Shown one piece after another: positions 1 to 64,000 of a stretch of 64,000 nt of DNA. How positions within the stretch are numbered: position 1 is the first letter of the stretch; each line of letters opens with the position of its first letter. Made by a program: the position numbers and the translations under genes. Origin of the DNA: Planctomycetota bacterium (GTDB lineage: Bacteria; Planctomycetota; GCA-002687715; CAIWVZ01). The stretch lies in assembly GCA_044222185.1 (NCBI GenBank), contig JBGANV010000001.1, forward strand, positions 1,952,001-2,016,000, read 5' to 3'. The notes beneath the pieces are model-generated. The model saw nothing but the letters and a program-made list of their open reading frames with translations. It was not told the origin of the DNA and did not search any database.

Positions 1-882
<882 letters not shown>

Positions 883-1030
883 GCTCCGGGCCTCTCCCGT
901 ATGCGACCCCATGGCGTCGCCCGCCCAGTCCGGCGAAGCGGGGCCGAACCTGCCACCAGGCGGTTGAACGGGCGGGTGCTTGCTGCCAACGTACCGGCCC
1001 CCGTTTTTCGCCCGGGGGTCCGACCGATCC

Positions 1031-1795
1031 ATGCGCCGCCCTCTCATTGCCGGAAACTGGAAGATGAACATGGGCCACCGCGACGCCATCCGCCTCGCGG
1101 AGGGCCTCCTCGCGGGGGTCGACGTCCCGCCCGATCGCGATTGCGCGATCTTCCCCCCGTTCACGAGCCTGGCACGCGTCGCCGAAATCCTCCGGGACAC
1201 GGCAATTCGCGTCGGAGCCCAGAACTGCTGGTGCGACGAGGATGGCGCCTTCACCGGCGAGATCTCAGCGAACCTCGTTCGCGAGGCCGGCGGCACCATG
1301 GTGATCCTCGGCCACTCGGAACGACGCCACGTCGTGGGCGAGACGGACGAGCTGATCGCGAAGAAGGTCAAGGCCGCGTTGAGGCATCGGCTGCGCGTCG
1401 TGTTGTGCGTCGGAGAGACGCTGGCCGAACGCGACGGTGGACGGACGTTCGACGTCGTCCTGCGTCAGGTCCGCGATGACCTTCGCGGACTGAACGACGA
1501 TGCCATGCGCAACGTCGTCCTCGCGTACGAACCCGTCTGGGCCATCGGCACCGGCAAGACGGCGTCCCCCTCACAGGCCCAGGAAGTGCACGCGAGGATC
1601 CGCGCCGAGTTGCGCACGCTCTTCGGCGCCCCCGTGTCGGAGGACTGCACGATCCTGTACGGCGGGAGCGTGAAACCGAACAACATCGACGGCTTGATGG
1701 CGATGCCCGACATCGACGGCGCGCTCGTCGGCGGTGCGAGCCTCGACGAGGCCGATTTCCATAGGCTCGTGTGGTTCGAGTCCACACCAGGTTGA
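1031..1795 (+). CDS. tpiA: Triosephosphate isomerase
   Basis: IAGNWKMN, GAFTGEIS, ILGHSERR, AYEPVWAIGTG, YGGSVK, LVGGASL. ATG at 1031. Confidence 0.97.
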   Translation: MRRPLIAGNWKMNMGHRDAIRLAEGLLAGVDVPPDRDCAIFPPFTSLARVAEILRDTAIRVGAQNCWCDEDGAFTGEISANLVREAGGTMVILGHSERRHVVGETDELIAKKVKAALRHRLRVVLCVGETLAERDGGRTFDVVLRQVRDDLRGLNDDAMRNVVLAYEPVWAIGTGKTASPSQAQEVHARIRAELRTLFGAPVSEDCTILYGGSVKPNNIDGLMAMPDIDGALVGGASLDEADFHRLVWFESTPG

Positions 1796-1805
1796 GAGTC
1801 CAGAT

Positions 1806-2036
1806 ATGGCTATTCTGTCCCCCATCCTCTATGTGCTCTTCTCGCTGCTGTCGATCCTGCTCACGGCGATCGTGCTCGTGCAGGAAGGCAAGGGCGGCGG
1901 ACTTGGTGGGGCGTTCGGCGGCGCGGGCGCAGACATGTTCGGCCACGGTGCCGGTGGCATCAACAAGGCGACGGGGGTCATCTTCGGCGTGCTGTTGGTG
2001 ATCACCGTCGTCATCGGTGTGATCGAAAAGCACTGA
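1806..2036 (+). CDS. secG: Preprotein translocase subunit SecG
   Basis: Two TM helices around LVQEGKGGGLGGAFGG; tpiA-secG synteny. Confidence 0.92.
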   Translation: MAILSPILYVLFSLLSILLTAIVLVQEGKGGGLGGAFGGAGADMFGHGAGGINKATGVIFGVLLVITVVIGVIEKH

Positions 2037-2045
2037 TTCCTGCCC

Positions 2046-2615
2046 ATGTCCGACGACGTCCTCGACCTCTTCCGTGCTCAGCAGGCCCTGCTCGAGGGAC
2101 ACTTCCTCCTTTCGAGCGGGCTGCACTCGTCGCGCTACATCCAATGCGCGCGTGTCCTCATGGTCCCGTCCATCGCCGAGCGCCTCTGTCGCATGCTCCG
2201 CGAACGCTGGACGGGCGAGATGCCGGACGTGATCGTGGGACCGGCGCTCGGCGGCGTCGTCGTCGCATATGAGCTGGCTCGCGCCTTCGGTGTCCCCGGG
2301 ATCTTCGCGGAGCGGGAGAACACGCGCTTTGCGATTCGCCGGGGCTTCCGCGTGGACGCGGGGCAGAAGGTGATCGTCGCCGAGGATGTTGTGACGACGG
2401 GAGGCTCCGCTGGGGAAGTGCTGGAGCTCCTGAAGGGGATCGGCGCCCACCCGATCGGCGTCATGAGCCTCATCGCCCGCACCGAGAAGAACCCGTTCAC
2501 CGTCCCCTACGTCTCCCTGGCGACGGTCATTCCGCCCACGTGGACGCCGACGCAGTGCCCGCTTTGCCTCACCGGGAGCGCGGCCATCAAGCCCGGCTCA
2601 CGCCCGGGGATGTGA
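2046..2615 (+). CDS. pyrE: Orotate phosphoribosyltransferase
   Basis: EGHFLLSSGLHSSRY; PRPP motif VAEDVVTTGGS. Confidence 0.93.
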   Translation: MSDDVLDLFRAQQALLEGHFLLSSGLHSSRYIQCARVLMVPSIAERLCRMLRERWTGEMPDVIVGPALGGVVVAYELARAFGVPGIFAERENTRFAIRRGFRVDAGQKVIVAEDVVTTGGSAGEVLELLKGIGAHPIGVMSLIARTEKNPFTVPYVSLATVIPPTWTPTQCPLCLTGSAAIKPGSRPGM

Positions 2616-2622
2616 GCCTGAC

Positions 2623-3528
2623 GTGCCGCGGAGCATGACAGGCTTCGGCGCGGCCGTTCGCGACGGGGCCGGGCGACGCGTGACGGTCGAAGCCAAGTCT
2701 GTCAACCATCGCTTCCTGAAGTCCCAGTTCCGGCTTCCGCTCGCCCTGCAATCGTTGGAGCCCGACCTCGAGACCGAGGTCCGGACACGGCTGACCCGCG
2801 GGGCGATCACCGTCAGCGTTCACGTGTCCGCGCTGCCAGGGGACACGGGTGCCGCGATCGACGAAGCCCGCGTCCGAGCGAACCACGACGCACTCCTTGC
2901 GATCTACCGGTCGCTCTACCCGGACGCGGCGCCGCCCGAGCCCATGCGGGTCATCGAGGCCGCCCTCCGCCAGCCCGGCGGCACCTCGGCCGCCGACGAG
3001 GCCGAATCGACGACCGACGAGCTACGGGACGTGGCGCGGCGGGCGACGGTCGAGGCCCTGGATGCCCTCACGCGGAGCCGCGATGCGGAGGGCGCGAAGA
3101 CGGCATCCGAACTCCGACTGCACGGTGCACGAGTCGCCACGTTGCGTGCGGCGATCGCCGAACGCTCCCCCCTCGTCACGCGGGAGAATCGGGACCGCTT
3201 CGCCACGCGCGTGAACGCCCTCTTATCCGAGGTGAGACCTGGACTTACGATCGACGACACGGTCTTGATGCGCGAGGCGGCGGCATTTGGAGAGCGGTGC
3301 GACGTCAGCGAGGAACTCCAGCGCCTCGCCGCACACCTGGATCTGTTCAACCGCCTCCTCGACGACGGCGCGGATGTGGGACGGCGTCTCGACTTCCTCC
3401 TGCAGGAGATGCTGCGCGAGGCGAACACGATCGGCTCCAAGGCGAGCGACCTGTCCATCGCCCACTCCGTGGTTGAGGCCAAGGCGGAAATCGACAAGAT
3501 GAAAGAACAGGTCCAGAATCTTGAGTAG
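2623..3528 (+). CDS. yicC: YicC/YloC-family endoribonuclease
   Basis: SMTGFG, KSVNHRFL, DVSEELQRL, GRRLDFLLQEMLREANTIGSK, KEQVQNLE; upstream of gmk. Confidence 0.93.
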   Translation: MPRSMTGFGAAVRDGAGRRVTVEAKSVNHRFLKSQFRLPLALQSLEPDLETEVRTRLTRGAITVSVHVSALPGDTGAAIDEARVRANHDALLAIYRSLYPDAAPPEPMRVIEAALRQPGGTSAADEAESTTDELRDVARRATVEALDALTRSRDAEGAKTASELRLHGARVATLRAAIAERSPLVTRENRDRFATRVNALLSEVRPGLTIDDTVLMREAAAFGERCDVSEELQRLAAHLDLFNRLLDDGADVGRRLDFLLQEMLREANTIGSKASDLSIAHSVVEAKAEIDKMKEQVQNLE

Positions 3529-4111
3529 GCTTCCCGTCCTCGTCCTCAGCGGCCCCAGCGGCGTCGGCAAGAGCTCCGTCATTGCGGAGCTGTTGCGGCA
3601 CGAGCGCTGCCGCCTCGCGGTGTCTGCCGCGACCCGCGCGCCGCGCCCGGGTGAGGTCGACGGGGTGCACTATCGGTTCATGACGCCATCCTCGTTCCAT
3701 GACCTCGTTTCCAGAAATGCCCTCCTCGAACACGCCGAAGTCCACGGTCACTGCTATGGCACGCCCGTGGAGGAGGTCGATCCCTGGGTCGCCAGCGGAT
3801 GGACCGTCCTCCTCGACATCGACGTCCAGGGATATCGAAGCGTCAAACGCCTGCGCCCCAGCACGGTCGGAGTCTTCATCAAGCCGCCGTCGTTCGAGTC
3901 CCTCCGGGATCGCCTGCAGCGCCGCAAGAGCGAGGATGCTGCGGCCATGGAACGGCGCCTCGACCACGCCCGCCGAGAGCTCGCCTTCGCTCACGAATAC
4001 GAACACGTCGTCATCAACGACGACCTTGCCCGCGCGGTTCACGAGATCGAAGCCATCGTCGGCATCGAAGCCCCGTCGGACCCGAACCGCCTGACCTCAA
4101 ACCGCAAGTAA
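3521..4111 (+). CDS. gmk: Guanylate kinase
   Basis: SGPSGVGKS, TRAPRPGEVDGVHYRF, HCYGTP, LDIDVQG. Confidence 0.95.
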   Translation: MSRLPVLVLSGPSGVGKSSVIAELLRHERCRLAVSAATRAPRPGEVDGVHYRFMTPSSFHDLVSRNALLEHAEVHGHCYGTPVEEVDPWVASGWTVLLDIDVQGYRSVKRLRPSTVGVFIKPPSFESLRDRLQRRKSEDAAAMERRLDHARRELAFAHEYEHVVINDDLARAVHEIEAIVGIEAPSDPNRLTSNRK

Positions 4112-4118
4112 CCGAGAC

Positions 4119-4451
4119 ATGATCCACCAACACAAGCTCGACGACCTCTACGGACAAGTCGGCGGCGTCTACAAGACGACCGTCCTGATCCAGAAGCGCC
4201 TGCGCGAGCTCAACCGAGGTGCCCGCCGGCTCGTCCATGAAGAGGACAAGAGCCCCATCGCCACCGTGATGCGCGAGATCGAGGGCAAGAAGCTCGACCT
4301 GCTGGCCGACACCGAGGAGAACCGCGAGCTCATCCGGACCGAGATCGAGCGGATGACGACGGATCAGCCGCGCGCCATCGACGTCGAGCCCACCACGAGC
4401 GAGGACGAACTCGAGCGCCGGATCCTGACGGCCCTGAACAAGACCCGCTGA
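4119..4451 (+). CDS. rpoZ: RNA polymerase omega subunit with C-terminal extension
   Basis: VGGVYKTTVLIQKRLRELNRGARRLV..PIATVMREI; gmk-rpoZ-coaBC synteny. Confidence 0.88.
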   Translation: MIHQHKLDDLYGQVGGVYKTTVLIQKRLRELNRGARRLVHEEDKSPIATVMREIEGKKLDLLADTEENRELIRTEIERMTTDQPRAIDVEPTTSEDELERRILTALNKTR

Positions 4452-4512
4452 GGCGCGGCCTGAAATCCGCCCCGGGTCGCGGCCGTCGCGCCCGAGGGCC
4501 GGGAGCGTCCCG

Positions 4513-5061
4513 ATGACCCGCCCCCACGTCCTGCTCGGCGTCACCGCCAGCATCGCCGCCCACCGGGCCCTGGACCTCACGTCCGAGCTCACGAAATCGG
4601 GCATGGACGTCAGCGTCGTGATGACGCGAAACGCCCAGGAATTCGTGCGACCGCTGGCCTTCGAAGCCCTTTCGCGCCGCCCCGTCCGGACCGATTTCTT
4701 CGGCCCGGATCGCGCGCCAGCCCATGAACACATCGACCTGGCCGCGACGGCGAACCTCTGCGTGATCGCCCCGGCGTCCGCGGACGTCATCGCCAAGCTG
4801 GCCCACGGCCTCTGCGACGACCTGCTGACGACCGTGACCTACGCGTATTCCGGCCCCCGCATCGTCTGTCCGGCCATGAACTGGCGCATGTGGCAGAACC
4901 CGCTGACGGCCAGGAATCTGGACACCCTGAAGGGGCTTGGCTTCGACGTCGTCGACCCCGATTCCGGCGACCTCGCCTGCGGCGAGCAGGGCCCGGGCCG
5001 CCTCGCGGCCCTGCCGAGGATTCTCGACCGCATCCGCCTGCACCTCGGGGTCGGCGGATGA
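4513..5061 (+). CDS. coaC: Phosphopantothenoylcysteine decarboxylase (flavoprotein half of CoaBC)
   Basis: LLGVTASIAA, HIDLA, IAPASADVIAKLAHG.CDDLL, PAMN, LACGEQGPGRL. Confidence 0.9.
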   Translation: MTRPHVLLGVTASIAAHRALDLTSELTKSGMDVSVVMTRNAQEFVRPLAFEALSRRPVRTDFFGPDRAPAHEHIDLAATANLCVIAPASADVIAKLAHGLCDDLLTTVTYAYSGPRIVCPAMNWRMWQNPLTARNLDTLKGLGFDVVDPDSGDLACGEQGPGRLAALPRILDRIRLHLGVGG

Positions 5062-5699
5062 ACCTGCTGGTCACCGCCGGGCCGACCCACGAACCCATCG
5101 ACGACGTCCGGTACGTGGGGAATTCGAGTAGCGGGCGACTGGGGTTCCTGATCGCCGAGGTTGCGCGCCACCGGGGTCACGCGGTGACGCTCGTCGCCGG
5201 TCCCTGTGCCCTGGCGGACCCGGCCGGGATCTCCGTGATCCGGGTGACGACGGCGACCGAAATGCTCGCGGCATGTCAGGCGGCGTTCCCGACGGCCGAC
5301 GCACTGGTGATGGCGGCAGCCGTCGCCGACTATCGACCGCGCGACCGCATCGTCGGGAAGATGAAGAAGGGGGCGGACGACCTCGTCCTGCACCTCGTCA
5401 AAAATCCGGACGTCGTCGCCGAACTCGGTAAGATGTCGCGCGGTCAGGTCATCGTGGGGTTTGCCCTCGAGGCCGCTCCGCCTGCGGAGGCGGAAGCGCT
5501 CGCGCGCGGCAAGCTTCGCAACAAGCATCTCGATCTCGTCGTGTTGAACCACCCTGGGTCGCTCGGTGGGTCGGATGCTGTCGGGGTGACTCTCATCACC
5601 GAGCGGGAGGCGGTCTCGCTCGGCAACGTCGACAAGCGTCGACTCGGGGAACGGCTCGTTCGCTTCGTCGAAACGCGCCAGCTCTCCGAGGGTCGTTGA
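5058..5699 (+). CDS. coaB: Phosphopantothenate-cysteine ligase (CoaB half)
   Basis: LVTAGPTHEPIDDVRYVGNSSSGRLG, AAAVADYRP, VGFALE. ATGA overlap with coaC stop. Confidence 0.9.
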   Translation: MNLLVTAGPTHEPIDDVRYVGNSSSGRLGFLIAEVARHRGHAVTLVAGPCALADPAGISVIRVTTATEMLAACQAAFPTADALVMAAAVADYRPRDRIVGKMKKGADDLVLHLVKNPDVVAELGKMSRGQVIVGFALEAAPPAEAEALARGKLRNKHLDLVVLNHPGSLGGSDAVGVTLITEREAVSLGNVDKRRLGERLVRFVETRQLSEGR

Positions 5700-5777
5700 A
5701 TGCGCTCACGCGGTTGAACGAGTGCGCAACGGGCACTTGCGGCGGCATCGTCCGTCAGTTCGAGATGGGGAGACGAA

Positions 5778-6272
5778 ATGGACCAGCCGGTCTCGACGGC
5801 AAGCTGGCAGATCCGGGTCGGCGTCCGCCGTGACCCGTCCGCTGCCGATCTCCCCTACCCTCGATACATGACCGACGGGGCAGCGGGCGCCGACGTCTTC
5901 GCGGCCGTCGAGTCACCGATCACGGTCCGCATGGGCGAGATCCACCGGATCCCCACGGGCCTCTTCCTCGAGATTCCAGAAGGGTTCGAAGCCCAGGTAC
6001 GAGCTCGATCGGGCCTCGCGCTCAAGAGCGGCATCGCGCTCGTGAACGCGCCGGGCACCATCGACTCCGACTATCGCGGCGAGTTGGGCGTGATCCTCAC
6101 GTGCCTCAGCAACACGCCCTGCGTGATCGAGCGCGGCATGCGGATCGCACAGCTCGTCTTCACGCGCGTCGCCCGCGCCGAGTTCATCGCTACGGACGCC
6201 ATCGGCACCACCGTTCGCGGCTCGGGGGGATTCGGACACACGGGCCTTGGTTCGGAAGCGAGTCGAAAGTGA
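5778..6272 (+). CDS. dut: dUTP diphosphatase
   Basis: AAGAD, RSGLA, NAPGTIDSDYRGE, RIAQL, RGSGGFGHTG. Confidence 0.96.
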   Translation: MDQPVSTASWQIRVGVRRDPSAADLPYPRYMTDGAAGADVFAAVESPITVRMGEIHRIPTGLFLEIPEGFEAQVRARSGLALKSGIALVNAPGTIDSDYRGELGVILTCLSNTPCVIERGMRIAQLVFTRVARAEFIATDAIGTTVRGSGGFGHTGLGSEASRK

Positions 6273-9088
6273 ACGAACGTGCAGTGACGACGCGTGCGAC
6301 GACACCCCCGATCTCCCGCATCGTGTGGGCGTGGGCGTTGGTTCTCCTCGCCATCTACGTGGCGATCAGTTTCACCACCTACGTCCCGCCCGGGCTGGGG
6401 AACGGTGAACCGCTGACGAACGTCGGAGGCCGGCTCGGTCAGCGACTGGGCCAGGCGCTCGTCGAAGGCTTCGGGGTCGGAGCGTTCGGGCTCCCCTTCT
6501 TCCTCGTGTTCCTCGGTTGGCGGCTGCGCACGCGCCCCCGCGTGACCGAGCCACTGCTCAAAGTGCTCGGCGTGTTCATGCTCATGCTCGCGTTCGGGCT
6601 CGTCATGACGCTCGCAGCGCCGGGCCGCGTCTTCCCGCGGGGTTACGTCCCGATCGGCGGGATTCTCGGCGACTGGCTCGGGACGAAACTGGTGCTGCAC
6701 TTCGGGAGGTGGTGGAGCGTGGCGATCGCCGGGCTCGGTGCCGGCGCGGCGCTGATCCTCTCGACCGACAGTTTCTTCCTCGAAGGCCTTGCGAGATGGT
6801 TGTCGCGCCACCCCACGCCGAAGACGGCGGAGGCCAAGGTCGCGGCCCGCAAACGGGCAGCGCGCGAGTTGGAGCGGACCGTGTCGCCGCTCGCGACGGA
6901 TGAAGAACCGGTCGAAGACGAGACCCCGATCGAAGCTCGCGACGCGGCAATGGCGGAAGGCGCAGCCGATGGCGCCTCATCGACGGAAGATGGGGCTGCA
7001 CCGCCGATCGAGGCCGCGCGGCCTCCGCGAGCCTCGCGCTCGAAGAAGGCCCCCGAGCGCCGGCTGCTCGAGACGCTGGCGAAGACCGAGTCGGCGGAGT
7101 CGGACACCTTCGACGTACCCAAGCCCAAGATCAAGGACGGGGTGGCGCCTGCAGTCGCCGCTGCGGCCGCCGCGCCGACGTTGTCGGAGGCCAGACCCAA
7201 GGCCGAGCAACGTGCCGAGGACGACGCCCCCGCCGGTGACGACGACGCGCCGGCGCCACGCGTACGACGGCCTCGCGCCTCGTCGCGCAAGAAGCCGGCC
7301 GATGCGCCCGTACCCGACCTCGGGCTCGACCTCGACGACGGCGACGATCACGAGGTCGATGCGCTCGACGGGTTCGACGACGTCGAAGCCGAGGGTGATG
7401 ACGAAGACGACGCCGAGGCCCCGGCCGCCGCGCCGGCCGCGCGCGCCAAGCCGCCAGTGCCGCCAAGCCAGGTGCGGATCCGCGACGGCGTCCCCGCGGG
7501 CAAACCGGGCGACGCCACGGGCGTGACGGTGATCAACCTCTCCCGCGACCCCAAGCTCAAGGGCAAGGAGAAGTACGAGCTGCCGCCGTTGACGCTGCTC
7601 AACGCCGCCGTCTACTCGGGAGAACGCGAGAGCGACGAGGCGCTCCAGGAGAAGGCCCGCCAGCTGGTCCAGGCGCTTCAGGACTTCGGTGTCCAGGCGA
7701 CGGTCGAGGAGATCGAGCGCGGTCCCGTCATCACGCGGTTCGACCTGAATCTCGCGCGCGGCACGAAGATCTCCCGGGTCACCGGGTTGGCCGAGGACCT
7801 CGGCATGACCCTCGGCGTGGGGCGAGTCCGCATCGCACAGGTGAAGGGGAAGGCCGCACTCGGAGTGGAGATCCCGAACCGTTCGCGCGAGACGGTGTTC
7901 CTGAAGGAACTGGCGCTCGCTGCCGCCACGGCCGCACCGAACAAGAAGATCGCGATCCCGCTGTTCCTCGGAAAGGACAGCGCCGGCAACCCGATCATCG
8001 AAGACCTGGCGTCGACGCCGCACCTCCTGATCGCCGGCCGCACCGGCGCGGGCAAGTCGGTGTTCGTCAACTCCCTCGTCCTGTCGATCCTGCTCACCCG
8101 CTACCCGGAAGAGGTGCGGCTGATCATGATCGATCCCAAGCGCGTCGAGCTCGAGGTCTACCAGGACATCCCACACCTCCTCACGCGCGTCGAAAGCGAC
8201 CCCAAGAAGTCGTCCCTGATCCTCCAATGGGCGATCCAGCAGATGGAGGAGCGATACGAGCTCCTCTCGGCCGTCGGCGTGCGCCACATCACGAGCTTCA
8301 ACAAGCTCGGCAAGGAAGCGCGCAAGGAGATGCTGAGCAAGCTCTACTCGGAGGGCGAGATCGAGAAGGTCCCGGAGACCATGCCCTACATCGTCATCAT
8401 CGTCGACGAGCTCGCCGACCTCATGATGACGTCCGGCAAGGAAACCGAGCAGGCGATCGCGCGTCTCGCCCAGAAGGCGCGAGCCGTCGGCATCCACGTC
8501 GTCCTCGCGACCCAGCGTCCGAGCACCGACGTCATCACGGGCCTCATCAAGAGCAACCTGCCGTCGCGCATCGCGTTCCAGACCCGCACGGGGATCGACT
8601 CGCGCACGATCCTCGACCGGCAGGGCGCCGAGAAGCTTCTCGACAAGGGCGACATGCTCTTCCTCGCGGCTTCCGCAGGTGACGATCTGCGCCGCATCCA
8701 GGGTCCCTTCGTCTCGGACGAGGAAGTGACGCGAGTCGTCGACTACCTGAAGACGAGTGCGCTGCCGCAGTACACGCACTCCCTCATCCAGGTCGGCGCG
8801 GGCGAGATGAAGGAGAGCGACGCGGGCGAGCAGGACGAGCTGTTCGAACAAGCCGTCGAGATCGTCCTCCAGAGCAAGCAGGCCAGCACGTCGTGGCTGC
8901 AACGTCAGTTGAGCGTTGGTTACGCGCGCGCCGGACGCCTCGTCGACCTGATGACGCAGGCCGGATACATCTCGGGTCCGAACGGCAGCAAGCCGCGCGA
9001 GATCCTGATCACGATCGACCAGTGGAATGAACTGAAGGGGAAGACGGCCGCAGCGTCGGCTTCCGAAGGATCGGAAGGTGCGAGGTGA
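6269..9088 (+). CDS. ftsK: DNA translocase FtsK (TM domain, linker, motor, gamma)
   Basis: N-terminal TMs; PHLLIAGRTGAGKS, IDPKRVEL, IIVDELADLMM, RLAQKARAVGIH..ATQRPS; gamma LQRQLSVGYARAGRLVD. GTG start overlaps dut stop. Confidence 0.96.
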   Translation: MNERAVTTRATTPPISRIVWAWALVLLAIYVAISFTTYVPPGLGNGEPLTNVGGRLGQRLGQALVEGFGVGAFGLPFFLVFLGWRLRTRPRVTEPLLKVLGVFMLMLAFGLVMTLAAPGRVFPRGYVPIGGILGDWLGTKLVLHFGRWWSVAIAGLGAGAALILSTDSFFLEGLARWLSRHPTPKTAEAKVAARKRAARELERTVSPLATDEEPVEDETPIEARDAAMAEGAADGASSTEDGAAPPIEAARPPRASRSKKAPERRLLETLAKTESAESDTFDVPKPKIKDGVAPAVAAAAAAPTLSEARPKAEQRAEDDAPAGDDDAPAPRVRRPRASSRKKPADAPVPDLGLDLDDGDDHEVDALDGFDDVEAEGDDEDDAEAPAAAPAARAKPPVPPSQVRIRDGVPAGKPGDATGVTVINLSRDPKLKGKEKYELPPLTLLNAAVYSGERESDEALQEKARQLVQALQDFGVQATVEEIERGPVITRFDLNLARGTKISRVTGLAEDLGMTLGVGRVRIAQVKGKAALGVEIPNRSRETVFLKELALAAATAAPNKKIAIPLFLGKDSAGNPIIEDLASTPHLLIAGRTGAGKSVFVNSLVLSILLTRYPEEVRLIMIDPKRVELEVYQDIPHLLTRVESDPKKSSLILQWAIQQMEERYELLSAVGVRHITSFNKLGKEARKEMLSKLYSEGEIEKVPETMPYIVIIVDELADLMMTSGKETEQAIARLAQKARAVGIHVVLATQRPSTDVITGLIKSNLPSRIAFQTRTGIDSRTILDRQGAEKLLDKGDMLFLAASAGDDLRRIQGPFVSDEEVTRVVDYLKTSALPQYTHSLIQVGAGEMKESDAGEQDELFEQAVEIVLQSKQASTSWLQRQLSVGYARAGRLVDLMTQAGYISGPNGSKPREILITIDQWNELKGKTAAASASEGSEGAR

Positions 9089-11403
9089 CGACGATGATCG
9101 AGAACTCCCATCAGAACAGCTACCCGTCCGCGGTCCGCCTCGGCGTGCCGCTCCTCGTCTTCTTCGGAACGGTGTTCCTCATCGTCGCCGCCGTGAAGTT
9201 CCACGTCGTCGGCGCGATCCACAGTGACTTCGTGCTCGCGCGGCCCATGGGGATGCCCGTGACGTGCGCGTTGCTCGGCGTCGCCGCGTTCGTCGCAGCC
9301 CGGTGGTTCTTCGGCAAACCCACACAGGCGCTCTCGAAGAAGCTTCTCGCGACGCTCGTCGTCCTGCTGCCGCTCATGGGCCTCTTCGGCGTGATCGAGG
9401 GCGCGGCCAGCGACGCGGCGAAGCCGCTCGGCGGCACGCTCGGAGGTCTTCTCGCGCGGGCGTTCCTCGGAATGGGGCCGATGCTGGCGGGAGCGGTCTT
9501 CGCGCTCCTCGCGCTCTTCGGCGCGTTTCTCGCGCAGCGGATCCTCGTGCAGGCGCCGACTCTCGCCATCGATCCCTACACCCTTCTGCGCCGGGCGCAG
9601 GTCAAGAGCCCGGCGTCGACGGCTGCAGCGGCGCCGACGCACACCGGTGACGAAGGGATCTCGGAGGTCCGTACGGTTCCCGGCGGCGGCGAGCTGTTCT
9701 CCGAGGCGACGGAACTGGCGGCACCGCCGGAAGATCTCGTCACGGAAGCGGGCGACGTCGCCGTCGCAGAAGCGGACGTCGAATCGGACGCGGGCGAGAT
9801 GGAAGCCGTCGAGCCTTTCCACGTCCCGGACGACGAGCCACCTCCGCCGCCGCGGCGGATCCCGATCCTCGCCGGAGTCGTCGACGAGCCGAGCGACGAT
9901 CTCGTCGAAGAGGATGAAGAGATCGAGCCCCCGGCTCGGCGGCCGACGTCGGCCGACCTGTTCTCGTCCGTGATCGCGCACGAGGCCACGGAGGTTGCCG
10001 CCCAGTCGATCACGCTGGACGACGACGAAGACCTGGAGACGGTCGACGCGCCGGCGGCTTCCACGGAAGAGGAGGCCCACGCGGATGCGTCGGAACCCTT
10101 TCGCGCCGAGATTCCGATTGCACGCGAACTGACCGCAGAGCAAGCCGAGGCCACCAAGCCGATCGAACTCGCCGAGCTCATCGAGGCGGCGTCCGCTCCG
10201 TCGGAGGGCACCGTCGCAGTCCACCAGCCGGACCTCTTCGGAGCAGGCATCTGGTCGACGCCGACCGTGGCCGCCGACCCCCACGACGACGAGCCCCTCG
10301 GAACCGCGGTCGTCGAAACCACCGCGTCCGGCGCCGACGATTCGTCCGTCGCGGTGGCGACGAGCACGGCCGGTGCCGTCCTCGACTCCGCGCCGACGTT
10401 CCAGCCCGGCGCGGCGCACGGCGATCCGGAAGACGCGGTCGAGGAGATCGACGAGACGCCATCCGACGTCTGGTCCGAGTCGGAGCCAGAGCCCGAGTTC
10501 GTCGAGGTCGACCACGACGAGGCGCTCGTCGCAGAGTTGCTCGCCGACGACGAGCCGGCGACCGACGTCGCGGCGAACTCTGCCGTGGAGGACGAGCCGA
10601 CCGAACAGTCCGCCGCCCGCGAGCCCGTGATCACGGCCGGCCACGCCGAGGCGGAGACGACCGTGTCGCCGACGGCTGCCGTCGACGCGCCGGCGCCGGC
10701 CGAAGACCTGTCGCCCGTGATGTCCGAAGGCGTCGCGATCGAGCCGGAGTCGTCGACGGCCGCGGCAGCGTCCTCGGAGGCGTCCGACCCGGGGCCGGAC
10801 ACCGCACCGAAGGCGGCCCGCCGCTCCCAGCCCCGCAAGCGCCGCGCGCACGTCGCCGACGAGGACACGACGCCACTGTTCGCCGAGCCGGAACTGCCCC
10901 CCGAGCCCGTGCAGGATGCGGAGCCGGCGGGGGGTGACGCCGCCCTCGCGCCCCAGCTCGTCGACGGCCCGGCAAGCACCGCGGCAGCTCCACCCCGTAC
11001 GACGCGCAAGCGCCGGACGGAGACGGACGAGTGGGCGCAGTGGGACGAGGGCCGAGCGAAGCCCGCCAAGCGTGCGGCGAAAGCGCCCGCGCCCTCGCCG
11101 ATCGAAACGCCCGCCAGCGCGGCCTCGACGGAGGCCGCCCGCCACCGAGCCGGTGAGCGCCCGCTCTTCGAAGGCGCCGACGACCCCAACCCCGATCTCC
11201 TGCAGCGGGCGATCGCCCTCGTCATCGAGGAGGATCGCTGCTCGGTCTCCATGCTCCAGCGGTCCCTCGGCGTCACGTTCGGCGAAGCCACGTCGCTGAT
11301 CGACCGGATGTTCCAGCAGGGCGTCGTCGGGCCCTACCAACCCACCGGCCGGCGCGAGGTTCTCGCGCGCAAGACGCCGCAGGAACAGACAGCCGAATCC
11401 TGA
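9085..11403 (+). CDS. Membrane protein with long acidic low-complexity linker and C-terminal FtsK-gamma-like winged helix; no ATPase motor
   Basis: About 4 TM helices in the first ~155 aa, then E/D/A/P-rich region, then DLLQRAIALVIEEDRCSVSMLQRSLGVTFGEATSLIDRMFQQGVVGP..GRREVL, which aligns with the gamma domain of the upstream FtsK. Confidence 0.82.
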   Translation: MTTMIENSHQNSYPSAVRLGVPLLVFFGTVFLIVAAVKFHVVGAIHSDFVLARPMGMPVTCALLGVAAFVAARWFFGKPTQALSKKLLATLVVLLPLMGLFGVIEGAASDAAKPLGGTLGGLLARAFLGMGPMLAGAVFALLALFGAFLAQRILVQAPTLAIDPYTLLRRAQVKSPASTAAAAPTHTGDEGISEVRTVPGGGELFSEATELAAPPEDLVTEAGDVAVAEADVESDAGEMEAVEPFHVPDDEPPPPPRRIPILAGVVDEPSDDLVEEDEEIEPPARRPTSADLFSSVIAHEATEVAAQSITLDDDEDLETVDAPAASTEEEAHADASEPFRAEIPIARELTAEQAEATKPIELAELIEAASAPSEGTVAVHQPDLFGAGIWSTPTVAADPHDDEPLGTAVVETTASGADDSSVAVATSTAGAVLDSAPTFQPGAAHGDPEDAVEEIDETPSDVWSESEPEPEFVEVDHDEALVAELLADDEPATDVAANSAVEDEPTEQSAAREPVITAGHAEAETTVSPTAAVDAPAPAEDLSPVMSEGVAIEPESSTAAAASSEASDPGPDTAPKAARRSQPRKRRAHVADEDTTPLFAEPELPPEPVQDAEPAGGDAALAPQLVDGPASTAAAPPRTTRKRRTETDEWAQWDEGRAKPAKRAAKAPAPSPIETPASAASTEAARHRAGERPLFEGADDPNPDLLQRAIALVIEEDRCSVSMLQRSLGVTFGEATSLIDRMFQQGVVGPYQPTGRREVLARKTPQEQTAES

Positions 11404-11536
11404 ACGCGGACGCTCGTCCGGTCCGACACGGGCGCAGGTCGATGATCTGCGCCCGCCGCCGTTTCGCGGGTCGCGGGCCCCGGTTATGTTCCCGCTTCAA
11501 CTCTGCGAAGCCCTCGCGAGCTCAGCCGAACCAAAC

Positions 11537-12919
11537 GTGACCCCGCGCCGCATCGTCTCCCTCGTCTCGCTCGGATGCCCGAAGAACCTCGTGGACAGCG
11601 AGGGTCTGGTCTCGGCGCTCCTGTCGAACGACTTCCGCCTGGTGACGGATCCGAAGGACTCGGAGGTCGTCATCGTGAACACCTGCGGCTTCCTCGACGC
11701 CTCGCGTCAGGAGTCTCTGGCGCAGATTCGCGACGTGTGCCAGCTGAAGAAGACCAACCAGGTGCGCGGCGTCCTCGTCGCCGGGTGCATGGTGGGCAAC
11801 TACCGGGAGCTGCTCGCGACGGAGGCGCCGGACGTCGACGGACTCGTCGGGTTCGGAGACTATCCGCGCATCGCCCAGATCGTGGAAGGCCTGCTGCCGC
11901 GTTCGGAGGCACCCACGTTCACGATCGAGCGCCGACGCGTCGAGGCGTCTCTCACGCCGAGGCACTACGCCTACCTGAAGATCTCCGAGGGCTGTAATCA
12001 CGTCTGCACCTTCTGCGTGATCCCGAGCATCCGTGGCCCCATGCGATCGCTGCCGATCGAGGACCTCGTGGGCCGCGCGCGGGCCCAGGCGGAGCGAGGG
12101 GTCCGCGAGCTGAACCTCATCGCGCAGGATTCGACGGTCTACGGGGGCGACATCTACGGTGAGGTGCGGCTCGAACGCCTCATTTCCCGGCTCGCGCAGA
12201 TCGACGGAATCGCGTGGATCCGCCTCATGTACGCGTACCCGACGGAAGTGCGGGACGCCCTGATCGACCTCCTCGGGAGCGGAGGGGCGGTCCTCCCCTA
12301 CCTCGACGTGCCCATCCAGCATGCGGCCACCGGCGTCCTCGCCCGCATGAAGCGAGGCTACGATCGTCGCACGCTCGATCGGATGGTCGACAAACTCCGA
12401 GCCAGGGGCGTCGCGATTCGCACGACCGTCATCGTGGGATTCCCGGGCGAGACTGCCGCGGACTTCGAGGAACTCCTGCAATTCCTGCGGGACGCGCGCT
12501 TCGATCGGCTGGGCGCATTCCGTTATTCCCGCGAGGAAGGGAGCGCCGCCGCCGACCTCGACGGCCAGGTGCCCGAGCCGGAGAAAGACGAGCGCTGGAA
12601 CCGTCTGATGGCGCTTCAGCAGGAGATCGCGTTCGCGAACGCCCGAGCCCGGATCGGTACCGTCGAGGACGTCCTGATCGACGTCCCCGCGGCCGATGGA
12701 CGACCGGCACGCGGCCGTACCCGCTGGGACGCCCCCGAGGTCGACGCGTCGGTCTTCGTCGAAGGCGACGGCCTCGCGGCCGGAAACATCGTCCCCGTGC
12801 ACGTGGCCGAAGCGCGGGGCTATGATCTCGCCGGACGCGCCAACCCCACCTCCGCGCTTCGAGGAGGCGATGCAGGTGGAACGAGCGAACGGATCCGCCG
12901 CGCACGACCAGGAAGCTGA
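11537..12919 (+). CDS. rimO: Ribosomal protein S12 methylthiotransferase RimO
   Basis: SLGCPKNLVDSE, VNTCGF, KISEGCNHVCTFCVIP, WIRLMYAYP, C-terminal TRAM with APEVD. Start may be 11486. Confidence 0.92.
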   Translation: MTPRRIVSLVSLGCPKNLVDSEGLVSALLSNDFRLVTDPKDSEVVIVNTCGFLDASRQESLAQIRDVCQLKKTNQVRGVLVAGCMVGNYRELLATEAPDVDGLVGFGDYPRIAQIVEGLLPRSEAPTFTIERRRVEASLTPRHYAYLKISEGCNHVCTFCVIPSIRGPMRSLPIEDLVGRARAQAERGVRELNLIAQDSTVYGGDIYGEVRLERLISRLAQIDGIAWIRLMYAYPTEVRDALIDLLGSGGAVLPYLDVPIQHAATGVLARMKRGYDRRTLDRMVDKLRARGVAIRTTVIVGFPGETAADFEELLQFLRDARFDRLGAFRYSREEGSAAADLDGQVPEPEKDERWNRLMALQQEIAFANARARIGTVEDVLIDVPAADGRPARGRTRWDAPEVDASVFVEGDGLAAGNIVPVHVAEARGYDLAGRANPTSALRGGDAGGTSERIRRARPGS

Positions 12920-13516
12920 TTGAACACGAACTGGTTCAACCTCCCCAACCGCATCACGCTCGCAAGGCTCCTTGCAAGCATCGTGCTCTTCGCGATCCTC
13001 GTTCAGCTCAACCGCCGCGGCACTGCGTCCTCGAGCCTGGCGCTCTGGGCCCTCATCCTCTTCATCCTCGTCGCCGCCACGGACTGGCTCGACGGGTATC
13101 TCGCACGAAGCCTGGGCCAGGTGACCGCTCTCGGCCGAATCCTCGACCCGTTCGTCGACAAGGTCACCGTCTGCGGGTCGTTCATCCTTCTGGGCGACGT
13201 CGCGCCGATCGATCACCTGCTCCAAGCGTGGATGATCGTCGTGATCGTCGGGCGGGAGTTCTTCGTGAACGACATCCGCGGATACATGGAATCGCGCGGG
13301 GTCTCGTTCGGTGCGGCGGCTCCGGGCAAGATCAAGATGCTCGTCCAATGCATCACCGTGGGCTTCCTCATCGGCCGCGTGGCGTTCGGGAACCTGCTCG
13401 GGATCCTGGACCAGGTGAACATCGGCCTCTTGTGGGCGACGCTCTTCGCGACCGTCGCGTCCGGCGTCTATTACCTCGGCAAGGGTGCAGCACTCCTGCG
13501 CGCGGCCGAGTCCTGA
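12920..13516 (+). CDS. pgsA: CDP-diacylglycerol--glycerol-3-phosphate 3-phosphatidyltransferase
   Basis: NLPNRITLAR, TDWLDGYLAR..VTALGRILDPFVDK, GKIKM. TTG start. Confidence 0.92.
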   Translation: MNTNWFNLPNRITLARLLASIVLFAILVQLNRRGTASSSLALWALILFILVAATDWLDGYLARSLGQVTALGRILDPFVDKVTVCGSFILLGDVAPIDHLLQAWMIVVIVGREFFVNDIRGYMESRGVSFGAAAPGKIKMLVQCITVGFLIGRVAFGNLLGILDQVNIGLLWATLFATVASGVYYLGKGAALLRAAES

Positions 13517-13523
13517 GCCGCTG

Positions 13524-13979
13524 GTGATCGCCCGCGCGCTCGCGACGTTCGGCGGTGTCGGACGCTTCCCCAGGGCGCCGGGAACGGCGGCGAGCGTCGT
13601 CGCGGCCGCCGTCCTCCTCGTCCCAGTGAGCCCGGGCGTCTACCCGTGGGCGGTCGGAATCGCCGCCGTCGTCTCCTTCGTTGCCTGCGTGATCGTCGCC
13701 CGCGTTCTCTTCCGCGGCGCCGTCCGGGAGGAGGACCCGGGGTGGTTCGTCCTGGACGAAGCCTGCGGCGTGTGGATCGCCGCGTGGCGGCCCGCCGGGA
13801 TCAGCCCCTGGTCCCTCCTCCTCGCGACGGCCCTGTTCCGCCTCTTCGACATCTGGAAACCGTTCCCGATCCGCCAGCTCCAAGACCTGCCGTACGGGTT
13901 GGGGATCGTCGTCGACGACGCCGTCGCCGGCCTTTTTGCCCTGGGGATCAGCCTTTGCGTCGAGCGATGGCTCGTCTAA
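13524..13979 (+). CDS. pgpA: Phosphatidylglycerophosphatase A
   Basis: APGTAAS, DPGWFVLDEACG, LFRLFDIWKPFPI, GIVVDDAVAG. Start approximate. Confidence 0.9.
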   Translation: MIARALATFGGVGRFPRAPGTAASVVAAAVLLVPVSPGVYPWAVGIAAVVSFVACVIVARVLFRGAVREEDPGWFVLDEACGVWIAAWRPAGISPWSLLLATALFRLFDIWKPFPIRQLQDLPYGLGIVVDDAVAGLFALGISLCVERWLV

Positions 13980-14072
13980 AACGGGCCACTCGCCGGTGAG
14001 GAGGGTCACGGACCGACCCGCCGTCGGCGCGCAACAGGGCCGGCACGACGCCCGCTCGCCTCGACGATCGAC

Positions 14073-15803
14073 ATGGCGGATCCGCGAAAGACAGGCCCGT
14101 TGGGCACCGCTCTCGAGCGCGAAATGTCCGACATTCGCGTTCGGCGGAAGGTCCAGTTCGGCCTGGCCCCGAAGTTCACGCTTCCCGTGGTCAGCGTGAT
14201 CACCCTGGTGGTGATCCTGTTCGGAGTGGTCGTTTACGGCCACATGGCGAGGGCCCTCGACGACGAGCTGGACCGGACGGGCACGTTCGCCGCCGCACTC
14301 GCCGCGTCGCCCGAGCTCGACTCGTGGGAGGGGAACTACAACACGGTCGCGAACCTCCGTCGCCGTCTCGCGACGATCGAATCGGACCTTCAACTCGCGA
14401 GCGGGAACCTCACGGTCGACCCCAAGACGACTTCCTCCGACGCCGAGAAGGACATCCTGAAGAAGCTCCAGGAGTTCGACGACCAGCAGCGTCGGTTCAA
14501 CCAGGATCGCCTGAACAGCCTGCGCGAGACACAAGGTGCGCTCGACGTCCTCATCACCGGGCAAGGGTCCACGCTGATCGCCAGCGCCTCCGGAATCAGC
14601 GAAGCCCGGTTCCAGCCGACGACGACCCGCACGGAAGCCGGAACGAGGGTCGAGTCGGGCCGTTTCACGCGAGCGAAGGAAGACCCGATCCGCGCCCGCG
14701 CGTTCTCCCACCCGATCCTGAACCTGCGGCGCCAGCGAGTTGGGACGGCCACGGTGATCTTCTCCGAGGAGTCGCTCGCGGCACAGCTCGACGAGCTCCG
14801 CCGATCGATCCTGCTGTTCTGCGGCGTCGCCATATTCGGCTGCGCCGCAGTGGCGTTCCTCACGAGCCGCATCATCACGCGGCCCCTGACGTTCCTCGTC
14901 AAGGACATCGAAGAGGTCGCCTCTGGGAACCTCCAGCACAAGACGCTGATTCGCAGCAGCGACGAACTCGGAGTCCTCGCGTCCAGCTTCGACGGGATGA
15001 CGCGCAATCTGGCTGCAGCCGAGCGGATGCGGCAGGATTTGCGACAGAAGGACCACGAGGTCCGCGTCGCCCACGAGATCCAGGAGCGACTGTTCCGCGC
15101 CGAGCTCCCGAGCCCGAAGGGACTGCGCCTCGATGCTCGAAACCTTCTGGCGGGGGAACTCTCGGCCGACTTGTTCGACGCCGTCGAGTTGGAGGACGGC
15201 CGCGTCGCCGCGCTCGTGATGACGGCATCGGGCCGGGGAATCCCCGGAGCCATCGTGCTGTCCATGGCTCGATCGCTCGGACACGCGATCTTCCAGCAGA
15301 CGTCCGACCCGGCCCAGTTCCTCATGCGCCTGAATGCACTGCTTACCCCGGATCTGAAGCGAGGGCTGTTCGTGTCGGCGATGGTCGCCGTCATCCACCC
15401 CCAGTCCGGCAAGGTGACGCTCGCGTCCGCAGGTCACCGCGTGCCCGCGCTCCACTTCGTCTCGCAGAAGTCCGGCCTCGCACGCATCCAACCGGACGGC
15501 ATAGCGCTCGGTCTCGACCGCGGTCCCGTCTTCGATCGCTCCCTCGTTTGCGCGTCGCTCACGCTGGCGCCCCACGATGCATTGATCCTCGCCACCGACG
15601 GAGTCTGCGCCATCAAGGCGGACGACGGCTCGGAGATCGGCGAGACCGGCTTCATGAAGGCCGCGCTCGCGGCCGCCCGCGCCGGAACGGAAGATCTTCC
15701 ATCGCGGATCGTCGACACCCTCGTCGATCGCAGTGGCGGTCAGCCGCGCGAGCAGGACATCGCCGTGATCTGTGCCGTCCACGAATCGCAAGACACGCCA
15801 TGA
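14073..15803 (+). CDS. Membrane sensor with HAMP and SpoIIE/RsbU-type PP2C domain (degenerate active site)
   Basis: Two TMs, HAMP (SSDELGVLASSFDGM), AHEIQERL, ASAGH, LILATDGV. Confidence 0.85.
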   Translation: MADPRKTGPLGTALEREMSDIRVRRKVQFGLAPKFTLPVVSVITLVVILFGVVVYGHMARALDDELDRTGTFAAALAASPELDSWEGNYNTVANLRRRLATIESDLQLASGNLTVDPKTTSSDAEKDILKKLQEFDDQQRRFNQDRLNSLRETQGALDVLITGQGSTLIASASGISEARFQPTTTRTEAGTRVESGRFTRAKEDPIRARAFSHPILNLRRQRVGTATVIFSEESLAAQLDELRRSILLFCGVAIFGCAAVAFLTSRIITRPLTFLVKDIEEVASGNLQHKTLIRSSDELGVLASSFDGMTRNLAAAERMRQDLRQKDHEVRVAHEIQERLFRAELPSPKGLRLDARNLLAGELSADLFDAVELEDGRVAALVMTASGRGIPGAIVLSMARSLGHAIFQQTSDPAQFLMRLNALLTPDLKRGLFVSAMVAVIHPQSGKVTLASAGHRVPALHFVSQKSGLARIQPDGIALGLDRGPVFDRSLVCASLTLAPHDALILATDGVCAIKADDGSEIGETGFMKAALAAARAGTEDLPSRIVDTLVDRSGGQPREQDIAVICAVHESQDTP

Positions 15804-16132
15804 CCCACACGGACCGCGACTTCTCGGTGCGCAAGTTCCAAGACGTCATCGAAGCCACGTTCGGCGAGAAGGACCGCAAGCGCGGTCTCGCCGGAACCTT
15901 CATGTGGTTCACGGAGGAAGTGGGCGAGCTCGCCAGAGCTCTGAAGCGCGGCACGCCGGACCGCGCCAACCTCCTCGAGGAGTTCGGAGACGTCTTCGCC
16001 TGGCTCAGCACCCTCGCATCGATCGCCGGGATCGATCTGGCGGACGCCGCCTCGCGCTACATGCAGGGGTGCCCGCGCTGTCACGCCATCCCGTGCCGGT
16101 GCGGCGAGCACACGAGATTCTCTTCCACGTAG
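15800..16132 (+). CDS. MazG-like nucleotide pyrophosphohydrolase
   Basis: WFTEEVGELARAL..EEFGDVFAWL; C-terminal CPRC..PC.C. ATGA overlap with upstream stop. Confidence 0.88.
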   Translation: MTHTDRDFSVRKFQDVIEATFGEKDRKRGLAGTFMWFTEEVGELARALKRGTPDRANLLEEFGDVFAWLSTLASIAGIDLADAASRYMQGCPRCHAIPCRCGEHTRFSST

Positions 16133-16166
16133 GCGTCCCGCCCGGGCGGTATCGTGCCGCGTCGGC

Positions 16167-18440
16167 ATGAGCCCATCCGCCAATCAAGGTGAGCTGTTCG
16201 AGCGGCCCCCGATCGCCATCGCTGCCAAGGTCGCAGAGGTGGCGGTCGCCGCCCGCGTGCGCCGAACGCTCACCTACGTGGTCCCGGACGGCGTCCCGGT
16301 CGCCGAGGGCCACGGCGTCATCGTCCCACTCGGAACGCGCACGGTGGAGGGGTTCGTGCTTCGCGTGCGACCCGGCGAGGCCTCGGACGGCGAGTTGAAG
16401 AGCATCGTCCGCGTGAAGACGGCGGAGCCCGTCGTCTCGGCGTCCATGCTGAGCCTTGCCGTCTGGATGGCCGAGTACTACGGGGCCGACGTGAGCGAGT
16501 GCCTGCAGGCCGTCGTTCCCGCTCCGGTGCGCGGCGGTGTGCGCCTGCCCACGGCCCGCGTCGTCGAGCTTGCCATCCGCCGCGACGAGGCGGCAGCCCT
16601 CCTCCTGAAACTCCTGGAGAGCGCCCGCAACCGTGCCCAGACGGCGGTCCTGAACGCCCTTCTCGAGAGCTCGACACCGCTCCCCATCGCGGACCTGAAG
16701 CTCAAGACCTCCGTCGGTGACTCCCCGATCCGCACGCTCGCGCGACGCAATGTCCTGCGGATCACCGAGGTCGTCGTGCGCGACGATGGCGCCTCCGAGC
16801 CAAAGCCCGTGGCGAGCCAGCCGCGACCGCGACTGACCGACGATCAGGCGATCGCGGTCGACGCGATCCTCCCGGCGATCACGGCCCGCGAATCGCGAGT
16901 CTTCGCCCTGATCGGCGTCACCGGATCCGGCAAGACCGAGGTCTACCTGCGTGCATGCGAGGAGGCGCTGTCGCTCGGCCGGTCCGCCATCATGCTCGTT
17001 CCCGAGATCGCGCTCACGCCGCAGACGGTGGAACGCTTCCGTGCCCGCCTCGGTGACGTCGCGGTTCTCCACTCGAACCAATCGGACTCGGCGCGCGTCC
17101 GGCAGTGGGCGCAATTGAAGAGCGGCGTCACGCGCGTCGCTCTCGGCCCCCGATCGGCCCTCTTCGCGCCGCTCACCGACCTGGGCGTCATCATCATCGA
17201 CGAGGAACACGAGACCACGTTCAAGCAGCAGAACGCCCCGCGCTATCAGACGAGGGACGTGGCCATGCGCCGCGCGCAGGCCGACGGGTCGGTCCTCATC
17301 CTCGGATCGGCGACGCCGTCACTCGAAACCGAGTGGTTGGGGCGCAGCGGGACGGCATCGAGGCTCGAACTGCCCCGCCGCGTCTCGGGCCGCCCCATGC
17401 CGGATATCCGGATCGTCGACATGCGGAACGAGAAGCCGCTCGGGCCGGGAGGACTCTTCTCGACCCCGCTCTACCACCAGGTGCGCGAGGCGATCTCCCG
17501 CAAGGAGCAGGTGCTTCTGTTCCTGAATCGCCGGGGGTTCTCGACGCAGGTGCTGTGCAAGCGGTGTGGCTGGGCGGCAAAATGCGGCGGCTGTGCCGTG
17601 CACCTGACGTACTACTTCGGCGCCTCGACGCTCCTGTGTCACTACTGCGGGACCAAGCTGCCGCCACCCTCGAAGTGTCCCGACTGCGGCTCTCCGCAGG
17701 TGCGCTACCAGGGTTCCGGTACCGAGCGCGTCGAAACGGCGGCGAAGGCGCTGTTCCCCGGAGCACACGTCGCCAGGATGGATGGTGAAACGCTTCAGGC
17801 CCGGGGTTCGGCCGAGCGGATCTACGATCGACTTCGCGACGGGACCATCGACGTCCTCGTGGGCACGCAGGTGATCGCGAAGGGATTCGACATCCCCAAC
17901 GTGACGACGGTGGGAGTCATCCACGCGGACACGGCGCTGCTCATCCCGGACTTCCGCGCGGCGGAACGGACGTTCCAGCTTCTGTGCCAGGTGGCAGGAC
18001 GGGCCGGCCGCGGCGACCGGGCCGGACGGGTGTTCGTCCAGACCTACGAGCCGACGCATTACGCCGTGACGTGCGCCGCGCGCCACGACTGGATCCGGTT
18101 CTCCGAGCAGGAGCTCGAGTACCGCAAGGCCGCGGGGTATCCGCCGTTCGGGCAGCTCCTGCGCGTCGTGTGTCAGGGGCCGGACGACCTGGAGGTCCAA
18201 GGCTGCATCGAGTCGGTGCGGAGGGCGCTCGACGGCGAGTTGGCGAGGACCCCCGGAACCTTCACGATCCTTGGCCCGGCGCCTTGCCCGTTGCACCAGC
18301 TGCAGGGCGCGTTCCGGTGGCACGTCATCGTGCGCACGTCCGACACGGCCCGGTTGACCGCGCTCCTCGGGGCCGTTCCGGACTCGCCCAACCGGCGGGT
18401 CCGGACGATCGTCGACCGGGATCCGGTCGCGATGATGTAG
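16167..18440 (+). CDS. priA: Primosomal protein N' (replication restart helicase)
   Basis: GVTGSGKTEVY, LVPEIALTPQ, IIDEEHE, LNRRGF, four CxxC pairs, GTQVIAKG, QVAGRAGR. Confidence 0.96.
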   Translation: MSPSANQGELFERPPIAIAAKVAEVAVAARVRRTLTYVVPDGVPVAEGHGVIVPLGTRTVEGFVLRVRPGEASDGELKSIVRVKTAEPVVSASMLSLAVWMAEYYGADVSECLQAVVPAPVRGGVRLPTARVVELAIRRDEAAALLLKLLESARNRAQTAVLNALLESSTPLPIADLKLKTSVGDSPIRTLARRNVLRITEVVVRDDGASEPKPVASQPRPRLTDDQAIAVDAILPAITARESRVFALIGVTGSGKTEVYLRACEEALSLGRSAIMLVPEIALTPQTVERFRARLGDVAVLHSNQSDSARVRQWAQLKSGVTRVALGPRSALFAPLTDLGVIIIDEEHETTFKQQNAPRYQTRDVAMRRAQADGSVLILGSATPSLETEWLGRSGTASRLELPRRVSGRPMPDIRIVDMRNEKPLGPGGLFSTPLYHQVREAISRKEQVLLFLNRRGFSTQVLCKRCGWAAKCGGCAVHLTYYFGASTLLCHYCGTKLPPPSKCPDCGSPQVRYQGSGTERVETAAKALFPGAHVARMDGETLQARGSAERIYDRLRDGTIDVLVGTQVIAKGFDIPNVTTVGVIHADTALLIPDFRAAERTFQLLCQVAGRAGRGDRAGRVFVQTYEPTHYAVTCAARHDWIRFSEQELEYRKAAGYPPFGQLLRVVCQGPDDLEVQGCIESVRRALDGELARTPGTFTILGPAPCPLHQLQGAFRWHVIVRTSDTARLTALLGAVPDSPNRRVRTIVDRDPVAMM

Positions 18441-18457
18441 GCCGCCCCGGGGCGGCC
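18440..18457. terminator. GC-rich palindrome between convergent genes (possible bidirectional terminator hairpin)
   Basis: GGCCGCCCC|GGGGCGGCC at the priA stop, 6 nt from the opposing stop; no U-tract. Confidence 0.45.
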
Positions 18458-18463
18458 GTGCGA

Positions 18464-19486
18464 TCAGCGCCCGGCGCTCTTCGAATCCGCGGGCAGGAGC
18501 TTCATCGACTTGGCGGCGTCCTCCCAGACCTTCGGATCGAGCGAGTCGATCTCCTTCGTTCCGAGGAGCTCACCGAGCGACTTGGCAGCGGCGCGCTGAA
18601 CGTCGATCTTCTCCGACTTGTCCGCAAGCGTCGTGATGAGGTACGGCACCGCATCCGGATCGGCGAGTCGGCCGAGTGAGAGGGCCGCACGAACCCGGAC
18701 GAGTTGCACCGGGTCGCGCAGGGCCTTCACGAGGTACGGGAAGACCTCCCGATCGCCCGTCGCGCCGAGGGCCGCGACGGCGTGCACGCGGGTCGCAGGG
18801 TCCTGGTCCTCGACCGCCGCGACGACGACGAGGATCAGCGACTTGGACGTCCCCGGCTTCAGCGTGTGGGCGAGTACGAGGGCGGCGTTGCTTCGAACCT
18901 CCGGGCGCGGGTGCCGCAGATACGGCACGACGATCTCCGGATTCACTTCCACGCGCGGCGCTGGCGGAGCCGACGACCCCTTGAGCGGGACGGGATCGGT
19001 CTTCGCCAGGTGGTACAGGGCGAGGAGCCCGTGGAGGACGACCTCGTAGTACTGGTCCTTCAGCGACTCCTCGATCACGGGCACTGCGTCCTGTCGCTGC
19101 GAGAACCCGAGCGCCATGACCATGGTGCGACGGTGACGCGGCGTTCCCGCGCGGAGGTCCGAGACGATCTCGGCGAAGTGATCGGTGACGTAGGTGTGGA
19201 GCAGGCTCTCCATGCTCGCCTGCTTCTCGTACTCCTGCGCGTTCGTGGCGGCCCACCACTGGTCGCAGGCCCATTCGAGGCGGAGGAGCCGCTCGTTGCG
19301 CTTCTCCGGCATTTCGGCGAGCGCCGAAGGGCCCGCCGCGGCGTTGTCCCCACTGGTCGGTTGCGTGGCGGTCACGGCAGCGGTCTCCGGACCTGTCGTC
19401 GATTCGGATGCGCAGCCGCCGCCAAGCACGAAAAGTCCGGCTGCGAGGGCGGCCGCGAGCCCGGACCTGCTTTCGAGTCGTTTCAC
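18464..19486 (-). CDS. HEAT-repeat lipoprotein
   Basis: GTG after AAGGA; signal peptide ending GGGC; repeats EVRSNAALVL, TRVHAVAALG, VRVRAALSLG, VQRAAAKSLG. Confidence 0.8.
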   Translation of the reverse strand: MKRLESRSGLAAALAAGLFVLGGGCASESTTGPETAAVTATQPTSGDNAAAGPSALAEMPEKRNERLLRLEWACDQWWAATNAQEYEKQASMESLLHTYVTDHFAEIVSDLRAGTPRHRRTMVMALGFSQRQDAVPVIEESLKDQYYEVVLHGLLALYHLAKTDPVPLKGSSAPPAPRVEVNPEIVVPYLRHPRPEVRSNAALVLAHTLKPGTSKSLILVVVAAVEDQDPATRVHAVAALGATGDREVFPYLVKALRDPVQLVRVRAALSLGRLADPDAVPYLITTLADKSEKIDVQRAAAKSLGELLGTKEIDSLDPKVWEDAAKSMKLLPADSKSAGR

Positions 19487-19508
19487 GCGCGATGTTCCTT
19501 TGCCGTCT

Positions 19509-19955
19509 TCAGACGTGCGACCGAGCTGCCGGCTTCCCGACGTTTTCCACGGCGACCCATTTCGACAGCGCCAGGCGAACGTCGTCCGGAATCGCCCGGA
19601 CCCGACCTGTCGCATCCACGCACCCCAGCCGGATGTACCCCTCGGCGAGCATGGACCCATCCGAGTCCCGCAGGATCCGGTGGTTCACGGTGAACTGAAC
19701 CCGCCGGAAGTGGGTAAGCCAGCTTTCGATCCGCACCACGTCGTCGTACCGGGCCGGATGGCGATAGTCGAGGTGCGCCTCGACGACCTGGAGCAGGAGC
19801 CCCCGCTGGCGCTCGAACTCGCCGTAGGGGAATCCCGTGGTCCGCATCAGCTCGGTGCGACCGATCTCGAACCAGTAGAGGTAGGTGGCGTGATAGACCA
19901 CTCCGCCCTGATCGGTTTCAGCATAGCGGACGCGCGCCGTCGTGGTGTGGATCAT
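19509..19955 (-). CDS. YbgC/4-hydroxybenzoyl-CoA-type acyl-CoA thioesterase
   Basis: RVRYAETDQGGVVYHATYLYWFEIGRTE, YRHPARYDD. Confidence 0.9.
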   Translation of the reverse strand: MIHTTTARVRYAETDQGGVVYHATYLYWFEIGRTELMRTTGFPYGEFERQRGLLLQVVEAHLDYRHPARYDDVVRIESWLTHFRRVQFTVNHRILRDSDGSMLAEGYIRLGCVDATGRVRAIPDDVRLALSKWVAVENVGKPAARSHV

Positions 19956-20096
19956 GAACTCCGCCGGGCGTTGCCGATCGCCGGCCGAACCCGGAGGGCG
20001 CGAGGTTATCAGTTTCAAAAGAACGCGGAAAGCGCGCGGATGCCGGCGTTGGCCGCTTCGAAGGCCGGTGGTAAGACTTCGCCTCGACCGGGCACC

Positions 20097-20561
20097 ATGG
20101 GACTTCAACGCATCATTCTCTGGCTGGGCCCGCTCCTCTACGTGCTCGGGGCCCTGTACTTCGTCACGGTCTCGACGCCGGCCCAAAGACGCGCAGTCCT
20201 CCTCACCTGGCTGTGCCCGGGACTCGGCCACTGGAAGGCCGGCCACGCCCGACGGGGCGCCTTCTTCGCCGTGGCCCTCCTTGGGTTGTTCCTCGGCGGA
20301 CTGTGCCTGTCGGACTTCCGCTGCATCTCTCCCCTGGACCGCCACCCGATCTGGGCGCTTCTTCAGATCCCGTGCCTCCTGCCGACGGCGTTGGCGACGG
20401 TGCTGACGTCGCATCTCACGATCGACAGCGACAACGCCTACTACCAGATCGGCTGCCTCTACGTCGGGCTGGGGTGCATGCTCAACCTGATCGTCATGTG
20501 CGACGTCTACGACCTGCTCGGGCCTGACGCTCCGGCGGAACCGAAAGCCGAGGCGTCATGA
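20097..20561 (+). CDS. Membrane protein (DUF6677-like)
   Basis: About 4 hydrophobic segments; WLCPGLGHW..G..RRG motif; G.LNLIV..DVYD. Confidence 0.7.
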   Translation: MGLQRIILWLGPLLYVLGALYFVTVSTPAQRRAVLLTWLCPGLGHWKAGHARRGAFFAVALLGLFLGGLCLSDFRCISPLDRHPIWALLQIPCLLPTALATVLTSHLTIDSDNAYYQIGCLYVGLGCMLNLIVMCDVYDLLGPDAPAEPKAEAS

Positions 20562-21868
20562 TCGGGATCCTCCCCACGATCGCCCTCTTCATCCCGCTCC
20601 TGCTCGTGCTCGAACTGGTCTCCGCCGCTCCCGGGCGGCGCGACATGCGTGACGTGGTCCGCGTGGGCGTCAGGGCCTTCGGTCGGCACTTCGTCCCGAT
20701 TGCCGCGATCGCGCTCCTTCTCCATTTCGTCGCCGATTTCCTTCGCAGTCACAACGCGTTCTGAGGCGTCGAGCGCACGCAGCGAACGGCCGTCTGGTTC
20801 CCGCACGATCAGCCCGCGCGACTCGAGCGACAGCGCCATGGCGAGCACGCGCGACGGAGGCTCGCCGGCCATGCGAACGAGGTCGTCGAGATCGACTGCC
20901 GTCGCCGAAAGAAGGCTCAGGAGTCGCGCCTCCGGCGGCGTGACGACGATCCCCGAGTCGGGCAACGGACACGCGGACCGGGCGGCAACGGTCACACCGA
21001 GTGATTCGAGCACGTGTTCCGGCGTGCCCACCGCCGTTGCCCCCTCGCGCAACAGCTGAGTGGGCGCCTCCGACAAAGGGCTGTCGATCGGTCCCGGGAC
21101 CACGAGGACGTCACGCCCGAGGTCCGCAGCCCACCGCACGGACGTCAGGCTCCCGGACTTGATGCGGGCCTCGACGACGAGAAGCGCATCACACAGGGCC
21201 ACGAGAAGGCGATTGCGCCGCGGGAAGTGGTGCGCAAGCGGGGGCGTCCCGGGGAGATACTCGGTCACGACGGCACCGCGCTCGCCAATCCGCGCCTGCA
21301 ACGCCCGATGCTCGGGCGGATAGGCCTGGTCCGGGCCGCAACCGAGGACGGCGATGGTCACGCCGCCCGCATCCAGCGTCGCCTGATGGGCGGCCGCGTC
21401 GATGCCACGCGCGAGCCCGCTGACGATGGTGACGCCGGCGCGCGCCAGCGGATCGACCAGGCGCCGGACGGCACGCACTCCGTATGCGGACGCCCGCCGC
21501 GCCCCGACGACGGCCAGCGATGGCCGCGTCTCGTCGAACGCCCCGCGCACGAAGAGAACGACCGGTGGGTCAGGAAGACACGCGAACCGCGACGCGCGCG
21601 AGACCTCCACGGCTCGAAAGCCCGTCTGACGCAGCTGCGCGGAGAGATCCCGCGCTCGGCCATCCAGATCCGGTGCCGCGAGCGCCTCCAGCAGGACCGG
21701 TGGTGTCCGTGCTCCCGCGATCGCGTCGCGGCGAACGTGCCACCAGGATTCGATCGGTCCGGCGTGATCCTCCAGCGTTCGCAGGAGATCCAGCCCGGCT
21801 CGGTGCCTTGCGGCGGCGAGGAGGCCGACGAGAGCCTCGATCCTTTTCGGGTCATCGGTGTCGCGCAC
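20507..21868 (-). CDS. dprA: DNA-processing protein DprA; ORF runs ~90 codons past the usual end
   Basis: DPPVVLFVRG, AVVGARRASAYG, VSGLARGIDAAAH, FPRRNR, VVEA..SGSL, C-terminal winged helix. Confidence 0.92.
   Translation of the reverse strand: MRDTDDPKRIEALVGLLAAARHRAGLDLLRTLEDHAGPIESWWHVRRDAIAGARTPPVLLEALAAPDLDGRARDLSAQLRQTGFRAVEVSRASRFACLPDPPVVLFVRGAFDETRPSLAVVGARRASAYGVRAVRRLVDPLARAGVTIVSGLARGIDAAAHQATLDAGGVTIAVLGCGPDQAYPPEHRALQARIGERGAVVTEYLPGTPPLAHHFPRRNRLLVALCDALLVVEARIKSGSLTSVRWAADLGRDVLVVPGPIDSPLSEAPTQLLREGATAVGTPEHVLESLGVTVAARSACPLPDSGIVVTPPEARLLSLLSATAVDLDDLVRMAGEPPSRVLAMALSLESRGLIVREPDGRSLRALDASERVVTAKEIGDEMEKERDRGNRDEVPTEGPDAHADHVTHVAPPGSGGDQFEHEQERDEEGDRGEDPDHDASAFGSAGASGPSRS
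20558..20764 (+). CDS. Small two-TM membrane protein
   Basis: 68 aa, ATGA-coupled to the upstream gene, GC3-rich hydrophobic codons; overlapped antisense by the dprA tail. Confidence 0.6.
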   Translation: MIGILPTIALFIPLLLVLELVSAAPGRRDMRDVVRVGVRAFGRHFVPIAAIALLLHFVADFLRSHNAF

Positions 21869-21966
21869 GAATCATCCCTCTGGGAATGACGCGCGGGACC
21901 GCCCGGTCGTTCGGAAAAAAAGTGCCGGCCCGGCAGGGGCACGCAGCCGCTCCGTCCGAGGCGGAT

Positions 21967-21993
21967 TCAAGTGGCGGCGAAAGCGTCCGAAAA
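21967..21993 (+). promoter_or_regulatory. Sigma28-like promoter, + strand, no credible downstream CDS
   Basis: TCAA-N15-TCCGAAAA; same layout as the promoter at 24359-24385. Confidence 0.4.
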
Positions 21994-22064
21994 CAACGAC
22001 GCGGGCCGCGGTCGCCGAACGACGACCGGACCCGCGCGAAGTACCGAAGGCAGGCGTACGAGCC

Positions 22065-22093
22065 GATCGGGCCGCACGGTGGCGACCCCGATC
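22065..22093. terminator. Hairpin downstream of flagellin 1
   Basis: GATCGGG..CCCGATC inverted repeat 12 nt past the stop codon. Confidence 0.45.
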
Positions 22094-22105
22094 AGGCGCC
22101 GCGGA

Positions 22106-22936
22106 TCACCCTCGCAGGAGTGTGAGAGCCTGGGCCGGCTGCTGGTTCGCTTGAGCGAGAACCGAGAGCGCGGCCTGCTGCAGGATGTTGTTCTTGGTCA
22201 ACTCTGCAGTCTCCTTCGCGATGTCGACGTCCGCGATGCGCGAATTCGCGGCCGACAGGTTCTCGATGCGGCTGTCCGTGTTCGCGATGGACGACGAGAG
22301 CCGGTTCTGAACCGCGCCGAGCGTTGCGCGCGCCGTCGTGACGGTGTCGAGCGCCGTGTCGAGCGCCGTGATCGCCGAGCTGGCGCTGCCCGTCGACCCG
22401 ATGTTGAGCGAGCTGATGCTCAACGAGCTGGTGAGGCTCGAGGTCAGCGTCACGCTCAAGGTGTCCGTGCCGGCCGTCGTGTTGATGCCGACCTGGATCG
22501 ACACCGTCGACGTCGAGCCGTCCAGCAGCTTCGTGCCGTTGAACTTCGTCGCGTTCGAGATCTGGTCGATGTTCGCGAGGATCTGCGCGAACTCCGTCTG
22601 GAGGTTGTCCTTGTCCGTGCCCGAGAGGGTTCCGTTCGCGGACTCGACCGCGAGCTCGCGAGCGCGAGTCAGCTGCTGCCCGATGTCCTCGAGGCCCGAC
22701 TCGGCCGTCTGAACGAGCGAGATGCCGTCGTTCGCATTGCGGTTCGCCTGCTCGAGGCTTCGAACCTGGTTGCCCAAGCGGGCGGACACCGCGAGACCAG
22801 CGGCGTCGTCGGCGGCGCGGGCGATACGCTTGCCCGTCGACAAGTGTTCGAAGTTGCGGCCGAGCGCGCGGCCGACGTTGTTCAAATTGCGCTGCGCCGA
22901 CAGAGACTCGACGTTCGTGTTGATCCGCAGACTCAT
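22106..22936 (-). CDS. fliC: Flagellin (276 aa, minimal type)
   Basis: LRINTNV, LSTGKRIARAADDAAGLA, NANDGISLVQTAE, LGAVQNRL, SRIADVDIA.E, QQAALSVLAQAN. Confidence 0.96.
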   Translation of the reverse strand: MSLRINTNVESLSAQRNLNNVGRALGRNFEHLSTGKRIARAADDAAGLAVSARLGNQVRSLEQANRNANDGISLVQTAESGLEDIGQQLTRARELAVESANGTLSGTDKDNLQTEFAQILANIDQISNATKFNGTKLLDGSTSTVSIQVGINTTAGTDTLSVTLTSSLTSSLSISSLNIGSTGSASSAITALDTALDTVTTARATLGAVQNRLSSSIANTDSRIENLSAANSRIADVDIAKETAELTKNNILQQAALSVLAQANQQPAQALTLLRG

Positions 22937-23038
22937 GACATTCCTTTCACTTTCTCGTTCCCACGCATCACGTGAGAGTGTGCGTCGGGACCTCGGGGGC
23001 TTTGACGCCGACCCGATACGCCTGGCTTCATGGGCTGT

Positions 23039-23066
23039 CTATCGAGCAGGGACTGACGGATCTTGA
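23039..23066 (-). promoter_or_regulatory. Putative sigma28 (FliA) promoter of flagellin 1
   Basis: Minus strand TCAA-N16-CTCGATAG (consensus TAAA-N15/16-GCCGATAA), ~100 nt upstream of ATG. Confidence 0.6.
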
Positions 23067-23386
23067 AACACTGTGGAAGAATCCAACACTCGACGCCGAC
23101 GCAAAACATGCTCGCGATTTCCATGTTCTCGCGTCGACCGGTTTCGTAGGTGGCGCGCATGGCGTGCGTTGCGCTGAACCCAGCCGCGTGGCGCCTCCGC
23201 AGCCCGTGCGCTGATCGGTGCCTGCCTCCGCGCGACACGCGCGTGTGCGCGAAGTGACGACCGCCGGAGCGCGCCCGAGCGGCAGGGTGGTTTCGAAGAC
23301 GTGCGGGCCCGAGCAGGTTTCGCGGAGCTACCGCGCTTTGGCGGTGCACTGGCGACGCGGTGATGAAACCTGCGAACACGTACGAA

Positions 23387-23422
23387 AGAACGCCGGGGCA
23401 CCCCTCGGTGCCACGGCGTTCT
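23387..23422. terminator. Hairpin downstream of flagellin 2
   Basis: AGAACGCCG..GGCAC..GTGCC..CGGCGTTCT; followed by TTT-containing sequence on the minus strand. Confidence 0.55.
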
Positions 23423-23446
23423 CGAACGATCACTCGTCAGCTTCGA

Positions 23447-24280
23447 TCAGCCCTGACGGAGGAGGGCCAGGGCCGACGACGGCTGCTGGTTCGCCTGGGC
23501 GAGCACCGAGAGCGCGGCCTGCTGGAGGATGTTGTTCTTCGTCAGCTCCGCGGTCTCGAACGCGATGTCGACGTCGACGATGCGCGAGTTCGCGGCCGAG
23601 AGGTTCTCGATGCGATTCTCGATGGAGGCGATCGTGCCCGTGAGCGTGTTCTGTACGGCGCCGAAAGTCGACCGCAGTGTCGAAACCTGATCGAGCGCCT
23701 GGTCGAGCGCTTGGATCGCCGTCGTCGCGTTGCCCGTCGACCCGATGTCGAGCGTCGAGATGTTGAGCGCGGACGCGAGAGCCGACGTGAGCGTGATCGC
23801 GAGCGTGTCGACGCCAGCCGTCACTCCTTCACCGATGTGAAGCGTGATCGCGCTCGACGTGCCGTTCAGCAGGTGCAGCCCGTTGAAGCTGGGCGAGTTC
23901 GCGACCTGGTTCACCTGCGCGATGAGCTGTTGAAACTCGTTTTGGAGCGCGTCCTTGTCGGCGCCAGCGAGCGTACCGTTCGACGACTGGATCGCCAGCT
24001 CGCGACCGCGGATGATCGCTTGCGCGATGTCGTCGAGCCCGGCTTCACCTGTCTGGACGAGCGAGACACCGTCGCTGGCATTCCGCGACGCCTGCGAAAG
24101 GCTTCGCGTTTGTGCCGTGAGACGCGTCGAGATCGCGAGCCCTGCCGCATCGTCGGACGCGCGTGCGATGCGACGTCCCGTGGACAAGTGCTCGAAGTTC
24201 AACGACACGCGGTTCGTTGCAATGTTCAGGTTGCGTTGTGCGGAGAGTGACGCAACGTTCGTGTTGATCCGCAGACCCAT
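23447..24280 (-). CDS. fliC: Flagellin (277 aa, tandem paralog)
   Basis: Same D0/D1 motifs as 22106-22936; the end ETAELTKNNILQQAALSVLAQANQQP is identical. Confidence 0.96.
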   Translation of the reverse strand: MGLRINTNVASLSAQRNLNIATNRVSLNFEHLSTGRRIARASDDAAGLAISTRLTAQTRSLSQASRNASDGVSLVQTGEAGLDDIAQAIIRGRELAIQSSNGTLAGADKDALQNEFQQLIAQVNQVANSPSFNGLHLLNGTSSAITLHIGEGVTAGVDTLAITLTSALASALNISTLDIGSTGNATTAIQALDQALDQVSTLRSTFGAVQNTLTGTIASIENRIENLSAANSRIVDVDIAFETAELTKNNILQQAALSVLAQANQQPSSALALLRQG

Positions 24281-24358
24281 GTGCTTGACCCCTTGGAATC
24301 GGTCTTCTTACACACCGCTGCGCGCGAGGCGAGATGCGCGCAGCCGGCTTCACGCACG

Positions 24359-24385
24359 TTGTCGGAACGGCGCGCGATCACTTGA
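24359..24385 (-). promoter_or_regulatory. Putative sigma28 promoter of flagellin 2
   Basis: Minus strand TCAA-N15-TCCGACAA, ~80 nt upstream of ATG. Confidence 0.6.
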
Positions 24386-24478
24386 GGCTTGACTCCTCGC
24401 GCAAATTGCAGGGAAATCGCGGAAGAAAGTTCCGCGTGACCCGACGCTGTCGCGAAACGCGACACGAGCGGCGAACGA

Positions 24479-25537
24479 TCATGCGCGTGCGAAGGCGCGC
24501 GCGAGGTCGGCAAGCGGAGTGTCGCAAAACTCCACACTCCCGGGGGCGCGCACGACCGGGAGCCGAAGCACGTCGCGACGCCGCTTCTTGTCGGTCGCGA
24601 GCGCGTCCATCCACTCGGTCGCCGTGAGCGACGGTACGGTCGGCGCACTCATCCCGAGGGCGCTGAGCACGCGGGCCACGGACTCGCGGTCGGCCCCGTC
24701 CACGGCCTGAGCCTCCAGGCGCAAACCGGCTGCAACGGCGACGCCGTGCTCGACGGGCGCGCCGCGCCGGCGCGAGACGGTTTCGATGGCATGGCCGGCC
24801 GAGTGACCGGCGTTGAGCGTCGCACGCCAGCCACGGTCGAACGGGTCGCGCGAAACGACATCCGCCTTGTGCCGCAGACACCCCTCGACCACGCGGGCCA
24901 TGATCGGCGCGCGTCGTTCGAGCAGGGATCGCGCCTCGTCGACCACGAGACGCCACAGGTCGCCGCCGGCGAGGAGCGCGGTCTTGGCCACCTCACCGAG
25001 CCCCGAGCGGAACGCCGCCTCCGGGAGCGTCGCGAGGAACGCCGGATCCGCATGCACGATCGCGGGCTGCCGGATCAGCCCGACCTGGTTCTTGGCGTCG
25101 TCGAGGTTGATCGCGGACTTCCCCCCGAGAGCGGCGTCGACCTGAGCGAGCATCGTCGTTGGGACCGCGCAGAACCGGACGCCACGCAGCCACGTCGCGG
25201 CCGCGAAGCCCACGGCATCGAGGAGAGCTCCGCCGCCGACCCCGATGACCACACCGCTTCGGTCGAGTCCCGCGGCTGCGCAAGCGGTCCAGAGGCTCGC
25301 GACCGATTGCAGGGACTTCAGCGATTCGCCCCCCGAGAGGACGATCGTGGTCGTTGGCCCGGGGCAAACTCCGCGCGCAAAGGCCGCGACGGCGTCGGCC
25401 CAGACCGTGTCGAGGACCTGCTCGACGAAGACGACGGTCCCGGTCGCACCCTCCAGACGCGCGGCCTCAGCCAGGGGGCCGACGACGACGAGCGTATGCG
25501 TGTCGAGTCCGGGCGCGTGATAGGTGAACGCCGTCAC
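24479..25537 (-). CDS. aroB: 3-dehydroquinate synthase
   Basis: GESLKS, GGGALLDAVGFAAA..RG, PTTMLAQVDA..GGK, KNQVG, NAGHSAGHAIE, HGVAV, DKK. Confidence 0.9.
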   Translation of the reverse strand: MTAFTYHAPGLDTHTLVVVGPLAEAARLEGATGTVVFVEQVLDTVWADAVAAFARGVCPGPTTTIVLSGGESLKSLQSVASLWTACAAAGLDRSGVVIGVGGGALLDAVGFAAATWLRGVRFCAVPTTMLAQVDAALGGKSAINLDDAKNQVGLIRQPAIVHADPAFLATLPEAAFRSGLGEVAKTALLAGGDLWRLVVDEARSLLERRAPIMARVVEGCLRHKADVVSRDPFDRGWRATLNAGHSAGHAIETVSRRRGAPVEHGVAVAAGLRLEAQAVDGADRESVARVLSALGMSAPTVPSLTATEWMDALATDKKRRRDVLRLPVVRAPGSVEFCDTPLADLARAFARA

Positions 25538-25626
25538 GCCGAGAACTTACCGTCGTGCGGGCTCACGTCCAGCGCACCGATCCTTGTCCACTCGCCGAGG
25601 ACGACGAAGAGTCTCGGCACATCGCC

Positions 25627-27006
25627 ATGTCCGCCGCGCTCGACTTCCTCCGCAGCTTCACCGACTACGAACAGAAGCAGCCCCCGGCCAACAGCCGCTC
25701 GGCCTTCGACCTGGGTCGCATGCGGCGGTTTCTCGCTCGCCTCGGGAACCCGCATGCGGGGCGTCCCTGCGTCCACATCACGGGAACGAAGGGCAAGGGG
25801 TCGGTCACCCACTTCACGGACGCGGTCTTGCGAGCTCACGGCCTGCGGACGTTCCGGTTCCTGTCCCCGCACGTCGAGCGCCTGAACGAAAGGGTCGCCA
25901 TCGACGGCGCCGACGTCTCGGACGGCGAACTCGATGATCTCGTGGAGGAACTCCGCCCACACGTGGAGGCGCTCCTGCGATCGATGCCGGACGACGTGCC
26001 CACGTTCTTCGAGTCCATGACGGCGATCGGCTTCCTGGCGGCGCGTCGTGCCGCCGTCGACGCCGACGTGCTGGAGGTCGGCCTGGGCGGGCGCCTCGAC
26101 GCCACCAACGTCGTCGATCCGACCGTGAGCGTCGTCACGAGCATCGACCTCGACCACACGAAGATCCTGGGCACGACTCACGACGCCATCGCGCGCGAAA
26201 AGGCGGGCATCATCAAGGCCGGCAGGTACGTCCTGCTGGGACTCACGCCGGACGAACCCGGGTTCGGGCCCCTCGCCGCGGCGGCGCGCGCGGCGAACGC
26301 CCCTGCCCATTGGTTCGGGAACGGGTTCGACGTCCTCGCATCTCGCCTGACCCGCGGCCCCCTGGGTTGCCCCGGAGTTGCATTCACGGGGCGGACACCG
26401 ACCCGGTCGTACGGCGAGCTCTTCCTCGGGGGGGGCGGCGTTCATCAGGCCCGCAACGCGCTCCTGGCGCTCGCCGCGGCCGAGACCGTCGTGCAGACGT
26501 GCGGGCGGACGTTCACGCCGGAGCGCGCGACGGCCGCTCTCGAAGCCGTTCGCCTACCCGCCCGCGCCGAGCTGTTCGAGTGTCCGGGCCGAGCCGCCGT
26601 GTTGCTCGACGGCGCGCATACGGCGAGAAGCTGCGCCGCCGTGGCGGACCTCGTCGGAGCGACACTGTCCCAACGGCCCGTGATACTCCTCGGGGCACAC
26701 ACGGAGGACCGCGATCCGGCGTCGCTGTTCGCACCTCTTCGCCCCATGGCCGATCGCGCCGTCTTCACTCGGGCGCCTTCCCCGCGCTCGGCGGAACCGT
26801 CGGCGGCTGCCGGGGTCTGGAACCAGCTGGGGGGGACGGCAGATCCCATCCCAGACCCCAGGGCCGCTTTCTCCCGGGCGCTCGCGCTCGCGACTCCGCA
26901 CGGGCTCGTCGTCGTGACGGGGTCGTTCTACCTCGCGGGCGCCATCCGCGCGCTCATGCGCGGGACGATCACGGACGGCCCGGACGCGACAACCCCATTG
27001 GTATGA
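25627..27006 (+). CDS. folC: Folylpolyglutamate/dihydrofolate synthase
   Basis: HITGTKGKGS, SPH..ER, TFFE, LEVGLGGRLDATN, IAREKAGIIK, LDGAHT, VTGSFYLAG. Confidence 0.93.
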   Translation: MSAALDFLRSFTDYEQKQPPANSRSAFDLGRMRRFLARLGNPHAGRPCVHITGTKGKGSVTHFTDAVLRAHGLRTFRFLSPHVERLNERVAIDGADVSDGELDDLVEELRPHVEALLRSMPDDVPTFFESMTAIGFLAARRAAVDADVLEVGLGGRLDATNVVDPTVSVVTSIDLDHTKILGTTHDAIAREKAGIIKAGRYVLLGLTPDEPGFGPLAAAARAANAPAHWFGNGFDVLASRLTRGPLGCPGVAFTGRTPTRSYGELFLGGGGVHQARNALLALAAAETVVQTCGRTFTPERATAALEAVRLPARAELFECPGRAAVLLDGAHTARSCAAVADLVGATLSQRPVILLGAHTEDRDPASLFAPLRPMADRAVFTRAPSPRSAEPSAAAGVWNQLGGTADPIPDPRAAFSRALALATPHGLVVVTGSFYLAGAIRALMRGTITDGPDATTPLV

Positions 27007-27030
27007 TCGTCGCTCACGCAGCCGTCCGGC

Positions 27031-27556
27031 ATGACAGCACACCCGCTCCGCAACCACCTCCTCGCCACTCACTCCACGCTCGTCCACGGGCTCGTCTCCC
27101 CCATGGTCGGTCGGCTCGGTGATCATCTCCGAACCTACAGCCGGCCCTACCTCACCGTCGAGGACGCCCAGGTCCACGACCTGGAACAGGGCACGATCAC
27201 CCGGGTCCCCTCGATGATGCTGCAACTGGAGGTCGTACTCTGGGCACACGAGTTCGTCGCGCTCGCGGGCGACGAACATCGCCGAAAGATCACTCAGCCG
27301 GAGGAACGCGGCCCCGTCCGCGTGCGGTTCGCCGATCCCCGCGGCCTGGAGTGCACGGGGCTCGTGGCCAACACGGTGCTCTCGAACATGTCCCGGTTCT
27401 TCGTCCTCCTGGACCCCGTGACCGGGGCTGCGGGCCCCCTCGCCGAAAAGCACGCCGACGCCATGCGAGGGCTTCACTACGTCCTGATCAATCGCGCCGC
27501 CCCCATGATCCTCGAGCTGTCGGCGCGCGAGCCCGTCGCCGAGAAGGAAGAAGCCG

Positions 27557-27564
<8 letters not shown>
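27031..27564 (+). CDS. Hypothetical protein (possibly two DUF6812-like beta modules)
   Basis: 177-aa ORF with typical codon usage, coupled to moxR; TGnTATGAT extended -10 at 26999-27007. Confidence 0.65.
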
Positions 27565-28549
<985 letters not shown>

Positions 28550-28654
28550 TGCCGGGAGCCTTCGGCTTCGCTTCCGGGCGAGCCCTCACGTACAATCCCG
28601 GCCTCTCACCCAAACCGCGCACGCCCGGACAAGTCCCGGCCCCTCACACCCGGA

Positions 28655-29824
28655 ATGACAACTCGGATGAACCTCGGCAAATGCGTGTCGTTCACGACAC
28701 AGCGGCGTGCGACGGCGTTCGTCGGCCTCGCCCTGATCCTCACCCTCTTCGCGAGCAGTGTCGGCGCCCAGGACCCGGCGAATCGCCGCTGTTACGAGTG
28801 TAAAGGCGCGGGGGTGCTTCCATGCACCAACAAGGCGTGCAAGCCGGACAAGTGCGGGCTGAAGATGCCCCACGATTGCTCGCAGATCTACTCGCTCACG
28901 TGCTGCCGCGGGACCCAGAAGGTGCTCTGCCCCAAGTGCAAGGACCCCGTGGCCGAGGCCGAGCTGAACTCGGAGCTCGACCGCCGCAAGGGCTGGCTCG
29001 ACCGCATGCGCGAGTTCGACACCAAGGTCGTCCCGGCGGCGCACGTGGAGACGATCCATTGGATCATGCACGACACGATCCCGACCTGGCGGGTCGGCGA
29101 CCAGACGCTCACCCGCGACCGCATGGCGCACCTCTTCATCGAGCGTATCGAGATCGCGACAGTGCGGTTCCAACAGGTCACGGGCGTCCTTCCGGTGAAC
29201 AAGCAGACGGCGATCCTGGTGGTCAGCTCCCAGGAGAACATGAAGGCCACCATCACGCAGGCCGGCGTCGGGCAGAAGATGCCCTACAAGCTGCTCTCGC
29301 ATCAGGGGCTGTTCACCACGTACCCGCACGAGGACTTCCTGAAGGACGAGAACTTCCACCCCCACGTGATCCACAACGCGACGCACCTCCTCACCCACGC
29401 CTGCATCACGCAGCCGCCTGACCTGTGCCCGTGGTTTCACGAGGCGATGTCCCACTGGATCGAGATCGACCTGTTCGGACGCCAGACGACCTTCTGCAGC
29501 CAGGAAGTGAAGAACAAGAAGGACGCCTGGGAGCTGTCCAACTGGAAGAAGAACATCTACGAAGAGGTCTGCGGCACGAAGGACGAGGCCCTCGCAGCGA
29601 TCATGACGCGTGACACCGACAAGCTCTCGTCGCGCGACAAGGCCCACGGCTGGTCGTTCCTCGAGTTCATGATCAGGACGCGCCCCGAAGAGTTCAAAAA
29701 GTTCTACGCTGCGCTGAAGAACACGAACGACACCAAGAAGGCCATGCAGACGGGGCTCGGTCTCTCGACCGCGGCATTCCAGGAGAAGTGGCGTGAATAC
29801 GTGCGCAAGACCTATGCACCGTGA
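28655..29824 (+). CDS. Secreted Cys-rich protein with degenerate gluzincin-like (HNxxH...E) domain
   Basis: Signal peptide; CYEC, CTNKAC, CC..CPKC; IHNATHLL..PWFHEAMSHWIE. Confidence 0.7.
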   Translation: MTTRMNLGKCVSFTTQRRATAFVGLALILTLFASSVGAQDPANRRCYECKGAGVLPCTNKACKPDKCGLKMPHDCSQIYSLTCCRGTQKVLCPKCKDPVAEAELNSELDRRKGWLDRMREFDTKVVPAAHVETIHWIMHDTIPTWRVGDQTLTRDRMAHLFIERIEIATVRFQQVTGVLPVNKQTAILVVSSQENMKATITQAGVGQKMPYKLLSHQGLFTTYPHEDFLKDENFHPHVIHNATHLLTHACITQPPDLCPWFHEAMSHWIEIDLFGRQTTFCSQEVKNKKDAWELSNWKKNIYEEVCGTKDEALAAIMTRDTDKLSSRDKAHGWSFLEFMIRTRPEEFKKFYAALKNTNDTKKAMQTGLGLSTAAFQEKWREYVRKTYAP

Positions 29825-31430
29825 GTTGATCCTCGCCGCGATCGGCCTGGCCCTTCTCCTCCCCGGGTCCCCCGCGTTCGCGCAGAAGGCGACCAAGGAC
29901 CCGCTCCCGCCCGAAGTCCAGGAGCGCCTGAAGGAATTCAAGAAGTTCGTCGGCAACCCCGAGCCTCGCGTGCGCTCCGAGCAGATGGAGCGACTCTCGG
30001 CCGTCGATTTCGTCGAGGGCGTCGACCTCCTGAAGCAGTACGGCCTGAAGGACGATTCGCGGATGGTGCAGGATCGCGCCATCTACGCGTTGTCGTGCCT
30101 GTCCAAGCCCGAGGCCGTCGCAGCCATCGTGGCCGGGTTGAAGGATGGCAACGACGCGATCCGTGCCGGGTGCGTCATGGCTCTCGCCAAGAGCAAGTCG
30201 CGACCCGATACGGCGCTTCCCGACATGTACGCGCTGGCCGCCGATCCTCGCGAGGACGTGAAGGTGGCCGCGTGCGAGGCGTTGGGCTTCGTCGGTCGGA
30301 AGGAAGCGACGCCGGCAATCCTCACTTGCTGCACGTCGGGCAACGAGCGCGTGGCGGTCGCCGCAGCGGACTCGTTGAGCCTCATCAAGGACCCGGCCGC
30401 CGCGCCGACCCTCATCGGCATGCTCAACACGGGTACGTGGCGCACGCAGGTTGCCGCGGTGAACGCGCTCGGACAGATCCGCGTCAAGGAATCGGTCGGC
30501 CCGCTCATCAAGTACCTGACGGAGGCCGAAGGTCGGCCCCGCGAAGACGCCAAGCGCGCTCTGGAGCTCATCACCACGCAAGAGTTCGGAATGAACACCT
30601 TCGCGTGGAACCAGTGGTGGAAGGGCGTCGAATCGAGCTGGACGGTCCCGCCGCCCGCGGTGAAGAAGGGCGCCGGGAAAGAGGAGCCCGACAACACGAA
30701 GGGCGACGCGTACGGACGGAAGCCGACGGGCTACCACCACATCAAGACCTACAGCCAGAAGTTGCTCTTCGTGATCGACGTGTCGTCGTCCATGCTGGAC
30801 CCGATCCGCGTCAAGCGCGGCGTCGACAAGAATGCCGTCGGCACGAAGACGAGTCGCAAGATCGACATCGCCCGCGAGGAGCTGGCCGCAACGCTGCGTA
30901 CCCTCGACGAGCAGACGAAGTTCAACGTCATCGCGTTCGAAACCGACGTCCGCTACTTCCGCAAGGAAGCCGTTTCGGCGACGAAGGCCACCATCGAGGA
31001 AGCGGTCCAGTGGGTCCAGAAGCAGGAACCACGATCGGCGGGCAGCAGCGGCGGCTTCAAGACGTCGTCCGGGACGGACGAGAACGGCTGGCTCATGGGC
31101 CGGACCAACACCTATGCGGCCCTGAAGGCCGCGTTCGGCCTCCCGATCAAGCCCGGCAAGCGCGGCATGACCGGCGGCACGACGGGCGGCGGGAACCCAC
31201 CCAAGGTCACGAAGCCGGCAACGGATACAGTGTTCTTCCTCACGGACGGTGAACCGACCGAGGGTGAGACGACGAACATCGACGAGATTCTCGAAGACGT
31301 ACGGTCATGGAACAAGTCGGGGCGCATGGTCATCAACACGATCGGGATGAGCGAGACCAACGCACTTCGCAAGCTCCTCGACGGTCTCGCCGAGGTCACG
31401 AACGGCAAGACCGTGTACCTGGGCGAGTGA
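29814..31430 (+). CDS. Secreted HEAT-repeat + von Willebrand A domain protein
   Basis: Signal peptide (AFAQ), HEAT repeats, MIDAS DVSSSM..T..FLTDGEP. Confidence 0.85.
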   Translation: MHRELILAAIGLALLLPGSPAFAQKATKDPLPPEVQERLKEFKKFVGNPEPRVRSEQMERLSAVDFVEGVDLLKQYGLKDDSRMVQDRAIYALSCLSKPEAVAAIVAGLKDGNDAIRAGCVMALAKSKSRPDTALPDMYALAADPREDVKVAACEALGFVGRKEATPAILTCCTSGNERVAVAAADSLSLIKDPAAAPTLIGMLNTGTWRTQVAAVNALGQIRVKESVGPLIKYLTEAEGRPREDAKRALELITTQEFGMNTFAWNQWWKGVESSWTVPPPAVKKGAGKEEPDNTKGDAYGRKPTGYHHIKTYSQKLLFVIDVSSSMLDPIRVKRGVDKNAVGTKTSRKIDIAREELAATLRTLDEQTKFNVIAFETDVRYFRKEAVSATKATIEEAVQWVQKQEPRSAGSSGGFKTSSGTDENGWLMGRTNTYAALKAAFGLPIKPGKRGMTGGTTGGGNPPKVTKPATDTVFFLTDGEPTEGETTNIDEILEDVRSWNKSGRMVINTIGMSETNALRKLLDGLAEVTNGKTVYLGE

Positions 31431-33181
31431 TCCTGCTGCGGTGGGCCGCGCGGCTCGCCGTGGTGCTCTCCGTCGCCGGCTGCGGCGACGGCTCCCCTTC
31501 CGCTGCGCCACCGCCCGGCGCGCCGTCGGACGCAGGCATTGGCCGGATGTCGTTCACGGACGTCACGCCGGCCTCGGGTCTCACGCTGAGGAACGTCAAC
31601 GGGGACGTCACGGCGAAGCCGACGATCCTGGAAAGCCTCGGTCAGGGCGCTGCGGCGTTCGATTTCGACGGGGACGGTCTTCTCGACCTCTTCGTCTGCA
31701 ACGGCGACACGTTTCACGACCAGCCCGCGGGTGCAACACCGCGGTGCGCGCTGTATCGCCAGGATCGTCCGTGGCACTTCACCGACGTCTCCGAGTCTGC
31801 CCACGTCGAGCTGCGAGGCTGGTATCAGGGCGCCTGGGCCGCGGACTATGACGGTGACGGCCGGACGGACCTGTTTCTGACGGCGTTCGGCACCTCGAAG
31901 CTTCTGCGGAACAAGGGAGACGGCACGTTCGAGGACGTCACGGATCGCACGGGCACCGGGTTGAAGGGCTGGTCGAGTGGCGCCGCCTTCTTCGACGCGG
32001 ACGGCGATGGTGACCTCGATCTCTACGTGGGGCGCTACGTCGACTTCGATCTCGAACATCTGCCGAACGGCGGGAAGCCGTGCAGCTACCTCGGCATCAA
32101 GGTGGCCTGCGGCCCCCACGGCCTCACACCTTCGAGCGACGTGTTCCTCGAGAACGTCGGCGGGCGGTTCGTCGACGCGTCGGCCAGGTTCGGGTTCGAC
32201 AAGGTGAAACCTGCCTACGCACTCGGAGTCGTCGCATTCGACTTCGACCTCGACGGCGACATGGACGTCTACGTCGCCAACGATTCCGTCGCCAACTACC
32301 TGTTCGAGAACCGAGGTGGCGGGCACTTCGCGGACGTCGCCCCCTCGCTGGGTTGCGACCTCGGCGAAGGCGGACGCCCGCAGGCAAGCATGGGGATCGA
32401 TTGTGCCGACTACGACCTCGACGGCAGGCCCGACATCTTCATCACGAACTTCGCGAAGGACACGAGCACGCTGTACCGCAACGTGAACGACGGGAAGGTC
32501 GCGGGCTTCTTCGACTCGACGGTCGTGTCGGGACTGGGGCCGCCCTCGTTCAACATGCTCAAGTGGGGCACGCGGATCCTGGATTTCGACCGCGACGGGT
32601 GGCCCGACATCGTCGTGGCCAACGGCCACATCTATCCGCAGGTCGATGCGGCACCGCTCGACATGACCTTCCGCCAGCGCAACCAGATGTTCCGCAGCCA
32701 GGGCCGCAACGGGCGGGGCCAGGTCACCTTCGTGGACGAGAAACCGGCCGGCGGGTTCTTCGACAAGGTGTTGTCGAGTCGTGGCCTCCTCGCCGCAGAT
32801 TTCGACGATGATGGCGATCAGGATCTCTTCATCGTCGAGATGGACGAACCGCCGTCGCTCGGGCGCAACGACACGTCGTCGACAGGCCACTGGCTCGGCG
32901 TGCGCCTGATGGGCGCGGGCATGAACCGGGATGCCATCGGTGCCGTCCTCGTCATCGAGGACTCGGGCGGACGCATGCGGCGGGTCGAGCGGACCTACGG
33001 CGCGGGGTTCTACTCCACCTCCGACGCGCGCCTGTGGACCGGTCTCGGTCCCTACACGATCAAGACGGCAAAGGTGATCTGGCCCGACCGCACCGAAACG
33101 CCGATCCCGCCCACGGCGATCGACGGCTACGTCACTGCCGACCAGGCCACCGGGACCGCGCGAGCCGGCAAGCGGCCATGA
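31427..33181 (+). CDS. CRTAC1/ASPIC-UnbV family FG-GAP repeat lipoprotein
   Basis: Lipobox VAGC; repeated D[FY]DxDGxxD; NRDAIGA..V motif of the ASPIC/UnbV tail. Confidence 0.9.
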   Translation: MILLRWAARLAVVLSVAGCGDGSPSAAPPPGAPSDAGIGRMSFTDVTPASGLTLRNVNGDVTAKPTILESLGQGAAAFDFDGDGLLDLFVCNGDTFHDQPAGATPRCALYRQDRPWHFTDVSESAHVELRGWYQGAWAADYDGDGRTDLFLTAFGTSKLLRNKGDGTFEDVTDRTGTGLKGWSSGAAFFDADGDGDLDLYVGRYVDFDLEHLPNGGKPCSYLGIKVACGPHGLTPSSDVFLENVGGRFVDASARFGFDKVKPAYALGVVAFDFDLDGDMDVYVANDSVANYLFENRGGGHFADVAPSLGCDLGEGGRPQASMGIDCADYDLDGRPDIFITNFAKDTSTLYRNVNDGKVAGFFDSTVVSGLGPPSFNMLKWGTRILDFDRDGWPDIVVANGHIYPQVDAAPLDMTFRQRNQMFRSQGRNGRGQVTFVDEKPAGGFFDKVLSSRGLLAADFDDDGDQDLFIVEMDEPPSLGRNDTSSTGHWLGVRLMGAGMNRDAIGAVLVIEDSGGRMRRVERTYGAGFYSTSDARLWTGLGPYTIKTAKVIWPDRTETPIPPTAIDGYVTADQATGTARAGKRP

Positions 33182-34293
33182 GAAGATCCCGGGATGACCT
33201 GGAGATCGCGATGCACGGCCGCATCGCGGACGTCACGCTGCATGAAGCGTGGCTCGCTTCCGACCTTCCGGCAGCGCGCCGTGCGGCCGCTGCGATCGTC
33301 GCCGCCAAGCCCGAGTCGGCGATCCTCCATCTTCCGCCTGGGCGCATCGAGACGCGTGCCGCAGTGTTGCTCGATGCCCTCGCCACCGAACTCGAGCGCC
33401 AGTCCCTGAAGATCCGGATCGTGCCCGGGTCGCCCGAGCAAGAGCGCTTCCTGACGTCGTTCCGAGCGGCCTCGCCTGGCCCGCGCCCTGCGCCGCGCAG
33501 AACCCTCATCGAGATCATCGCCGCACACCAGCAGCAGACGATCGACTCCGTCTTGCGCTACCTGGACATCTTCCGGCGCGCGCTCGCGCAGCTCGTCCTC
33601 GGGCTCTTGCTGAGGGTCCGATGGCGCGGGGATGACTTCCTCGCATCCACGCTCCGCATGGGGCGCGACGCCGTGCCGCTCGTCGGACTCATCTCCATGC
33701 TGATCGGCGCGATCCTCGCCCTGCAGGCAGGTCCGTTCTTCGCCAGATTCGGACAGGAGATCCTCGTCCCCCAACTCGTCGCCATGTCGATGCTCCGCGA
33801 AATCGGCCCTCTGCTGACCGCCGTGCTCGTGGCAGGGCGCAGCGGCTCGAGTCTTGCCGCCGAGATCGGCACGATGCGGGTCGCCGAGGAGATCGACGCG
33901 CTCGAAGTGATGGGCGCGGACCCCGTTCGCGTCCTCGTCACGCCGCGCCTCGTAGCCATGGGCGTCGCCCTTCCGTGCCTCGTCGTCATCGCGGACGTGG
34001 TCGGAGTCCTGGGCGGCATGATCGTGGGGTCCGTATTCTTGAACGTGCCTGCCGTCGCCTACCTCTCGGAGACGCAGAAGGCGCTGAAGCTCTCGGACGT
34101 CGTCGGAGGGCTGGCGAAGGCCGTGGCATTTGCGCTGGTGATCGTCACCGTGGCCGCACACCAGGGATTCGCGACGACTGGGGGCGCGACCGGCGTCGGA
34201 CGGCGGACGACGAAGTCCGTGGTTCTCGCCATCCTGTGGATCATCATCGTAGACGGGTTCTTCACCTGGCTGCTGTACCGGATGGACCTCTGA
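33178..34293 (+). CDS. MlaE-family ABC permease with degenerate N-terminal STAS-like region
   Basis: LREIGPLLTAVLVAGRSGS..AAEIGTMRVAEEIDALEVMG.DP, GVGRRTTKSVV. Confidence 0.92.
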   Translation: MRRSRDDLEIAMHGRIADVTLHEAWLASDLPAARRAAAAIVAAKPESAILHLPPGRIETRAAVLLDALATELERQSLKIRIVPGSPEQERFLTSFRAASPGPRPAPRRTLIEIIAAHQQQTIDSVLRYLDIFRRALAQLVLGLLLRVRWRGDDFLASTLRMGRDAVPLVGLISMLIGAILALQAGPFFARFGQEILVPQLVAMSMLREIGPLLTAVLVAGRSGSSLAAEIGTMRVAEEIDALEVMGADPVRVLVTPRLVAMGVALPCLVVIADVVGVLGGMIVGSVFLNVPAVAYLSETQKALKLSDVVGGLAKAVAFALVIVTVAAHQGFATTGGATGVGRRTTKSVVLAILWIIIVDGFFTWLLYRMDL

Positions 34294-34294
34294 C

Positions 34295-35113
34295 GTGGCA
34301 ACGAAGCCTACCGACGGTGATGCGGCAATCGTGATCCGAGGCCTCGTCTGCGGCTACGGCGACCGCGTGGTCCTGGACGTGCCCGAACTCCGCATCCGAC
34401 GCGGGCGCATCACCTGCGTCCTCGGCCCCAGCGGCTGCGGCAAGAGCACGCTCCTACGCAACATCCTGCTCCTCGAGAGGCCGCGCGCGGGCACGGTGCT
34501 CGTCGATGGCGCGGACGTGACGGAGCCGGACGGCCGTTCGCTCGCGGCGTTCCGTGGCAGGGCCGGAGTCCTCTTCCAGGGCGCAGCCCTGTTCAACAGC
34601 CTCACCCTGCTCGAGAACGTCGCCTTCCCGATCCTCGAGAGAGGTGGCACGAGCCGGGAGCTCGCTCGCCGCGTCGCGGCCCAGAAGCTCGAACTCGTCG
34701 GGCTCACTGAGTTCGGCACGTTCCTCCCGGCCGAGCTTTCGGGCGGGATGCGCAAGCGCGCCGGAATCGCGCGTGCCATAGCACTCGACCCCGACTACCT
34801 GTTCCTCGATGAGCCTTCGGCGGGTCTCGATCCGATCACCGCCGCAGAGATCGACGCGCTCGTCCAGTCCATCCGCGATCAGTTCGGAACGACGATCGTC
34901 TCGATCACGCACGAGCTGGCCTCGCTCCATCTCGTTGCCGAGGAACTCGTGGTGCTCGCCGACGGCAAGTTGCGCGCGACGGGCACCCTCGAGGCCGTGA
35001 AGGCCGTCGACGACCCCATGATCCGCGACTTCTTCGAGCGCCGCGCCCCGGAACGGAAGGACGCCTCACGACCTTTCGCCGGTCGGTTGGAGCCGGGCCG
35101 AAGTGCCACGTAG
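34295..35113 (+). CDS. MlaF/Mkl-family ABC ATPase
   Basis: GPSGCGKST, LFQGAALF, ELSGGMRKRAGIARA, DEPSAGLDP, ITH. Confidence 0.92.
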   Translation: MATKPTDGDAAIVIRGLVCGYGDRVVLDVPELRIRRGRITCVLGPSGCGKSTLLRNILLLERPRAGTVLVDGADVTEPDGRSLAAFRGRAGVLFQGAALFNSLTLLENVAFPILERGGTSRELARRVAAQKLELVGLTEFGTFLPAELSGGMRKRAGIARAIALDPDYLFLDEPSAGLDPITAAEIDALVQSIRDQFGTTIVSITHELASLHLVAEELVVLADGKLRATGTLEAVKAVDDPMIRDFFERRAPERKDASRPFAGRLEPGRSAT

Positions 35114-35122
35114 CATGCCGCC

Positions 35123-36220
35123 GTGAACACGCTGTCGCGCGGGCAACGAGTTCAGGCCGTCCTGTTTCTCATCGTCGGCATCACCGTCGTGGTGGCTGCC
35201 TGTTTCTTCCTCATTGGCGCGCCGCTCTTCACGGCGCCCAAGCCGCGCTTCATCGTCCGATTCGCCGAATCGATCGCTGGCGTCGAGCCGGGCACGGCCG
35301 TGAAGTACCGCGGCGTGAAGATGGGCAAGGTCGAGGCGATCTCCATCGACGACAAGCACGACGAGGTCGAGATCCTGCTCGAGGTCGACCCGGACCTGCG
35401 AGTCACGAAGACGACGATGGCGAAGATCGCCTCCCAAGGACTGCTCGGGCCGTACTTCATCGAGCTGTCGGGAAGCAGCGAGGGGTCTCCCGAGCTGCCG
35501 CCCATGAGTCGGATCCCGACCGACGACTCCACGATGCGGCGCATCATCGAGGCCGGAACCACGAGCATGGAGAAGCTCGGACCCGTTCTCCGCAACCTCG
35601 AACGCCTCACCGGTCCGGAGAACGAGAAGCGCCTCCAGGACCTGCTCGAAGCCACCACGCGCCTCGCCAACACGACCAACGCGACGATCGAGCGTCTGGA
35701 TCCCGAGGCCCGGCGCGTCTTGAAGAGCTGGGCCGACCTGGGAACGGACGCGAGCCAGGTTCTCCACGACAACGTCGAGTCTCTCGACGCGATCGTGAAA
35801 GACACACGCGCGGTCGTCGCCAGCGTTCGTCGCTACCTGGAGGAAGGCCACCTCGAGCGGCTGACGGACGAGACGACGAAGACCATGCAGACCGGACGCG
35901 CCGAGATCAGTCGGGTGTCCAGCAGCATCACGAACTGGGTCAACGAAGACCGGATCGGAACACGGGTGTCCGATGCCGTCGCCGCGCTCGAACGCCTGGA
36001 GAAGCAACTGCACTCGGTGATCTCCGTGCTCGAGACGGAGGTCGTGACGGTGAGCCGCAGCGAGCTCAGTCCGACGTTGCGCGGATTCCGTGACGCGGTG
36101 CGCGATCTCGGAGACCTGGTGCGCGTCCTCCGAAACGACCCGTCGCTCGTCATCCTCTCGCAGCCGCGCGGCGAGGTGACGATTCCCGAACGCGCCCCTC
36201 CACCGGAACCCAAGAAATGA
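35123..36220 (+). CDS. MlaD/MCE-domain protein with long helical tail
   Basis: N-terminal TM; F.ESIAGV.PGTAVKYRGV.MGKV; GLLG..FIEL. Confidence 0.9.
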   Translation: MNTLSRGQRVQAVLFLIVGITVVVAACFFLIGAPLFTAPKPRFIVRFAESIAGVEPGTAVKYRGVKMGKVEAISIDDKHDEVEILLEVDPDLRVTKTTMAKIASQGLLGPYFIELSGSSEGSPELPPMSRIPTDDSTMRRIIEAGTTSMEKLGPVLRNLERLTGPENEKRLQDLLEATTRLANTTNATIERLDPEARRVLKSWADLGTDASQVLHDNVESLDAIVKDTRAVVASVRRYLEEGHLERLTDETTKTMQTGRAEISRVSSSITNWVNEDRIGTRVSDAVAALERLEKQLHSVISVLETEVVTVSRSELSPTLRGFRDAVRDLGDLVRVLRNDPSLVILSQPRGEVTIPERAPPPEPKK

Positions 36221-36816
36221 AGCGTCGCGCCGCGGTCACGTCCGCCTTGGCACTCGTGGTGCTCCTCGCCGCGTGCAGCATCGTCGCCGGAACTCGCCCG
36301 CCCGGCGAGGCCGAGACGTACGTCGTGAAAGCCCGATCGGCCGAGTCGCGCCCCGCGTCCGGCGGCCCCGTGATCCGGGTTGCGGACATCGAGGTGGCGT
36401 CCCACCTGCGCGGAGTGACCATCACGAGCGCGGGTGGCCGGGTCCAGACCCTGGTCAATACCCGCTTCGCGGCGCCGATTCACGAGATGGTGGAGGACGT
36501 GATCGTCGACCGGCTCCGCAGCTCCGGCCGCTTCTCGACCGTGTTGCCGTCGGGGGACCCTGGGAAGGCGGACCGCACGCTCCGACTCCAACTGCGAACC
36601 TTCGAGGTGGACGTCTCGGGCTCGCAGGATCTGGCGATAGCCGGCCTAGACGGAACGCTCACGCCGGAAGGTGAGCGAACCCTCCTCGCGACGCTTCACT
36701 GCCGCGGCGACTCGGCCGTGCGGTCGCGCGAGCCCGAGGACCTCGTGAGCGCCCTCGAGGCGGCGCTGAACGCGGCCGTCGATGCGCTCCTGGTCGAGCT
36801 CACCAAGGCGAATTGA
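36217..36816 (+). CDS. PqiC-like ABC auxiliary lipoprotein
   Basis: Lipobox LAAC; follows MCE gene; RFAAP..MV, L..FE motifs. Confidence 0.75.
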   Translation: MKRRAAVTSALALVVLLAACSIVAGTRPPGEAETYVVKARSAESRPASGGPVIRVADIEVASHLRGVTITSAGGRVQTLVNTRFAAPIHEMVEDVIVDRLRSSGRFSTVLPSGDPGKADRTLRLQLRTFEVDVSGSQDLAIAGLDGTLTPEGERTLLATLHCRGDSAVRSREPEDLVSALEAALNAAVDALLVELTKAN

Positions 36817-36948
36817 CGGCGGATCGACGCGGGCCCGTCGCCCACACGTCCTGGGTCCGGTTGATCGCCGCGATCTCCGCGCATAACGTCGTCGTCCCGT
36901 TCGGGGGCTCCTTCGTCTCCGAACCCCGTTCCTGCGCGCGAGCCCACG

Positions 36949-37473
36949 ATGCCTTCGACCACATTGTTCGACATCTCGAATATCGACCTCACGCGGGAGG
37001 TCGTCCCGATCGACGAAGTGCGCTCGATGATCCCCCACCGCTTCGAGTTCGCGCTCCTGGACGGCATCGTCCACTTCGACCCGGAGTCGCTCGATGCCAT
37101 GGGATTCCACGATGCGCGGCCGGATGCGTTCTGGGTCCGGGGACACATCCCCGGTGATCCGATCTTTCCTGGCGCCCTGATGGTCGAGACCGCGGCGCAA
37201 TTGTCGTCGTACTGCTACGGCAAGCGCTTCGGCACGGACCCGAGTCGCTTCTTCGGCTTCGGCGGCATCGACAAGGTGAAGTTCCGCAGCATGGTCCGGC
37301 CCGGGCAGCGGCTCTACGTCCTCTGCAAGCAGATCACGCTGGACCGCCGCTACTCGCGCTTCGCCGTGCAGGGACTTTGCGAAGGCCGCAGCTGCTTCGA
37401 GGGCGAGATCATCGGCGTGACGATGCCCTCGGGTCGCGGCGGCTCGGCGAGCCGCTCGAATTCGACCACCTGA
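36949..37473 (+). CDS. fabZ: FabA/FabZ-family 3-hydroxyacyl-ACP dehydratase
   Basis: IPHRFEFALLD, GHIPGDPIFPGALMVE.AAQ, VKFRSMVRPG. Confidence 0.82.
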   Translation: MPSTTLFDISNIDLTREVVPIDEVRSMIPHRFEFALLDGIVHFDPESLDAMGFHDARPDAFWVRGHIPGDPIFPGALMVETAAQLSSYCYGKRFGTDPSRFFGFGGIDKVKFRSMVRPGQRLYVLCKQITLDRRYSRFAVQGLCEGRSCFEGEIIGVTMPSGRGGSASRSNSTT

Positions 37474-37542
37474 CCGCGACCGGCACCCGAACGGGGCCCG
37501 GTCGAGAGTGTGCATTCGATTCGCCGACTGGAGGGCTCCGAC

Positions 37543-38961
37543 ATGTGCAGGCAGCTCCGTTTCGCGTTGGCGCTCGCGCTCGTCCCCTCGATCCAGACCC
37601 CCGCGCAGTCCTTCGACGACGTGTGGAAGGAGTCGGTGGCGACGCTCTGCCCCAAGTTGACCGAGCTCGCGCGATGGTGCGGAGCCAACGGGTTGGCGGG
37701 AACGCGTGACGACGTGTTCGAGCGCATCCTGATCCTGGATCCGAACCACGCGGAGGCCCGGCGTGTACTCCAGGACACGAAGCAGAAGGATGGCAGCTGG
37801 GCACGGTCGTCGAGCTACAAGCGCCCCAAGGACGGGCTGGCGGCGTCGGCCGAGACGTTCGCGGCGCGATGGAAGGAGACCGTCGGGCCGGTCACCGATC
37901 GTCTCCTGAGCCTGGCAGCGCCTCCGGAACGCGACACGCGGCCGGCGAGCGTGAGGTACTCGACGCTGACGCGGGTGGCGCGGCTGGATCCGGCGGATCC
38001 GCGCGCGCACAAGCTCCTGCGTGAAGTCGAGGTCGAAGGGCGATGGGTCCTGGAGGAGACGGCGGCGGCGCGACGCCAGCGGCCGAACGTGGCCAAGCAG
38101 GCCGCGGCCGCGAAGGCCGCCGTGCGGGTCGACGAGGGCGCACCGACGGCAGCCGAGCGCGACCTGGGTCCCAAGTGGAAGTCCGCGTTCGTGTCTCCCC
38201 GGGTCCGAGTCCTCGCCGCGACGACGAGCGCGGAGGCCAAGTCCATGGCCCAGGCGGCGACGGCCATCCTGGACGTGGCCGACGCCGTCATCGGCGACGG
38301 CAAGCCGCGCGGGAAGCCATTCACGATCTTCCACGTCGAGAAGGGCGAGGACGCCCACGCGCTCGTCGACAAGCACCCGCTCCCCGACGAGATGTCGCGG
38401 TACTTCCTCGCGTTGAAGGGCGGCGCCTGGCTTTCGGGCGACACGCTCGCCATGGCCGACGAGACGCCGACGGGACGCATCGAGTCCTCGACGCGTGCCG
38501 TCGTGAACGGGTATTTCGGCACCGCATTCGAGGCTGACATCTCGCTCGAGCCCACGCTGCAGGCGCTCTCGACCCTGATCGGCGCGCTGGTGAGCGGAAA
38601 GCGCCCTCTGCAGGTCGACGAAGCGAAGCTCGACGACGCGGCCGACATCAAGATGGTCTTCCGCTTGAACGACCCGAAAGTCGACTGGATGGTCGAGGCC
38701 CGGCAACTCTCTCGCGCAGGCCGATTCCTTCCGCTGAAGGACTGCTTCAAGGATTCGGCCGTGCGGATCGGCTCACGCGGTCAATTCGGAGCCGCGATCT
38801 TCGCCGAGTACATGCTCTACGGCCGGCATGCGGAGCTTCTGCCCCTGCTCGCGGAGATCGGCAAGAGCGGCGGCAGCCGGATGGCCGTGCCAAAGGCCCT
38901 CGGGTGCGAGCTCGACGAGCTCGACGTCCGAATCGCGCGGTGGCTCGAGGAGTACCCCTGA
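37543..38961 (+). CDS. Secreted hypothetical protein
   Basis: Signal peptide; repeated LDP.H/D..A...L segments; long ORF with typical codon usage. Confidence 0.7.
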   Translation: MCRQLRFALALALVPSIQTPAQSFDDVWKESVATLCPKLTELARWCGANGLAGTRDDVFERILILDPNHAEARRVLQDTKQKDGSWARSSSYKRPKDGLAASAETFAARWKETVGPVTDRLLSLAAPPERDTRPASVRYSTLTRVARLDPADPRAHKLLREVEVEGRWVLEETAAARRQRPNVAKQAAAAKAAVRVDEGAPTAAERDLGPKWKSAFVSPRVRVLAATTSAEAKSMAQAATAILDVADAVIGDGKPRGKPFTIFHVEKGEDAHALVDKHPLPDEMSRYFLALKGGAWLSGDTLAMADETPTGRIESSTRAVVNGYFGTAFEADISLEPTLQALSTLIGALVSGKRPLQVDEAKLDDAADIKMVFRLNDPKVDWMVEARQLSRAGRFLPLKDCFKDSAVRIGSRGQFGAAIFAEYMLYGRHAELLPLLAEIGKSGGSRMAVPKALGCELDELDVRIARWLEEYP

Positions 38962-39027
38962 GCCACGCGCGCGGGTCCGAGAACGGCGTCGTCGTCGCCG
39001 GGTCGTGCGTGTCGACGACGGAGGCGG

Positions 39028-39525
39028 TCAGCTTGGCCGTGCAACGGCCGGCATCGGATGGTCGAGCTTCTCGGCCATCAGAAACGGCTCGTCGATGGCC
39101 GGGACCTCCACCGTTCCCTGCTCGGGAACGAGTCCGTCCGATGCGATGTCAGCGAAGGTCGCTCGGGACAGGTACTGGCTGAACATGCCGTAGCCGCGGC
39201 GCAGGACGCCGGCGAGCCGTGCCGTGTAGGCACCCGCCGCCTGTCCAGGCTTGAGCCCGTCCATGAGCTGCCCGTTGTCCTCCAACGCAGCGATGACCTC
39301 TCCGAGCGTGAGTGCCTTCGCATCACGCGCCAGGCGGACGCCGCCCTTGCGTCCGCGAACGGCCTTCATGAACCCCATGTTCTGCAGGCGGCGGATGACT
39401 CGACCGAGGTGAGCCGATGAGATCGCGTAGTGGTTCGCGATCTCGTCCGTCGTCGCAGGTGTGCCCTTCGCAGCCAGGAACGTGAGTGCGCGAAGTGCGT
39501 AGTCGGTTTGCAGTCTGAACTTCAC
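39028..39525 (-). CDS. Rrf2-family transcriptional regulator (no cysteines)
   Basis: TDYALRAL, IS..HL.RVI..L, RGRKGGVRLAR, LTLGEVI..LE. Confidence 0.9.
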   Translation of the reverse strand: MKFRLQTDYALRALTFLAAKGTPATTDEIANHYAISSAHLGRVIRRLQNMGFMKAVRGRKGGVRLARDAKALTLGEVIAALEDNGQLMDGLKPGQAAGAYTARLAGVLRRGYGMFSQYLSRATFADIASDGLVPEQGTVEVPAIDEPFLMAEKLDHPMPAVARPS

Positions 39526-39653
39526 GATTGATTGCCCTCTCGCGCTGACTCTTCGTCCCCTCGCGCGAGCGCGCTTGAGCAGAATGCGCGCGGCAACTCC
39601 CTGTGGGCACGGGCCTTGCTCCTCGGGGTCGAAACGATTCACGCGACGGTACG

Positions 39654-40361
39654 TCAGAGCGCGTCGACACGACCGATCGGCGGTCCGAGCGCGCGCATGA
39701 ACTCGGTGAACGTCGAATGCAGTGGAGCGCTGACGACGACTCGTCCATCCCTGCGAGACGGGAGATCGAGCGCTGAAGCGTGAAGCATCAGCCGAGGCGC
39801 TGACGCGCCCTTTCGATTCTCGTCGTAGAGCGTGTCGCCGAGGATGGGCCAACCGGCTTTCGCAGCATGAACGCGAATCTGGTGCGTGCGTCCGGTCTCG
39901 GGCTGGAACTCGATGAGCGCGACTCCCGAGGGCCGCTCGTCGCGTGCAGCCCAGCACCATTTCACGTCGACGCGCGTGCGGGAGGCGAGCGCCCCCTGCT
40001 CGTTCGCCTCACCGACGCGCATGCGGCCACCACGACCGGGGGCGATGGGCCAGTCGAGTGTTCCCCTCCGACCGCGTGGAATGCCGGCGACGAGGGCCAG
40101 GTAGGTCTTCTGCACCTCCCGCTTCGCGAAGGCGTCGTTCAGCCGACGGTGCTCCTCCGCGTTGCGTGCGAACACGACGACACCTGAGGTGCCCGCGTCC
40201 AACCTGTGGACGACCCACAGCGGGGCGCCACGCGACGTCTCCAGGATTTCCTTCAGGCTCGCGCCGACCGGGCCGTCGCGCCCGGGGATCGTGCACAGGC
40301 CCGACGGTTTGTCGACGGCGAGCAGGCTTTCGTCTTCGAAGAGGATCTGGGGCGCGGTCAC
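39654..40361 (-). CDS. RluA-family pseudouridine synthase
   Basis: VDKPSGL, VHRLDAGTSG, KTYLALV, TGRTHQIRVH, PILGDTLY, LMLHA. Confidence 0.92.
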   Translation of the reverse strand: MTAPQILFEDESLLAVDKPSGLCTIPGRDGPVGASLKEILETSRGAPLWVVHRLDAGTSGVVVFARNAEEHRRLNDAFAKREVQKTYLALVAGIPRGRRGTLDWPIAPGRGGRMRVGEANEQGALASRTRVDVKWCWAARDERPSGVALIEFQPETGRTHQIRVHAAKAGWPILGDTLYDENRKGASAPRLMLHASALDLPSRRDGRVVVSAPLHSTFTEFMRALGPPIGRVDAL

Positions 40362-40463
40362 GTGCGAGAGTAGCAGGACGCTGCGGGCAGGGGCGCCTGT
40401 CGCCCCGGCCCTGGTTCCGGCCCTGCGACGCCCGAGGACGCCACCCAGCCTTGGGATGGGCTC

Positions 40464-40721
40464 ATGTTGCCCGACGAGCCCCACAACCCAGGATCCGCCG
40501 TCATCGGCCTGGACGTCGATGCGGTGAAGGGGAAGTCCATCACAGAAGTCCGCCGCGTCGTGAACCGCCGCGACTGCGCGCTCGTCGTCGCCACCGAGGA
40601 CGCGCCGCCGGCCCTCCCCGCCAAGCCGGCGCGCCGATGCCGAGGCAATCCCGAGAAACGGAATTCGCGATACGCAGGTTCTTGGCTCGCGAAATCGCCG
40701 CGTGCGGCGAACAAGGGGTGA
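40464..40721 (+). pseudogene. Truncated copy of the 5' end of the gene at 50104
   Basis: First 52 codons align without gaps to the N-terminus of 50104-51234 (33/52 identical by hand); similarity then ends. Confidence 0.7.
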
Positions 40722-40774
40722 CCGACCGATCCCCCGAACCCCGGCATGGGCCGGGCTCACTTCGAGATCACCCG

Positions 40775-43700
40775 ATGACTTCAACGTTTCAACTGCGAAC
40801 CTGCACGCTTGCCGGACTGACGATGACGCTCCTGTTGCTTGCCTCGCGGTCCCCGGCGCAGGACGGGATGCCTGAGCCGCCGCGGCCGGGCTGGGTTCTC
40901 GTCGACGACATGTGGCTCCCGCCGGAGGCGCTTCTCGGGGACGGTTTCTACCACGGGACTCTCTGGAGCGCCGGAGTCGTTCCGTACGCGTTGGACGCAA
41001 GCCTATCCGCGGTTCAGCAGAGCGCGGTCCAGACCGCCATGGAATACCTGGAGGCGGTGTGCGGGGTCGACTTCGTTCCCCGCACCGTCGAGCCCAACTT
41101 CATCCTCGTCCGGCAGTACGCCGCCATGGGCAGTGCGGGCCAATGTCCCGTCGGAATGGTCGGCGGCGTGCAGGAGCTCGCCGTCGGCCCGTTCTTCACG
41201 GGCTCCACGGTGTTCATGCACGAACTCCTTCATGGACTCGGGTTCCAACACGAGCACCAACGTTCGGACCGAGACTCGTTCATCACCGTCAACTGGGGGA
41301 ACGTCGCAAGCATCTGTGGGAGCACAGGCGATCAGCCCTGCACAGGGAACTTCCCCATCATCCCCGGTGGGACCCTTCACGGGACATACGACTTCCTCTC
41401 CGTCATGCATTACCGGCGGAACACCTTCGCCAACCCGGGCACGGATACGATCACGTGCAATGCACCGTTCGTTGCCATGCAGAACGTCATGGGAACGCTG
41501 AGGAGCATGTCCTATGGCGACGCTGCGGGATTGATCGCCCACTACGGCTCGACGCACGTCCATCCACTCCTATCCGGAGTCTGTCCCGCCATCGTCCCGC
41601 AGAATGCCGGCGATCGGACGATCTCCATCTTCGGCTCGAACTTCTATCAGGGGTCGCTCGACGGAACCGGCGTGCCAGGAACGCTGGTGCTGGTCAATGG
41701 CATCGCCGTCTCGACGCTGAGCGTGACGTTCGTCGACAGCCACCGCCTCGACGCTGTCATCCCGGGATTCTGGTTTGCAAATCAGGGGACGTTGCAGATC
41801 AGCGTCGAGAACCCTTACGGGGGCGCCTCGCCCGCCGTCCCCCTGCAAGTCGGACCTCAGGTCTCGTTCATCGGGAACTGGAACGGAAGCGGCGTGGGCT
41901 CTCAGATGGGCAAGGCTGTCGCCGGCATCGGCGACGTGAACGATGACGGATTCGATGACGTCGTCGTCGGCTCCCCCGGCGACTTCTACAACGGCCAGCA
42001 GTATGGCGGCCGGGTCACCTGCTACTCAGGCAGCGACGGCGCAACGATCTGGAGCGTGCTCGGGGTCGCTCCGCGCGGGCATGGAACGGCACTCGCCAAC
42101 GCGGGGGATGTCGATGGCGACGGGATCAGCGACGTGCTGGAAGGAGCGCCCGCAACCTATGGGAGTAGCCCTTACATCGGCTACGCGATCCTTCGGAGCG
42201 GCGACACCGGCGGAATCATCCGAACGTACTCCACGGGCGTGATCAACGACGGCTTCGGAACGTCCGTCGCCAACGCGGGAGACATCGATCTCGACGGCGT
42301 GCCGGATCAGATCGTCGGAATCCCGTTGGCCCACATGGTGAAGGTGTACTCCGGCGCAACGGGCGGACTCATTCGAACGCACACCATCGGAGTCGGATCC
42401 TACTTCGGCGGGGCCGTTGCCGGAGGCTCTGACTTCAATCTCGACGGTGTTCCGGACTACGCCGTCGGCGCGCCGTGGTTCGGGGGTGATTTCCGTGGCC
42501 GCTTCCACATCTTCTCCGGATCGACCGGATCTCAACTGTCCGTGACGACCGGGCTCGTGGCGAACGACTACTATGGACAAACCCTCGCCATGGGGCCTTC
42601 ACCCGACGGACGCGCGGGTGGCGCACTCTACGCCGGCATCCCGGGCTACAACTCGGATACAGGTCAGGTGCGGATTTATGGCGCGAATGCAACGACGCCC
42701 TACCCGCTCGTGGCGACGCGCAATGGCCTCTCGCAGCATGACAAGTTCGGTTGGTCCGTGAACCCCGTCGGCGACATCGACCAGGATGGGCTCGTCGAGA
42801 TGGCCGTGGGGGCGCCGCAAGACGCGAGCGGCCCGGGCTACGTGCGGATCTTCGCATCGACGGGCGCGACTCTCGCTCACGTGGCTGGCACCGAGAACGG
42901 CGGCGCGTTCGGCTGGGCCGTCGCGCCTGCCGGCGACTTCGACCGCGACGGCGTCCCAGATGTGATCGTCGGTGCGGTCAATACCGGACTCTCCTGCATC
43001 AACAACGGCTCGGCACACATCCTCGAGGAGGTCCGCCCGCCGGCACGCAAGAAGGTCATGATCACGGAGGTCTACTGGGGCGAACCTCAGGGCCTGGAGG
43101 TCACGAATTTCGCAGACTTCCCGGTGTCGCTGGGAGGCATGCGAGTGATCTGGGACGACGGTACGCGATACGTGTCGAGCCCGTTCCCATCCTCGATCAC
43201 GATTGCCGCCGGCGAGTCCATCATCGTTCGCGAGACTTGCGGGCCGTTCGGACAGGGATGCGGTCCTGTCGGGTCGTTCTATCCCGAGGCGCCGCCCAGC
43301 ACGCGATCGTTCAGCTTGCTCCCGACGCTCTCGACGCAGAGCCAGGCGCTCCGTGTGGGGCTACTCACGACCGGTGGAGTGGTCCTGGATGAAGTCCGGA
43401 TCCGCGCCGTCGCAGGGGCAACGAGTTCTCTTGCAGGCGTCGGCGGCCACTTCCGTGGCGTGGCACCGCGCCAGAGCAGCTCGATCTGCGCCGAGCGGAT
43501 CTGGGGTCTCGACTCGAACAGCGGCGGGGACTGGACGTCCGAGACGGTCCGCAGCTTCGGGCTCGAGAACCGATCGAGCGGGCAGCGCGGCTCGGATCCG
43601 ATACAGCTCGAGGAGGTCGTCGTCAACGAGTTGCTCGACCGACAGTCGGCTTTTCAGCAGAACTACGTCGAGCTGAAGAACGTGAGCCTCGCTCCGGTGA

Positions 43701-44542
43701 ATCTCCGGAACTGGTTCATCTTGTGGAGTCCGGGCCAGGGCATGCCGCACCAGTTGATCACGCCGTGGTCGAACGATGACCTGAACCTCGGGGCCAATGC
43801 GTTCACGGTGATCGGCGATGTCCAGTCCCAGCCTGCGGAGCTTCCTCCGGGTGTCACCTACGTTCACGCGACCGTCGGCGGACAGGGCCTGCCGTTCCCC
43901 GTCAACGCCGAGGAGTTCGAGATCGCGCTCTACGACGATCACGGCCGCGTCGTCGATCTCGCGCGCGGGACCGGCAATGACGACGTTCGCGTGCACAATC
44001 ACAAGCGGGCACCGTCTGCCGCGTTCGACTTCGCAGGCGCGGTTCCCCGGAGCCTGGACAGCGGATCCGGCGGCACTGGCCGCGATGCCGCGAGCACGGA
44101 CACGAACGCGGGCTCGGACTGGCGCCCGATCTATACCCGCACGATGGGATCGGCGAATCTCCCCTCGACCTGGGGAGGGCCGCCCGGCCTCGGTGACAAG
44201 CTCGACGTTCGCCTGAATGCAACCGGCCTTGGCGGCGGGTTCACGTGCATCATCAATGCGGGTCCGCAGGCCGCCGGCAAACGCTGGAGCTTCTTCTTCA
44301 ACGCCGGCCATCTCGATGGTCAAGGGCCATTCTTCGGGCTTGGCAGCGAAGCCCTTCCCAATTGGCTCATGCTCGGCAATACGCCTCCGTGGTTCGGCTT
44401 CCTCGATTCGAGGGGTTCGGCGCGGCTCGACCTTCCGCCGGCAACGTTCCCGTCCGGCCTTCAGACTGATGGCATGTTCATCCTTCAAGACGCGGCGGGC
44501 GGCCTCGTGCGCCGGACGACCGTGATCGAGTGGGACACGTGA
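40775..44542 (+). CDS. Secreted astacin (M12A) metallopeptidase with IPT-like, FG-GAP and lamin-tail-like domains
   Basis: Signal peptide; HELLHGLGFQHEHQRSDRD and Met-turn SVMHY; GD[VI][ND]xDG..D..VGAP repeats; VMITEV/VVVNE..YVELKN modules. Confidence 0.88.
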   Translation: MTSTFQLRTCTLAGLTMTLLLLASRSPAQDGMPEPPRPGWVLVDDMWLPPEALLGDGFYHGTLWSAGVVPYALDASLSAVQQSAVQTAMEYLEAVCGVDFVPRTVEPNFILVRQYAAMGSAGQCPVGMVGGVQELAVGPFFTGSTVFMHELLHGLGFQHEHQRSDRDSFITVNWGNVASICGSTGDQPCTGNFPIIPGGTLHGTYDFLSVMHYRRNTFANPGTDTITCNAPFVAMQNVMGTLRSMSYGDAAGLIAHYGSTHVHPLLSGVCPAIVPQNAGDRTISIFGSNFYQGSLDGTGVPGTLVLVNGIAVSTLSVTFVDSHRLDAVIPGFWFANQGTLQISVENPYGGASPAVPLQVGPQVSFIGNWNGSGVGSQMGKAVAGIGDVNDDGFDDVVVGSPGDFYNGQQYGGRVTCYSGSDGATIWSVLGVAPRGHGTALANAGDVDGDGISDVLEGAPATYGSSPYIGYAILRSGDTGGIIRTYSTGVINDGFGTSVANAGDIDLDGVPDQIVGIPLAHMVKVYSGATGGLIRTHTIGVGSYFGGAVAGGSDFNLDGVPDYAVGAPWFGGDFRGRFHIFSGSTGSQLSVTTGLVANDYYGQTLAMGPSPDGRAGGALYAGIPGYNSDTGQVRIYGANATTPYPLVATRNGLSQHDKFGWSVNPVGDIDQDGLVEMAVGAPQDASGPGYVRIFASTGATLAHVAGTENGGAFGWAVAPAGDFDRDGVPDVIVGAVNTGLSCINNGSAHILEEVRPPARKKVMITEVYWGEPQGLEVTNFADFPVSLGGMRVIWDDGTRYVSSPFPSSITIAAGESIIVRETCGPFGQGCGPVGSFYPEAPPSTRSFSLLPTLSTQSQALRVGLLTTGGVVLDEVRIRAVAGATSSLAGVGGHFRGVAPRQSSSICAERIWGLDSNSGGDWTSETVRSFGLENRSSGQRGSDPIQLEEVVVNELLDRQSAFQQNYVELKNVSLAPVNLRNWFILWSPGQGMPHQLITPWSNDDLNLGANAFTVIGDVQSQPAELPPGVTYVHATVGGQGLPFPVNAEEFEIALYDDHGRVVDLARGTGNDDVRVHNHKRAPSAAFDFAGAVPRSLDSGSGGTGRDAASTDTNAGSDWRPIYTRTMGSANLPSTWGGPPGLGDKLDVRLNATGLGGGFTCIINAGPQAAGKRWSFFFNAGHLDGQGPFFGLGSEALPNWLMLGNTPPWFGFLDSRGSARLDLPPATFPSGLQTDGMFILQDAAGGLVRRTTVIEWDT

Positions 44543-44568
44543 GGCGCAATCCTTCGTTGGAGACAGAC

Positions 44569-46092
44569 ATGAACCGCTCGACACTTCTCATCGTCCTCGC
44601 ATGCGCCGCGGGCATCGCAGGCGCTCAGGCCCCCGACTTCCGCCGGATCATGATCACGGAGGTCTCGTGGAGCGAACCTCAGGGGATCGAGATCACGAAC
44701 TTCGCGGCATCCCCCATCGACCTGACGGCGTGGAGCGTGGTCTGGATCACCGGGTTGGGGATCCCCCCGTTTCCCAGCGTGACCCTGGACGGGGTCATCC
44801 AGTCGGGAGAGACCATCCTCGTCACCGAGATCAGCCCCGTTGCGATACCTGAAGCCCCGCCGACAACACGGATCCTCCCGCTACTTCCCACGATGAGCGC
44901 CTACACGACGGCGATCACGTTCGGGCTGCGCAATGCCGCCAACGCGTACGTCGACGAAGTGCGGGTCTCGGCGACGGGCGGTTCGAGTGGATTGTCCGGC
45001 TTCCCCGGCAGCGGGTTCCGAGGAGTCGCCGCACGGACCCTGCCGCTTGCCGTTTCCGTCGAGCGGATTTGGGGGCTCGACTCCGACGCGGGCCGTGACT
45101 GGACGGAAGAGGTCGTGCGGAGCTTCGGCCTCGAAAATCGATCGAGCGGCGCGCGCGGGACCGATACGCTCGCCGAGCCACAAATCCGCATCACGGAGAT
45201 CGACGACAGCCCGGATTTCGTGGAACTCTACAACAACGGGAATACAGGCGTCGACCTTCGGGACTTCCTTCTCCTCGCGAGCTGGACCCAGGGTGCTCCG
45301 CCATCCCGCATCCTGCCGTTCCCATCGAGCGTCTCGCTCGCGGCGGGTTCCTCCATCGTCATCGGCGACACGGCAGCGGGTCCTGCGGAGCTTCCGGCCG
45401 GGGTTCCGTACGTGAACCTGTCCGCGATCGGCGGCTCGAATCTTCCGTTCGTCGGCACCGAGTTCTCACTCGGGCTCTACGACAACCTCGGGCGACTCCT
45501 CGATCTCGTGCGCGTCACCGGCGACGATGACGGCGTCGTTCACAATCACCCGCGTGCGCCCGCTCACTGGAGCGCGTTCACCGGGTCAGCACCGAGGCAG
45601 GGCTCGGTCGGCGCGGGTAGCCTCGGGCGAGCGAAGCTCGTCACGACGTTCAGCGACACCGACAAGGGATCGGACTGGCGGGCGCTGTTCACCCGCTCCA
45701 TGGGCGCCTACGTCCCGGCCTGGGTCGGCTCGCCGGGCCTCGGCGACGTCCTCGACGTGCGGCTGAACGAAACCGGAATGGGCGACGGCATGACGATCAT
45801 CATCAATGCCGGCGCCGCGACGTCCGGATTCCGCTACTCGTTCTTCTTCAGCCTCGGGCACCTCGAAGGTACGGGTCCGTTCTTCGGCCTCGGCCCGGAG
45901 GCTCTCGAGAACTGGATCGGCGTCCTCGCCTCACCGCCGTTCACCGGCACGCTCGATCTGCGTGGGTCCGCTCGCGTGGACCTGGCGTCGGGTTCGTTGC
46001 CACCGGGGATCCAGTTCGACTGCATCTTCATCCTTCAGACCCCGTCGGGCGCCTACGACCGCCGCACCGCAATCTTGGAGTACGATTCCTGA
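44569..46092 (+). CDS. Secreted lamin-tail-like domain protein, paralog of the C-terminal ~500 aa of the upstream gene
   Basis: Signal peptide; shared blocks ERIWGLDS..G.DWT.E.VRSFGLENRSSG.RG, VHNH.RAP, PGLGD.LDVRLN, GPFFGLG.EAL.NW. Confidence 0.85.
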   Translation: MNRSTLLIVLACAAGIAGAQAPDFRRIMITEVSWSEPQGIEITNFAASPIDLTAWSVVWITGLGIPPFPSVTLDGVIQSGETILVTEISPVAIPEAPPTTRILPLLPTMSAYTTAITFGLRNAANAYVDEVRVSATGGSSGLSGFPGSGFRGVAARTLPLAVSVERIWGLDSDAGRDWTEEVVRSFGLENRSSGARGTDTLAEPQIRITEIDDSPDFVELYNNGNTGVDLRDFLLLASWTQGAPPSRILPFPSSVSLAAGSSIVIGDTAAGPAELPAGVPYVNLSAIGGSNLPFVGTEFSLGLYDNLGRLLDLVRVTGDDDGVVHNHPRAPAHWSAFTGSAPRQGSVGAGSLGRAKLVTTFSDTDKGSDWRALFTRSMGAYVPAWVGSPGLGDVLDVRLNETGMGDGMTIIINAGAATSGFRYSFFFSLGHLEGTGPFFGLGPEALENWIGVLASPPFTGTLDLRGSARVDLASGSLPPGIQFDCIFILQTPSGAYDRRTAILEYDS

Positions 46093-46135
46093 CCTCGCTC
46101 GCGCCGGAGCGCACGGGCGCACAGGTGAATTCTCC

Positions 46136-48937
46136 ATGCCGTCCGAAGACACACCCGAGCATCCCGCATCCGAGACTCCCGACGACATCGAGGCGCCTGA
46201 GGCAACCCTTCGCCATGCGTTCGGTCGCGACGACACGGGTTTCGATGACGAGCCCGAGCGCTTCGGACCATACGTGATCGAGCGCGAGATCGGGCGCGGA
46301 GGCCAGGCCGTCGTGTACGCGGCACGCGACGAACGCCTGGGCCGCCGCGTTGCCCTGAAGGTCCTCCACGCAGCATCGGGAATCACGGCCGCGGCGATGC
46401 AACGCTTCGTGCGCGAGGCGAAGCTGGCATCGCGGCTGGAGCATGGCGGGATCTGTCCCGTCTACGAGTCCGGCTTCCGCGAAGGCGTGCCCTATATCGT
46501 CCTTCCGTTCATCGAAGGGCGGACGCTCGCGGACCGGTTCAGGCGCGGCACGCAGTCTCCTCGTTTCGGCGAACTCGACGCTGCGGGTTCCACCAGGACG
46601 ACGGCGGGGACCGCCAGAGACGTCGACGCGTCATCCGCTGCCGAGCGGACTGGCCGCGAGGCGACCGTCGAAGTGTTGAGCATCGTCGAGAAAATCGCAC
46701 ACGCCCTGCACGCGGCGCACGAGGCCGGCGTGACACATCGCGACATCAAGCCCGGCAACATCATGATCACCGTCGCGGGCGAACCGGTCATCCTCGACTT
46801 CGGTCTGGCCAGAGACGAGCGGACCGAGACATCGGCAATCACCGCCATGGGCGACGTACCGGGCACTCCGGCTTACATGAGTCCCGAGCAGCTCAGCCCC
46901 ACGCCCCATCGAACCGATCGGCGGACTGACATCTGGTCGCTGGGCGTGACGCTCTATGAAGGACTGGCGGGACGCCGGCCGTTCGAAGGCCCGACGCGTC
47001 ACAGACTCTGCGACGCCATCCTCGGCAGCGAACCGCCGTCGCTTCGCGAAGCGAACCCGACCGTGTCGCGCGATCTCGAGGCCGTCGTGCTGACGGCGCT
47101 CGAGAAGGACCCGAACCGTCGATATCAGACGGCGCTCGACTTCGCGGGTGACCTGGAACGCGTCCGCAAGCACGAACCGGTTCGCGCGCGCCCGGTCGGC
47201 GTCGTGCGACGTCTGGCACGTTGGGCTGCGCGGAATCGCGCGCTGGCGGCTGCGCTCGTCGCGCTCGTCGCCGCCCTCGCCGGCGGATTGATCATTTCAC
47301 TCGTTCTTCTCGACCAGGCCGGAACGGCGCTCGCAAACGAACGCGTCGCGACCAAGACTGCCGTCGAGGAGTCCGAGCGTGCCGACAGGAATCTCGAGAG
47401 CTTCGAACTGCTCGCCGATGCACGACGGCTCGCAGACCTCGTTCAGAGAAGCCGAGTGGAGCTCTGGCCGGCCCGCGCGTCGATGGTTCCCGCGATGACG
47501 CGATGGCTCGATGAGGCACGCGACCTGATCGCACGGGCCGGGCTGCATCGCGCCGCGATCGCCGAGCTGGAGACGCGCGCGTGGAGATCAGAATCGCGTC
47601 CAAGAGGCGACCCAGTCGACGTCATGGACCTCGCGAATGCGATCGCGCGCGTCGCCGCGGGACGAAGTCGAGTCTCCGAGAAGCATGCGGCATCCGACGA
47701 CGGCGACCAGGGTGAGGTCGCCAACTTGAGCTCTCTCCTGAAACACCTCGAGTCGCGCCGCGACGCGCTCGCCGCGGCGACCCCGAGGCCCGTCCTCCGT
47801 TTCGACGATCACCGCGACCAGTGGCGATACGACCTCGAGGTGGCGTTCCTCGCCGGGATCGACGCCCTGGAGGCGAAGGATGAACATGGTGACACGGTGG
47901 ACGGGATGAAACGGCGGCTGGGTCTGGCGCAGACGTTGTGGATTCGCAGCGTCGCGGAGTACCGCGAGGGTTGGGGCCGCGCCGTCGATGCCATTCGCTC
48001 GGACGCGCGATTCGGCGGATTCCAGCTGACCCCGCAGGCCGGACTCGTACCACTTGGAGCCGATCCAGTTTCCAATCTGCAGGAATTCGCCGATCTCCAG
48101 ACGGGTACCGTGCCGGTCCGCGACGCGCACACCCACCGCCTCGAGTACAAGGAGGATGCGGCGATCGTATTCGTACTTCTCCCAGGCGGAACGGCGCGCC
48201 TCGGCGCACAGGGCGAAGATCCTGACATGCCGAACCATGACCTTCTCGCCGAGCGATTCGAGTCTCCAATCAACGAAGTCCGGCTCGATCCGTTCTTCCT
48301 CGCAAAACACGAGATGACGCAGGCCCAATGGGTGTTCGTCACGGGGGGCAATCCGAGCGAGCACAAACCGCCGAAGGCGCCCGGAACGGGGCCCGCCTAC
48401 ACGCTGCGACATCCGGTCGAGTCGGTGACGTTCGATGGATTCCGCAGCCTGCTGGCGCGGCTCGGATTCAGGCTGCCGACGGAGGCCCAGTGGGAGTACG
48501 CGTGCCGTGCGGGGACCGCCACGCCGTGGTCGACGGGCAGCGACTTCCACACGCTGGAAGGCTCAGCGAACCTCGCGGACCAGTCGGCCCGACGCGCCGG
48601 TGCACGCTTCTCGGGCGGCGATGATTGGCCCGAGTTGGACGACGGCTTTCCTTATCACGCTCCCGTCGGCTCGTTCCGGCCGAACGCTTATGGCCTGCAC
48701 GACATGCACGGAAACGTCTGGGAGTGGTGCGAGGACTGTGAGTGTCCGTATGCGGTTCCAGCACGTGAAGGCGACGGGTTGCGGATGACCGAGGGCTTCC
48801 TTCGTCGGACCTCGCGTGGCGGAGCATTTCACGTCCACATGCGGTACGTTCGCAGCTCCTATCGTCACGCCGTCGTCGGTACGACGGCGAACGCGTCGTT
48901 CGGAGTGCGTCCCGCGCGTCCCGTCGAGACGCCTTGA
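46136..48937 (+). CDS. Ser/Thr protein kinase + TM + FGE-sulfatase (C-type lectin fold) domain
   Basis: IGRGGQAVVY, VALKVL, HRDIKPGN, DFGLA, GTPAYMSPEQ; TM; RLPTEAQWEYACRAG, NAYGLHDMHGNVWEWC. Confidence 0.93.
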   Translation: MPSEDTPEHPASETPDDIEAPEATLRHAFGRDDTGFDDEPERFGPYVIEREIGRGGQAVVYAARDERLGRRVALKVLHAASGITAAAMQRFVREAKLASRLEHGGICPVYESGFREGVPYIVLPFIEGRTLADRFRRGTQSPRFGELDAAGSTRTTAGTARDVDASSAAERTGREATVEVLSIVEKIAHALHAAHEAGVTHRDIKPGNIMITVAGEPVILDFGLARDERTETSAITAMGDVPGTPAYMSPEQLSPTPHRTDRRTDIWSLGVTLYEGLAGRRPFEGPTRHRLCDAILGSEPPSLREANPTVSRDLEAVVLTALEKDPNRRYQTALDFAGDLERVRKHEPVRARPVGVVRRLARWAARNRALAAALVALVAALAGGLIISLVLLDQAGTALANERVATKTAVEESERADRNLESFELLADARRLADLVQRSRVELWPARASMVPAMTRWLDEARDLIARAGLHRAAIAELETRAWRSESRPRGDPVDVMDLANAIARVAAGRSRVSEKHAASDDGDQGEVANLSSLLKHLESRRDALAAATPRPVLRFDDHRDQWRYDLEVAFLAGIDALEAKDEHGDTVDGMKRRLGLAQTLWIRSVAEYREGWGRAVDAIRSDARFGGFQLTPQAGLVPLGADPVSNLQEFADLQTGTVPVRDAHTHRLEYKEDAAIVFVLLPGGTARLGAQGEDPDMPNHDLLAERFESPINEVRLDPFFLAKHEMTQAQWVFVTGGNPSEHKPPKAPGTGPAYTLRHPVESVTFDGFRSLLARLGFRLPTEAQWEYACRAGTATPWSTGSDFHTLEGSANLADQSARRAGARFSGGDDWPELDDGFPYHAPVGSFRPNAYGLHDMHGNVWEWCEDCECPYAVPAREGDGLRMTEGFLRRTSRGGAFHVHMRYVRSSYRHAVVGTTANASFGVRPARPVETP

Positions 48938-49017
48938 TGCCAGCGGCCGCCCGCCGACCGGGAAAATTCCCGATGAGGCATCCGTGAATCGGCGCGCAGC
49001 GACTGCAAGCCGCGGGC

Positions 49018-49704
49018 TCACTCGAGGCAATCGAGGAGCCACTTGCATTCAACCTCGACTTCCTCGCCGCGCGCCTGAGGGTGATGGAACGACAGGACTG
49101 AGCGGAGGGCGCGCGTGAACTCCCGCCGGGCGCGCGCGTAGTCGCGATGAACGACAGCCGGATCCCGTCCGAGCCGCGCTGCGATTTCCCGGATCGGCAG
49201 GTCCTCTTGGAAGCGCAATTCCAGAATCTCGATCCGGCGGAGCGCGTCCGGGCCCTCGGCGCGAGCGCGCTCCCTTTGGACAGCCGCGGCCTCCCTCACG
49301 ATGGCCTGCGCCCAGGCACGATCGAACTGGGCGGACAGACTGTTCTCGTCCCGAGGCAGCGCATCGAAGTCGATGCCGACCGCCTCGCCGCGCGCGAGGC
49401 GCTTTGCCTCCCGGCGCTCGAAGCGGAGGGCGACGTTTCGCGCGACGGAAAAGAAGTACGCTCGGAAGCCGCCGCGCCGATCAGGCTCCGCCTTCGCGAG
49501 TACACCGCGCGTGCGAAAGCACTCGAAGAAAACTTCCTGGATTGCGTCCTGAACCAGCTGCGTTCGTGCCGGACGCCGCCAGCGCGATCCGAAGAATGCC
49601 CGCAACACCTGCTCATAACGTCGGCAGAAACGCTCACGGTCGACCGGATCGCCGGCGGCCGCACCGCGAATCAGAGTCCAGCACGTGGTCGACTGCGATT
49701 CCAT
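49018..49704 (-). CDS. ECF-type RNA polymerase sigma factor
   Basis: TTCWTLIR.A, QDAIQEVF, GGFRAYF...ARN, FDRAWA, region-4 LPIREIAARLG; convergent with the kinase. Confidence 0.88.
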   Translation of the reverse strand: MESQSTTCWTLIRGAAAGDPVDRERFCRRYEQVLRAFFGSRWRRPARTQLVQDAIQEVFFECFRTRGVLAKAEPDRRGGFRAYFFSVARNVALRFERREAKRLARGEAVGIDFDALPRDENSLSAQFDRAWAQAIVREAAAVQRERARAEGPDALRRIEILELRFQEDLPIREIAARLGRDPAVVHRDYARARREFTRALRSVLSFHHPQARGEEVEVECKWLLDCLE

Positions 49705-49801
49705 CGCGGCGAAGTTACACCCTCAGGCGACGCTTCGATACACCGATGTTCGGCGAGTGCAGTCGGCTGCGCGACGGCGGGGCGGGCTCGAGGCACGAGG
49801 G

Positions 49802-50050
49802 TCACCCGCCGGCTTCACGGAGGGGTCGAGGAGCGAACGCCAGATTGGAACAGCGCGTACACGACAACCGAGGAGGTCGTAGGTCATGCCACCTCGGAGC
49901 GTCACGACGACGGCCGGGCCACGCGACTTCCAGAAGCCGCGTTCGCAATGGCTTGGCGTTCGCGGTCTCGGGGACCTATGCGGGCACACACATGACGAAG
50001 AGAAGGCGCGCCGCGTGCCGGCTCAACGAAGAAGTCTGCTTCGCCGCCTC
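49802..50050 (-). pseudogene. Frameshifted remnant of a DUF4143 ATPase C-terminus (copy of 51286-51545)
   Basis: GEADFFVEPARGAPSL / RDRERQAI / AVVVTL...TYDLLGCRVRAVPIWRSLLD, in shifting frames, match the 51.3-kb fragment. Confidence 0.75.
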
Positions 50051-50103
50051 AGTGCGACGAGAGCGTCGACAAGTCGTCAACCCTCATGCCGTAGGATGCG
50101 CCC

Positions 50104-51234
50104 ATGTTGCCCGAGCAACTCCACAATCCCGAGGTCGCCGCCCTCGGCCTCGACGTCGAGGCGCTCGTTGGAAAGTCCATCGCGGAGGTGCGGAGGCTCG
50201 TCGATCGGGGCGATCGCGCCCTCGTCCTCGCGAACGAGGACGCGCCACCGGGCGTGCCATCGGAAGTGATGCGGAAAGAGCCCAACGTCCACGACGGCAA
50301 GCCCGCGCTCACGTGGATGTATCAGACGACCGAAGGCGAGTGGCGGGGCTGGAGCAGCTACATCGTCGACGACGACTTCGTGAGACGCAGCGAGACTCTG
50401 CAGCCCGAGATCATCTTCGGTCAGATCTACACCGTCCGAGCGCGGGCGACGCCGGGAATCGGCGTACGTCCGATCGTCCAGGTGGACTTCGACGCGCGGG
50501 GCACCTGCCTTTTCGCGAGCGACGCGGCACCCCAGCTGACGCTCCTCATGATCGGAGCCGAGGGACGACGGAGGTCCGTGCACGCGTCCCCAGCGCAGAC
50601 GTCCAGAGTCAGAACGACTTCGGACCCGCACCTCGACGCGCTCGTCGAGCCGTTCAACCTCACTCGGCCGGTCGAAGCCATCGTCCTGCGGGATTGGCAA
50701 CCGGGTGGGGCGCCCACTTCCGGCTTCCTCTGGGGCTACGAGTGCGAGCTGCGAAGCCTCATTCTGTGGAATGCCCAGATGGACCAGCGCCTCGTGATCG
50801 GCCGGAACGACGCCGGCTCCTGGTGGCTGGTTGCCGTCGAAAGCGGGACGACGTGCCCGGCAATCAATCTCGACCAGCGCGGCCTGCGTGTTTCGTTCAG
50901 GAGCGCGACCGGCGATGTGGGCCCGGCCTTCGACGTCTACGCCGGCGCCCTCGGTGTTCACCTCTTGGACCTCGATGGCGACGGGTTCGCTGCGAGCGTG
51001 ATCATCGCGCAGCGGAGTTCACCGACATCGACGGCCGGCGTCGAGTCCGTGATCCAGATCCTCGGCCACCACTCCAGCACGCCGGCGGCGACGACGGCAG
51101 TCATCGCCCGCTTCCTCGACGCGGATCAGCGTCTGGAAGTGTCGTCCGCGAGCAGAACGATGACACTCGACGTCGTCACCGTGAAGCGCGTCCCGGCGAC
51201 GCAGTCCATCCTGGTCGTCGCGCGTCCCACGTAG
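50104..51234 (+). CDS. Hypothetical protein (376 aa)
   Basis: Long ORF with plausible codon usage; TAGGAT 6 nt upstream of ATG; no motif recognised. Confidence 0.6.
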   Translation: MLPEQLHNPEVAALGLDVEALVGKSIAEVRRLVDRGDRALVLANEDAPPGVPSEVMRKEPNVHDGKPALTWMYQTTEGEWRGWSSYIVDDDFVRRSETLQPEIIFGQIYTVRARATPGIGVRPIVQVDFDARGTCLFASDAAPQLTLLMIGAEGRRRSVHASPAQTSRVRTTSDPHLDALVEPFNLTRPVEAIVLRDWQPGGAPTSGFLWGYECELRSLILWNAQMDQRLVIGRNDAGSWWLVAVESGTTCPAINLDQRGLRVSFRSATGDVGPAFDVYAGALGVHLLDLDGDGFAASVIIAQRSSPTSTAGVESVIQILGHHSSTPAATTAVIARFLDADQRLEVSSASRTMTLDVVTVKRVPATQSILVVARPT

Positions 51235-51285
51235 GGAAACGATCTGCGGCTTCGGCGTCGGTCGTTCCCATGCGCAGAGCGCACC

Positions 51286-51609
51286 TCACCCACCGGCTTC
51301 GATCGAGCGGTCGAGGAGCCACCTCCAGATCGGGACGGCGCGAACACGGCAGCCCGGGAGCTCGTAGGTCGCGTCGTCCTGGAGCGTCACGATGACGGCC
51401 CGTGGCACTCCCGTCTCGGAAACAGCCTCGACGATCGCGCCGAGTTCGCGGTCGCGCGTCTTTGGCGCGGTCATGTCCGGGCAGGCCTGGCAGAGGGACG
51501 GCTCACCTCGTTCCGGCTCCACGAAGTAGTCCACCTCGGCACCCGACTCCACGATCAGGTACTCGACGGAATGGCGACGGCGACGCAGCTCCGGATACAC
51601 GGTGTTCGC
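51286..51609 (-). pseudogene. C-terminal fragment of an AAA_14/DUF4143 ATP-binding protein
   Basis: NTVYPELRRR..GAEVDYFV..CQAC..TRDRE..AI..VIVT..VPIWRWLL; no Walker A/B upstream. Confidence 0.78.
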
Positions 51610-52366
51610 CTGCGTGGATCGGGCACGCTCGCTCGTCGGAAACAGCTTTGGGATCTGGCCCCCCGAGTGAGCCGAGGACTCGTTGAAACTGCAAGGAAGC
51701 AACCCTGTCGTCGGGGATCGTCGTCGAGGGCTCGTCGCAACTTCACCGAGGAGGCTGTGACGAGGGTTCTCACGTTCTCCGTGTCGACGCGGCGGCGGCC
51801 GAAGCGGCGTGAGGCTCGGAATCGACCGATCGTTCGAACCGGCGACCAGCGCGTCGAGAAGGGTCGAGAGTGCCGACGAGTCGTCCTCCGTTGAGGTACA
51901 ACTTCGGCTGAAGTCGTACCTGATCCAAGGACACTTCCGGCAACCTGCGATGCGATCGAGATCCGACTGTCGTCGGATCCGCAGGGCTCGCCAGCCAAAC
52001 TGCATCATCGGCCTGTCAGGCCGGGACGAGGCGACGGCCCGCGACCGGTGGCGGCGCGCACGCACGGATCCGCGGACGCAATCCTGGAACTCATCAAGCG
52101 CGTCCTGAACGATTGCGTCGAGCGCGCGGCAGGCACTCGGGCATACGGCCCCGTGGGTCCGATCGACGAGGATCTGGAGTGCGTGAGCCTCGCGATGAAC
52201 TTCCGCGAGACGCGCCATGCCGTCCAATACAGCCGCGAGTACCGCATCCCGGGGTGCCTGCGCGCGCTCGAGGCGCTCATGCGATCACAGCTGCGATCCC
52301 CCGACGGTCAGAGTGTCTGGTGACCGCGCATCGACGCGGCAGGTGCGGGGTGCAGCCCGCCGCGTT

Positions 52367-53023
52367 CTACTGTGCGCGAGGACCGGCCGGCCTCGCGCTG
52401 CGCCTGGACGCATCACGATCCGCGCCGGCCTGGGTGATCCGAGCGAGGGACGGGATCAGCGACCACAGAACCCATGACCCCGACATGCAGACGACTCCAA
52501 CGGCTTGATTGAACGTCCGGAGGTCCGGGTAGGACCATTGTTGCGGATGTGGCCACCCGTCTGGTGCCTTGGCAACGACGAAGAAGTCGGCGAACCAAGC
52601 CGTGAGGTAGATGATCTCCGCGGTCGCGTAGCCGATCCACGGGACGAACAGGCCGATCGCCAGACTGACGAAAACGCCAGCCTTGGCTTGCCGGGACCAG
52701 CGCCGACGAAGTGCGAGATCCCGCACGACGACGACCGCGGGAGGGATCATCGCCGCCACGAGCGCCGTCACGACGAGGATGGATTCGGTGAGCAGGCCCT
52801 CACGCCCCACGCCGGGGTCCGCGGGGTCGACCCGTCCCCCGCCGAGTTCACGCCGCCCGATGACGACGTGCAGGACCACAGCCGCGACGCCCACGATCCC
52901 ACCAACGATGGCGCACCCGAGGATGAGCCCGGCGCGCACCGCGAGGCGCGCGGCCGTCGACGGAGGCGCTGCGCGATGGTGGAACTGCCGCGGATCGGCC
53001 ACACTGACATCGGAGTCGATCAT
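52367..53023 (-). CDS. Membrane protein, paralog of 54403-55038
   Basis: About 4 TMs; shared RD..LRRR, IY..AW.ADF.V.A..P.G, WSYP.L..FN, WS..P..ARIT.A. Confidence 0.75.
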   Translation of the reverse strand: MIDSDVSVADPRQFHHRAAPPSTAARLAVRAGLILGCAIVGGIVGVAAVVLHVVIGRRELGGGRVDPADPGVGREGLLTESILVVTALVAAMIPPAVVVVRDLALRRRWSRQAKAGVFVSLAIGLFVPWIGYATAEIIYLTAWFADFFVVAKAPDGWPHPQQWSYPDLRTFNQAVGVVCMSGSWVLWSLIPSLARITQAGADRDASRRSARPAGPRAQ

Positions 53024-53050
53024 CGCGCTTTCTCGACCACGAACAGACGG

Positions 53051-54235
53051 TCAGCCCTTGTCGCGGACTCGCGTCTTGCGACGGCCGTGCAGGCAGACTC
53101 CACGATCGATCAACGCCTCCGTCACCGGCACGGCCGTCACGCGTTCGTCGAGGGGAAAGATCACGTCACCCGGATAGACCACGGCGATGTGCTCGAGCCC
53201 CAGGTCGGCCATCGCAACGCGCATCGACGGGGTCACCTTCGGCGCGTCTGCGCGCTTGATCTCGACCCCGTAGCGCTTGCCATCGACGAAGAGCAGAAGA
53301 TCGATCTCCGCACCCGCATGCGTCGCCCAGAAGTACGCGCTATCTGGCTTCACGGACTGCAGGATCTCTTCGATCACGTAGCCCTCCCAGGATGCGCCCG
53401 CCTTGGGGTGAGAGAGAAGGTCGGCATGAGTGCCGATCCCGAGCAGCGTGTGCATCAGCCCGACGTCGCGAATGTAGATCTTGGGCGCCTTGACCTGCCT
53501 CTTCGCAACGTTCTCGTGCCAAGGCTGGAGTTGCCGAACCATGAACGTGTCAGTGAGCAGATCGAGGTACCGGCGAACCGTGGGTTCGGAGACCCCCATC
53601 GATCGCGCGAGGTCGGCCGCGTTCCAGACCTGCCCGTGAAAGTGCGCAAGCATCGTCCAGAACCGCCTCAACGCATGGCTGGGAACCTGAACGCCGAGCT
53701 GCGGCAGATCCTGCTCGAGGAACGCGCGGATGAACCCGGATCTCCACGCCAGGCTGTCCTCGTCCGATCGCGCGAGGAATGACCGCGGGAATCCACCACG
53801 GCACCAGTGCCGGTCGAGGTTCGCGACGCCGACCTCGGCAAGCCCGAACCCCGCAACGTCGATGATCTCGACTCGGCCGGCGAGGGATTCGGAGGCGCCG
53901 CGAGCCAACGAGGGCGACGCCGATCCGAGGATGAGGAATCGAGCGGGCGTCCGTGGGCGATCTGCGAGCACGCGGAGCAGCGGAACCAGCTCTGGCTTCC
54001 GTTGGATCTCATCGATAACGACGATCTTCCTCAATGGCTCGAGTGCGGACTTTGGTTGATCGAGTCGACCGATGGCGACCGGGTCTTCCAAGTCGAAGTA
54101 GTTGGAAGTCGTCGAGCTCACGAACTCGCGTGCGAGCGTCGTCTTTCCGGACTGGCGAGGGCCGATGAGGGCCACGATCCGGCTGCGGCGCAGCGCCTTC
54201 TTGATCCGCGTCATCAATTGAGGGCGGTCGATCAC
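53051..54235 (-). CDS. AAA_14 ATPase + winged helix + DUF4143 (PD-(D/E)xK-like) protein
   Basis: GPRQSGKTT, VVIDEIQ, ILGSAS, ESLAGR, RGGFP, SEPTVRRYLDLL, PKIYIRDVG, WEGYV, EIDLL..GVEIK. Confidence 0.92.
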   Translation of the reverse strand: MIDRPQLMTRIKKALRRSRIVALIGPRQSGKTTLAREFVSSTTSNYFDLEDPVAIGRLDQPKSALEPLRKIVVIDEIQRKPELVPLLRVLADRPRTPARFLILGSASPSLARGASESLAGRVEIIDVAGFGLAEVGVANLDRHWCRGGFPRSFLARSDEDSLAWRSGFIRAFLEQDLPQLGVQVPSHALRRFWTMLAHFHGQVWNAADLARSMGVSEPTVRRYLDLLTDTFMVRQLQPWHENVAKRQVKAPKIYIRDVGLMHTLLGIGTHADLLSHPKAGASWEGYVIEEILQSVKPDSAYFWATHAGAEIDLLLFVDGKRYGVEIKRADAPKVTPSMRVAMADLGLEHIAVVYPGDVIFPLDERVTAVPVTEALIDRGVCLHGRRKTRVRDKG

Positions 54236-54247
54236 GGGCCGGGTCTT

Positions 54248-54286
54248 ACCTTGAAAATCGAACGGCCACCGTTCGATTTTCAAGGT
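54248..54286. repeat. Perfect 18-bp inverted repeat upstream of the AAA_14-DUF4143 gene
   Basis: ACCTTGAAAATCGAACGG-cca-CCGTTCGATTTTCAAGGT. Confidence 0.9.
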
Positions 54287-54402
54287 CCATCGGATCCAGG
54301 CCGGGTGGCGCCGCCCGCGCGCCGGGCGCAAGTCCAACCCCTACGCGTCTCCGTCTTCGGAACGCTCGTTACGAGAGGTGTTTCTGCCACGTTCCATCCA
54401 AC

Positions 54403-55038
54403 TCAGGAATGGGTGTGCCTCGCGTCATGCCGCGCGGCGGCAGGGTCCACCATGGCTCGAGTGATCCGCGCGATGGTCGGACTGAAGGACCATGCCGACC
54501 ACGAGAGAATTCCCGCAGCGATCCCGGCCATGCGGTTGAACCAACTCAGGCTCGGGTAGGACCATCTCGGGAGATCGGTTCGCCCGTTCGGCCCCGTCGC
54601 GGTGACGCAGAAGTCGGCAACCCACGCGAGGTCGTAGATCACGGCTGCGATTGCGCACCCGGCACACGCGGCAAAAACACCGCTCGCGAGGATCGTCGCG
54701 ACTCTCCGTCTCGTGATTTCGGCCCCACGGCGACGGAGCACGGCGTCGCGCAGCGTGCCCATCGCTGGCGCCACGGATGCGGCGGCGATTGCCGTGACGA
54801 AGATGATGGAGTCATCGAGGACGCCATCCTTCCCTTCGGTCCAGGGCCCCCAGTGCCTCACGAGGGTTCCGTGGAGCGCCTTCGATCAAAAGGCCGCATG
54901 CAACGACCAGGCGGTGAAACCGACGATCACTCCGATCCCGATGCAGAGGAGGACGAACGTGAACCGGTCGGCCGCGGCGAAGACCCGGCCCCGTCGCGCC
55001 ACCTCATCGCGTCCCAGATCCTCATCGGCTCCGCCCAT
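54403..55038 (-). pseudogene. Membrane protein paralog with in-frame TGA at 54886-54888
   Basis: ATG 55038 ..IVGFTAWSLHAAF*SKALHG.. aligns on both sides of the stop with the 52367-53023 protein. Confidence 0.72.
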
Positions 55039-55105
55039 CGCGCGGAGCCCACCACGACGGGATCGCAGCGTGCGCGGGTGGCCGGGTCCGCCTCGGCGCC
55101 GCCCG

Positions 55106-56689
55106 TCAATCCAGCGTGTACGTCGTCTCCGACTTGGTCGCGCCGGCGAGCATGCGCGTGCGCTCCCAGCGCACGAAGTCCGAGTGGACGGCCATCACGT
55201 GGCTATAGCGGATCGAGTAGTGCGGCAGGCCCTTGGCGAGCAGTTCCTCGGAGAGCTCACGATCGCGCTCGTGGAGCGAGCCCTTCTCGCGGTTCCACGT
55301 CTCGCGGTCCCACGATTCGACCTCGCGCACGAGCTTCTGGTAGATGGGCGCCGTGGGCCAGTCGGACTCGGCATTCACCCACCAGTGGAACACCCGTCCC
55401 ATCTTCTCGAAGAGGAGATCGAGCTCGGGGCCGAACTTGAGGCATGTGCCATCGAAGTAGTTCCCGAGCTGGTTCATCTTCTCGAAGTCGATGACGTTCA
55501 TTTCCTGGGCGATGCGGTAACCCGCCGTGCCCGGGAACGGGAAGAAGAGCGCCCAGCGGAAGCGGCCCATCTTGATGCGGGCGATGAGCCGGGCCGTCTC
55601 CATCACGTCTTCGACGGTCTCGGTCGGCAGGCCGAACATCACGAACGCGGAGGTGTGCAGGTCGAATGCGTGCGCCGCAGCGAACGCCCGCTCGATGGCG
55701 CCGTTGCTCATGAAGCGCCACAGGATGTTGCGCCGGATGCGATCGCTGCCCGATTCGAGGCCGTACTTGCAGATCATGCAGCCCGATTCCTTGAGCTGCC
55801 GCGCGGTCTCCTCGGAGAACTGCTGGACGTGGGCGTTCACGACGTAGGGCAGGTTGATCCCCGCGGCCTTGTACGCCTCGGTGAATTTCGCCACGTACTC
55901 GCGACTCAGCGTGAAGAGATCGTCGTCGAAGATCAGCGTGGTGATGTGCGGGTGCTTCGCCTTGAGCTCTTGGATCTCACGGATGACCCGCTCGATGGGG
56001 AAATGGCGGAGGTATTCCTTGGCCTTCGACGCCGCGCCGTCCTCGATGTAGCGGTCGACGATCTCCTTGTTGAAGCAGTAGGTGCACTTGTAGGGGCACC
56101 CGCGGCTGGTCAGGAGACCGAACCAGCCCTTCTTCACCTTCGTGATGTAGTCGATCTCGAAGAGCTCGAAGTCCTGCTCGGGCAGCGTGTCGAGGTCGGG
56201 GAACGGAGCGACGGGGTTGGAGATGGCCGTGCCCGTCTTCGAGAACCGCGCCGGGATCCGCATGTTCGCGGCCGTCGACGTGTCCTCACCGCGTTCGATG
56301 CGATCGACGAGGTCGCGGAAGGCGTACTCGCCCTCCCCCACGCAAACGTAGTCGAAGTGCGCCTCGTTCGTGACGTCTTCCGGCACCATCGTGCAATGAA
56401 CGCCCCCGATGACGAGCGGGATCTCGGGGAAGCGCGCCTTGATGGCGTCGGCCTTCTCGCAGGACCAGGCGTACTGCTGGCTCATCACCGAGAAGCCGAT
56501 GACGCCTGGCCGGTACTCCTCGACCACGCGGAGGATCTCGTCCGTGGTCGGAATGGGCCAGAGAGCCTCGCACACGTGCACGAGCTTCGTCTCGTGCCCG
56601 TGCGTCTTGAGCACGCCAGACAGCGCCGTGATGCCGTGGTTGATCCCCGGCGGGCAGTCGATGCTCGGATAGATGAAAAGGACTCTCAT
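55106..56689 (-). CDS. Cobalamin-binding-domain radical SAM protein
   Basis: IGFSVMS..VIGGVH..VCVGEGE, TSRGCPYKCTYC, FDDDLF, GLESGS, MFGLPTET. Confidence 0.92.
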   Translation of the reverse strand: MRVLFIYPSIDCPPGINHGITALSGVLKTHGHETKLVHVCEALWPIPTTDEILRVVEEYRPGVIGFSVMSQQYAWSCEKADAIKARFPEIPLVIGGVHCTMVPEDVTNEAHFDYVCVGEGEYAFRDLVDRIERGEDTSTAANMRIPARFSKTGTAISNPVAPFPDLDTLPEQDFELFEIDYITKVKKGWFGLLTSRGCPYKCTYCFNKEIVDRYIEDGAASKAKEYLRHFPIERVIREIQELKAKHPHITTLIFDDDLFTLSREYVAKFTEAYKAAGINLPYVVNAHVQQFSEETARQLKESGCMICKYGLESGSDRIRRNILWRFMSNGAIERAFAAAHAFDLHTSAFVMFGLPTETVEDVMETARLIARIKMGRFRWALFFPFPGTAGYRIAQEMNVIDFEKMNQLGNYFDGTCLKFGPELDLLFEKMGRVFHWWVNAESDWPTAPIYQKLVREVESWDRETWNREKGSLHERDRELSEELLAKGLPHYSIRYSHVMAVHSDFVRWERTRMLAGATKSETTYTLD

Positions 56690-56848
56690 GAGGTCTCCAC
56701 CATGGAGGAACCGCTGCAAGGCCGGCGAACGAGGGCACAAGGTAGCTTCAACCCCAGTGGGCGTAAAGCGTTGAGCGTATCCGCGACCGGATCTCGTCCA
56801 ACGTCCACGAGTTGGGGCGCCGTCGAGCCTCCGCGTAGAGTGCCCGCC

Positions 56849-59527
56849 ATGATGCCGCCGCCAACCGTTCGCGTCGCCGTCCTGTTCGTTCTGCTCTCCC
56901 TCACATGCGCCGCCCAGGCCCCCTTCGCGTTCCGGATCGAGACGGGCGAGGAGGGTGTCTACTCGATACCCGCGGAGTCGCTCCGATCGCTGGTGCCGAC
57001 GGACGGCATCCGCTCCGACGACCTCGTCCTCACGCGCGACGGGCGCCCCGTCGCCATCGAGGTGTTCGGCGGAGCCGACGGCCACATCGACCCGGGCGAC
57101 GCGATCCTGTTCTTCGCTGAGCGCCCCGATCGCGCGACGCAGAAGACCTCCACCTACGTCCTCACCGACCGCGGAGGTTCCGTGCGGTTGTCCAAGGGCG
57201 ATCCCGACACGGCAACCGGCGAAACCCTGACCGATGCGCAATTCACCGTCACGGACGAGGTCGATCGCGTGTTCGAGTCGTTCGCGACCGTGCAGCAGAG
57301 CATCATCCGCGGGCCCGCGCGCTCGCACTGGTACTGGGCCCGCCTCCACGCGCCTGGCGCGCCCACGAAGCGCGCCGCGCCTGCTGCGGAAAACGAGGAC
57401 CCGACGACGGCGCAGGTCCCCCTCGTCCTCGAACCGCGCCCCCTGAAGACCGCGCCCGGACGCCTGCGGTTGGACCTCGTTGGAGCCCTCATCGACGGCA
57501 TCGATCAGAAGCTGCGCATCGAATTCAACGGGACCGAGGTCGGAACGATCACCTGGAACACGAAGCTCGAGAAGACGATCGAGGTCACCATCCCGGGGAA
57601 CCTGCTCGGCCGTGAAAACATGGTGCGCCTCATCGACCAATCACCGACGCCAACCTACAAGGATCCGGGGAACGAACTCGGCGGCCACCGCGCCAACTCC
57701 GTCCTGCTCGACAGCGTGTCCGTCTCCTACCTTGCGCAGATCGCCGGCCCCACGGTCTCTCGCGAGCAACGCGTCGTCCACATCGCCGCGGGCCGAGACG
57801 CGGCCCCGAGGCACTTCCGCATCGAGCACCGCCACGACGAGGGCTACCTGATCGTCGATGCCAAAGCGAAGCGGTTGTGGCGCAGCGCCGACATCGCCGT
57901 CGCCGGCGACAAGGACGTGACGCTCGGCATCACCTCCGTCGGTGGAGCCCGCCCGCCGCTCCTCGTGACGCGCCTCCGGTCGACGCAGGCGCACATGCCG
58001 GGTCCTGGCGCCGACTACGTCGTCGTCACGACGACGGACCTGCGACCAGTCCTGCAGCCGCTCATCGACCACCGCGAAGCCTCCGGGTTGAAGTCGCTGG
58101 TCGTCGAGGCCCGCGAGCTCTACGACACCTTCACGAACGGCGTCTACTCGCCCGTCGCCATCCAGAGCTTCATGGCCGCGGCCGCGAAGAACTGGAAGAC
58201 GAAACCCCGGTACCTTCTCCTCGTTGGAGACGCGGACCTGGACTGCACGTTCGTCAACACGAAGGAGACGATTCCGGCGACTCTCGTGATGACCGACTAC
58301 AACGGCGTCACGGGGACGGACGCGCTCTACGGTGATACGGACGGCGACGGCGTGCCCGAAATCGCCGTCGGCCGCCTCCCATTCCGCCGCCGCGACGACG
58401 TGCTCGACTTCATCCAGCGCGTGATCACCGAGGAGAAGCGTCCACCGGCCGGGGACTGGCGCCGCAAGATGACCTTCTTCGCCGGCGAGGGGCGATTCGG
58501 GCCGCTCGTCGACGGCATGATCGAGAAGGTCGTCGCGGGCGTGCTCGCCGACGACATCCCGCCGGAGTTCAACGTCGACATGACGTACGCGAACCCGAAC
58601 TCCAACTGGTACTACCCCGCCCCGGAGTTCAATCAGCGCGTGATCGACTCGTTCAACGCCGGTGGACTCGTGTTCACCTACATCGGTCACGGCTCGCCGG
58701 AAGCGTTCGACCGGGTGTCGACGCCCGCGGGGAACTACCCGATTCTCCGCGTCGCGGACGTCGACAAGCTCAACAACGAGGGGCGCTCGCCCGTGATGAC
58801 GATCATCGCGTGCTCGACCGGCCACTACGATGCACCGGAGCGGGATTGCATCGCCGAACAGATGCTCGCACGCCCGGGCGGCCCCATCGCAGTGATCGCC
58901 TCCTCGCGCATCAGCCACCCCTACCCCAACGCCCTGCTCGGCAAGAGCCTCGTGGCACCGTTCTTCGATCGGAAGAACCGCGTCGGCGACGTCCTCGTGG
59001 CCGGCAAGAAGAAGATGCTCGCCGAATCGTCGGGTGCACTCGCCATGATCGCCGAAGCGCAGCTCTCGAAGCAGGTGAAAGGGGCGACGCTCGTGCGCGA
59101 CCACCTCTACCTCTACAACCTGCTCGGGGATCCGGCGCAGCTGATCCCGTTCCCGGCGGCGTTCGCCTCGATCGAGGCGCCGGAGAAGGCCGCCGCCGGC
59201 GAGACGGTGACCGTGAAGGCGTCACTCCCGGAGGGCGGTGACGGCGAGGCCGTCGTCACGATCGAGGCGCGGCGTGACCGCGGGTCGCCGCCGGCCGGCG
59301 AGTCGGCCCCGGTGAACGCGGGCGCGGACGAGATCAAGGCGCGCCACCTTCGCGCGAACGACGTCAGCATCGTGCGCCAGACCGTCCCCATGAAGGGCGG
59401 CGCCGTCGAAGCGTCGATCACCTTGCCCCCGACCCTGTCGAAGGGCCGTTATGCGGTGGTGATCGCCGTGGCGGGCTCCGACACGGCTCGGTGCGCGGCG
59501 GGCGCGAAGGTCTTCAAGGTCGAGTGA
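56849..59527 (+). CDS. Secreted peptidase C25 (gingipain/PorU-like) protein
   Basis: Signal peptide; EEGVYSI and GDAILFFA propeptide-like motifs; RYLLLVGD, IAVGRLP, YIGHGS (His), IACSTG (Cys), YNLLGDP. Confidence 0.88.
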   Translation: MMPPPTVRVAVLFVLLSLTCAAQAPFAFRIETGEEGVYSIPAESLRSLVPTDGIRSDDLVLTRDGRPVAIEVFGGADGHIDPGDAILFFAERPDRATQKTSTYVLTDRGGSVRLSKGDPDTATGETLTDAQFTVTDEVDRVFESFATVQQSIIRGPARSHWYWARLHAPGAPTKRAAPAAENEDPTTAQVPLVLEPRPLKTAPGRLRLDLVGALIDGIDQKLRIEFNGTEVGTITWNTKLEKTIEVTIPGNLLGRENMVRLIDQSPTPTYKDPGNELGGHRANSVLLDSVSVSYLAQIAGPTVSREQRVVHIAAGRDAAPRHFRIEHRHDEGYLIVDAKAKRLWRSADIAVAGDKDVTLGITSVGGARPPLLVTRLRSTQAHMPGPGADYVVVTTTDLRPVLQPLIDHREASGLKSLVVEARELYDTFTNGVYSPVAIQSFMAAAAKNWKTKPRYLLLVGDADLDCTFVNTKETIPATLVMTDYNGVTGTDALYGDTDGDGVPEIAVGRLPFRRRDDVLDFIQRVITEEKRPPAGDWRRKMTFFAGEGRFGPLVDGMIEKVVAGVLADDIPPEFNVDMTYANPNSNWYYPAPEFNQRVIDSFNAGGLVFTYIGHGSPEAFDRVSTPAGNYPILRVADVDKLNNEGRSPVMTIIACSTGHYDAPERDCIAEQMLARPGGPIAVIASSRISHPYPNALLGKSLVAPFFDRKNRVGDVLVAGKKKMLAESSGALAMIAEAQLSKQVKGATLVRDHLYLYNLLGDPAQLIPFPAAFASIEAPEKAAAGETVTVKASLPEGGDGEAVVTIEARRDRGSPPAGESAPVNAGADEIKARHLRANDVSIVRQTVPMKGGAVEASITLPPTLSKGRYAVVIAVAGSDTARCAAGAKVFKVE

Positions 59528-59536
59528 GCGCAGAAG

Positions 59537-59562
59537 CCCACCCGAGCCGAGGCTCGGGTGGG
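59537..59562. terminator. 12-bp hairpin between convergent genes
   Basis: CCCACCCGAGCC-ga-GGCTCGGGTGGG. Confidence 0.6.
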
Positions 59563-59585
59563 GCTCGATCGCGGCGGCGCAGGAC

Positions 59586-61610
59586 TCACACGAGCGCGTA
59601 GCCGGTCATGACCAGCAGCGCGAGCCCGAGGACGATCGTCGTGGCGCCGAAGATCCGCGCGGCGATCCGCACTCCACGCGACGGCGGCGGCGTCACCATC
59701 TCCGCGAGGCGTCCTTCCTTGACGAGGAGTTCGTACTCCTCCGGTCGCTCCTCCTTGAGCTCGCCTTCCGGCACGACGCCGGTGTAGAAGCCCACGTCGA
59801 GCGGGAACTTGTCCGGACGGAGATTCGTCTGGAATGCCTGCACGGCGAAGTGGAATGCGACCGCCAGAAGCGCCTCGAGTCCATGGATGACGCCCGCCGC
59901 GTTCAGGAGCCACGGAGGCATGGCGCGCGAGAACCACTCGGGGAACCAGAGCATGGCACCCGTGAGTCCCATGATTCCCATGCCCCAGAACACCGCCCAG
60001 AAGTCGAACTTCTCCCAGTAGATCCATCGCCCGAACTGGGGCTTCGGACCGCGACCCAGGAACCAGCGGAAGTTCCCTGCGAGGTCCTGGAAGTCCTTCA
60101 GGCGCGGAACCATGGACCACGGCCCGCGGAACAGGCCACGTTCACGCTTGACGATGAACCGCCAGAGGACGTGCAGTACGAAGAAGGCGAACGTCAGGAG
60201 AAGCAGGACTGCGGCGAACCGATGCAACAGGGCGGCCGTCGTCGTCCCGCCGAACACCTTCATGACGGTGCGAGCCCATCGCTCCTGGCTGAAGTAGAGG
60301 GGCAGACCGGTGCCGGCGAGCATGAGGATCGCCGTCGTCGCGACGACGTTCACTCCGATGTGGACCTTCTTCATCCGCCGGATCCAGCGGACGTGCTCGC
60401 CGTGGCCCTCGTGGTTCAGCCGCCACTCCCGCGCGAGCAGGGAGCGTGCGAGCCACAGGAACACGTGGAGCCCTCCGAACGTCATCACCGTCAGGATGAG
60501 GCCCATCATCACGAGCCAGACCGCATTCAGGCCTGGGTACTCGCTGGATTTCTTCGGATCCGCGTGAACGAGATAGCCGGCGAAAGACGGGTTGGAGTTC
60601 TCGTGGCACTGGCCGCACGTGGCGACGCGCCGTGCCGGGTTGATGGACGAGGTCGGCTGGGATTCGGGAAGGATCTCGTGGTTTTCGTGGCACGTGTTGC
60701 ACGTCGCGACGCGGCCGTCGTATCCGAGCGAAGTGACCTTGCCGTGGTAGGTGAGGCGGAACGACACGCCGCGCTCGTCGTGGCATCGCGAGCACGACGC
60801 GACCGAGTCGGAGATGAACTGGGGTTCCGCGGTCTTGATGCCGTGCGGCTGATGGCAGTCCGTGCAGGTCGCGCCCTTGTGCTCGGCCCCGTTCGACTTC
60901 AGGTGATGGACGCTGCGCCGGTACTCCTCGAAGGGCGTCACGTGGCACTTCCCGCACTTCTGATCTACGCGCTCCCTGGCCAACGGCGAGTCGGGGTCCT
61001 TCTTGGCGTGGATGTCGTGGCCGCCGTGGCACGCGACACAGGTGGCGGACACCGTCAGCCCCGCCACGATGATTCCGTGGGCGTGCACGTCGCTCGCGTA
61101 CCTCTCGAACCGGAGAGGGCTGCCGATCGGTGCATCCGTGGCTCCGTTGGCATGGCACTTCGTGCACGTCACGTGAACGTTCAGCGGATACAGCGTCGAC
61201 TCGCGGTCGGACGGCTTGAAGATGTCGTGCACGCCGTGGCACGACTGACAGGTCACGGAGACGGCGGGGCGGCTCTCCGGGGCGCTCGATGCGGCGCGTC
61301 CGTGAACGCTCTTCGCGAAGACCTTGGCGGCCTCGTCGTGGCAGTCGGCGCAACCCGCAGTCGTCCGCCCTTTCTCGTGCGGGTACGGGCCGAAATCCAT
61401 GTGGCACTCGTCGCAGGATTTCGACTTGTGCACGGAGCGATCAAAACGGGTCTTGTCGACGAGAAGCCGCTCCACCGGCCTCGTCGGATCACCCAGGGCC
61501 TTCGCCAGCGCGTCCTTCGACGCGTGGCATTCGACGCACGATGGCTGTTGAGCCATTGCCGCGTCGACTGCAAGGAGAACGACGACGACCGCAAAGACTC
61601 GCGGACACAT
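59586..61610 (-). CDS. Multiheme cytochrome c (11 CxxCH) fused to an FdnI/HydC-type cytochrome b membrane domain (CbcL-like)
   Basis: Signal peptide; 11 CxxCH, many after SVH/DVH; WEKFDFWAVFWG, IH.LEALLA, LRPDKFP. Confidence 0.88.
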   Translation of the reverse strand: MCPRVFAVVVVLLAVDAAMAQQPSCVECHASKDALAKALGDPTRPVERLLVDKTRFDRSVHKSKSCDECHMDFGPYPHEKGRTTAGCADCHDEAAKVFAKSVHGRAASSAPESRPAVSVTCQSCHGVHDIFKPSDRESTLYPLNVHVTCTKCHANGATDAPIGSPLRFERYASDVHAHGIIVAGLTVSATCVACHGGHDIHAKKDPDSPLARERVDQKCGKCHVTPFEEYRRSVHHLKSNGAEHKGATCTDCHQPHGIKTAEPQFISDSVASCSRCHDERGVSFRLTYHGKVTSLGYDGRVATCNTCHENHEILPESQPTSSINPARRVATCGQCHENSNPSFAGYLVHADPKKSSEYPGLNAVWLVMMGLILTVMTFGGLHVFLWLARSLLAREWRLNHEGHGEHVRWIRRMKKVHIGVNVVATTAILMLAGTGLPLYFSQERWARTVMKVFGGTTTAALLHRFAAVLLLLTFAFFVLHVLWRFIVKRERGLFRGPWSMVPRLKDFQDLAGNFRWFLGRGPKPQFGRWIYWEKFDFWAVFWGMGIMGLTGAMLWFPEWFSRAMPPWLLNAAGVIHGLEALLAVAFHFAVQAFQTNLRPDKFPLDVGFYTGVVPEGELKEERPEEYELLVKEGRLAEMVTPPPSRGVRIAARIFGATTIVLGLALLVMTGYALV

Positions 61611-61638
61611 GTTCGTGTTCCTCAGCGCATCCCTGCCG

Positions 61639-63693
61639 TCACTTTCCGAGCTTCTTGTCGCATTCGTCGAGGAAGGAGCTCGCGGCTGTGAACAGCGAGG
61701 ATGCTCCGTTCGTGTTGTGAGAGGGTCCTGCCAGCGCACCCGCCTCGAAACAGGCTTTCGCCTTCGCGAAAAGTGCGCGTGCTTCCGTGGTGGCGGCTCC
61801 TGGAGCCGCCGCGGAGATCTTGAGTTCCGTGGCCTTCAGTCGGTCCGACAGGGTCTTCGACTCATCGGCCATGGCTTCACGCCATTGATCCAGCATGGAC
61901 CCGTAGCTCTCCTGCTTCTTGTGGCAGGCGATGCACTCTGCGCGGACCTCGGCGACGAGGTCCTTCGGGTCCTGGCGCTTGTGGCACTCCGTGCACGCCA
62001 CCTTCGCCATGTCGTTCTTGAGATCCAGCGTCGCGCCCTCGATGCGGATGTTCCCCGTGAGGAGCGCCGCCTCCCGATCGTGGCACGTGGCGCAGTCGGG
62101 CTTCTTGTCGTTGCCGTGGTGGCAATCAGTGCAGTCCTTCGGCTTGAACGTCGTCACGCCGTGCTTGTCTTCGTCGTGACACGCGTTGCAGTCGAGGTCC
62201 GTCTTCGCCAGGTGGGCGCGGTGACGGAACTGGACTCCGCCGAACCGGACGTTGATTCGCGCCGCATCGACGTGGCACGTATCGGCGCAGTGCGTGTCGA
62301 GCTTCCGCGGAACGCCGATGTCGATGTCCAGGGGCTTGAACGCCGGATCGAGCCCTGGGCCGGCCTCGTTGATCGCGTCCTTCGTCTTGCGGAGCAATGC
62401 CAGCGTGTACGTGATGTTGTGGGCGCCGTTCGAGCCGTCGGAGTGCACCAGGTCCAGGTTCTTGCGCGCGATCTCGAGCGACTGCGACGACCTGGCCGCC
62501 GCCCCCGCCTTCTCCAGCCCGGCAACCGCCCCATCCAGGCTCGTGAGGGCGCCAGTCACTTCCGTCCGCCAGCCCGTGAGCATGTTCCCGAACGTAGGGC
62601 CGTGGCAGTGCATGCACGACGTGTCGCCGGCCACGGGCATCCCCCCGTTGCGCGTCTTGCGGCTCTCGGCGCCCGGCCAGCCACGATGACAACCTGCACA
62701 ATCGACGCGCGTCTCGAACATCCGGTCCGGCCGGCCCTCGACGCCAGCGCCTCCCGTTCCCGAACGCATCAGGTGTTGCGTGTCGTGCAGTGCCGTGTGG
62801 CATTGCCCACAGTCCCCCGCCGTCGTCACGTGATCCCGCTCGGGAAGCTTGTGCTCCACTTCCTCGTGGCACTGATCGCATTCGATCTTGTGCTTCGTGA
62901 TGTGGTTCTCGTGGATGAACGCCACGTCGTTGAATCGGTTCAGGTGCTCGGGGGCACCGTGGCAAGTCGTGCACCGGGACTTCTTCGCGAGTCCGCTCCC
63001 GCGCGTGACGTTCCGATGACACAGGACGCACTCCGCCCCGCGGCCCACCCATTCGGAGTGACGGAACGGACGCCCGGAGACGTTCAGGTCCTCGGCGGGC
63101 GGTCCGTGGCACGTGTTGCAGTCGGCGTGCGCCTCGCTCTGCTCCGACGGACGCAGGTGGCACAGGAAGCAGCTGGAGCCGGTCACGGACATGTGCTCGC
63201 CCTGAACGATCTGCGAGTGGCAGCTCGTGCATCGAAGCTGGCGGCCGCGGCGCGTCTCGAGCAGGTGGCGGCGATGGTCGAACTTCACTCGGCCGAACGC
63301 GATGGGTCCGGACAGGAGCCGCTCGCTGTGGCAGCCCGACCGCATGCAGCTCTGGTCGCTGACCTCGGCCCAGGGCTTCGTCCCCTCCGTGTTGGTCACG
63401 TACTTCGTGAGCTGGTTGATCGCCTTGAACTTCCCGTCGACGGTCTCGAGGAGCCCAGGTTCGAAGTGGCAATCCACGCACTCGACCTTGCTGTGCGCCG
63501 AGTGCTTCCACGATTCGAAGTAGGGCTCCATGATGTGACACGACTTGCAGAAATCGGAGCGCGAGGTGTAGGCGACCATGCCGGTCGTCCCCACGGCACC
63601 GACGCCGAAGAGGATCGTCATCACGATCAACGCCGTCACCGCGAGCGCACGCGCGCGGGTCCAGATTCGCTTGATCCTCTGCAGGATGCTCAC
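61639..63693 (-). CDS. NapC/NirT-type membrane-anchored multiheme cytochrome (16 CxxCH + 2 atypical)
   Basis: N-terminal TM, FCKSCHIMEPYFESWKHSAH..CVDCH; also CMRSGCH and CADTCH. Confidence 0.9.
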   Translation of the reverse strand: MSILQRIKRIWTRARALAVTALIVMTILFGVGAVGTTGMVAYTSRSDFCKSCHIMEPYFESWKHSAHSKVECVDCHFEPGLLETVDGKFKAINQLTKYVTNTEGTKPWAEVSDQSCMRSGCHSERLLSGPIAFGRVKFDHRRHLLETRRGRQLRCTSCHSQIVQGEHMSVTGSSCFLCHLRPSEQSEAHADCNTCHGPPAEDLNVSGRPFRHSEWVGRGAECVLCHRNVTRGSGLAKKSRCTTCHGAPEHLNRFNDVAFIHENHITKHKIECDQCHEEVEHKLPERDHVTTAGDCGQCHTALHDTQHLMRSGTGGAGVEGRPDRMFETRVDCAGCHRGWPGAESRKTRNGGMPVAGDTSCMHCHGPTFGNMLTGWRTEVTGALTSLDGAVAGLEKAGAAARSSQSLEIARKNLDLVHSDGSNGAHNITYTLALLRKTKDAINEAGPGLDPAFKPLDIDIGVPRKLDTHCADTCHVDAARINVRFGGVQFRHRAHLAKTDLDCNACHDEDKHGVTTFKPKDCTDCHHGNDKKPDCATCHDREAALLTGNIRIEGATLDLKNDMAKVACTECHKRQDPKDLVAEVRAECIACHKKQESYGSMLDQWREAMADESKTLSDRLKATELKISAAAPGAATTEARALFAKAKACFEAGALAGPSHNTNGASSLFTAASSFLDECDKKLGK

Positions 63694-64000
63694 GGCCGGC
63701 CCTCCGCCGGAGTGTCCGCCGCGACTCGCAGCCGGCTCAGCCGTCGCACGTGCACGTACAACGCGGCGACGAGGATGCCGATCGCGCTGAAGACGATCGC
63801 AGCGAGGATGCGGCGGTCGCGGATGTTCCGGAGCTTCACCGACAGGGATTCATCCACCTTCGTCACGACGCCGTCCGCCTTCGCGACGAGCGCCTTGAAC
63901 TCATCGACGGACGCCGCGTGTCCCACGGGACCTGCCATCACGAGCGAGTGACGCGCATCGTTGATGTAGGTCTCTTCCGCGCGCACCACGATGCCCTTGC
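63690..64000 (-). CDS. C-terminus of a membrane-anchored protein, probably another cytochrome c3-family subunit (truncated by window)
   Basis: Frame open to window edge; helical region then TM (ILAAIVFSAIGILVAALYV); stop overlaps next start. No heme motif visible in the fragment. Confidence 0.55.
   Translation of the reverse strand, partial: KGIVVRAEETYINDARHSLVMAGPVGHAASVDEFKALVAKADGVVTKVDESLSVKLRNIRDRRILAAIVFSAIGILVAALYVHVRRLSRLRVAADTPAEGRP

Follow-up and report, generated by a model that had tools for sequence, protein, structure and literature searches.

FtsK/SpoIIIE DNA translocases consist of a four-helix membrane anchor (4TM), a long disordered linker, an alpha/beta motor bearing Walker motifs and a C-terminal gamma winged helix. 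The role of E. coli FtsK that does not involve DNA, in the divisome, is carried by its N-terminal domain together with the linker. The E. coli gamma domain is reported to contact XerD via Q1288, R1289, R1292, I1293, G1294 and N1296 (PMC5052618, Table 1); R1289 is described there as the residue whose mutation cuts XerD activation most, and the same source proposes that binding KOPS and activating XerD conflict over one gamma surface. The Q-R pair forms the critical salt bridge to XerD in E. coli. Isolated gamma, without translocase, is reported to activate XerCD-dif, giving topologically complex products in a reaction that would impair chromosome unlinking (PMC3130261), and E. coli FtsK R1300A, E1303A, E1306A is described as KOPS-blind yet Xer-activating (PMC2680272). 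XafT, from the Vibrio TLC-phi satellite phage, is presented as an FtsK-independent XerD activation factor (PMC6744903, PMC9226527), and as such sets a precedent for a small non-motor protein taking over XerD activation.

The window analysed here, a 64,000-nucleotide stretch of planctomycete DNA, contains a locus in which a complete ftsK is followed directly by a gene for a second FtsK-derived protein that has no motor (Table 1). This paralog has in common with FtsK/SpoIIIE translocases a probable 4TM anchor, the long disordered linker and the C-terminal gamma winged helix, and differs from them in having neither alpha/beta motor nor Walker motifs, a far more acidic linker, a recognition helix without equivalents of G1294, R1297 and R1300, and an invariant cysteine ahead of an L-Q-R string in gamma. 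It resembles a natural version of both the isolated or fused E. coli gamma (as described in PMC3130261 and PMC5052618) and the KOPS-blind FtsK (PMC2680272). Whereas those constructs are laboratory-made and activate XerD, the paralog is natural, conserved and predicted to be membrane-anchored, carries a 550-aa acidic tether, is a candidate XerD activator, and faces XerD-side contact residues that differ. XafT is said to be an unrelated small phage protein, neither membrane-anchored nor derived from FtsK, a description that sets it apart from the paralog. In Streptomyces the small membrane protein SmeA is reportedly encoded beside the FtsK-like translocase SffA, which it is said to target to septa; like the paralog and FtsK, the two would pair an FtsK-family pump with a membrane protein encoded beside it, but SmeA is reportedly small, not FtsK-derived and without a gamma domain. 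Small soluble proteins of two or three gamma repeats (locus L032 of genome G035, and many matches of 145-260 aa) also have gamma without a motor and sometimes lie directly 3' of ftsK, as the paralog does; unlike it they lack both TM anchor and long linker, and they too are uncharacterised. No description of ftsK paired with a motor-less paralog was found in the literature searched, in agreement with the first-pass annotation of this DNA, whose author knew of none.

Table 1. Features of the ftsK-paralog locus, with positions in the window and residue numbers in the paralog
Feature	Position	Strand	Basis or remark
ftsK, full DNA translocase (4TM, linker, alpha, beta motor, gamma)	6269..9088	+	Pfam, NCBIfam
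Motor-less FtsK paralog, CDS	9085..11403	+	772 aa from GTG 9085; 769 aa from ATG 9094
N-terminal membrane anchor, four predicted TM helices (aa 19-150)	9139..9534	+	hydropathy; probable FtsK_4TM homology
Acidic, Ala/Pro-rich, disordered linker, about 550 aa (aa ~180-690)	9622..11154	+	composition
Linker motif G-x-L-F-x-x-x-x-E-L (aa 202-211)	9688..9717	+	L, F, E invariant in 8/8 close relatives
Proline/arginine motif PPPPPRRIPILAGVVDE (aa 252-268)	9838..9888	+	pattern P..R.P.L.G.V invariant in 8/8 close relatives
Basic patch and tryptophan-acidic motif WAQWDE (aa 641-663)	11005..11073	+	8/8 close relatives
FtsK gamma winged-helix domain (aa 704-761)	11194..11367	+	Pfam, AF2, Foldseek
Retained L-Q-R just upstream of the remodelled helix	11254-11262	+	alignment to PDB gamma chains; 20 FtsK and 19 paralog gammas
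Remodelled alpha2-alpha3 loop and recognition helix GVTFGEATSLIDRM (= E. coli 1292-1305)	11269..11310	+	alignment to PDB gamma chains; 20 FtsK and 19 paralog gammas

The ftsK frame is open from 6101 to 9088 on the forward strand, with a candidate GTG start at 6269 that overlaps the dut stop as GTGA. Its product is a complete translocase by Pfam (FtsK_4TM 55, FtsK_alpha 92.6, FtsK_SpoIIIE 204 and FtsK_gamma 94.2 bits) and by NCBIfam (PRK10263 at 2.5e-131), and its motor, used as a query, retrieves FtsK loci from many phyla at 42-48% identity. The one RNA run yielded a single 239-nt contig, confined to the ftsK motor region. At the junction between the two genes (...GCG AGG TGA) a GTG at 9085 overlaps the ftsK stop as GTGA, as claimed in the first-pass annotation, provided that translation starts at this GTG; in the public annotation the gene begins at ATG 9094, 6 nt past the ftsK stop. 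At each of the 16 loci that carry both genes, the open frame of the paralog begins either before the ftsK stop or at most ~75 nt after it. We consider it probable that FtsK and the paralog are products of one operon and that translation of the paralog is coupled to that of ftsK. Throughout the order the genes are arranged as coaB-dut-ftsK-paralog-rimO-pgsA, with the paralog inserted exactly between ftsK and rimO of an ftsK-rimO-pgsA cluster that was seen without it in Clostridia and at one Planctomycetota locus. This exact placement in an old cluster fits an origin by tandem duplication of ftsK within an ancient ftsK-rimO-pgsA cluster, the downstream copy then having shed its alpha/beta ATPase. 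In one genome (G189) the paralog lies apart from ftsK and is still beside rimO-pgsA-pgpA (phospholipid genes).

Neither FtsK_SpoIIIE, FtsK_alpha nor any other motor or P-loop family is matched by the window paralog in Pfam (E<=1), and an NCBIfam scan of the same protein returned 0 families. Among 16 paralogs tested, FtsK_SpoIIIE is matched by none (E<=0.1) and FtsK_gamma by all. By these profiles the protein is an FtsK derivative without Walker motifs, predicted to be unable to pump DNA. Hydropathy places its TM segments at aa 19-37, 54-72, 87-105 and 132-150. Against FtsK_4TM (PF13491) it scores 14.3 bits, under the cut-off of 23.1; 3 of 16 orthologs match this family at E<=0.1, and one of them (relative L030, 48.9 bits) exceeds the cut-off. 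Alignment by hhalign of the TM profile of all paralogs with that of FtsK gives a probability of 95% (E 3.6e-8), compared with 0.5-1.5% for reversed-profile controls; with same-order paralogs alone the signal is moderate (60%, E 8.7e-5). On these profile comparisons the anchor, in which G56, G116, G117 and G120 are invariant, is probably homologous to FtsK_4TM and is predicted to form an FtsK_N-like four-helix membrane anchor. The first-pass annotation had described the protein as ~4 TM helices, a ~550-aa acidic linker and a gamma winged helix without a motor, an architecture that hydropathy, Pfam and AF2/Foldseek bear out.

The ftsK-paralog pair occurs in 19 of 22 same-order genomes (as a one-contig tandem in 16, on two contigs in 3), and of 283 further genomes elsewhere in the phylum, 68 have a second gamma match. 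Homologs were gathered with the gamma region as query, a whole-protein search having been swamped by low-complexity words (5 matches). Of the 150 top-ranking representatives of clusters at 50% identity, at least 50 align end to end with the paralog. The 17 paralog gammas from the same order group in a single clade, on a branch separating them from all FtsK gammas with 96% SH-aLRT support. For the closest pair of orthologs (L014/L017, the only one used, being unsaturated; other pairs, with dS above 1, were left out) dN/dS was 0.07 in the TM region, 0.27 in the linker and 0.05 in gamma. Strain variants in independent metagenomes comprise 3 synonymous and 4 non-synonymous changes, and all 4 of the latter fall at aa 578-679, in the linker. 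The paralog is a real, conserved gene, tightly coupled to ftsK and under purifying selection. The first-pass annotation had named relatives with a full motor at this place, or without the gene, as signs of a decaying duplicate or misassembly; the gene is instead kept in relatives without the motor family, as a tandem in 16 of 22 genomes and with low dN/dS in its folded parts, and we see neither decay nor misassembly.

That the C-terminal domain is a gamma domain, as also claimed previously, is upheld by both profile and structure: it scores 62.3 bits against FtsK_gamma (PF09397, cut-off 30.6), phmmer against the PDB finds 2ve8 at 1.1e-7, and an AF2 model with pLDDT around 90 or more over H-H-H-E-E has 2j5p, 2j5o, 2ve8 and 2ve9 as its best Foldseek matches (TM 0.81-0.90, rmsd 1.0-2.3 Å), the closest being the DNA-bound FtsK gamma 2ve9 (TM 0.89-0.90). 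The recognition-helix string reads GYARAGRL in the adjacent FtsK, GYNRAARI in E. coli (PDB 2j5p_A alignment) and TFGEATSL in the paralog, where T-F-G-E-A-T-S stands in place of the canonical G-Y-x-R-A-x-R. VTFGEAT is invariant in 8/8 close relatives, proteins that overall are 36-39% identical to the one encoded in the window. The position of R1297 is basic (R/K) in 20/20 FtsKs versus 1/19 paralogs and that of R1300 in 18/20 versus 5/19; the G1294 equivalent is retained in 2/19 paralogs; and at the positions of R1300, E1303 and E1306 the window paralog has S, D and F. Our assignment of DNA-contact residues derives only from the mutant data of PMC2680272 and a statement in PMC5052618. As aligned, the basic residues with which the recognition helix reads KOPS DNA have been lost from the paralog gamma. 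The earlier statement that basic residues are replaced stands for the recognition helix (R1297, R1300) and fails for the XerD-contact arginine R1289, which is retained. DNA-blindness of the family must be tempered in two respects. Outside the order, some paralogs (G055, G083) have R at the 1297 and 1300 positions, so it is not universal. The mean gamma-core net charge is +0.7 in FtsK versus -1.2 in paralogs, a modest gap that is too small to decide DNA binding, and the paralog wing (GRREVL) retains two arginines, so that the domain may make some DNA contact.

At the positions of the XerD contact the window paralog keeps Q, R and V (for I) and has G for R1292, T for G1294 and G for N1296; R1292 and N1296 are missing from the organism's own FtsK as well. 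Q1288-R1289 equivalents are retained in 16/19 paralogs, and Q-R is present in all 72 pattern-matched FtsK gammas of single-gamma loci (72/80 rows, 8 having been dropped as pattern mismatches). In four genomes (L019, L021, L022, L025) FtsK's own gamma has T at the R1289 position and the paralog has R, a complementary pattern that amounts to about two evolutionary events. Paralogs of genus g2 (L014, L016, L017) have A or S at this position, so the function, if it is the same family-wide, would be independent of that arginine. The XerD-side residues E183/E184, Y187 and W188 are not conserved among this order's Xer proteins, and an E. coli-like interface is thus not simply transferable. The window's genome encodes two XerC/D-like recombinases, as do 18 of 23 genomes (E<=1e-40), with one in the other 5. 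When the paralog gamma was co-folded with the better XerD candidate's C-terminal domain, the score was 0.01 against a mark of 0.32, which speaks neither for nor against the contact.

Between aa 180 and 690 the paralog linker contains 116 D/E and 28 K/R (net charge about -88), compared with 55:38 in the less acidic linker of the adjacent FtsK, and orthologs retain this acidity. The proline/arginine pattern recurs in L015 and L027, beyond the close relatives. Around the tryptophan-acidic motif, residues R638, R641, W647, A648, W650, E652, P657 and R660 (769-aa numbering) are invariant in 8/8 close relatives; a W..W-acidic motif is found in 10/19 paralog sequences scanned (two of them fragments) versus 2/100 motor-bearing FtsK ORFs, and AF2 models the WAQWDE region as disordered. 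A beta-clamp-binding-like Q-x-x-L-F just before gamma was dropped as a candidate motif, being missing in the 7 closest relatives and in family f2.

A PF00091 search for FtsZ, which the first-pass annotation had thought possibly missing, found no match in the genome to which the window belongs (93.8% complete); as a control, the profile matches in 13/14 known genomes. The whole phylum is reported to be without FtsZ, and ftsK is described as the sole essential dcw gene in Planctopirus limnophila (PMC12283558). Against this phylum-wide absence, only about one in four of the genomes sampled has a second gamma match, and many FtsZ-less planctomycete families have one gamma match only.

The paralog probably assists FtsK in segregating chromosomes or in division. 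Tentatively, and at a little short of an even chance, we take it to belong to the FtsK machinery as a motor-less accessory subunit with a gamma head that would bind a protein, XerD being the prime candidate, and not KOPS DNA. Following the duplication and motor loss outlined above, the probably homologous anchor would bring the paralog to the division site and seat it in the cytoplasmic membrane beside FtsK, where it could serve as an accessory or adaptor subunit; synteny, shared anchor ancestry and residue patterns are the basis on which we infer a physical partnership. A protein-binding gamma is suggested by the loss of the KOPS-reading basic residues together with retention of the XerD-contact Q-R pair. 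In E. coli handling XerD and reading KOPS compete for a single gamma surface; here the first task would then be freed from the second. A fuller version of this idea, doubtful as a whole, is a two-protein FtsK system in this and several other planctomycete lineages, in which the FtsK gamma would read DNA polarity and a tethered, DNA-blind gamma on a DNA-repelling acidic leash would take the protein contact (XerD activation or control, or a new division partner engaged via the W-acidic and proline/arginine motifs).

The same architecture might instead belong to a division scaffold that took over or shares FtsK's divisome role, its tether motifs recruiting division or envelope proteins and its gamma acting as a docking module (e.g. 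onto FtsK) unrelated to Xer. An anchor probably homologous to FtsK_N, linker motifs that are invariant among relatives and rare in true FtsKs, a gene that stays with rimO-pgsA-pgpA even when parted from ftsK, and the essentiality of ftsK described for Planctopirus limnophila (PMC12283558) are all consistent with this, but FtsK retains its own anchor and linker wherever the paralog occurs, with no obvious hand-over, it is gamma and not the linker that is most constrained, and many FtsZ-less families show one gamma match only; we regard such a scaffold as rather unlikely. The intact winged helix nearest to a DNA-bound structure, an altered helix that is invariant instead of degenerate, the two wing arginines and the arginines of some distant paralogs would also suit a membrane-to-chromosome tether, whose remodelled helix reads another DNA motif or shape and anchors a chromosomal region (e.g. 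the terminus) near FtsK. Such a tether appears distinctly unlikely to us: same-order paralogs are mostly without G1294 (2/19), R1297 (1/19) and R1300 (5/19), a gamma core of neutral to negative charge would have to hold DNA, and the charge of the linker should repel it.

The paralog could also act against FtsK, as a negative regulator or decoy that mixes with it via the anchor, or titrates XerD or FtsK DNA-binding surfaces via gamma and a DNA-like acidic tether, restraining motor or recombination until the right time. Predicted co-expression with FtsK and the conserved, extreme acidity of the tether agree with this reading, as does the reported harm of translocase-free Xer activation to unlinking (PMC3130261), by which control of the gamma-XerD contact is possibly needed; yet nothing specific favours inhibition over activation, several conserved linker motifs are not obviously needed by a decoy, and we hold it improbable. 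That the gene is a decaying duplicate, a mis-called ORF or a misassembly is hardly credible. High-GC genomes do yield long spurious frames, several overlapping ones being present here, and two orthologs have broken frames. However, one of these breaks (L020) is a 100-N scaffold gap and the other (L029) a single in-frame stop, a contig from an independent metagenome study spans the ftsK/paralog junction, architecture and position are conserved across the order and beyond, and both the end-to-end alignments and the dN/dS of the folded parts described above argue for a maintained protein.

Planctomycete division without FtsZ is an open question, to which the paralog adds a tangible new candidate for a component of the machinery: a conserved, strongly constrained, FtsK-derived predicted membrane protein that is coupled to ftsK in a considerable share of the phylum. 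Partners could be sought through the three short motifs conserved in its acidic tether. It is also a natural experiment on gamma, in which the motor has been split from gamma and DNA reading apparently split from protein contact, and through it the clash of KOPS binding with XerD activation that PMC5052618 proposes becomes testable in a natural system. If the two-protein FtsK system were true, FtsZ-less cells, in whose division FtsK is central, would have in the paralog a missing core component that joins the resolution of chromosomes to the fission of membranes.

Downstream of ftsK the window encodes a protein with four hydrophobic N-terminal segments (aa 19-150, by hydropathy), a linker of about 510 residues (aa 180-690) that is rich in Ala and Pro and strongly acidic (116 D/E vs 28 K/R), and a C-terminal match to Pfam FtsK_gamma at 62.3 bits. 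No motor, AAA or P-loop family was found in it by Pfam at E<=1, and no NCBIfam model matched. When its last 135 residues were modelled with AlphaFold2, fragment residues 66-122 formed a helix-helix-helix-strand-strand fold with block-mean pLDDT of 84-96, whose closest structures are the E. coli and P. aeruginosa FtsK gamma domains, the KOPS-bound form among them (TM 0.81-0.90, rmsd 1.0-2.3 Å, 33-38% identity). The first-pass annotation had described four TM helices, an acidic linker and an FtsK gamma-like winged helix with no motor, in a gene overlapping the ftsK stop; the domain scan and structure matches therefore bear it out on every checkable point, the overlap on condition that GTG 9085 is the start (the public gene call begins at an ATG 9 nt downstream, giving 769 aa). 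The protein is incapable of DNA translocation. Without the motor that defines them, it falls outside the FtsK/SpoIIIE translocases and is instead a derivative of FtsK that has retained two accessory modules. A winged helix resembling its gamma domain also occurs in the chromatin-binding region of the HORMA protein Hop1 of Schistosoma mansoni (PDB 9mug; sequence E 0.002; fold 32% identity, rmsd 1.8 Å).

The linker, disordered in the AlphaFold2 model and fast-evolving, contains three short motifs that do not vary among close relatives (see table). The W..W-acidic motif was found in 10 of the 19 paralog sequences scanned (two fragments) vs 2 of 100 motor-bearing FtsK ORFs, and near variants of it appear in other paralogs.

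Genes around the ftsK paralog (window coordinates) and conserved motifs of its linker (residue numbers)
Feature	Position	Strand	Basis or remark
gmk	3521-4111	+	Pfam
rpoZ	4119-4451	+	Pfam
coaC (Flavoprotein domain)	4513-5061	+	Pfam
coaB (DFP domain)	4890-5699	+	Pfam
dut	5778-6272	+	Pfam
ftsK	candidate start 6269	+	full FtsK_4TM, alpha, FtsK_SpoIIIE, gamma set
paralog ORF	9085-11403	+	772 aa from GTG overlapping ftsK stop (GTGA)
RimO/MiaB-type methylthiotransferase (rimO)	11486-12919	+	Pfam
pgsA, then pgpA	after rimO; rimO-pgsA-pgpA within 11486-13979	+	Pfam
linker motif G-x-L-F...E-L	aa 202-211		invariant in 8 close relatives
linker motif P..R.P.L.G.V	aa 252-268		invariant in 8 close relatives
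linker motif, basic patch + W-A-x-W-[DE]-E then R-P	aa 641-663		invariant in 8 close relatives

These genes form a housekeeping run on one strand, in which the dut stop and the candidate ftsK start are also joined by a GTGA overlap; ftsK and the paralog are encoded together, spaced as is usual for translationally coupled genes. Two different frames that overlap, not a single coaBC ORF, encode the CoaC and CoaB domains, which means either a pair of genes or a frameshift. All through the window's order, and in other families too, the gene order is coaB-dut-ftsK-paralog-rimO-pgsA(-pgpA), and one genome (G189; loci L127, L129) has the cluster split between ftsK (with gmk-coaC-coaB) and the paralog (with rimO-pgsA-pgpA). 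Because ftsK-rimO-pgsA occurs without the paralog in several Clostridia loci and one Planctomycetota locus, the paralog occupies precisely the former ftsK/rimO boundary, where a tandem duplicate of ftsK would be expected. The ftsK-rimO(MiaB-like)-pgsA(-pgpA) adjacency is itself common to Planctomycetota and Clostridia (window 11486-13979 and loci L037, L047, L049, L051, L052, L057, L085), which for a DNA pump linked to phospholipid-synthesis genes is conservation of unusual depth.

Profile-profile comparison of the paralog and FtsK TM regions gave 95% probability (E 3.6e-8, 143 columns), with reversed controls at 0.5-1.5% and same-order paralogs alone at 60%, from which the paralog anchor appears homologous to that of FtsK. 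The 17 same-order paralog gammas group together in a tree of 79 gamma domains and are separated from every FtsK gamma by a branch with 96% SH-aLRT support, and no paralog lies beside its own FtsK; the duplication is therefore old. The tree, built on a short alignment of 86 columns, is compatible with a single origin of all the phylum's paralogs. L030, a paralog from another family, scores above the Pfam cut-off for FtsK_4TM (48.9 bits) and keeps the canonical G-Y-A-R-A helix; it seems to have diverged less or to have arisen more recently.

In a sample of 301 Planctomycetota genomes (>=85% complete), at least two gamma matches were found in 15 of the 18 from the window's order and in 68 of the 283 others, counted as second gamma matches rather than verified paralogs. 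Some families are rich in them (f8 8/8, f25 6/6, f28 10/11, f56 7/7), and in other families all genomes sampled have just one match (e.g. f7, 16/16). A spot check of 10 of the 68 other-order genomes placed the second gamma directly downstream of ftsK in five, on a separate small contig from the first in two and elsewhere in the genome in two; the tenth genome had a weak match with an internal stop. Among the seven second-gamma ORFs read, all lacked Walker A and had at least three N-terminal TM segments, and six were acid-rich. Eighty FtsK loci spread over many phyla, about eight of them from Planctomycetota MAGs, showed no second gamma within flanks of <=4 kb. In the ESM Atlas, three clusters (70, 54 and 65 members) are labelled 'hypothetical protein' and have no family other than FtsK_gamma; their commonest source is Planctomycetota. 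Searching 1.84 billion cluster representatives with a profile returned 98 proteins at E<=1e-30, with end-to-end alignment in 50 of the best 150. Seven close metagenome relatives (73-80% identity in gamma, PF09397 only) are named 'hypothetical protein', once 'FtsK/SpoIIIE-like'; beyond them the score falls from 88 bits to 45, the level at which true FtsKs start. The search of cluster representatives also returned many 145-260 aa proteins with 2-3 gamma stretches, and directly 3' of ftsK in L032 (G035:C69, 3690-4658) lie small ORFs (~140 aa), each with a pair of gamma-like repeats and without TM segments; such small multi-gamma proteins are a second type of motor-less gamma protein, a soluble one.

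Gamma residues were numbered by alignment to PDB chains and to E. coli peptide 1289-1297 (RQFRIGYNR, PMC5052618); over positions 1288-1306 the window paralog reads Q-R-S-L-G-V-T-F-G-E-A-T-S-L-I-D-R-M-F. Comparing 20 FtsK with 19 paralog gammas, G1294 is kept in 20/20 vs 2/19, R/K at 1297 in 20/20 vs 1/19 and R/K at 1300 in 18/20 vs 5/19; every paralog has an aromatic at 1295 and an acid at 1303, positions counted in paralogs only. V-T-F-G-E-A-T and almost the whole gamma are invariant in 8 close relatives with overall identity to the window protein of only 36-39%; the changed recognition-helix residues are not drifting. According to PMC2680272, the triple change R1300A, E1303A, E1306A makes E. 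coli FtsK KOPS-blind and still supports Xer recombination. The earlier statement that basic residues are replaced holds for the recognition helix but not for the R1289 equivalent: the Q1288-R1289 pair is kept in 16/19 paralogs, and same-order paralogs have an invariant Cys immediately before L-Q-R.

In PMC5052618, R1289 pairs with XerD E184 through a salt bridge, its mutation lowers recombination more than that of any other gamma residue, and XerD contacts are a subset of gamma's DNA contacts, so that one gamma domain would be unable to do both at once. Four loci (L019, L021, L022, L025) have T at this position in FtsK's own gamma, (I/L)-Q-T-R for L-Q-R, and R in the paralog; L014, L016 and L017 show the reverse, and no genome lacks the arginine in both. 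In single-gamma loci FtsK keeps Q-R in all 72 pattern-matched rows (8 of 80 mismatched the pattern and were dropped). This complementarity weakly hints at a division of labour, since it amounts to about two evolutionary events.

Two XerC/D-like recombinases are encoded in the genome of the window, scoring 303 and 293 bits with the XerD model, in both cases under its equivalog cut-off; across 23 genomes, matches at E<=1e-40 number two in 18 and one in 5. The E. coli XerD gamma-contact residues E183-E184-Y187-W188 read E-P-D-A and S-H-A-A in these two proteins and vary across the order; being mostly replaced, they do not allow an E. coli-type gamma-Xer interface to be simply assumed. In the three genomes of genus g2 (G001:C72, G003:C7, G004:C213) the best XerD-like match has one in-frame TAG.

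The paralog is real and old, and not a copy in decay. Only two gamma matches occur in the genome that the window comes from (7.08 Mb, 93.8% complete), and both lie in the window. The synteny that the first-pass annotation proposed to test is present: a pair of matches on the same contig and strand, 2-3 kb apart, in 16/22 same-order genomes, on two short contigs in 3/22, one match in 2/22 and none in 1/22. Of 20 loci compared, 19 have the paralog frame, and each of the 17 unbroken frames encodes four TM segments, then a middle part rich in acidic residues (79-259 D/E vs 12-35 K/R) and a C-terminal gamma; scanned orthologs have FtsK gamma in 16/16 and the motor family in 0/16. Of the broken frames, L020 (G009:C8) has a 100-N scaffold gap, and L029 (G022:C817) a single in-frame stop at ~6245-6247 between an 809-aa TM-linker open frame and a 101-aa gamma part, which may be a sequencing error, split gene or pseudogene. 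The folded parts are under strong constraint, the suggested selection analysis giving dN/dS of 0.07 for anchor, 0.27 for linker and 0.05 for gamma in the closest pair (L014/L017, dS 0.36). In two independent studies of activated sludge, short contigs match ftsK and the paralog at ~99% identity, and one (8976-9395) bridges their junction; ftsK differs by 18 synonymous and 2 non-synonymous changes, the paralog by 3 and 4, all 4 in the linker. Near-identical DNA to 8300-10300 occurs in bioreactor and activated-sludge metagenomes of several studies, and runs X3, X4 and X7 contain strains ~99% identical to the window. With architecture and position conserved and the junction spanned independently, an artefact or pseudogene is extremely improbable.

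No description of a natural motor-less FtsK paralog or of its pairing with ftsK was found in a largely open-access literature on FtsK gamma, XerD and planctomycete division. Phage XafT and SmeA-SffA are reportedly functional precedents. Others are laboratory gamma constructs and the KOPS-blind FtsK mutant (PMC3130261, PMC2680272).

We tentatively favor, at somewhat under an even chance, a protein placed beside FtsK in the membrane whose gamma head, with DNA-reading residues lost, Q-R kept and a new fixed surface, would bind a protein. The same anchored architecture could serve a division scaffold, which is unlikely, and the altered helix could belong to a DNA tether with new specificity, less likely again; a decoy or negative regulator would be improbable. 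For the protein-binding head XerD would by analogy be the best candidate partner, itself doubtful when taken alone, because isolated gamma, as PMC3130261 reports, activates XerCD-dif without the motor, giving topologically complex products. Such activation would explain the keeping of this module next to the pump.
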